Shown one piece after another: positions 1-24,662 of a DNA stretch of 24,662 nt. This stretch comes from a virus (taxonomy: Duplodnaviria; Caudoviricetes), in the IMG/VR virus record IMGVR_UViG_3300009773_000010. The stretch is one strand, 5' to 3'. Numbering within the stretch: the stretch's first letter is position 1; the number at the start of each line of letters is the position of its first letter. Both the position numbers and the translations under genes were made by a program. The notes under the pieces are model-generated. The model did not search any database and was not told the DNA's origin. It was given only the letters and a program-made list of their open reading frames with translations.

Positions 1-2121
1 GAGGCGCATGGCGCAGCTGTAGAGGCCGGCCAAGCTCATGGCGTCCTCGAGGTCCTTGAGGTACCATGCCGCAGCAGTGCGAAGGTCGCCATGCTCCCCT
101 ACCAGCCCGGTGACGGCCCTCCCCTTGCAGTACGCGGCGAACGGCGTGATCCAGTCGTTGGTGAAGTCGCTGACCGGAGCGCCGAATGAGTAGGCGTGGA
201 TGGACGGCACCGGGCAGGGATCGTTCGGGATCTTGAGGTAGTCCTTGCCGTTCCTCGCATAGTTCCACGTATCGGCGATGTACCTCCCGTCGCTCTCGCT
301 CCAGTGATAGGTCTCGACGCAGAACATCGCCCCGATGAGCGCGTGACCCATGGTGATGACCGCATGCCCCTCGCCGGCGAGCTGTCCTGACAGGTCGACC
401 GCGGCCTTGACCCAGGCGCCGAACTTGGCCAGTCTCGTGGCGTAGTCCGGATACTTCGGGAGCCAGTGGTTGAACGCATAATAGTCATGATCAGGCTCGT
501 TGGCGAACTCGATGCAGTAGACGCCACGATGGCCGGCGAAGTGCCTAGCCACGTCACCGACGAATGCGCAGGCATCGGCGAAGTCCTGCGAGCTCGCATC
601 GTAGAGCGTGACCCTATCCTTATCATAGCTACCATCAGCGAAGCCGAGGCAGGTGATCACCAGCTGGAGGCCGTGCTCGAGCGCGGCGTCGGCATAGGCA
701 TCGAGGGCCTGGTAGAACCTCGTCGGGTTGTTCTTCCACGCGCTGTACTGGATCTTCGATGACCACGTATCGCCGGCACCGATGCGCAGCAGCTGCACCC
801 CGAGCTCGTGCAGGCCGGCCATGGTCTTCCGGGCCAGGTCCCGCACGTCCGAGGCGTTCATGGCGGTGGTGGGGTCGAGCTTCGTGCTCCCGAGGAAGAG
901 GCGGTTCTGACCCACCTTGCCCTCGAGGATCCACGCGAGGACGCACTGATCGTTGACGCCGATGCGGCCCGCGATGACAGCGGCAGGCTCCGAGGCCTCG
1001 GGCTCGGGTGTGGAGCTCGCAGGCGGCGTGCTCTCCTCGAGCGCGGTGGTGGTGAGGATCTCCACCGGCGGGACGATCCTATCCCCGCTGACCGAGTTCC
1101 CTGAGATGGTCTGATCCGCCAGCGATGCCCCTCCGGACGCCACGATCCCACCCCGCAGGTGGCGTATGACATTGTCCTTGAGGGTGTTGCCGTTCGGTCC
1201 GCTGTTATAGACCACGCCCCAGCCCGTTGGACAGTCGACGTAGTTATGCCGGTGCACGTTCCCGGTGCTCTCCTGTCCGTGCCAGTTGCGCACGGTGATG
1301 CACCACGGCCCCTTATTCACATCACTCTCACTGAGGCCGTACACCCACGGACAGCCGAGATAGTTGTCCTTGACCGTCCACCCTCGGCCGGGCTCGCAGT
1401 TCACTGCGCTCATGGCGATGTGGTGGATGTAGTTGTTCTCGACCAGGCACTTGCTCGCGCCAGTATCCCATCCCCCACCGCCCCCGGCCACCCCGGACCC
1501 GTACTCCCGGTAGCTCTTGTTGTACCGCAGGCCGCAGTAGGCCAGCTCGCAGTTCCGCACCGTCGCAGAGTATCCTGTCGGATTCCCACGGTGAGCGGCG
1601 TAGACCGCCGTATGCGTGACGTTGTGGATGTAGCATGAATCGATGGTGGTGCCCTCGCTGTTGTACAGCCCGATGCCACCGAACAGCGCCCTGGACTGGA
1701 CAGCGTCCGCAGCGGACAGCCCCCCGTCGATGTCCAGGTAGGCAATGGTGATCGGCGTCTTGTAGTCGTTCCTGCGGAAGATGAACGAGTTGATGTTGTT
1801 CACCGAGGAGACGATCTTCGAGACCGGCACCGCCACGGTGGCCTTCTTGAACGTCATGCTGGCCCCGTCCCACACATACCCGGTGCGGTTCTCGACAGAC
1901 CCGAATATGTTGGAGGCCTTCAGCATCGGCGTCCCCGCGGTCACGAACCTGCCCGGAGCAAGGAGGACGTTCTCACCGGCCGGGCAGTTGTCGATGGCCC
2001 ACTGGATGGCCTGCGCTGCCGTGCCCCTGTCCACGATGGTCCCGCCGTTCTCGCCCGCCCGCCCATCGGGGTGCACGATGTAGTCATAGTCCTTGCCTAT
2101 GTGAGCGACCCTGGCGGTCAT
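1..2121 (-). CDS. Two-domain glycan-active protein: right-handed beta-helix (pectate lyase-like) + Pro/Ser/Glu linker + GH5-like (clan GH-A) TIM barrel; 3'-truncated by the window edge
   Basis: Hand translation from ATG 2121 gives 707 codons with no stop (MTARVAHIGKDYDY...SCAMRL). Beta-helix signatures: AIQWAIDN..VLLAPGRF, TTIDSCYIHN, TVRNCEL, LVENNYIHH. Linker STPPASSTPEPEASEP. GH-A motifs: LGVQLLRI (R446), EFANEP (E542), SIHAY (H642/Y644), LVGEHG (E676). Confidence 0.88.
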   Translation of the reverse strand, partial: MTARVAHIGKDYDYIVHPDGRAGENGGTIVDRGTAAQAIQWAIDNCPAGENVLLAPGRFVTAGTPMLKASNIFGSVENRTGYVWDGASMTFKKATVAVPVSKIVSSVNNINSFIFRRNDYKTPITIAYLDIDGGLSAADAVQSRALFGGIGLYNSEGTTIDSCYIHNVTHTAVYAAHRGNPTGYSATVRNCELAYCGLRYNKSYREYGSGVAGGGGGWDTGASKCLVENNYIHHIAMSAVNCEPGRGWTVKDNYLGCPWVYGLSESDVNKGPWCITVRNWHGQESTGNVHRHNYVDCPTGWGVVYNSGPNGNTLKDNVIRHLRGGIVASGGASLADQTISGNSVSGDRIVPPVEILTTTALEESTPPASSTPEPEASEPAAVIAGRIGVNDQCVLAWILEGKVGQNRLFLGSTKLDPTTAMNASDVRDLARKTMAGLHELGVQLLRIGAGDTWSSKIQYSAWKNNPTRFYQALDAYADAALEHGLQLVITCLGFADGSYDKDRVTLYDASSQDFADACAFVGDVARHFAGHRGVYCIEFANEPDHDYYAFNHWLPKYPDYATRLAKFGAWVKAAVDLSGQLAGEGHAVITMGHALIGAMFCVETYHWSESDGRYIADTWNYARNGKDYLKIPNDPCPVPSIHAYSFGAPVSDFTNDWITPFAAYCKGRAVTGLVGEHGDLRTAAAWYLKDLEDAMSLAGLYSCAMRL

Positions 2122-2240
2122 GGCGACCCCGACAGGACCCACTTCAGGTACTCGACGATGTTGATCACGATCCACACGGTGGCGACGGTCAGGAACGTGC
2201 CACAGATCCAGTATGTCAAGCTCTCTCTGTCTAGTTTCAT
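2118..2240 (-). CDS. 40-aa single-pass membrane peptide (holin-like candidate)
   Basis: MKLDRESLTYWICGTFLTVATVWIVINIVEYLKWVLSGSP. It exactly fills the gap between neighbours, with ATGA overlaps at both ends (2237-2240 and 2118-2121), and has one hydrophobic stretch of about 21 aa. Confidence 0.75.
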   Translation of the reverse strand: MKLDRESLTYWICGTFLTVATVWIVINIVEYLKWVLSGSP

Positions 2241-3367
2241 AATATCCCAACACCTCCGAAGATCATGCAGCCCCCGGAAGGTCCCGCTCCCCCGGCCGAG
2301 GCGGTCAGGCTCTCGATCCGTATGTTATCGATAGCGTACGGCGTGCTGCCGATCTGATAGAAGAAAAGGACCGAATCATTGACGGCCTGGTTGATGCCCA
2401 TCATCTGATAGTTGTTCGGAAGGCTGGATTCCGTGGCCGCGTCCACGACCGAGCCCCAGGTATCGGTCAGCGCGGTGTACTTCTGATAGTACACGTGGCT
2501 GGTCGTGGGGAAATCCTGCCAGGCGATGAAGAAGTCGCCGCTATCCTTGTTCACGGATACGGCGGGCACATCATCATAGTCGCAATTGTGCTCGATCTCC
2601 ACGGCGGTACCCCAGGAGGAGCCGTCGAACTCCCGGCGGTAGATATTGAAAAGGATGTCCTGGGCGTTCCATGCTAGGACGACCTTGTCCCCGTAGGCGC
2701 GGGCATCCCATCGCGGGGTCGCGGAGCAGATGATGCTCGATGCTTGGACGCGAGAACCGAGCGCGGAGCCGTTCCAGATCTTCTCGTAGATGTGCCCCCC
2801 AGTGACGCCGCAGTACAGGCACATCCACTTGCCCGATGTTAGGGCCAGGACCTTGACGTACATGTTCACGGAATCCTCACCGGAATCGGATACCGTCATG
2901 GGGTACCCGAAGGCCACGGACCAGGAGGAACCGTCGTAGGTCAGCTTCGTGACCCTGGCCTTGTTGTCGGCATAGTACCCGATCAGGATAGCGCCGTCGG
3001 GATCGATGTCCATCGATGTGATGCGCATCTGCGTCCCGGTGGCCCCCGTGGCCTCCGCGTCCCAGGATATCGCTCCTCCGGAGCAATTCCCCCGGCGGAT
3101 CTTGATGGGGTTGGAGTCCGGCGTTACTGATGCGAGGTAACAGTACTCGCCCTGTAACAGCGCCTGGAAGTAGCTCCCATCGCTCCCCGCCTTGATGGTC
3201 GTGGGGGAACCGAAGTTGGCCGGGGCGCATTCAGGGTCATCGTTGGAAACGTACACGATGTTGGTGCCGTTGCTGTATGGCAGGAACCAATAGCCTCCGG
3301 CGAATCCGGGCTTACTGCCCATGCCGTAGTAGAGCGCCGAGGAGCTCGTCGAGGTAGGCTGCGTCAT
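2237..3367 (-). CDS. Putative tail-tip receptor-binding protein, beta-propeller (BNR/sialidase-like blades)
   Basis: 376 aa. Recurring blade-like motifs YDGSSWS, WNGSALG, FDGSSWG, TDTWGS. RBS GGAGTGATC upstream. Located after the hub and tip genes. Confidence 0.65.
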   Translation of the reverse strand: MTQPTSTSSSALYYGMGSKPGFAGGYWFLPYSNGTNIVYVSNDDPECAPANFGSPTTIKAGSDGSYFQALLQGEYCYLASVTPDSNPIKIRRGNCSGGAISWDAEATGATGTQMRITSMDIDPDGAILIGYYADNKARVTKLTYDGSSWSVAFGYPMTVSDSGEDSVNMYVKVLALTSGKWMCLYCGVTGGHIYEKIWNGSALGSRVQASSIICSATPRWDARAYGDKVVLAWNAQDILFNIYRREFDGSSWGTAVEIEHNCDYDDVPAVSVNKDSGDFFIAWQDFPTTSHVYYQKYTALTDTWGSVVDAATESSLPNNYQMMGINQAVNDSVLFFYQIGSTPYAIDNIRIESLTASAGGAGPSGGCMIFGGVGIL

Positions 3368-3379
3368 GGTCGATCACTC

Positions 3380-4051
3380 CTAATCGCTGTACGCTCCGGT
3401 GTACTCGAGGTAGATGCCGAGCAGCTTCGCATCGACGGCCAGCGTCCCTTGCTTGCGGTACGCCTTGAACACGACCCATTCCCCTCCGGCCGGGGTCCCG
3501 GCCAGCGTTACTGCGGAGCCGGTGATGATGTGCAGGGCATTGGCCGACTGGAAGGCGTCCGATGCCTCCACTGCGGTACCAAGTGCCTGATCGAGCGATT
3601 CGCCGTCGCCGAAGGAACGGCCCTGAATGCCCCATATCACAGTGTTCCCGGCGGTACCTGATGCCGCCGTCCAATAGAAGCGAGGGACGAACGTGCCGGC
3701 ATTGTAGCCGTCCGGCAGAACGAAGCCCCAGGAATCATACTCCTGCGTGCTGGCGTCAAAATTGGCCGTAACGACCATGATGTCGTTGGTCGGCAGCTCC
3801 AGCTTCGCGGCCGGGGCGCATCCGTTGGTCGTATTCGGCGTCCCGCCCCCGGCCGAGAGGAAGATGGGCTTGACGGCGGCAGGGAGCCTATCCTTGTTGA
3901 TGGTCCCGGTCAATTGCGAGGCCGCCACGGCCAGATCGCCGGCCGCCAGGTCGTCCTCGATGCAATCGGCCTGGGTCTGCACATGGTTGCCCCAATCGGC
4001 CGTCAATTCCTGCCCTATGCTCCTGGTCTGCTCCACGAACGAGTTGGTCAT
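3380..4051 (-). CDS. Tail fibre/tip protein with C-terminal beta-sandwich domain (223 aa)
   Basis: Start moved to ATG 4051 (ATGA overlap with the upstream stop, GAGGTG RBS). N-terminal ELTADWGNHVQ resembles fibre attachment motifs; the C-terminus is beta-rich. Confidence 0.65.
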   Translation of the reverse strand: MTNSFVEQTRSIGQELTADWGNHVQTQADCIEDDLAAGDLAVAASQLTGTINKDRLPAAVKPIFLSAGGGTPNTTNGCAPAAKLELPTNDIMVVTANFDASTQEYDSWGFVLPDGYNAGTFVPRFYWTAASGTAGNTVIWGIQGRSFGDGESLDQALGTAVEASDAFQSANALHIITGSAVTLAGTPAGGEWVVFKAYRKQGTLAVDAKLLGIYLEYTGAYSD

Positions 4052-4878
4052 GCTGACTCCCACCTCATGATCGCCACTACCTGCGCTCCCTTCCCTACCT
4101 CGATCTCATACGGCCCCGGCGTGATCAGGCCCCGAGCGAACAGGGCCGGGACGGATACCGGCGGGGTGCCGGTGTTCGTATCGAAGTACACCCCGGCCTC
4201 GGCCAGCGTCGATCCGTTGTACTGGTCCGGGGCGATGGTATAATAGAGCGTGAGCTGGCCATCGGCCGATGCGGTTGAGGCCAGGGGCAACGGGGTCATG
4301 GTCCAGGGATCCGCTAGCCCAGTATCGGCCACGCTCTCGGATACGGTACCCTGGCCGCATAGGAGCGCCGTTAGCTTGATGGTGTACGCACCCTCGCTGT
4401 TCGCTAGCTGCGCGAACATGAGGCATCCCAGGCGGGAATTGGTCCCGCCGAATACCACGTCGAATTGGAAGATATAAGCGAAATCTGCGGTCTTGTCGAG
4501 GTCGTCGATCACCACGCGGGCGAAGGCATTTCCAGCGGTGGCCGGCGCTATCCATACCTCGCGGATGGTGTGCCCGTTCAGTTCATCCTCGTTTATCTGC
4601 TGGACGGCCCGGAATCGCACCCCGTTGACGTACTTGGTCGTCACCTCGGAGCATAGCAACGGCGTCTGCCCCCACGTTTGGGATGGGACCACGGCGGTAC
4701 CGGAGGAGCCGACGCCGATAGCCTCCAATCTGAATTCGTTGCCGAGCATGGCGTCCCGCAGCATGTTCAGCCCCGTCGATAGGACGGCATTATGCGCCCG
4801 ACGCACCAATTCCTTGCGACCATCGCGGCCGAGGCGGTACACCAGGACGTTGCAGTACACGCGGGAACGGACGATCAC
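4048..4878 (-). CDS. Tail-tip structural protein with two tandem collar-fibre-like domains (276 aa)
   Basis: Start moved to GTG 4878 (GTGA overlap with the hub stop). Domain 1: HNAVLSTGL..IGVGSSGT..IREVWI. Domain 2: LLCGQGT..DTGL..LAEAGVYF. Similar to the 17236-17787 protein. Confidence 0.7.
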   Translation of the reverse strand: MIVRSRVYCNVLVYRLGRDGRKELVRRAHNAVLSTGLNMLRDAMLGNEFRLEAIGVGSSGTAVVPSQTWGQTPLLCSEVTTKYVNGVRFRAVQQINEDELNGHTIREVWIAPATAGNAFARVVIDDLDKTADFAYIFQFDVVFGGTNSRLGCLMFAQLANSEGAYTIKLTALLCGQGTVSESVADTGLADPWTMTPLPLASTASADGQLTLYYTIAPDQYNGSTLAEAGVYFDTNTGTPPVSVPALFARGLITPGPYEIEVGKGAQVVAIMRWESA

Positions 4879-6287
4879 CAGAAGGCCGCCCCCCCGTCGA
4901 ATGTGGAGCCGGAGCCGGCCCCGTCGCCGAATACCGCCTGGGGGCGGGATATGACGGAGAAGGTGTGGCTCATCACCACGGTGGCCTCCACCTTGCCACA
5001 TTGGGTGATGGTTTCGTCCTCCCTCTCCTCGTACTCCTGCCGGCTCGTCAGCATGCGGTAAAACTCGACCCAATCCTCCCGGCGCTCCCCGGTCACGCCC
5101 TCCACCTTGTAGGATAGCGATAGGTCCGCGTCCTCACGCTCCTCCGCTTCCACGGATGTGATCAGGATCTGCGTATCGATGCCGTAGTCCGTCAGATGCA
5201 CCGGTATCACCATGCCCGCCCGGAGGCCCGGCGCATAGGTGCTGAACTCCGCATCCAGCTTATCGTAGGGATTCTGCTTCATCTCCGTCTCGGCCGCCGT
5301 TACAGCCGCGTCCAGGTACGGGATGCTGGAATCGTCCACGAAGGTTTCATAGCGCCCATGCTCGGCGATGCTGGCCTTATCCTCTAGCATGACCATGATG
5401 CCGAACGTCCCCACGTAGGTGATGGCCAGGGTGTCCGAGGCCGTCAGGACTGTCCCTGCGTCATCCTGACGGATGATCTTGTCACCCTCGTTCCAGTACC
5501 AATCGAAGCCGGATTCGACCCCCCATATCCCTACGGTCTTGCTGACGCCGTTCACCTTGATGGTCGGCTCATGCAATACCTTGAAACGGACCTTGAACTC
5601 CGTCCGGGTGCCATCGCCCACCATCGATTCCGTCCGCTCGTCAGTGATGCCCTTGGCCGAGCCCCGGTAATAGACCACGTTGCAGAAATCGTCCAGGGAT
5701 TCCTCGATGCTCAGGCTGATGTAGTCCTGATTGTCGTCAGTGATGGCGAACGGCGCGACGTAGGACTCCTTGGCAATGAAATGCAGCTTCTTCTGATGGT
5801 CAATGAACCAGATGTAGCCCTCGCGGTCGGCCATCTCGTTCAGCACATCCGTCGCCGATTGCCCGTTGTACTTTACCTTTGATACCGTCCCGCCGGCCTC
5901 AATGGTCCCGGCGGTGACGCCATACTGCGCCAGCTTGGTCGTGATCAGGTCCCGCACTATGGCGTCCGACGTGGTATCCGCATACGCCTTGAGGACATGG
6001 GCGCGGTCGGCGAGGGCCGAGAAATCGGTGAACTTTACGGTCCACTCCATGATGTCCGAGCCCGGGATCATCTTCCGCTTGGCCCGGTACACGATGCCGC
6101 CGAAGGCCGTCTGCGCCTTTTCGGTATCGTAGAAATAAACCTCGTCGCCCTTGTACGGCCGCCACGCGCTCCCTTGGTGGAAGGTGAGCCCGCCGATGGT
6201 CCTGGCCCCCAGCGTGGACTTGAGCGAGGTAGTGCCGGGCACCGTTAGCCCGTCCACATTGGTCCCGTTGATGGTCACCTGGTACAT
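4875..6287 (-). CDS. Baseplate hub / Tal-like tail protein
   Basis: 470 aa directly after the tape measure. Hub-like patterns PYKGDEV..FGGIV, IVRDLI, LNEMADREGYIWFID..LHF, GLRAGM.I.V. Confidence 0.75.
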   Translation of the reverse strand: MYQVTINGTNVDGLTVPGTTSLKSTLGARTIGGLTFHQGSAWRPYKGDEVYFYDTEKAQTAFGGIVYRAKRKMIPGSDIMEWTVKFTDFSALADRAHVLKAYADTTSDAIVRDLITTKLAQYGVTAGTIEAGGTVSKVKYNGQSATDVLNEMADREGYIWFIDHQKKLHFIAKESYVAPFAITDDNQDYISLSIEESLDDFCNVVYYRGSAKGITDERTESMVGDGTRTEFKVRFKVLHEPTIKVNGVSKTVGIWGVESGFDWYWNEGDKIIRQDDAGTVLTASDTLAITYVGTFGIMVMLEDKASIAEHGRYETFVDDSSIPYLDAAVTAAETEMKQNPYDKLDAEFSTYAPGLRAGMVIPVHLTDYGIDTQILITSVEAEEREDADLSLSYKVEGVTGERREDWVEFYRMLTSRQEYEEREDETITQCGKVEATVVMSHTFSVISRPQAVFGDGAGSGSTFDGGAAFW

Positions 6288-6290
6288 GGC

Positions 6291-9200
6291 TCAGATCCCC
6301 ATCAGCTTCAGCTCGCTCCGGAAGTCCTTCATAAAGGACCGGACGTTGTTGGGCGTTCCCATCTGCATGACGATCTGGCCGACGTATACCGTTTTAGAAA
6401 GCCCGGCGGGATTGATGCCCACCGGGACCGTGGCCGATAGGCCCATGCTCTGCCCGAGGTTCGACATGATGCTGGCCATGGGGGCCGAGGAGATGATCTG
6501 CGAACGGAGGTCGAGAATGCTCTGCATGATGCCGTCCGGCACGATCCATTCCGGGCCGGCTTCGCCGAAGATACCTAGCGTAGGCTTGTCGGCGTAACCG
6601 CCCTTGGCGTACAGTTTGAAGCCCGGTATCCATTCCCCGTCCGGGACGAGGTCGCCCACGGCCTTGCCGATGGCATCCCCTACCTTGCCGATGCCCCCGG
6701 TGATGCCGCTGACCACCTGGTCGATGATCTTGGCCCCGATGTCCCATATCTCACCCAGGCCGCCGGTAATGCCATTCACGAAGTTGCTGATCCACTCGGC
6801 CGCGCCCGATACCAGGTCATCCACGCCGCCGGCGATGCCGTCCACGAAATTGGTGACCCAATCCGCAGCGCCGGAAACGAGCTTGCTCACTCCCCCCGCT
6901 ATGCCATTGATGAAATTGGTCACCCATTCGGCCGCCCCGGAGATGAGCTTCCCCACGCCTCCGGCGATGCCGGTAACGAAGTTCGTTACCCAGGCCAGGG
7001 CACCAGATATTAGCTGCGATACGCCGCCCGCTATCCCGGTAATGAAATTAAGCACCCAGGCGGCGGCCTGGGATACGAGCTGGATGATGCCTCCGGCGAT
7101 GCCGCTCACAAAATTGGACACCCATTGTGCGGCCTGTCCGATCAATTGCCCGATTCCGCCCCCAATGCCAGTGACGAAGTTCAGTACCCAGATGGCCGCT
7201 GAGGTGATCAGCTGTAGGGCCCCGTTGCCTAGACCAGTGATGAAATTCAATACCCAGGAGGCGGCCCCGCCGAGCAGAGAGGAGATGCCGCCGGCGAGGC
7301 CATTTACGAATCCGGTGATCCACGATACGGCGGTATCGACAAGGGATGTGACCCCGCCGGCCAGCGTGTTGTACATCCCGTCCAGGTTGAACAGCCCGAT
7401 GATGAAGCCGCCGATGCCCTCCAGGATGCCCAGGACGGTATTGCCGATAGCTACGACGAGGCCCCACCAATCGATCGTTGCGAGGAAGGAAACGACGCCC
7501 TGGATGGCCCCTATGATGCCGTTCCCTATGCCCTGGATAACTCCCCACCAATCGATGCTCATGACCCAATTTACGAGGTCCTCTATCAGCTTGCGCAGCC
7601 CGGTGCCGAACTCCTTGCCTACCTGGCCCCAATCGATCTCGGAAACCCATTTCACGAAGCCGTTGACCAGCTTGCCGGCCTCCGCCCCGAGATTGCTGAA
7701 CATCCCGCCCCAGTCGATGTTCTTGAACCAATTGATGACCCCGTTTATCAGGTCGCTGGTGCTGCCGAGGGAGTCTGACATGCCGCCGAGCCAATCGATA
7801 GAATTGAACCAGTTGGCGATGCCGCTAACTATCCCATCGGCGAAGCTCCCGAGGTCCTTGGCTAGCTGCCCCCAATCGATGCCCCCGAGCCATTTCGCTA
7901 TGGCATCAACTACCTTCGGCCCGAAGGCCAGAATCTTGTTGGTCAGCTCGGTCCAATCCACCGAGTTTATGGCATCCCCTATCTTCTGCCCGATGCCACC
8001 CAGGAAATCCGTTACCCCTTTGATGTCCTGCCCCATGGCATCGACATCGAAGTCACGGATGGCGGCCCATGCGGCAATTCCCCCGATAGCGGCCACAGGG
8101 GCGGCAACGGCAGCAGCGCCCGCTAGCCCGATACCTCCGGCTGCTGCACCCCCAGCAGCAGCTCCGCCACCGCCGAGAAGGCCGCTCAGGCCGCCCAGGA
8201 TACTGCCCCCTCCCCCTAGCCCTCCGACGATGCCCATGACCGAGCCGAGGCCGGATACCATGGGGCCGAGCATCATCAATAGCGGGCCGATGGCGGCCGC
8301 CAATAGCCCGATCTTGACGATCCAGCCCTGCGTACCCTCGGATAGGTTCGAGAACCAATCCAGCGCGGGCATGAGGTAGTTGTTCACCAGGTCCTCGAAG
8401 ATCGGGAACAGCTTCTCGCCGAGGGTGATGGCGATGTCCTGGAGCTTATCCTGCATGATCTTCATCTTGCCGGCGGCAGAGTTGGCCATGATATCGGCCG
8501 CCTCCGCAGCAGCGCCCCCGCTGTCCTTCATGTTCTGGATCAGGGTGGCGAAGTCCCCATCGCTCGAGGAGATAAGGGACATCATGGGACCCATGGCCTC
8601 GACGGAGAAGATCTTGGCCGCATCCCCAGCATCGATATTGGCGTTGCGCAGGTTCCTGAGGGCCCCTTCCAGGCCTGCGACCTTGGGGTTCACATCATCC
8701 ATGGTGAGGCCGTACTTGGCCATGGTCTTGGTGAGCGCATCGGAGGGCGTCTGGAGCTTCGTCAGGCCCATCCTTAGCGCCGCGCCCGCGGTGCTGGCGT
8801 CGTAACCGGCGCGGGACATGACATCGAGAGCTGCCGCAGTTTCCCCTATGGACATGCCAGACAGCCTCGCGGACGATGAAACGTATGTGATGGCGGTGTT
8901 GAACTCCTCGGCGGTCCACATGGAGTTTTGGAACGCCGCTGTCAGATTGTCGGCCACCTCGCCGGACCTGGAGGCGTCGATGTTGAACGCCTTCATGGTG
9001 GTCTGGAGGTCTTGCGCCGTGTCGGCTAGATCCGTACCGGCGGCAGTGGAGTAGTCCATCGCACCGGCGAGATACTCCTGGATCTCCGCTGCTGTGCTGG
9101 TCGAGTCCGCAAGCCAGTACATAGCGTCGGCGACCTCGGTCGATGAGAACGTGGAGTCCCTGGACATCTGCCGGGCCGCGTCGCCCAGGTCCGAGATCTG

Positions 9201-9479
9201 GTCCGCGGCCATGCCAGTGACGGCCTGGATCTTGCTCATGGCCTCGTCGAAGTCCTTGTAGGCAAGGAGGGACGCGGCGCCGACCGCCGCCAGCGGAAGC
9301 GTCACGCCGGCGGTCATGGACCGGCCGACGTTGCTCATGGTGCTGCCTATGGCCTTGAAGGAGGAGGATAGCCGGGTGGCTAGGTTATCGGCTTCCTTCT
9401 GGACGGTCGCCATGCCCCGCGTGAAGTCGGCGGTGTTCGCCGTCACGTTGACGTTTATGTCACCCAGATTTCCTGCCAT
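6291..9479 (-). CDS. Tail tape measure protein (TP901-type core)
   Basis: 1062 aa, Ala/Gly-rich. TP901-like core (FDEAMSKIQAVTG, AGAALRMGL), Trp-periodic repeats, and C-terminal YAKGG..GIFGEAGPEWIVP motif. Confidence 0.96.
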   Translation of the reverse strand: MAGNLGDINVNVTANTADFTRGMATVQKEADNLATRLSSSFKAIGSTMSNVGRSMTAGVTLPLAAVGAASLLAYKDFDEAMSKIQAVTGMAADQISDLGDAARQMSRDSTFSSTEVADAMYWLADSTSTAAEIQEYLAGAMDYSTAAGTDLADTAQDLQTTMKAFNIDASRSGEVADNLTAAFQNSMWTAEEFNTAITYVSSSARLSGMSIGETAAALDVMSRAGYDASTAGAALRMGLTKLQTPSDALTKTMAKYGLTMDDVNPKVAGLEGALRNLRNANIDAGDAAKIFSVEAMGPMMSLISSSDGDFATLIQNMKDSGGAAAEAADIMANSAAGKMKIMQDKLQDIAITLGEKLFPIFEDLVNNYLMPALDWFSNLSEGTQGWIVKIGLLAAAIGPLLMMLGPMVSGLGSVMGIVGGLGGGGSILGGLSGLLGGGGAAAGGAAAGGIGLAGAAAVAAPVAAIGGIAAWAAIRDFDVDAMGQDIKGVTDFLGGIGQKIGDAINSVDWTELTNKILAFGPKVVDAIAKWLGGIDWGQLAKDLGSFADGIVSGIANWFNSIDWLGGMSDSLGSTSDLINGVINWFKNIDWGGMFSNLGAEAGKLVNGFVKWVSEIDWGQVGKEFGTGLRKLIEDLVNWVMSIDWWGVIQGIGNGIIGAIQGVVSFLATIDWWGLVVAIGNTVLGILEGIGGFIIGLFNLDGMYNTLAGGVTSLVDTAVSWITGFVNGLAGGISSLLGGAASWVLNFITGLGNGALQLITSAAIWVLNFVTGIGGGIGQLIGQAAQWVSNFVSGIAGGIIQLVSQAAAWVLNFITGIAGGVSQLISGALAWVTNFVTGIAGGVGKLISGAAEWVTNFINGIAGGVSKLVSGAADWVTNFVDGIAGGVDDLVSGAAEWISNFVNGITGGLGEIWDIGAKIIDQVVSGITGGIGKVGDAIGKAVGDLVPDGEWIPGFKLYAKGGYADKPTLGIFGEAGPEWIVPDGIMQSILDLRSQIISSAPMASIMSNLGQSMGLSATVPVGINPAGLSKTVYVGQIVMQMGTPNNVRSFMKDFRSELKLMGI
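6740..7370 (-). repeat. About 9-10 tandem 22-aa (66-bp) repeats in the tape measure protein
   Basis: Units such as GGVSKLVSGAADWVTNFVDGIA and GGVGKLISGAAEWVTNFINGIA. Boundaries are approximate. Confidence 0.85.
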
Positions 9480-9768
9480 GTCTCTTCCTCTTCAGCTCCT
9501 CGTAGTCCCTCTTGGCATCCTTGGCCGTTCTCTTCCTGCCCTCCAACTGAGCGATGGTCGGAAGGCGGTCCATGCGTTGGAACACGGCCGTAAGGTAGGC
9601 CGCGTTCCTGATCTCCTCGTCCCGGCCGGCGATTCGTAGCATGATCTCCGCCGGGGTCTGGTCCATAAGGGCCGCAGCGTTGACGTTGAGGCGTTTTATC
9701 CCTGTCTTGGCGAATCGCCACCAGGAAGGGCCTGAGCTAAGTGGGTCGTCATCTTCTGGCCCAAAGGG
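9460..9768 (-). CDS. Tail assembly chaperone C-terminal extension (gpT-like), reached by -1 frameshift
   Basis: The -1 frame opens exactly at the slippery site and reads PFGPEDDDPLSSGPSWWRFAKTGIKRLNVNAAALMDQTPAEI..., in frame with track ORF 9460-9666. The predicted fusion is about 231 aa. Confidence 0.8.
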   Translation of the reverse strand, partial: PFGPEDDDPLSSGPSWWRFAKTGIKRLNVNAAALMDQTPAEIMLRIAGRDEEIRNAAYLTAVFQRMDRLPTIAQLEGRKRTAKDAKRDYEELKRKRHGRKSG

Positions 9769-10154
9769 TCAGATGCCCCCTTCTTCTCATCCCGCTTGAT
9801 GTGCGGCATGGCGATGAAGAAGGAGTCGAGCATAGCCCGGGAGAACTCTTCCATGGGGGCCATGGTCATCAGTATCCCCACCTCGTCCAGGGTAAGGGTC
9901 GGGTCCTCCCATACGAGGCAAGCCCATACCGCAGCGCACAGCGCATTGGTGTCGATCTTGATGGGCGGCTGCTGCTCCGGCGGCAGAACCTCGCCCTTCT
10001 CGTCCTTGGCGTGCTGCGGGAAGACCTCCATGAGGTCCTTCCCGGTCTCGGCCTGGAAGCGCCGCATGGCGTTCAGGTCCATCCTGAAATGCCGCTCGAT
10101 GTCCAGCACCATCGGTACGCTGGGCAATTGCATGTTCCTAAGGTGCAGTGCCAT
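9696..10154 (-). CDS. Tail assembly chaperone (gpG-like)
   Basis: 152 aa between the tube and tape measure genes. Motifs DLNAMRRFQAETGKDL and WACLVWEDPTLTLDEVG. Confidence 0.85.
   Translation of the reverse strand: MALHLRNMQLPSVPMVLDIERHFRMDLNAMRRFQAETGKDLMEVFPQHAKDEKGEVLPPEQQPPIKIDTNALCAAVWACLVWEDPTLTLDEVGILMTMAPMEEFSRAMLDSFFIAMPHIKRDEKKGASDPLGQKMTTHLAQALPGGDSPRQG
9762..9768 (-). other. Programmed -1 ribosomal frameshift heptamer C CCT TTG
   Basis: X XXY YYZ pattern in the correct phase of the chaperone ORF. A TGA immediately precedes it in the -1 frame. Confidence 0.78.
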
Positions 10155-10163
10155 TCTACCACC

Positions 10164-10496
10164 CTAAGGAACTTCGATGGCCGCCACGGTAACGGTGGCA
10201 ACGGCCGAGCATACGAAGGAAACGTAGCCCTGCGCGTCATCGAAGCGGTTCTTGTTGAACGGCCCTATCTTCTTGGTATCCCCGGCCCCCACGGCAACGA
10301 CGAGGTCGTGATCGACGCCGAGATCGCAAGGGGTCTTGGCATCCACGGTGACGGTGATCTCGGCCGCGCTGCCGTTGGCCACCTCGATGAAGGTCCGGCC
10401 GGAGTTGTAGAACTTGTCACCGGTAGAGGCGGTCGGAGCGACCATGCTCGGTTCGATTCCAGTGGGCACGATCTTCTGAACGGTCAATGTGGCCAT
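10164..10496 (-). CDS. Small beta-rich virion accessory protein (110 aa), possibly tail-tube decoration
   Basis: Strong GAGGTGA RBS. Directly follows the tail tube gene. Rich in Val/Thr/Ala beta-strand patterns. Confidence 0.7.
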   Translation of the reverse strand: MATLTVQKIVPTGIEPSMVAPTASTGDKFYNSGRTFIEVANGSAAEITVTVDAKTPCDLGVDHDLVVAVGAGDTKKIGPFNKNRFDDAQGYVSFVCSAVATVTVAAIEVP

Positions 10497-10505
10497 TCAT
10501 TCACC

Positions 10506-10916
10506 TCAGGGGGTGGTATCGAGGACGCCGGTTCCCTGGAACTCGATCTTGTAGGTAGCCTCGTCGTCGTATGGCCCCTCCAGGTCCCTCGATTTCAGCA
10601 GGGCGGTTCCCAGGAGTGTCGCGGTCCCCTCGACGTATATCTCAAGCTGCACGTTGGTCTTGTTTCGGAGCGCGCTCTGAAGGGCGAGGTATCCCGCGTC
10701 GTCGTCGATCCATACACCATCGGCGCTGACGGACCAGGAGCCGAATCCATACTTGAACTCCTTCATCTTCCCGGTGGAGAGCTTCGAGGTGTTCTCTATC
10801 ATCTCGTTCTCCTCCGACAGGGTCGCACCCCTCTGGCCGCCAACATCGGTCCAGGTCGGGGATTGAACCGTCCCGGTGTTGGCCTTGATAATTATGTCGC
10901 ATCCAGATACTGACAT
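10506..10916 (-). CDS. Major tail tube protein (TP901-1-like)
   Basis: 136 aa. VGGQRGATLS..IENTSK..WSVSADG..YDDEATYKIEFQGTG is typical of this tube family. Confidence 0.92.
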   Translation of the reverse strand: MSVSGCDIIIKANTGTVQSPTWTDVGGQRGATLSEENEMIENTSKLSTGKMKEFKYGFGSWSVSADGVWIDDDAGYLALQSALRNKTNVQLEIYVEGTATLLGTALLKSRDLEGPYDDEATYKIEFQGTGVLDTTP

Positions 10917-10953
10917 GTCATTTCCTCGCGGCCTAAGGCCGCCTGAACATCAG

Positions 10954-11002
10954 CTGCGCCGGTTATTGGACTTTCTACTTTGAGGTCATTTACTACCTGA
11001 AT
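10954..11002 (-). promoter_or_regulatory. Conserved 49-bp late promoter/operator, copy 1 (upstream of the tail tube gene)
   Basis: 43/49 identical to 20692-20740, with a perfect 25-bp core GGTTATTGGACTTTCTACTTTGAGG (10961-10985). Intergenic and AT-rich relative to the coding sequence. Confidence 0.8.
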
Positions 11003-11005
11003 GTA

Positions 11006-11791
11006 TCAGGCTGACGACTCTAGTCGGACGCGACCGGTAGGATGCACCATGGCCGAGAAGCGGAGGATCGATGCAAAGGAGGATCGATGCTGGGATACGA
11101 AGGCATCGAAATTGATGGATAGCCCTATCTCCGAGGGGAACCGGACCTCGCAGGGCCTGATCACGCCGGACGTCGCCTCGGCGAAGAAGGAAAGGGATCC
11201 TCCTTCCTTACGGAGGGTGCCGACGATCTCCATGGGCTCGAAGCCCGGCTTCCCCGGCTTGTACTCCTTGAACGGGGAGGCCCGATACGATACGTCCCTC
11301 GCGTCCACGTAGGCGATGAGGTCCCCAAGGCTGAGGATCTCCGCTACCTCGGCCCCGTTCCAGTAGAACTTCGTCCCGGCGGCCAGTGTGCCCATGGCAT
11401 CGAAGGATAGCAGGACGAGGAAGTTCTGCCCTATGATGAAGGCCCCGCTTTCGTCGGTACCTAGCGGCATAGGCTCCTGCATCGCCTTCACGCCGAGGTA
11501 CTTCACGCCGGATATCGTGACATTCTCCATGGTCGTCAGGGCCGCCCTTGCCGCGTCCAGCCTAGCCCTGGCGGCATCGCTGTCGGTATCCCGCACCTGG
11601 ACCTGGAGGCCGGGGTGCAGGATCCATTTTCCGTCGAAAGTTACCTCCGGTACCTCGCCGGCATCGCCGAACAGGGCCATGCATACGACCGGATCATCTG
11701 GCATAAGGTCGCGGAATACGTTATCAACGGTCCCTGCTCCCTGCTCTATGATGTAGGATTGAATCTTCTCTATCCAATTGGTCAAATGCAC
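11006..11791 (-). CDS. Tail terminator-like protein fused to a tail-tube-like domain
   Basis: aa 1-130 resemble a terminator (PGLQVQVRD, PMPLGTDE..GQNF). From M133 the sequence resembles a tube domain (GTKFYWNGAEVAEILSLG..FKEYKPG..FDAFVS). Confidence 0.7.
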   Translation of the reverse strand: MHLTNWIEKIQSYIIEQGAGTVDNVFRDLMPDDPVVCMALFGDAGEVPEVTFDGKWILHPGLQVQVRDTDSDAARARLDAARAALTTMENVTISGVKYLGVKAMQEPMPLGTDESGAFIIGQNFLVLLSFDAMGTLAAGTKFYWNGAEVAEILSLGDLIAYVDARDVSYRASPFKEYKPGKPGFEPMEIVGTLRKEGGSLSFFAEATSGVIRPCEVRFPSEIGLSINFDAFVSQHRSSFASILRFSAMVHPTGRVRLESSA

Positions 11792-12162
11792 ACTCTCCTG
11801 ATGATGTCCCTGATCTCCCCCTGAACGGTAGGAACCAGGTTCGGCTTATCGCGCAGGAAGGGATCGATCAGGAACTTGGCCTTCCCATGCTCGTGCCGGT
11901 ACGATTGCTCCTCATGCTGCCTCCGCGCATAGACGATGTTGTACCCCGACTTCACCGATACGGTGGTCCGGGTGCGCGTGGGCTGGTTCACCTGCCCGGT
12001 GCGGATCATGGCCCTGGTCTGATACGGGGATTCGTCGTGGCTATGCCCCATCATAATGTTGGACCATTTGTACAGGCCCTCCCCGGTGGCCGGCATGATG
12101 TCTCCGTCCAGCGCGGCCGCCCTGGCCTTCACCTTTTCCACGCCGGTCACGGTCGCGGTCAT
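11782..12162 (-). CDS. Neck / tail-completion protein (HK97 gp10-like)
   Basis: SPYQTRAMIRTG..GYNIVYARRQHEE..GKAKFL motif and position in the neck module. Confidence 0.8.
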   Translation of the reverse strand: MTATVTGVEKVKARAAALDGDIMPATGEGLYKWSNIMMGHSHDESPYQTRAMIRTGQVNQPTRTRTTVSVKSGYNIVYARRQHEEQSYRHEHGKAKFLIDPFLRDKPNLVPTVQGEIRDIIRRVCI

Positions 12163-12482
12163 ACGTCCACCCGCCAGTACGCTAACTGCCCATCCAAATC
12201 GTACTGCGGGGCCACCAGGAGGATGATGGGCACGCTCCCGTCGGGGAGGATGATCTGGTCGCCGATCTCCACGGATGCGGTCCTATCCACGAATATGCGG
12301 GCATTGCTCACCTTCTCGAAGCGGTTCGTGAGGCCGTCCCCGGAGCTCGTCCGGACGAGGCGGGGCTTATGCTCCACCCTGGCCCGATACTCCTTCGGAG
12401 TGCCGTAGGTATAGTGGCCCTTGCCATCGTTCCCGGTCCGCTTGGCCACGGTGATCGTCTGATTGAGGAGGTCCTCTATCAT
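12159..12482 (-). CDS. Head closure protein (SPP1 gp16-like)
   Basis: 107 aa, beta-rich. LNQTITV..DGKGHYTYG..ARVE..GDQIILPDG. Follows the adaptor gene. Confidence 0.78.
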   Translation of the reverse strand: MIEDLLNQTITVAKRTGNDGKGHYTYGTPKEYRARVEHKPRLVRTSSGDGLTNRFEKVSNARIFVDRTASVEIGDQIILPDGSVPIILLVAPQYDLDGQLAYWRVDV

Positions 12483-13249
12483 GCATCCTCGCTGTAATTC
12501 GGGATCGTGCTGCCGTCCAATGCCAGCTCCGGCATGTCAGCGTCGCTCCTGGCCCGCATCGGCCCATCCTCGAAGGAATCCTGGTCCAGCAGCCGGGCCA
12601 GTTCTCGCTCGTATTCCTGCATGAAGGAGCTCGTCCCGCTAGGCTTGGCGTACTGGTAGTCGCCCAGCTTCTCGGTCTGCATGACGGTCCCGCCTCGCGC
12701 CACCTCGTACAGATGGAGGATGGCCAGCAGGTGCATGTGGTCGTAGGTGTCGGCCGGCACATCGTCCGGCAGATCATTATCGAGGTACACGGTCTTGGCC
12801 CTCGCGGCCAGGAGGTCGAACTGCGCCGAGGTGAACTTGGAGCCGGGCTCGTCGCTCACGGCATACTTGGAGCATAGAGCTACTTGAGCCGCCAGGCCGC
12901 TAGGCTGGCTCATGGCGACGGCCTTGGCCGTCAGCGCCCCGTAGGCCACGGTGTACACTTCGTCGGCCAGCGTGGTCATCACGACCTCCCATCGATACTC
13001 GCCGTTCAGGGCGGCGGTATCGGCCGGCGTCAGCACGATGCGGGTCGTTCCGGCGATAGGGCTCAGTATGGCTATGCCCTGGTTGATGGTCTTCTGTAGC
13101 TTCAGAACGCCGTACTTGTACACGTTGAAGGCCAGCATGTCGCCCGTCAGCCCGGTGAGATCGATGGCGTTCCCGTCATCGTCCTTTATAGGCATTTCAA
13201 TCGGTAGGGTATCCCCGGCCTTCACGCTCAGCGGTTGAGATTCTTCCAT
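12479..13249 (-). CDS. BppU-N-like Ig domain fused to a head-tail adaptor (gp15/DUF4054-like)
   Basis: aa 1-107: GDTLPIEMPIKDDDGNAIDLTG..LTPADT..GEYRWEV. C-terminal half: LLAILHL..TEKLGDYQY..SSFMQEY. Occupies the adaptor position. Confidence 0.7.
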   Translation of the reverse strand: MEESQPLSVKAGDTLPIEMPIKDDDGNAIDLTGLTGDMLAFNVYKYGVLKLQKTINQGIAILSPIAGTTRIVLTPADTAALNGEYRWEVVMTTLADEVYTVAYGALTAKAVAMSQPSGLAAQVALCSKYAVSDEPGSKFTSAQFDLLAARAKTVYLDNDLPDDVPADTYDHMHLLAILHLYEVARGGTVMQTEKLGDYQYAKPSGTSSFMQEYERELARLLDQDSFEDGPMRARSDADMPELALDGSTIPNYSEDA

Positions 13250-16200
13250 TCACATCCTCCTTCCTTTTCGTTCCCTCGATCTCCGCGTCATCCTCGATTC
13301 CGGTCAAATCCTCTCCGAATATCTGGCTCCGCATGGCGACGACGCGCGAGAAAATGCATACGGCCGTCTTGAGGGCAGTGGCCTCATCGGTGGCGATGCC
13401 TTCCGATTCGTATATGGATTTTGTCAGGGCCAGGGCATCGTCGAAGGATATGGCTTCACTGATCAGCATCGACTTCAGCAGCAGGCCGCTCTCCGTTAGC
13501 TCCAAAGCCTCACTGATCAGTAGCGCCTTGACCATCTTGGAGGCATCCGATAACTCGACAGTATCCCCGGCCAGGATGCCGTAGGTGGTGGCATCGCTGA
13601 CCCCTACGGAGTCGGGGGCGGTCAGGCCGAGGGCAATCGCGTCCAGCAGTCCGGCGTAGTCCTGCGTCCGTATGGCCCGGCCAATGACATCCTCGATCCC
13701 TATGGAATCGAGCAGCCGGAGGCCGATGTTCACTGAATCGTCATGGATGCCTATGGCGTCGAGGATGATGAGCTCCACCATCTCCCCGGCCCGTTCCACG
13801 ATGGTGGCGATGTCCTCGGCGGTTATACCGTCCGATGCCAGTAAAGATCTGATGAACACAGCCGCCTCCACCGCGGTAATGGCATCGGAGGCCACCATGG
13901 ATTCGAGCAGGGATACTGCATCCCCTACGGAGATGTCCTCGCCCTCGAAGATCTCCTTGAACAGCAGGGCCGCATCATCGGTGGTGATAGATTCCGAGGC
14001 CACTAGCGCCTTGAATATCGCCTCGGCATCTTCTACCTCTAGGGATTCGGTTGCGAAAAGGGCCTTCGCCAGCGAAACGGCATCAGAACCAGAGAGGGAA
14101 TCGTCCTCGATGATGCTCTTGACGATCGTGCAGGCATCGACTCCCGTTACTGTGTCGGCATCTTCGAGGGATTTTACGAGAGATATCGCTTCCCCGGCCG
14201 CTAGGGCATCTTCTGAGATCAACAGGGCCGTCAGCGCAGCAGTATCGGCCGTCCCTATCGTATCGGTGACGAGGAACAGGAGCCCGATAGCTAGCGATAC
14301 CGCGTCCTCCGCGGCGATCACATCGGCGCTCCGGAGCGAGGCGATGAGCCTCACTGATTCGGATACGCCGAGGGTATCGGCCTCGATGATGGCCTTGGCT
14401 ACCGCTACCGCGTCGCCGGCTGTGAGGACCTCGGCCGCGACGAGGGATTGAATGAGCTTGACGGCATCGGCGAGGCCTACGGCTTCCGATTCGACTATCC
14501 CCTTGACCAATGCCATCATGTCCGAGGCCGTCAGTGATTCGGCCAGCAGGACCGCCTTGCCTAATGGGGAGGCATCCACGGCCCCGATGGCCTCGGCGAG
14601 CTCCATGGTCTTGCCCAGCGCCTCGGCATCGGCCCCGGATATGCCCTCCGGCGTCCGGTAGCCCATGCCTACGCCCTCGGCGGCCGCTATGGCCTCGGCG
14701 GCCAGCAGCGCCTTGATGAGCTTCTGCGCATCGGCGAGGCCTATGGAATCCACCAGGGCGATGCCTAGCGCCGCCGGCCCCTCGGCAGCCGCCAATGAAT
14801 CGGTATCGAGGAGGGATTTGAGCATGGCGACGGCATCGGCGAGGCCGAGGGATTCCGCTATCGTGATCAGGGCGGTGATGCTCGTAGCCTCGGTCAATCC
14901 GATGCTCTCGGCTGCCTTCATCAATTTGGCGGCGATGAGCGCGGCATCGGCCGCCGTGATGTCATCCGCGTCCATGATGGATTTTATGAGCCATGGCGCG
15001 TCGGAATTGGTCACAACATCAGGGGTTCTTATGCCTAAAATGGCCCCGTTCTCGGCCATGGCGGCGCTATCTGCGATAAGCAGGGTCTTCGCTAGGGCCT
15101 CGGCCTCACCGGCCCCTATTTCATCCGCGTCGACCAGGGCCTTGATGAACATAACGGCCTCGGCGGTGACGATGCTCTCCCCCTCCACGATGGCCTTTAT
15201 CAGCAGGGCCACGTCCGCGGCCGATACATTCTCGGCCGTGAGCAGGGATTTGATGAGCGAGGGGGCATCCACCAGGCCCACGGCGTCCGGGGCGAGATAG
15301 GCTAGGATGCTCGGCCCCTCGGTCGCGGCGATGGCATCCACATCGAGGATTGATTTCAATAGCGAGGCCGCATCGGCCCCGGTGATCGTTTCGGCCAGCA
15401 GCAGGGCCTCTACTAGCTTCTCGGTATCGGCGGCCGATATGGCCTCGGCCAGGACGATGAGCTTGGCCGCGAACTTCGGAACATCGTCGGCCGCGATGCC
15501 CTCGGCGGCAATGATGGCCTCCACGATGCGGTGCACCTCCGCGCTGGATATAGTATCCGTTTGCAGGAGCAATTTAGCGGCGATCTTGTGGATCTCCGCG
15601 TAAGCTACCGCATCCCCCTCGAGGATGGATTTGGATAAGGGCGAGGCCTCGGTCGCGGAGATGGCCTCCGCGAAGTACGCTATCTTGGATAGCGGGCTGG
15701 CTTCCGAGGCCGCTATGGCCTCGGCATTGAGGAGGGCCTTGGGGGCAAAATATGGCGAATCAGCCGCCCCCACGGCATCAGGATCGAGCATGGTCTTGGT
15801 CAGCACCGGGGAATCCGTGCCGGCGATGCTCTCGGTGGCCGTCTTGTCATACTCATTGATGGTGCCCGGTATGTAGTATCCATCAATCCCGCATATCTCG
15901 TACGTCGCGTTGCTGGAATAGAACTGGATGATTCCACTGGCATCGGTCTTGGTGGGGCAGGTGAATCCGCAGTAGCCATTGTCCTCTGCCTCCATGGCCG
16001 GTAGGTACCGCGCCGCTGAGGAGCCCTTCATCCGCACGCCCACGTTCACCTCGCCCGAAACGAGGTTATGATTGCAGACGCAATCCACGACCTGGCCATC
16101 CGAGCCGATGTACGAGGTGCAATCCATGTCTGTCCAGGTATTGGCGCTGGTGATCGACGCGGCGCAGTTGCCCCGGTACCTATCGACGTAGCCCATGTTG

Positions 16201-16862
16201 GCATCGAATACGCCGGTGATGTACACATCGACGTAGGTGGTCGATTCGACATAGTACTCGATCTGGTTGCTGGCATCCGTCTTGGTGACCATCATCTGCC
16301 CGGTCACGCCGCCCGATTCCGCTTCGTGCAATTGCGTGGTCTTGTTATAGACCGCATCGCCGGAACGGACGCCGGCGCTCATCTTCGTAGTCGTCCGGTT
16401 ATTGCATAACGCGAAGGTGCAGACCCGGCCGGCGGCCGGGGAGTACGATGATAGGGAAACGTGATTGCTGGCATACGTCCCGCCGGACGTGGTGAGGGAT
16501 AGCTCCGCGAAATATTCCTGGTACGTCAGGCCCATCCAGTAGCCCATGATGTAGAACGCGGTATCGGTATGGTCCCCGGTATAGTACTCGATCTTCCCAT
16601 CCGCGCCCACCTGGACGTACCATCCGATGAGATTAGCGCCCCCATCCTCGGCCTCGGTCATGTTGAGGTACCGATCCAGGGAGGAGCCGCTAGTGCGGAG
16701 GCCCATGATGTTGTTGGCAGCATCCGCCAGGTTCGCGGCCACTATGTACACGATGGCCCTCGCAGGGATGCCGTTGTTGGCTAGGATGTCATACGAGGTC
16801 CAGGTGTCCGATGCGCTTATGGAGAGGGCCGTTCCCGCCACTTCCGTGAACGAGATCTGCAT
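13197..16862 (-). CDS. 1221-aa repeat fibre/ruler protein: three tandem beta domains + about 45 acidic 18-aa repeats
   Basis: Three N-terminal repeats of about 105-110 aa sharing G[LV]R..G..EAE..G..I[EQ][YF]Y..G. Residues about 340-1165 are built from K-x-h-h-x-x-[DE]-x-[IV]-x-x-x-[DE] units. Confidence 0.8.
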   Translation of the reverse strand: MQISFTEVAGTALSISASDTWTSYDILANNGIPARAIVYIVAANLADAANNIMGLRTSGSSLDRYLNMTEAEDGGANLIGWYVQVGADGKIEYYTGDHTDTAFYIMGYWMGLTYQEYFAELSLTTSGGTYASNHVSLSSYSPAAGRVCTFALCNNRTTTKMSAGVRSGDAVYNKTTQLHEAESGGVTGQMMVTKTDASNQIEYYVESTTYVDVYITGVFDANMGYVDRYRGNCAASITSANTWTDMDCTSYIGSDGQVVDCVCNHNLVSGEVNVGVRMKGSSAARYLPAMEAEDNGYCGFTCPTKTDASGIIQFYSSNATYEICGIDGYYIPGTINEYDKTATESIAGTDSPVLTKTMLDPDAVGAADSPYFAPKALLNAEAIAASEASPLSKIAYFAEAISATEASPLSKSILEGDAVAYAEIHKIAAKLLLQTDTISSAEVHRIVEAIIAAEGIAADDVPKFAAKLIVLAEAISAADTEKLVEALLLAETITGADAASLLKSILDVDAIAATEGPSILAYLAPDAVGLVDAPSLIKSLLTAENVSAADVALLIKAIVEGESIVTAEAVMFIKALVDADEIGAGEAEALAKTLLIADSAAMAENGAILGIRTPDVVTNSDAPWLIKSIMDADDITAADAALIAAKLMKAAESIGLTEATSITALITIAESLGLADAVAMLKSLLDTDSLAAAEGPAALGIALVDSIGLADAQKLIKALLAAEAIAAAEGVGMGYRTPEGISGADAEALGKTMELAEAIGAVDASPLGKAVLLAESLTASDMMALVKGIVESEAVGLADAVKLIQSLVAAEVLTAGDAVAVAKAIIEADTLGVSESVRLIASLRSADVIAAEDAVSLAIGLLFLVTDTIGTADTAALTALLISEDALAAGEAISLVKSLEDADTVTGVDACTIVKSIIEDDSLSGSDAVSLAKALFATESLEVEDAEAIFKALVASESITTDDAALLFKEIFEGEDISVGDAVSLLESMVASDAITAVEAAVFIRSLLASDGITAEDIATIVERAGEMVELIILDAIGIHDDSVNIGLRLLDSIGIEDVIGRAIRTQDYAGLLDAIALGLTAPDSVGVSDATTYGILAGDTVELSDASKMVKALLISEALELTESGLLLKSMLISEAISFDDALALTKSIYESEGIATDEATALKTAVCIFSRVVAMRSQIFGEDLTGIEDDAEIEGTKRKEDVNGRISTAEREGRGYPTD
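13370..15845 (-). repeat. Degenerate tandem repeat of about 18 aa (54 bp), roughly 45 units
   Basis: For example KALLNAEAIAASEASPLS / KIAYFAEAISATEASPLS / KSLLTAENVSAADVALLI / KAIVEGESIVTAEAVMFI. Unit length is 16-19 aa. Confidence 0.85.
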
Positions 16863-16866
16863 GGCC

Positions 16867-17226
16867 TCAGTCCTGCATCACCATTATTCTGGCCCTGCGG
16901 CAGAAGGCGGTCACACCGGCCTGACCGCTCCGGAATTGGAGGGTTAAAGAATGCTCCCCCTCGGTTAGCAGGACTCTCCCAAACGGAGAACAGATGCGGG
17001 GATCCTGCGCCACCAGGGGGCGGTAGGTTTCTTCGTTGACGACCTCGCCGTCCAACAGGATGCGGAGATAGACCGGGGTTTGGGCCAGGTTGCTCGATAC
17101 CTCTACGCACGTCCAGATATTGTGGTATCGGGCATTGGTAGGCCCGGCCGCTTCAACGACGGTGATCCACTCCCCCGTATCCGAGGTGAGCAGACCTTCC
17201 ACGACGTTGTTGGCGACGACGGTCAT
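16867..17226 (-). CDS. Hypothetical beta-sandwich virion protein (119 aa)
   Basis: GAGGT RBS, co-oriented and gap-filling. Contains LTEGEHSLTLQFRS, typical of small beta-sandwich domains. Confidence 0.7.
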   Translation of the reverse strand: MTVVANNVVEGLLTSDTGEWITVVEAAGPTNARYHNIWTCVEVSSNLAQTPVYLRILLDGEVVNEETYRPLVAQDPRICSPFGRVLLTEGEHSLTLQFRSGQAGVTAFCRRARIMVMQD

Positions 17227-17235
17227 CTAGCTACC

Positions 17236-17787
17236 TCACGAGAGGGTTACGTCCACTTCCATGGAGTAGCTATCGCTGGCCCCCTTGGTGCCCCACGCGC
17301 CTACCTTGCGGTTCAATCCGGTGCCGGTGCCGTTCCCGGTGAGGACGATCACTTCCTGCCAGGTGAACGATGCCACGCCGGCTGCGAAGGTGGATTTGAA
17401 CTGCACGGTCTGGCTGGACCGCTTGGGATAGGTGCTGTCCATGGCCGCATACGCCTTGTTGGTGGCGGCCTGGAGCGCGGTCTGTGTCGCGACGGCGGCG
17501 GTAGCGGAATCACCCACGCCGATGTACGGAGTGGCCCATGTGGGGGTGGTCTGCGCCCCGATGATGAGGTCGATGATCTGCGCGAGGCCCGCATTGAGGG
17601 CCACGTTGCCCTCGGTATCGACCTTGCCGAGGTAATCGCCGGCATCCTTGGCCATATCGATCACCTGCTGCTGAGGCATGCCCTGCTGGAGCATCTTGGA
17701 GTACTTGTTCTCCGGGTCGTAGAACCCGGTCCGCCTCATCTTGGTTTCCCAAATGTGGGTCTTTTCTGCCTTGTCGTGGATTGCCAT
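17236..17787 (-). CDS. Collar-fibre-like structural subunit (183 aa)
   Basis: Start moved to ATG 17787 behind a GGAGGT RBS. Motifs NVALNAGL..YIGVGDS..TQTAL..STFAAG..WQE..LNRKV..GTKG. Confidence 0.75.
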   Translation of the reverse strand: MAIHDKAEKTHIWETKMRRTGFYDPENKYSKMLQQGMPQQQVIDMAKDAGDYLGKVDTEGNVALNAGLAQIIDLIIGAQTTPTWATPYIGVGDSATAAVATQTALQAATNKAYAAMDSTYPKRSSQTVQFKSTFAAGVASFTWQEVIVLTGNGTGTGLNRKVGAWGTKGASDSYSMEVDVTLS

Positions 17788-17822
17788 GTCAATTACCTCC
17801 AAAATGAAATCATGGAAGTGGT

Positions 17823-18704
17823 TTAGATGGCCGTCAACGTGCAAAGCGCGTCGGCGTGCTTCACCCTCGGGAACAGGGACTCCCAGGTCCTGCCATAGAC
17901 TGGCGAGGTCTGCGGGTGCTTGCTATCGATGCCCAGCTCGTTCTTGGCATCGCTGGCCCGAACGAGGTCAAAGTAGGTGCCGGCGTTATCGACCGGGACC
18001 ATGAGGCCCTTCCCCGCCACGATCTTGGTGCTCTGGATCACGGTTCCAGGGTACGCGCCGGGTACGGGATTGAGGAGGCGCAGGACCTTCTGCATCTCAT
18101 CGATGCCGGTATCCTGGGACGCATCCAGTTCAGCGAACTGGGCGGGGTTGATGACGAGGTTGAAGTTCACCCCGTTGACCGCCTTCTCCCATAGCTTCGA
18201 TCTAGCGCCGGATACGGCCGCGATGGCGTTACCGAAGGTGCCGAAGTCCTTGCTCGTGGTGTAGGATTGCCCGGCCACGTTGTAGAGCCCCTTGATGACG
18301 TACTTGGCGTCGTCCTTGGGAGCCCATCCCTGGATGAGCAGGTCCTCCTCCTTCTCGGCCAGCTTGCGGGCGGCGTTAAGCATGGATGCACTCTCGATGT
18401 TGATGCCCTCGGAGGCGAAGGCCTCCAGGTCGCTCCGCACGATCTCGTAGTCCTTCCAGAGGAAGGGGAGCCGGAAGTTCTCGCGGGTGATGTTGATAGC
18501 ATCGCGGGAACCCTCCTCGCTCGGCATGCCGTAGGCGATCTGCGCCTCGTTCATGTCGCTGATCCTGTCCACATCGACGTTCCATTTGCCGGCGGGCAGG
18601 GTGTACACTTTCTGGAACAATCGCCGGGCGATGAGCGCCTGGCGAAGCGGCTCGACCATCTGGCGGTCGAGGTAATTCGCGGCCCTTTCTAGCGAGCTAG
18701 CCAT
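17823..18704 (-). CDS. Major capsid protein, HK97 fold, encapsulin/linocin M18-like
   Basis: 293 aa in the MCP position. Encapsulin-like motifs LIARR, LPFLWKDY..DLEA, LAEKEEDLLIQG..IKGL, LVINP, FDLV, WESLFPRVKHADALCTL. Confidence 0.9.
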   Translation of the reverse strand: MASSLERAANYLDRQMVEPLRQALIARRLFQKVYTLPAGKWNVDVDRISDMNEAQIAYGMPSEEGSRDAINITRENFRLPFLWKDYEIVRSDLEAFASEGINIESASMLNAARKLAEKEEDLLIQGWAPKDDAKYVIKGLYNVAGQSYTTSKDFGTFGNAIAAVSGARSKLWEKAVNGVNFNLVINPAQFAELDASQDTGIDEMQKVLRLLNPVPGAYPGTVIQSTKIVAGKGLMVPVDNAGTYFDLVRASDAKNELGIDSKHPQTSPVYGRTWESLFPRVKHADALCTLTAI

Positions 18705-18705
18705 T

Positions 18706-19605
18706 TCAGATCACCGCCTCGACGATTATGTCGCCATCGGCGGACGAGGCATCCTTGCCGGCAGCGGCCTTCCCGACCTTGACGACGCCGGGACTGATCA
18801 CTTTCAGATAGATGTTCCCGGCCACGGTGGCATCGGAGGTCGTATAGGATAGGGACCGGGCCGCGTCCACGGCGTATCCGGGGATCTTCTTCTGCGAGTA
18901 GAACAGCGGGGTGGTATCGGCGGTCTTGATGTCCGTTTCGACGAGCAACGCGCCGAGGGTAATGTTCGCCGCAGTGGCATCGACCATGTTATGCGCGACG
19001 AAGCCGGCGACGGCGACGGACTCGCCATCGATGAGGCCGTCCGCATCCCCCCCGCTCTCGGTGGACAGGGTACCGATGTCAATGGTGGCCGATTCAGCGA
19101 CGGTTACCGCCTGGACGATGACGTCCTCGATGATGATGCCGGCCGGGAAGATGATGCCGGTATCGAACTCGGCCGCCTTCTTCACGTATGGGACGCGGAT
19201 GGCGGGAACGCCGCCCATCATCATACCGGGCACGACGCGGCCGTTGGACCAGGAGAACAGGTCCTCGCCCTGGACGGCCACGAATCCCTTGGCCAGCTTG
19301 CCGAGGATGGCGTATCCGCCGCCCACTAACAGGGGGGCCTCGATGCCTATGTCATCGGTAGCGGCCGCGAAGGCCACGCTCCGGTCGGTAGGCTTGGAGG
19401 TAGGATCTGCTCCCTCCAATCCGATGAAGCCGAGGACGGGGTTCACGCCGTCGGCGACCTTGATCTGCTTGTCGCTGGAGCCGCGTATGGCGAGGCGGCC
19501 GGCGTAGAACTCGGTGGCATCCTCGACGGTGCGGAACTTGGGCCTGGGCTTGCCGTCAACGAGGACGCGGCCCACGCCCGGTGCAATGTAACCAGATTCT
19601 CCCAT
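18706..19605 (-). CDS. Capsid decoration/cement protein
   Basis: 299 aa between scaffold and MCP. Gly/Ala/Val-rich beta patterns (FYAGRLAIRG, GEDL..NGRV, VGKA). Confidence 0.7.
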   Translation of the reverse strand: MGESGYIAPGVGRVLVDGKPRPKFRTVEDATEFYAGRLAIRGSSDKQIKVADGVNPVLGFIGLEGADPTSKPTDRSVAFAAATDDIGIEAPLLVGGGYAILGKLAKGFVAVQGEDLFSWSNGRVVPGMMMGGVPAIRVPYVKKAAEFDTGIIFPAGIIIEDVIVQAVTVAESATIDIGTLSTESGGDADGLIDGESVAVAGFVAHNMVDATAANITLGALLVETDIKTADTTPLFYSQKKIPGYAVDAARSLSYTTSDATVAGNIYLKVISPGVVKVGKAAAGKDASSADGDIIVEAVI

Positions 19606-19607
19606 GT

Positions 19608-20672
19608 CTACTCCTCCACGTACTCACCTTTCTTGGCATCCCATCTACCGACGGTGGTCGCGGCCTGCTTGTTCTGGTGGGCCACCTGCTCAGCTCCATC
19701 CTCCCCTCCGGGGGCCGCATCCTTCTTGTTGAGCAGCTCCTCGAACAGGGCGGCGCGATCGTTCTCGAACCGCTGGCGGGTCTCCGCTTCCTTGTCCTTG
19801 TGGAGGTATCCCTTGGGCACCCAGGCCTTGTTCTTGAACTCGTTCCAGGCCGCTTCCTTCCTCTCCTTCTCGAGAACATCGGCCTTGTTCTTCAGGTCCT
19901 GGAGCTCGGCGTCCCTGGCCATGATGGCCTCGTCGCGCTTGTTGAGCTCCGCCTGCAACCTCTCAATCTCGGCCTTTCCGGCCTGGTCGTTGGCGTTCAT
20001 GTCTTCCTGCTCCTTGTCCTTGCTTTCCTCGGGCTTGTCACCCGCTGCGTGATCATCAGCCCCGGTCCGGTCCAGGTCGATGTCCGGGTACTCCTCCTTG
20101 ATCTTCTTGCGGAGGAAGCCGAACAGTCCCTTGGCCTGCTTCTTCTCATCTTTCTGCTCGTCGCCCATGTCCTTGGTCTCCTTATTCAGAAATCCGGCGC
20201 CCTGGTCCCAGGGCTGATCGCTCTCGGTCTCCTCGAATACCAGGACGTGGTGCGGCCGGACCGGGCCGGCCAGCGCTCCGTCGCGGACCGGCGCCCGGAA
20301 CCCGGTGCTCAGCGACAGTTCGCCGGCCGCGATCTTGGCGTCCATCGAGGCGTCATTGAACCGTGTGTCGCCCAGCAGCCGGGGGTGCCCGGTAGTGGAC
20401 AGCTTGGGGTTCTCCACCTTGCCGACGATCCTGCCGTTGATGCGGGCAAGCTCGACGGCCGGGTCGCTGTCGTAGGCGCTCATGTCCGGGTGGTCCTTGG
20501 CATAGATCACCGGGACGGTGGCCCAGGCGTCGACGGTCTGCGCGAAGCATCGGGCGTCGTAGAAGGTCTTCTTTGGCCCTACGCGACGGTTGAGCGTCTG
20601 CAGTAAGGTGTCGTGCTTCGAGTTGAGGTGCTCGGCGTTCGAGAAGTGCTGCAGCTCGGGATCGTCAGCCAT
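19608..20672 (-). CDS. Prohead protease-scaffold fusion (DUF2213-like N-domain + charged coiled coil)
   Basis: VPVIYAKDHP, LSLSTGF and HHVLV resemble the HP / S.G[YF] / H motifs of this protease-like family. The C-terminus is a Lys/Glu-rich coiled coil. Confidence 0.78.
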   Translation of the reverse strand: MADDPELQHFSNAEHLNSKHDTLLQTLNRRVGPKKTFYDARCFAQTVDAWATVPVIYAKDHPDMSAYDSDPAVELARINGRIVGKVENPKLSTTGHPRLLGDTRFNDASMDAKIAAGELSLSTGFRAPVRDGALAGPVRPHHVLVFEETESDQPWDQGAGFLNKETKDMGDEQKDEKKQAKGLFGFLRKKIKEEYPDIDLDRTGADDHAAGDKPEESKDKEQEDMNANDQAGKAEIERLQAELNKRDEAIMARDAELQDLKNKADVLEKERKEAAWNEFKNKAWVPKGYLHKDKEAETRQRFENDRAALFEELLNKKDAAPGGEDGAEQVAHQNKQAATTVGRWDAKKGEYVEE

Positions 20673-20691
20673 GCTATTGGCAGAGCATTGC

Positions 20692-20740
20692 CTGCGCGGG
20701 TTATTGGACTTTCTACTTTGAGGCCATTAATCGCCTGAAT
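20692..20740 (-). promoter_or_regulatory. Conserved 49-bp late promoter/operator, copy 2 (upstream of the capsid module)
   Basis: Matches 10954-11002. Its AATAA element lies 29 nt upstream of ATG 20672, which has no RBS, consistent with a leaderless transcript. Confidence 0.8.
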
Positions 20741-20743
20741 AGG

Positions 20744-20890
20744 TCAAGAGGCCTGCTTGCGCTTGATGTACCGCTTGACCGTCTTCCTTGCCACCTGGAG
20801 CTCCCGGGCGATCTGATTGATGAACATGTCCTCGATGTGCTCGTCGATGAATCTGCGCTGCTCCTCGCTGAGGGGATGTCCGGAGGGCAT
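20744..20890 (-). CDS. 48-aa helix-turn-helix protein
   Basis: MPSGHPLSEEQRRFIDEHIEDMFINQIARELQVARKTVKRYIKRKQAS. GGGGTGA RBS. Classic HTH pattern INQIARELQVARKTVKRY. Confidence 0.85.
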   Translation of the reverse strand: MPSGHPLSEEQRRFIDEHIEDMFINQIARELQVARKTVKRYIKRKQAS

Positions 20891-20892
20891 GG

Positions 20893-21552
20893 TCACCCCC
20901 GCACCGCCGGCTCCGGGCCGTAGTACGCGTCATAATACCTCGTCCCGTTGGGGTGATCGTCATGGGTCATAGCGTACTCCTGGGTCCATATCTGCCCGTC
21001 GATCTCGTTGCATGCCTGGCAGGAGCCGTGCGCGTGTCCGTCATGCACCGTTACCTTCTCCACGCCGTGATCATGGAAGGTTTCCAGCGTGGCCTGGTTC
21101 TGGATGCGGGCCACTTCCGTCCTGGCGACGGTGGAGGCGTGGGATCTCCGGGCATTGAAGTAGTCCTGCAACTCGGCGGCAACGCTCCCCTTGGGGTACC
21201 CTCCCTTCTTGTACTCCCGCACGCCGAGGGGCTTGCCGGCCTTGATTCCCTCGTCGATGATGCGGGCGATCTCACTGCGCTCCTCCTTGGCCAGGTCGCG
21301 GAGCCATGGAACCTCCTTGCCGCTGATCACCGACGCGCCCTTCTCGGTCAATGTTCCCCGGTATCCGACCGCGTACCTGGTCGCGGAATCCGATACCATG
21401 TTGAAATCGAGGCCGCCGATGACGGTGCGGCCAGCGTGGAGGGCTCCGGCCGCATAGGACGCGGCAGCCCCCTGGACGAGGATATTGACCAGGCCGGGCT
21501 GGAAGGCCCCATAGGCCGCGTTCACCACCGCCTCGATGCCGGGATCGATCAC
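20893..21552 (-). CDS. Minor head morphogenesis protein (MuF / SPP1 gp7-like)
   Basis: VARTEVARIQN, CQAC..DGQIW and HPN motifs. Directly follows the portal gene with a GTGA overlap. Confidence 0.85.
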   Translation of the reverse strand: MIDPGIEAVVNAAYGAFQPGLVNILVQGAAASYAAGALHAGRTVIGGLDFNMVSDSATRYAVGYRGTLTEKGASVISGKEVPWLRDLAKEERSEIARIIDEGIKAGKPLGVREYKKGGYPKGSVAAELQDYFNARRSHASTVARTEVARIQNQATLETFHDHGVEKVTVHDGHAHGSCQACNEIDGQIWTQEYAMTHDDHPNGTRYYDAYYGPEPAVRG

Positions 21553-23051
21553 TGCCCATCCCTCGCAGCCAGGCGGGCATAGATGTCGTCTGCTAGCCGT
21601 GTGTAGGCATCGCCGATGTCGCCCTCCAGGGTCCGTTTCCGCTCCTCGCTCCTATCCGGCTCCTTGTTCTCGATTTCCTCCTCGCCCTCTGCCTCCTCGG
21701 CGTTGGGCGGGACCAATGCGGGCGGGGCGGGATGGAACAGCTCCTTCTCGGCCAGCAGCTCCTGCTTCCCCTTGTCGTCCAAGGGCGGCAGCTCTAACTT
21801 CTCCCTTACCTCGTTGATGAGGGCCACGCCGGTATCACTGGCGATCTTCGCTTGCTGGAGCATGATGTTGGCCCGGTCCTTCTTGGGGGCCGGTATGTCG
21901 ATCTCTGCGCGGTAGTCCTCGAAGCCGTTCACGTCGAGGTACGTCTGCACGAGGGGCTGGAACGCTTGCTCCAGAATGGAGTGCCAGCCTAAGATGTAAG
22001 CGTCGGTGGCATCGTTCTCCGCGTTGCCCGTACTGCCCAGCGTGCCCTCCTGCCGCTTTATCATGCTGGACGGGGAGAAGAAATCGTCGATCTCCTGCTT
22101 CAGCTCCTCAATCGTCATGATGGCCACCTTCGTTTCCGTCACGTCGATGCCATCCACCTCCATGTTGGCCTTCAGGGAGAAGGCGGTATTGTTGCCCCAA
22201 TTCTCGAGGATGGCGTTGGCCCAGGCGATGTCGTCCTTCGATGGCTTGTTGGTGAACTTGATGAAGATGTTCCCGGCCCCGATGCGGTTGCATTGCTGCA
22301 TCTGCACCTTCCGGCAGAAATTGTACTCTCTGATCAGGCCGACGAGGACCGCCACCTGGGATTCGCCCGCCATCTGGGAGCATGTGGGATCCTTGACCAT
22401 GTACACGTTCCTGACCAGGAACGGTCGGGAGGTCATATCGAGAGATTGCCAGAACTGCACCTCCCCTGTATCCTCGTCCAGTACGATGCCCGGCAGCAGT
22501 TCGGAAAATTCATGCTTGGCCACTGGTGCTTGTACGGAGAATGATTCGGGAGGAAGATGGCGCAGCGCTTTCAAGACCCACTCGTTGCCCTCCTTGGCCC
22601 ATACGGGATTGTACAGGGCCGGCCCCCAATCGATAATGTCGTTGAAGGCCATCATCATCTTGGACCATAGGGCCACGCGGGGCGAGTCGAACATGCGCTG
22701 CATGTACTCGGCCAATTCCTCGTCCGGCTCCCCCTGGGGATTGGTGACATTTAGCTTGTACTTGTCCCTGAACACCAGGCGCTTCAATTTGGTCTTGGAC
22801 TTGACGATAAGGTGATTCCGCAGGACCTCAAGGACGACGTCGGAGTCGATCTGCCTCGGTATGAAGCCGATGCCGCCACGGTAGACGTAGACAGCACCTT
22901 CCTGGGCGCTGTTCGGCTCGTACTGTATCTCTTCCTGCATCGCCGCGCCGGGTGAGGCGGGAAGGGAGGCGGATATCTGGGCATCTGTCGAGCTGGACGT
23001 TGGCTTGGATCCTTTCCGTGGCGTTGAGTGCACCCCATTGACATATCGCAC
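21549..23051 (-). CDS. Portal protein (start uncertain: GTG 23051, GTG 23033 or ATG 22940)
   Basis: About 500 aa directly after terL. Contains INEVREKLELPPL, typical of portal C-termini. Confidence 0.88.
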   Translation of the reverse strand: MRYVNGVHSTPRKGSKPTSSSTDAQISASLPASPGAAMQEEIQYEPNSAQEGAVYVYRGGIGFIPRQIDSDVVLEVLRNHLIVKSKTKLKRLVFRDKYKLNVTNPQGEPDEELAEYMQRMFDSPRVALWSKMMMAFNDIIDWGPALYNPVWAKEGNEWVLKALRHLPPESFSVQAPVAKHEFSELLPGIVLDEDTGEVQFWQSLDMTSRPFLVRNVYMVKDPTCSQMAGESQVAVLVGLIREYNFCRKVQMQQCNRIGAGNIFIKFTNKPSKDDIAWANAILENWGNNTAFSLKANMEVDGIDVTETKVAIMTIEELKQEIDDFFSPSSMIKRQEGTLGSTGNAENDATDAYILGWHSILEQAFQPLVQTYLDVNGFEDYRAEIDIPAPKKDRANIMLQQAKIASDTGVALINEVREKLELPPLDDKGKQELLAEKELFHPAPPALVPPNAEEAEGEEEIENKEPDRSEERKRTLEGDIGDAYTRLADDIYARLAARDGQ

Positions 23052-23095
23052 AACGCAATCATTAGCCTTTCTGTGATATTTCTATCCTGTATAGG

Positions 23096-24568
23096 TTAGT
23101 AGGGGAACCTGGAGCCGCCGAACGCTCGCATGCCCGCGTAGGCGTCCTCGTCCACATTTCGGGCGATGGCCTTCTGAACGCTGTTGCCGCCGGCCCGGTT
23201 GAGAGCGTCATAATCCCCGTCACCCGATTCCTCCCGGCTCGTCCATATGAGATATCTCATGGCATCCATGGCGTGATCGTTGAACGGGACCGGCTCGTCC
23301 AGGACCACACCGTCCTTGGTGCGCCGCCACCTGTACCCGTGGATCTCCTTGATTAGGTTCACCGATTCCGCACTGATGATCAAGCGCTGCGCCTTCACGT
23401 GATCGATGCTCGCCTTCAATGATCTCTTGTCCGCCGGGAGGACGTTGAAGGAATCGATGGCCACCTCCCGCCCGTCTTCCAATTTCCCCTCGAACCCGGA
23501 GCATTGCTCCTGGATGCGGTCCGGCTCCGCGCTATCGGCATAGATGGGCGCGGTATGGTCCACGCCCTCCGCGTCCATGCGGGCCATCAACGCGTGGTTG
23601 GTCAGCTTCGATTCGTACAGCACCTCATCCAGGTACCAGGCCCCATCATAGTTCCAGCCGGCCACGATGGCCGAGGGATTGTTGTATCCGAAATCCTCCC
23701 CGTATGCCGTGGGGTCCCGGTCCCGCAGGGCCTCAGGCCATACTGCGTAGGGCAAGATCTCGTACCGCGTGTAGATGAGGTCCTGCAATACGCCCGGCTG
23801 GCCGAGCGCATAGACTCGGTGCCAGTTCTCATCGAGATCGATGAGGTGCTCGATCTGCGTGACCGTCGCCTCGTCCAGGTAGGGATTGTTCAGGTATGTG
23901 CTGTGGTGGCGGCCCACGCGGGGATCGGCGCTCTCCACCAGGTCCTTGATGACCCAGTGGTTGCTGTCTATGGGATTGTAGGTAAGGATCAGCTTATTCG
24001 TCATGAGGTTCCTGATCTTGAGCTGTCGCTTCTTCCGCTTGGCGTCCTCCCCCAGTAGGAGATCCCAGTTCGGCGCCCTGGTGGAACGCCGGCACCGGAG
24101 GTCGAGCTGCATGAAGTCCTCCCTGGTGAGCTCGGTCGCCTCCTCCGCCCACACCACGTTCGTCTCGTAGCTCTTGATCTTCTCCTGGTCGTCGAGCCCT
24201 ATGCCGTCAATGATCGATCCCGTGGCCTCGCAGGTGAGCGTGAGGTCGGTCTTGTTCTCCAGGACGTCCGCGTTCTTCGTCCCGACGCTCAGGCCGAGGC
24301 GCCGCAGCTGGTCCTTGAGCACGCGCCAGCTGCTGTGCTTGAGGCTCGGGCGGTACTTGCGGACAGCGCTGATCACCAGGTCATCGGTGCAGATGAGCAG
24401 CATGCAGAGGTGCTGCGAGACGCTGAAGGACTTGCCGCTGCCGGCGCCGCCCCCCATGACCTTGACCCTGGTGGCTGGATCTAAAAGGAAGTCGTGGAAG
24501 TGGTCAAGGAACTCGACCGGCTCCGGCTCACTTTCGCCGGTAGTCGGCCGGGATGTGGCGGATGACAA
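23096..24568 (-). CDS. terL: Terminase large subunit (PBSX-like)
   Basis: Walker A GGAGSGKS, Walker B VWAEEATE, coupling motif LTYNP, nuclease motifs GEDFGY, ADSAEPD and NDHAMDAMRY. TTG start preceded by AAGGAGG. Confidence 0.97.
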   Translation of the reverse strand: MSSATSRPTTGESEPEPVEFLDHFHDFLLDPATRVKVMGGGAGSGKSFSVSQHLCMLLICTDDLVISAVRKYRPSLKHSSWRVLKDQLRRLGLSVGTKNADVLENKTDLTLTCEATGSIIDGIGLDDQEKIKSYETNVVWAEEATELTREDFMQLDLRCRRSTRAPNWDLLLGEDAKRKKRQLKIRNLMTNKLILTYNPIDSNHWVIKDLVESADPRVGRHHSTYLNNPYLDEATVTQIEHLIDLDENWHRVYALGQPGVLQDLIYTRYEILPYAVWPEALRDRDPTAYGEDFGYNNPSAIVAGWNYDGAWYLDEVLYESKLTNHALMARMDAEGVDHTAPIYADSAEPDRIQEQCSGFEGKLEDGREVAIDSFNVLPADKRSLKASIDHVKAQRLIISAESVNLIKEIHGYRWRRTKDGVVLDEPVPFNDHAMDAMRYLIWTSREESGDGDYDALNRAGGNSVQKAIARNVDEDAYAGMRAFGGSRFPY

Positions 24569-24662
24569 TGGACGGCCCTCCTTTGTGCTCTATCTTGGCG
24601 TCGATGCTCTGCCTTTCGGCGTAGTTCTCCGGGTCGCTGTGCGCGAGCATGTACCTAGCGGC
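24528..24662 (-). CDS. terS: Probable terminase small subunit, 3' end (5'-truncated)
   Basis: Hand translation AARYMLAHSDPENYAERQSIDAKIEHKGGPSIVIRHIPADYRRK-stop. Overlaps the terL start by 41 nt and resembles TerS C-termini. Confidence 0.65.
   Translation of the reverse strand, partial: AARYMLAHSDPENYAERQSIDAKIEHKGGPSIVIRHIPADYRRK

Follow-up and report, generated by a model that had tools for sequence, protein, structure and literature searches.

An archaeal provirus locus with a candidate rope-and-bead neck whisker built on countable acidic repeats

Introduction

A fibre architecture in which dimers of a small subunit are held along an extended rope is known from a few bacterial phages. In the Felixounavirus Bas63, whisker dimers sit 'like beads on a string' and the rope completes their incomplete sandwiches; the same paper links rope length to dimer number (PMC12609058). 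In Bas63 and the Mooglevirus Sf14, the rope is the N-terminus of the collar itself, and the stretch before Cys52 leaves at most ~50 residues for two dimers (PMC12609058, PMC11821841). In the Pseudomonas podophage A1002, 11 dimers (gp40/gp41) are carried by ~226 residues of the nozzle-rope gp39, and each forms an augmented beta-sheet with the rope at ~20 residues per dimer (PMC13730344). Fiber I of the Ralstonia podophage GP4 (PDB 8jou, PF23140/PF23148) consists, as reported in the Bas63 and A1002 papers, of a gp80 bead, a separate rope and the Ig protein gp77, with five dimers reported. Rope-type sheet completion has also been solved at the baseplate of Staphylococcus phage 812 (phi812), where linkers of the gp117 scaffold complete the sheets of gp118 segment dimers (PMC13433997). 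A different architecture is found in Anabaena phage A-1(L), whose ~100-nm neck fibre has trimeric beads and a distal carbohydrate-binding module and lacks a rope (PMC10966104). That rope length acts as a ruler is an idea stated in the Bas63 paper, and our literature search found no repeat-deletion test of it.

Here, we analyse a window of 24,662 nucleotides (IMG/VR record IMGVR_UViG_3300009773_000010). A sequence-only reading had proposed that a long repeat protein encoded there sets the length of a whisker by donating one strand per repeat to a small subunit, a mechanism for which it knew of no description. Rope-and-dimer fibres have in fact already been solved (PMC12609058, PMC13730344); what is new is a widespread family of beads and ropes that is unrelated in sequence and has repeats that can be counted, together with an archaeal host, a tip predicted to be a single-chain C1q/TNF-like trimer and the fusion of a collar domain with a putative adaptor.

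Results

Locus and gene layout

The virus is a provirus in a methane-producing archaeon, the methanogen assignment being based on mcrA. An att repeat and a flanking tRNA were sought around the provirus and neither was found, and a match to its major capsid protein (MCP) turned up in none of 23 further genomes from the same family as the host. Four minus-strand ORFs of 183, 119, 1221 and 256 aa lie where the sequence-only reading had located them, and the block is flanked by the MCP gene and a head-closure gene:

17823..18704, minus strand: HK97-fold MCP, given as context (Linocin_M18 1e-17, phrog_264)
17795..17800, minus strand: ribosome-binding site GGAGGT of the bead gene (from sequence and duplex energy)
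17236..17787, minus strand: 183-aa bead subunit, ATG start (AF2, Foldseek, VIA; phrog_23653 1e-33)
16867..17226, minus strand: 119-aa protein, possibly a TNF-like lectin monomer (Atlas features, gene order)
13197..16862, minus strand: 1221-aa rope, whole ORF
15858..16862, minus strand: rope residues 1-335, three predicted tandem jelly-roll domains (AF2, VIA)
13368..15851, minus strand: rope residues 338-1165, 46 acidic repeats (autocorrelation, motif count, unit alignment)
13197..13367, minus strand: rope C-terminal tail, putative collar-binding anchor (similar tails in related ropes)
12479..13249, minus strand: 256-aa protein with Ig domain and likely adaptor, whole ORF
12911..13249, minus strand: Ig-like collar domain, BppU/LtfC-like (phrog_1084 4e-12, Atlas structure rows)
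12479..12910, minus strand: C-terminal half of the 256-aa protein, putative head-tail adaptor (position, Atlas leads)

The ribosome-binding site, previously described as strong, lies 7 nt upstream of the ATG; its duplex energy of -11.1 kcal/mol, computed with the standard anti-Shine-Dalgarno sequence, ranks third among 14 genes, which makes it strong though not exceptional. Elsewhere in the provirus, an apparent duplication within a 293-aa tail protein was not significant by BLAST.

The bead subunit

The AF2 model of the bead has a pLDDT of 92. The top nine VIA rows are all tail or neck proteins of phages or archaeal viruses, with unrelated rows at Z 3.0 or below, and the highest score, Z 9.7, belongs to one docking domain of the HFTV1 hub. 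Within a Z range of 7.9-8.0, labelled by VIA as possibly a common arrangement, the model matches the phi812 arm segment (Z 8.0, rmsd 4.0, 106 aligned), GP4 Fiber I 8jou_a (Z 7.9, rmsd 2.9, 116 aligned; Foldseek E 4.7e-3) and Listeria A511 gp105 (Z 7.9, rmsd 3.2, 101 aligned). A weak match is given by a Bas63 connector chain (Z 4.5, rmsd 2.7, 80 aligned), which we take to be the whisker from its chain length alone. The predicted bead belongs to the fold class of T4 gp8, A511 gp105, the phi812 arm segment and GP4 Fiber I, a fold also seen capping tail fibres. As in chain-like fibres, a free-standing small subunit thus carries the Fiber I/whisker fold, in a predicted model and at middling Z; since the matched proteins are rope- or scaffold-threaded dimers, they were counted towards a rope-and-bead fibre.

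At the sequence level, the bead falls in phrog_23653, annotated 'unknown', and its conserved residues are K111, K131, R160, K168, D93, D117 and E145. None of 89 bead sequences matches PF23140 (Gp80) over the family cut-off, and a single one matches PF12571 (tail-collar N-terminal), at E 0.011, too little to place the bead in that family. No sequence link was found between GP4 gp80 or the KPP25 fibre proteins and the bead/rope system, and a PDB sequence search with the bead profile, the tip and the putative GP4 rope returned no matches.

The rope repeats

Over rope residues 338-1165, 46 units of ~18 aa align with the consensus K-x-L-h-x-x-[DE]-x-I-x-s-x-[DE]-A-x-x-L-x, in close agreement with the ~45 acidic units counted before. 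At lag 18 the identity autocorrelation reaches 0.226, whereas 300 shuffles gave no value above 0.141 at any lag, and the acidic spacing reported earlier as [DE]-x-[IV]-x-x-x-[DE] recurs as 48 occurrences of [DE]x[ILV]xxx[DE] versus 6.5 expected. The repeats are indeed of neither collagen nor heptad type: collagen, RTX and tandem hexapeptide patterns are absent from the rope (no match to GGxGxD, tandem [LIV][GAED]xx[STAV]x or (Gxx)n, and none in Pfam), and lags 7 and 11 are low. Hydropathy has periods of 3 and 6 residues and not a clean beta alternation. TRF at the DNA level detects no repeats in the rope gene, so that the repeats appear old and diverged. In variant contigs ~89% alike from two other runs the length of the repeat region is conserved; no clean change in repeat number was found among those compared, joints inside the rope being ambiguous. 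No RNA data set was listed among those containing the sequence. The tail holds four h-x-G units spaced 9-10 aa, and related ropes carry similar short-repeat tails. A PDB search with the repeat profile matched only a low-complexity eukaryotic protein, and tblastn of the repeat region against annotated phages gave no match. An argument for a two-fold dimer from palindromic repeats was discarded, being weak once selected columns were removed (flank mirror symmetry 0.58 vs 0.56).

Tip domains and the 119-aa protein

The three domains that had been proposed as a tip lie in tandem at the rope N-terminus and are homologous to one another (E 1e-12 to 1e-4), and 418 relatives were found for them. The AF2 model of residues 1-335 (pLDDT 93.6, pTM 0.93) packs three jelly-rolls as a C1q/TNF-like trimer, a likeness at the level of fold only, and VIA aligns it with single-chain APRIL/BAFF, C1q and adiponectin trimers at Z 14.6-12.2 over ~310 residues. 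The rope N-terminus is predicted to form a single-chain C1q/TNF-like pseudo-trimer, likely an adhesin tip. The 119-aa protein, with six homologues, resembles the Bc2l-C_N cluster in Atlas features (0.95) and is possibly a TNF-like lectin monomer serving as accessory head or cap; no link to the tip domain was found. Its gene is optional, being absent between bead and rope in locus L124.

The collar and adaptor protein

The anchor half of the previously proposed anchor-adaptor fusion is recovered as an Ig-like collar domain (phrog_1084 4e-12; Atlas structure rows BppU_N and LtfC-like) that is not PF23148. For the adaptor half, neither Pfam nor PHROG gave a match; its assignment derives from position, as no other adaptor gene lies between MCP and head closure, and from Atlas leads to PF05135 and PF07030, both at 0.89. 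In L124 the Ig is a free-standing 114-aa gene after the rope. An independent Ig-adaptor fusion occurs in locus L052 (phrog_442 4e-34), with an Ig cluster related to the provirus Ig (hhalign probability 85%), and the same fusion lies two locus tags from a bead homologue in P0243.

Family survey

The bead family was found in 523 confirmed viral stretches. Co-occurrence was counted in 60 loci that remained after dereplication and had 2.5 kb or more on both sides. With a repeat profile trained on the same loci in which repeats were counted, a repeat protein of 4-45 repeats was found near the bead homologue in 47 of 60 loci, adjacent in 35; three or more repeats occurred in 0 of 1225 shuffled ORFs and in 1 of 1294 host ORFs, the rope itself. 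A fixed-pattern test detected repeats in 70 of 84 loci versus 1 of 84 shuffles. An extended rope with a period of ~18-20 residues thus lies beside the subunit, as in chain-like fibres, both in the provirus (46 repeats) and in these 47 loci, which supports the gene co-occurrence proposed as a check. Twenty-eight of the 60 loci have small Ig-like genes in the interval from -4 to +5 genes. Probes for MCP or tube, meant to supply control loci, returned nothing or identical copies only.

Fifteen of the 60 loci are in the head/neck region, 5 near terminase/portal and 6 at the tail end, while 34 were not placed; some bead homologues follow tape-measure genes or are part of a Dit-like fusion. Repeats stop at most 101 aa from the C-terminus in 50 of 54 ropes, and N-terminal domains are interchangeable (42 ropes, 29 clusters). 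Beads that are more alike tend to go with ropes of more similar repeat style (Mantel rho 0.50, n = 54; 0.24 for pairs below 60% identity), with kin not independent. In the Rhodococcus phage Shagrat the bead homologue has on one side two ropes, of 13 and 11 repeats, and on the other a fibre-tail adaptor of the GP4 gp77 type (PF23148 1e-28, match to 8jou_D); the gp77 family also adjoins a bead homologue in locus L114. Other cultured carriers are Methanobacterium virus PhiF1 and Bacillus phage SP-15. An apparent bead-rope fusion in locus L111 was an assembly-gap artefact.

Discussion

We consider it probable that the four genes encode a chain-like rope-and-bead neck whisker whose length is set by repeat number. 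The 1221-aa protein would be the rope along which dimers of the 183-aa protein thread, likely about one per 18-aa repeat, and in that case repeat number would set whisker length. Each repeat, as an extended strand in the bead groove, would complete the bead beta-sheet, with its two invariant acidic residues likely meeting conserved bead Lys/Arg. Below the head, the Ig domain that is fused to the adaptor ring would hold the C-terminal tail in place, and the N-terminal single-chain trimer would form the attachment tip at the far end, a polarity suggested by the C-terminal repeat ends, the variable N-termini and the A1002 precedent. The mechanism first proposed is probably right, though completion of bead sheets by a rope strand is already described in GP4, Bas63/Sf14 and A1002, fibres in which more beads go with a longer rope. 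The likeness to pili is an analogy only.

A close parallel is A1002 (PMC13730344), which shares a C-terminal rope anchor, a distal N-terminal globular domain, a similar residue spacing (~20 versus ~18) and beads of 147-171 aa, comparable to the 183 aa found here. It differs in having 11 dimers versus 46 repeats, a nozzle anchor, two bead types and a bacterial podophage context; there is no significant sequence match, and the rope of its relative KPP25, unlike that of the provirus, has no significant periodicity. GP4 has the same three parts, but its putative rope is rich in Gly and Ala, repeats every 20 aa and is not acidic, five dimers are reported for it versus 46 repeats here, and its gp77 differs from the phrog_1084 Ig fused to an adaptor. 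Bas63 and Sf14 share the neck site, the Ig collar at the adaptor and rope-completed dimers (PMC12609058, PMC11821841), whereas their rope is part of the collar, carries two dimers and lacks a tip. Phage 812 and A511 share the bead fold (PMC13433997) but are myophages with a baseplate location and six dimers, whose linkers fill inter-dimer gaps; the accessible text reports no regular repeats. A-1(L) resembles the provirus in its long neck fibre with a distal binding module.

It is improbable that the repeats instead make a self-folding stalk, be it a beta-roll or a beta-helix (with three sides of 6 residues, or as a Ca-bound roll), and that the bead is a docking domain present in few copies, in the manner of a tail-collar N-terminus. 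The 6-residue sub-period in autocorrelation and hydropathy would fit such a stalk, as would the HFTV1 hub domain being the best bead match and a D-x-G-x-G-x-D core in 371 of 795 family units, which recalls Ca-binding rolls; yet GGxGxD occurs in only 4 of those 795, the provirus rope lacks RTX and hexapeptide patterns and has Ile at the Gly position, spacing ranges from 16 to 24, and the bead is a free-standing gene with a strong ribosome-binding site that adjoins ropes of 4-45 units. Even less credible is an 18/5 alpha-helical stalk of Ala-rich repeats: 18 residues do make five helical turns and the repeat region is ~20% Ala, but the alpha-helical harmonic has a hydropathy power of 0.02 (provirus) and 0.06 (family), and many homologues are Gly/Ser-rich. 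As for the site, a rope-and-bead fibre anchored at capsid vertices or the tail tip is about as improbable as the self-folding stalk. The bead gene directly behind the MCP, the homologues near tape-measure genes and in the Dit-like fusion, and the adaptor half without HMM match are in its favour, whereas the place of the Ig domain, after the rope and joined to the sole adaptor candidate, the independent Ig-adaptor fusions, and the solved collars of GP4 and Bas63 at the adaptor argue for the neck.

For the rope-and-bead whisker, the solved cases point to a dimer of beads on each repeat, so that the bead:rope ratio is probably ~90:1 and not the 45:1 expected earlier. The putative GP4 rope, by our own assignment, has ~12 periods of 20 aa, which, set against the five dimers reported, would fit one monomer per repeat. 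The whisker would measure ~125-280 nm (46 beads at 27 Å to ~60 Å each), where 27 Å is the A1002 average (300 Å / 11 dimers) and ~60 Å corresponds to 18 aa at the rise of a fully extended strand. The predicted length is about four times that of the longest solved example we found.

In a bolder and rather doubtful version, up to twelve such ruler-templated whiskers extend from the adaptor ring of the virus and equal or exceed its tail in length, and the acidic-repeat family is a second, digitally countable tape measure tuned independently of the tail. Each virion would then carry ~1,100 bead subunits, more than capsid protein, and the family, with 4 to 46 or more repeats and interchangeable tips, would span archaeal and bacterial viruses. 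Because the repeats can be counted, the ruler idea becomes directly testable. All in all, a fibre architecture known from a few bacterial phages would gain members among archaeal viruses and in a large family that lacks annotation, which points to a possible attachment device in methanogen viruses and to a protein filament whose length may be programmable.

Operon setting and host

The window carries the minus-strand structural operon of a tailed provirus, which comprises terminase, portal, MuF, scaffold and HK97-type capsid genes, the four genes in question, and closure, terminator, tube, tape measure and hub genes. The four genes encode a 183-aa subunit (the bead), a 119-aa protein, a 1221-aa repeat protein (the rope) and a 256-aa fusion of an Ig domain with a probable adaptor; all are intact, and the coordinates and lengths given by the sequence-only reading are correct. 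The provirus sits in contig C1, part of a 2.4-Mb genome containing mcrA, and the host is therefore a methanogen; the capsid gene had 0/23 matches among other genomes of the host family. Contigs from two other runs, about 89% alike, cover the entire repeat tract with unchanged length.

Features of the window
17236-17787 (-), bead
13197-16862 (-), rope: N-terminal tip (residues 1-335), then acidic repeats of about 18 aa
18706-19605 (-), 299-aa gene before the MCP gene, no Pfam or PHROG match; its product is likely a decoration protein carrying a domain insertion
11006-11791 (-), tail terminator (PF12691, residues 13-124) with about 130 extra fused residues, tube-like by eye
4048-4929 (-), tail-tip ORF of uncertain start codon
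1-2253 (-), ORF that extends past the window edge (751 aa or more); by eye, parts of it are beta-helix-like and glycoside-hydrolase-like; candidate receptor-binding or depolymerase protein

The rope and its tip

The acidic repeats are far above chance: their lag-18 autocorrelation is 0.226 (300 shuffles gave no more than 0.141), and their motif matches 48 times where 6.5 are expected. Alignment yields 46 units spanning residues 338-1165. Collagen patterns are absent from the rope, as had been claimed, and a motif search found neither RTX nor tandem hexapeptide patterns in it. An autonomous beta-roll or beta-helix gains something from the 3/6-residue hydropathy period of the repeats but fails its motif tests, and a hydropathy power of 0.02 leaves an alpha-helical stalk with almost no support. 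The rope is the longest among the bead loci surveyed, and ropes sharing its tip elsewhere measure 1400-1640 aa. In P0120 and P0247, ropes of about 2240 aa have the same N-terminal tip and repeats until about residue 1300, after which beta-helix-like domains replace the anchor tail.

The three tip domains are indeed present and mutually homologous. The confident tip model (pLDDT 93.6) aligns along about 310 residues with single-chain trimers of C1q, adiponectin and APRIL/BAFF (Z 12-15), and the tip is N-terminal in all 11 of the 150 tip relatives that also carry repeats. A monomeric rope with a fused pseudo-trimer would suit a filament of one chain better than a trimeric fibre. Language-model features of the 119-aa protein score 0.95 to TNF-like Bc2l-C N-terminal lectins.

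The bead subunit

The protein search gave 90 bead relatives, and 523 viral stretches were confirmed. The bead model (pLDDT 92) matches components of several phage and viral structures with middling Z, unrelated rows reaching at most 3.0.

Structural matches of the bead model (Z; rmsd; residues aligned)
HFTV1 hub domain: 9.7; 5.4; 132
phi812 arm segment: 8.0; 4.0; 106
A511 gp105: 7.9; 3.2; 101
GP4 Fiber I: 7.9; 2.9; 116
Bas63 connector chain of 96 residues, whisker identity by length alone: 4.5; 2.7; 80

Pfam Gp80 matched 0/89 family members and hhalign to GP4 gp80 and KPP25 ORF7 gave no significance; no sequence link to these proteins was found. The bead residues K111, K131, R160 and K168 are basic and nearly invariant, and could pair with the two invariant acids of the repeat.

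The first half of the tail-tip ORF at 4048-4929 is bead-like (phrog_5417, 3e-10; hhalign probability 66%), the second half seems by eye another bead copy, and the hub gene upstream has a short C-terminal acidic strand (residues ~420-450); together they may amount to two beads dimerised within one chain, on a rope with one repeat.

Co-occurrence of bead and rope

Dereplication of 130 bead loci at 80% bead identity left 84 groups, 58 with a repeat protein. The co-occurrence of subunit and repeat genes, named as a check in the sequence-only reading, was found in 47 of the 60 loci with at least 2.5 kb on each side, the repeat protein directly adjoining the bead in 35 and having 4 to 45 repeats. 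At least three repeats occurred in 0/1225 shuffled ORFs and 1/1294 host ORFs (the rope itself), with a profile trained on the same loci that it counts and a survey started from bead loci; a fixed pattern instead of the profile gave 70/84 loci versus 1/84 shuffles. For three of the 13 loci without repeat protein, a general test detects a neighbour with a period of 18-20; four of the 13 lie at the tail end.

The cultured archaeal Methanobacterium virus PhiF1 (L002, 8827-13754) has two bead paralogues, recalling the two bead types of A1002, and a 1165-aa rope of 18-aa repeats. In Bacillus phage SP-15 (L003, 6242-13160), baseplate wedge genes whose C-termini hold a few repeats precede a bead gene, a bead/repeat pair used in a baseplate arm. 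Locus L001 (6119-7180) encodes a Dit-like tail protein with five repeats fused at its N-terminus. Short beads of 125-126 aa go with longer 20-21-aa repeats (L104, L109, L113, L114), and the repeat period may vary with the form of the bead.

Proposed anchor and genomic position

The 60 loci lie at head/neck (15), terminase/portal (5) or tail end (6), with no position for 34, the scan of neighbours having covered 87 of their 404 clusters. Anchoring of the fibre elsewhere than at the neck is a less likely alternative. A small Ig-like gene is nearby in 28/60 (labels partly by eye), and in phage Shagrat a true GP4 gp77 homologue adjoins bead and ropes. The Ig domain of the window is phrog_1084. In L124, a close relative, this type is a separate gene; P0243 has it as a fusion, and in L052 an Ig domain from a related cluster is joined to a phrog_442 adaptor. 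The other half of the 256-aa protein had no HMM match and is assigned as adaptor from position and Atlas leads. Repeats end near the rope C-terminus in 50/54 ropes, with short repeated tails there. The N-terminal parts of 42 ropes form 29 clusters; tips are thus swapped, and bead and repeat remain paired.

Comparison with known fibres

According to published accounts, the collar rope of Bas63 is wrapped by whisker dimers in bead-on-string fashion and completes their sandwiches, a longer rope in GP4 carries five dimers versus two in Bas63 (PMC12609058), and the ~300 A rope of A1002 holds 11 dimers, each making an augmented sheet, in a fibre with an Ig domain at its distal end (PMC13730344). Accounts of phi812 (PMC13433997), Sf14 (PMC11821841), phiKZ (PMC13250141), A-1(L) (PMC10966104) and HFTV1 (PMC12494034), together with PMC13252515, were also consulted. 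A search of literature open without subscription found neither an archaeal rope-and-dimer fibre nor a deletion test, and no description of this family of acidic repeats.

Residues 243-468 of the A1002 rope serve 11 dimers (PMC13730344) and the Bas63/Sf14 rope offers at most ~50 residues for two, as Cys52 lies in a globular domain (PMC12609058), which gives 20-25 residues per dimer. A candidate GP4 rope, with about 12 periods of 20 aa, a 10-aa half-period and five reported dimers, points against one dimer per repeat, unless only part was resolved. One bead dimer per repeat is nonetheless the stoichiometry that we favour, with some reserve.

All in all, the mechanism proposed in the sequence-only reading, in which the repeats would bind beads and set the filament length, is probably correct but had already been solved in other systems. 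The window rope is predicted to be about four times the longest among the solved rope-and-dimer fibres found, and its putative fibre differs from them in its sequence-unrelated beads, regular acidic rope, archaeal host, C1q/TNF-like tip and probable collar-adaptor fusion.
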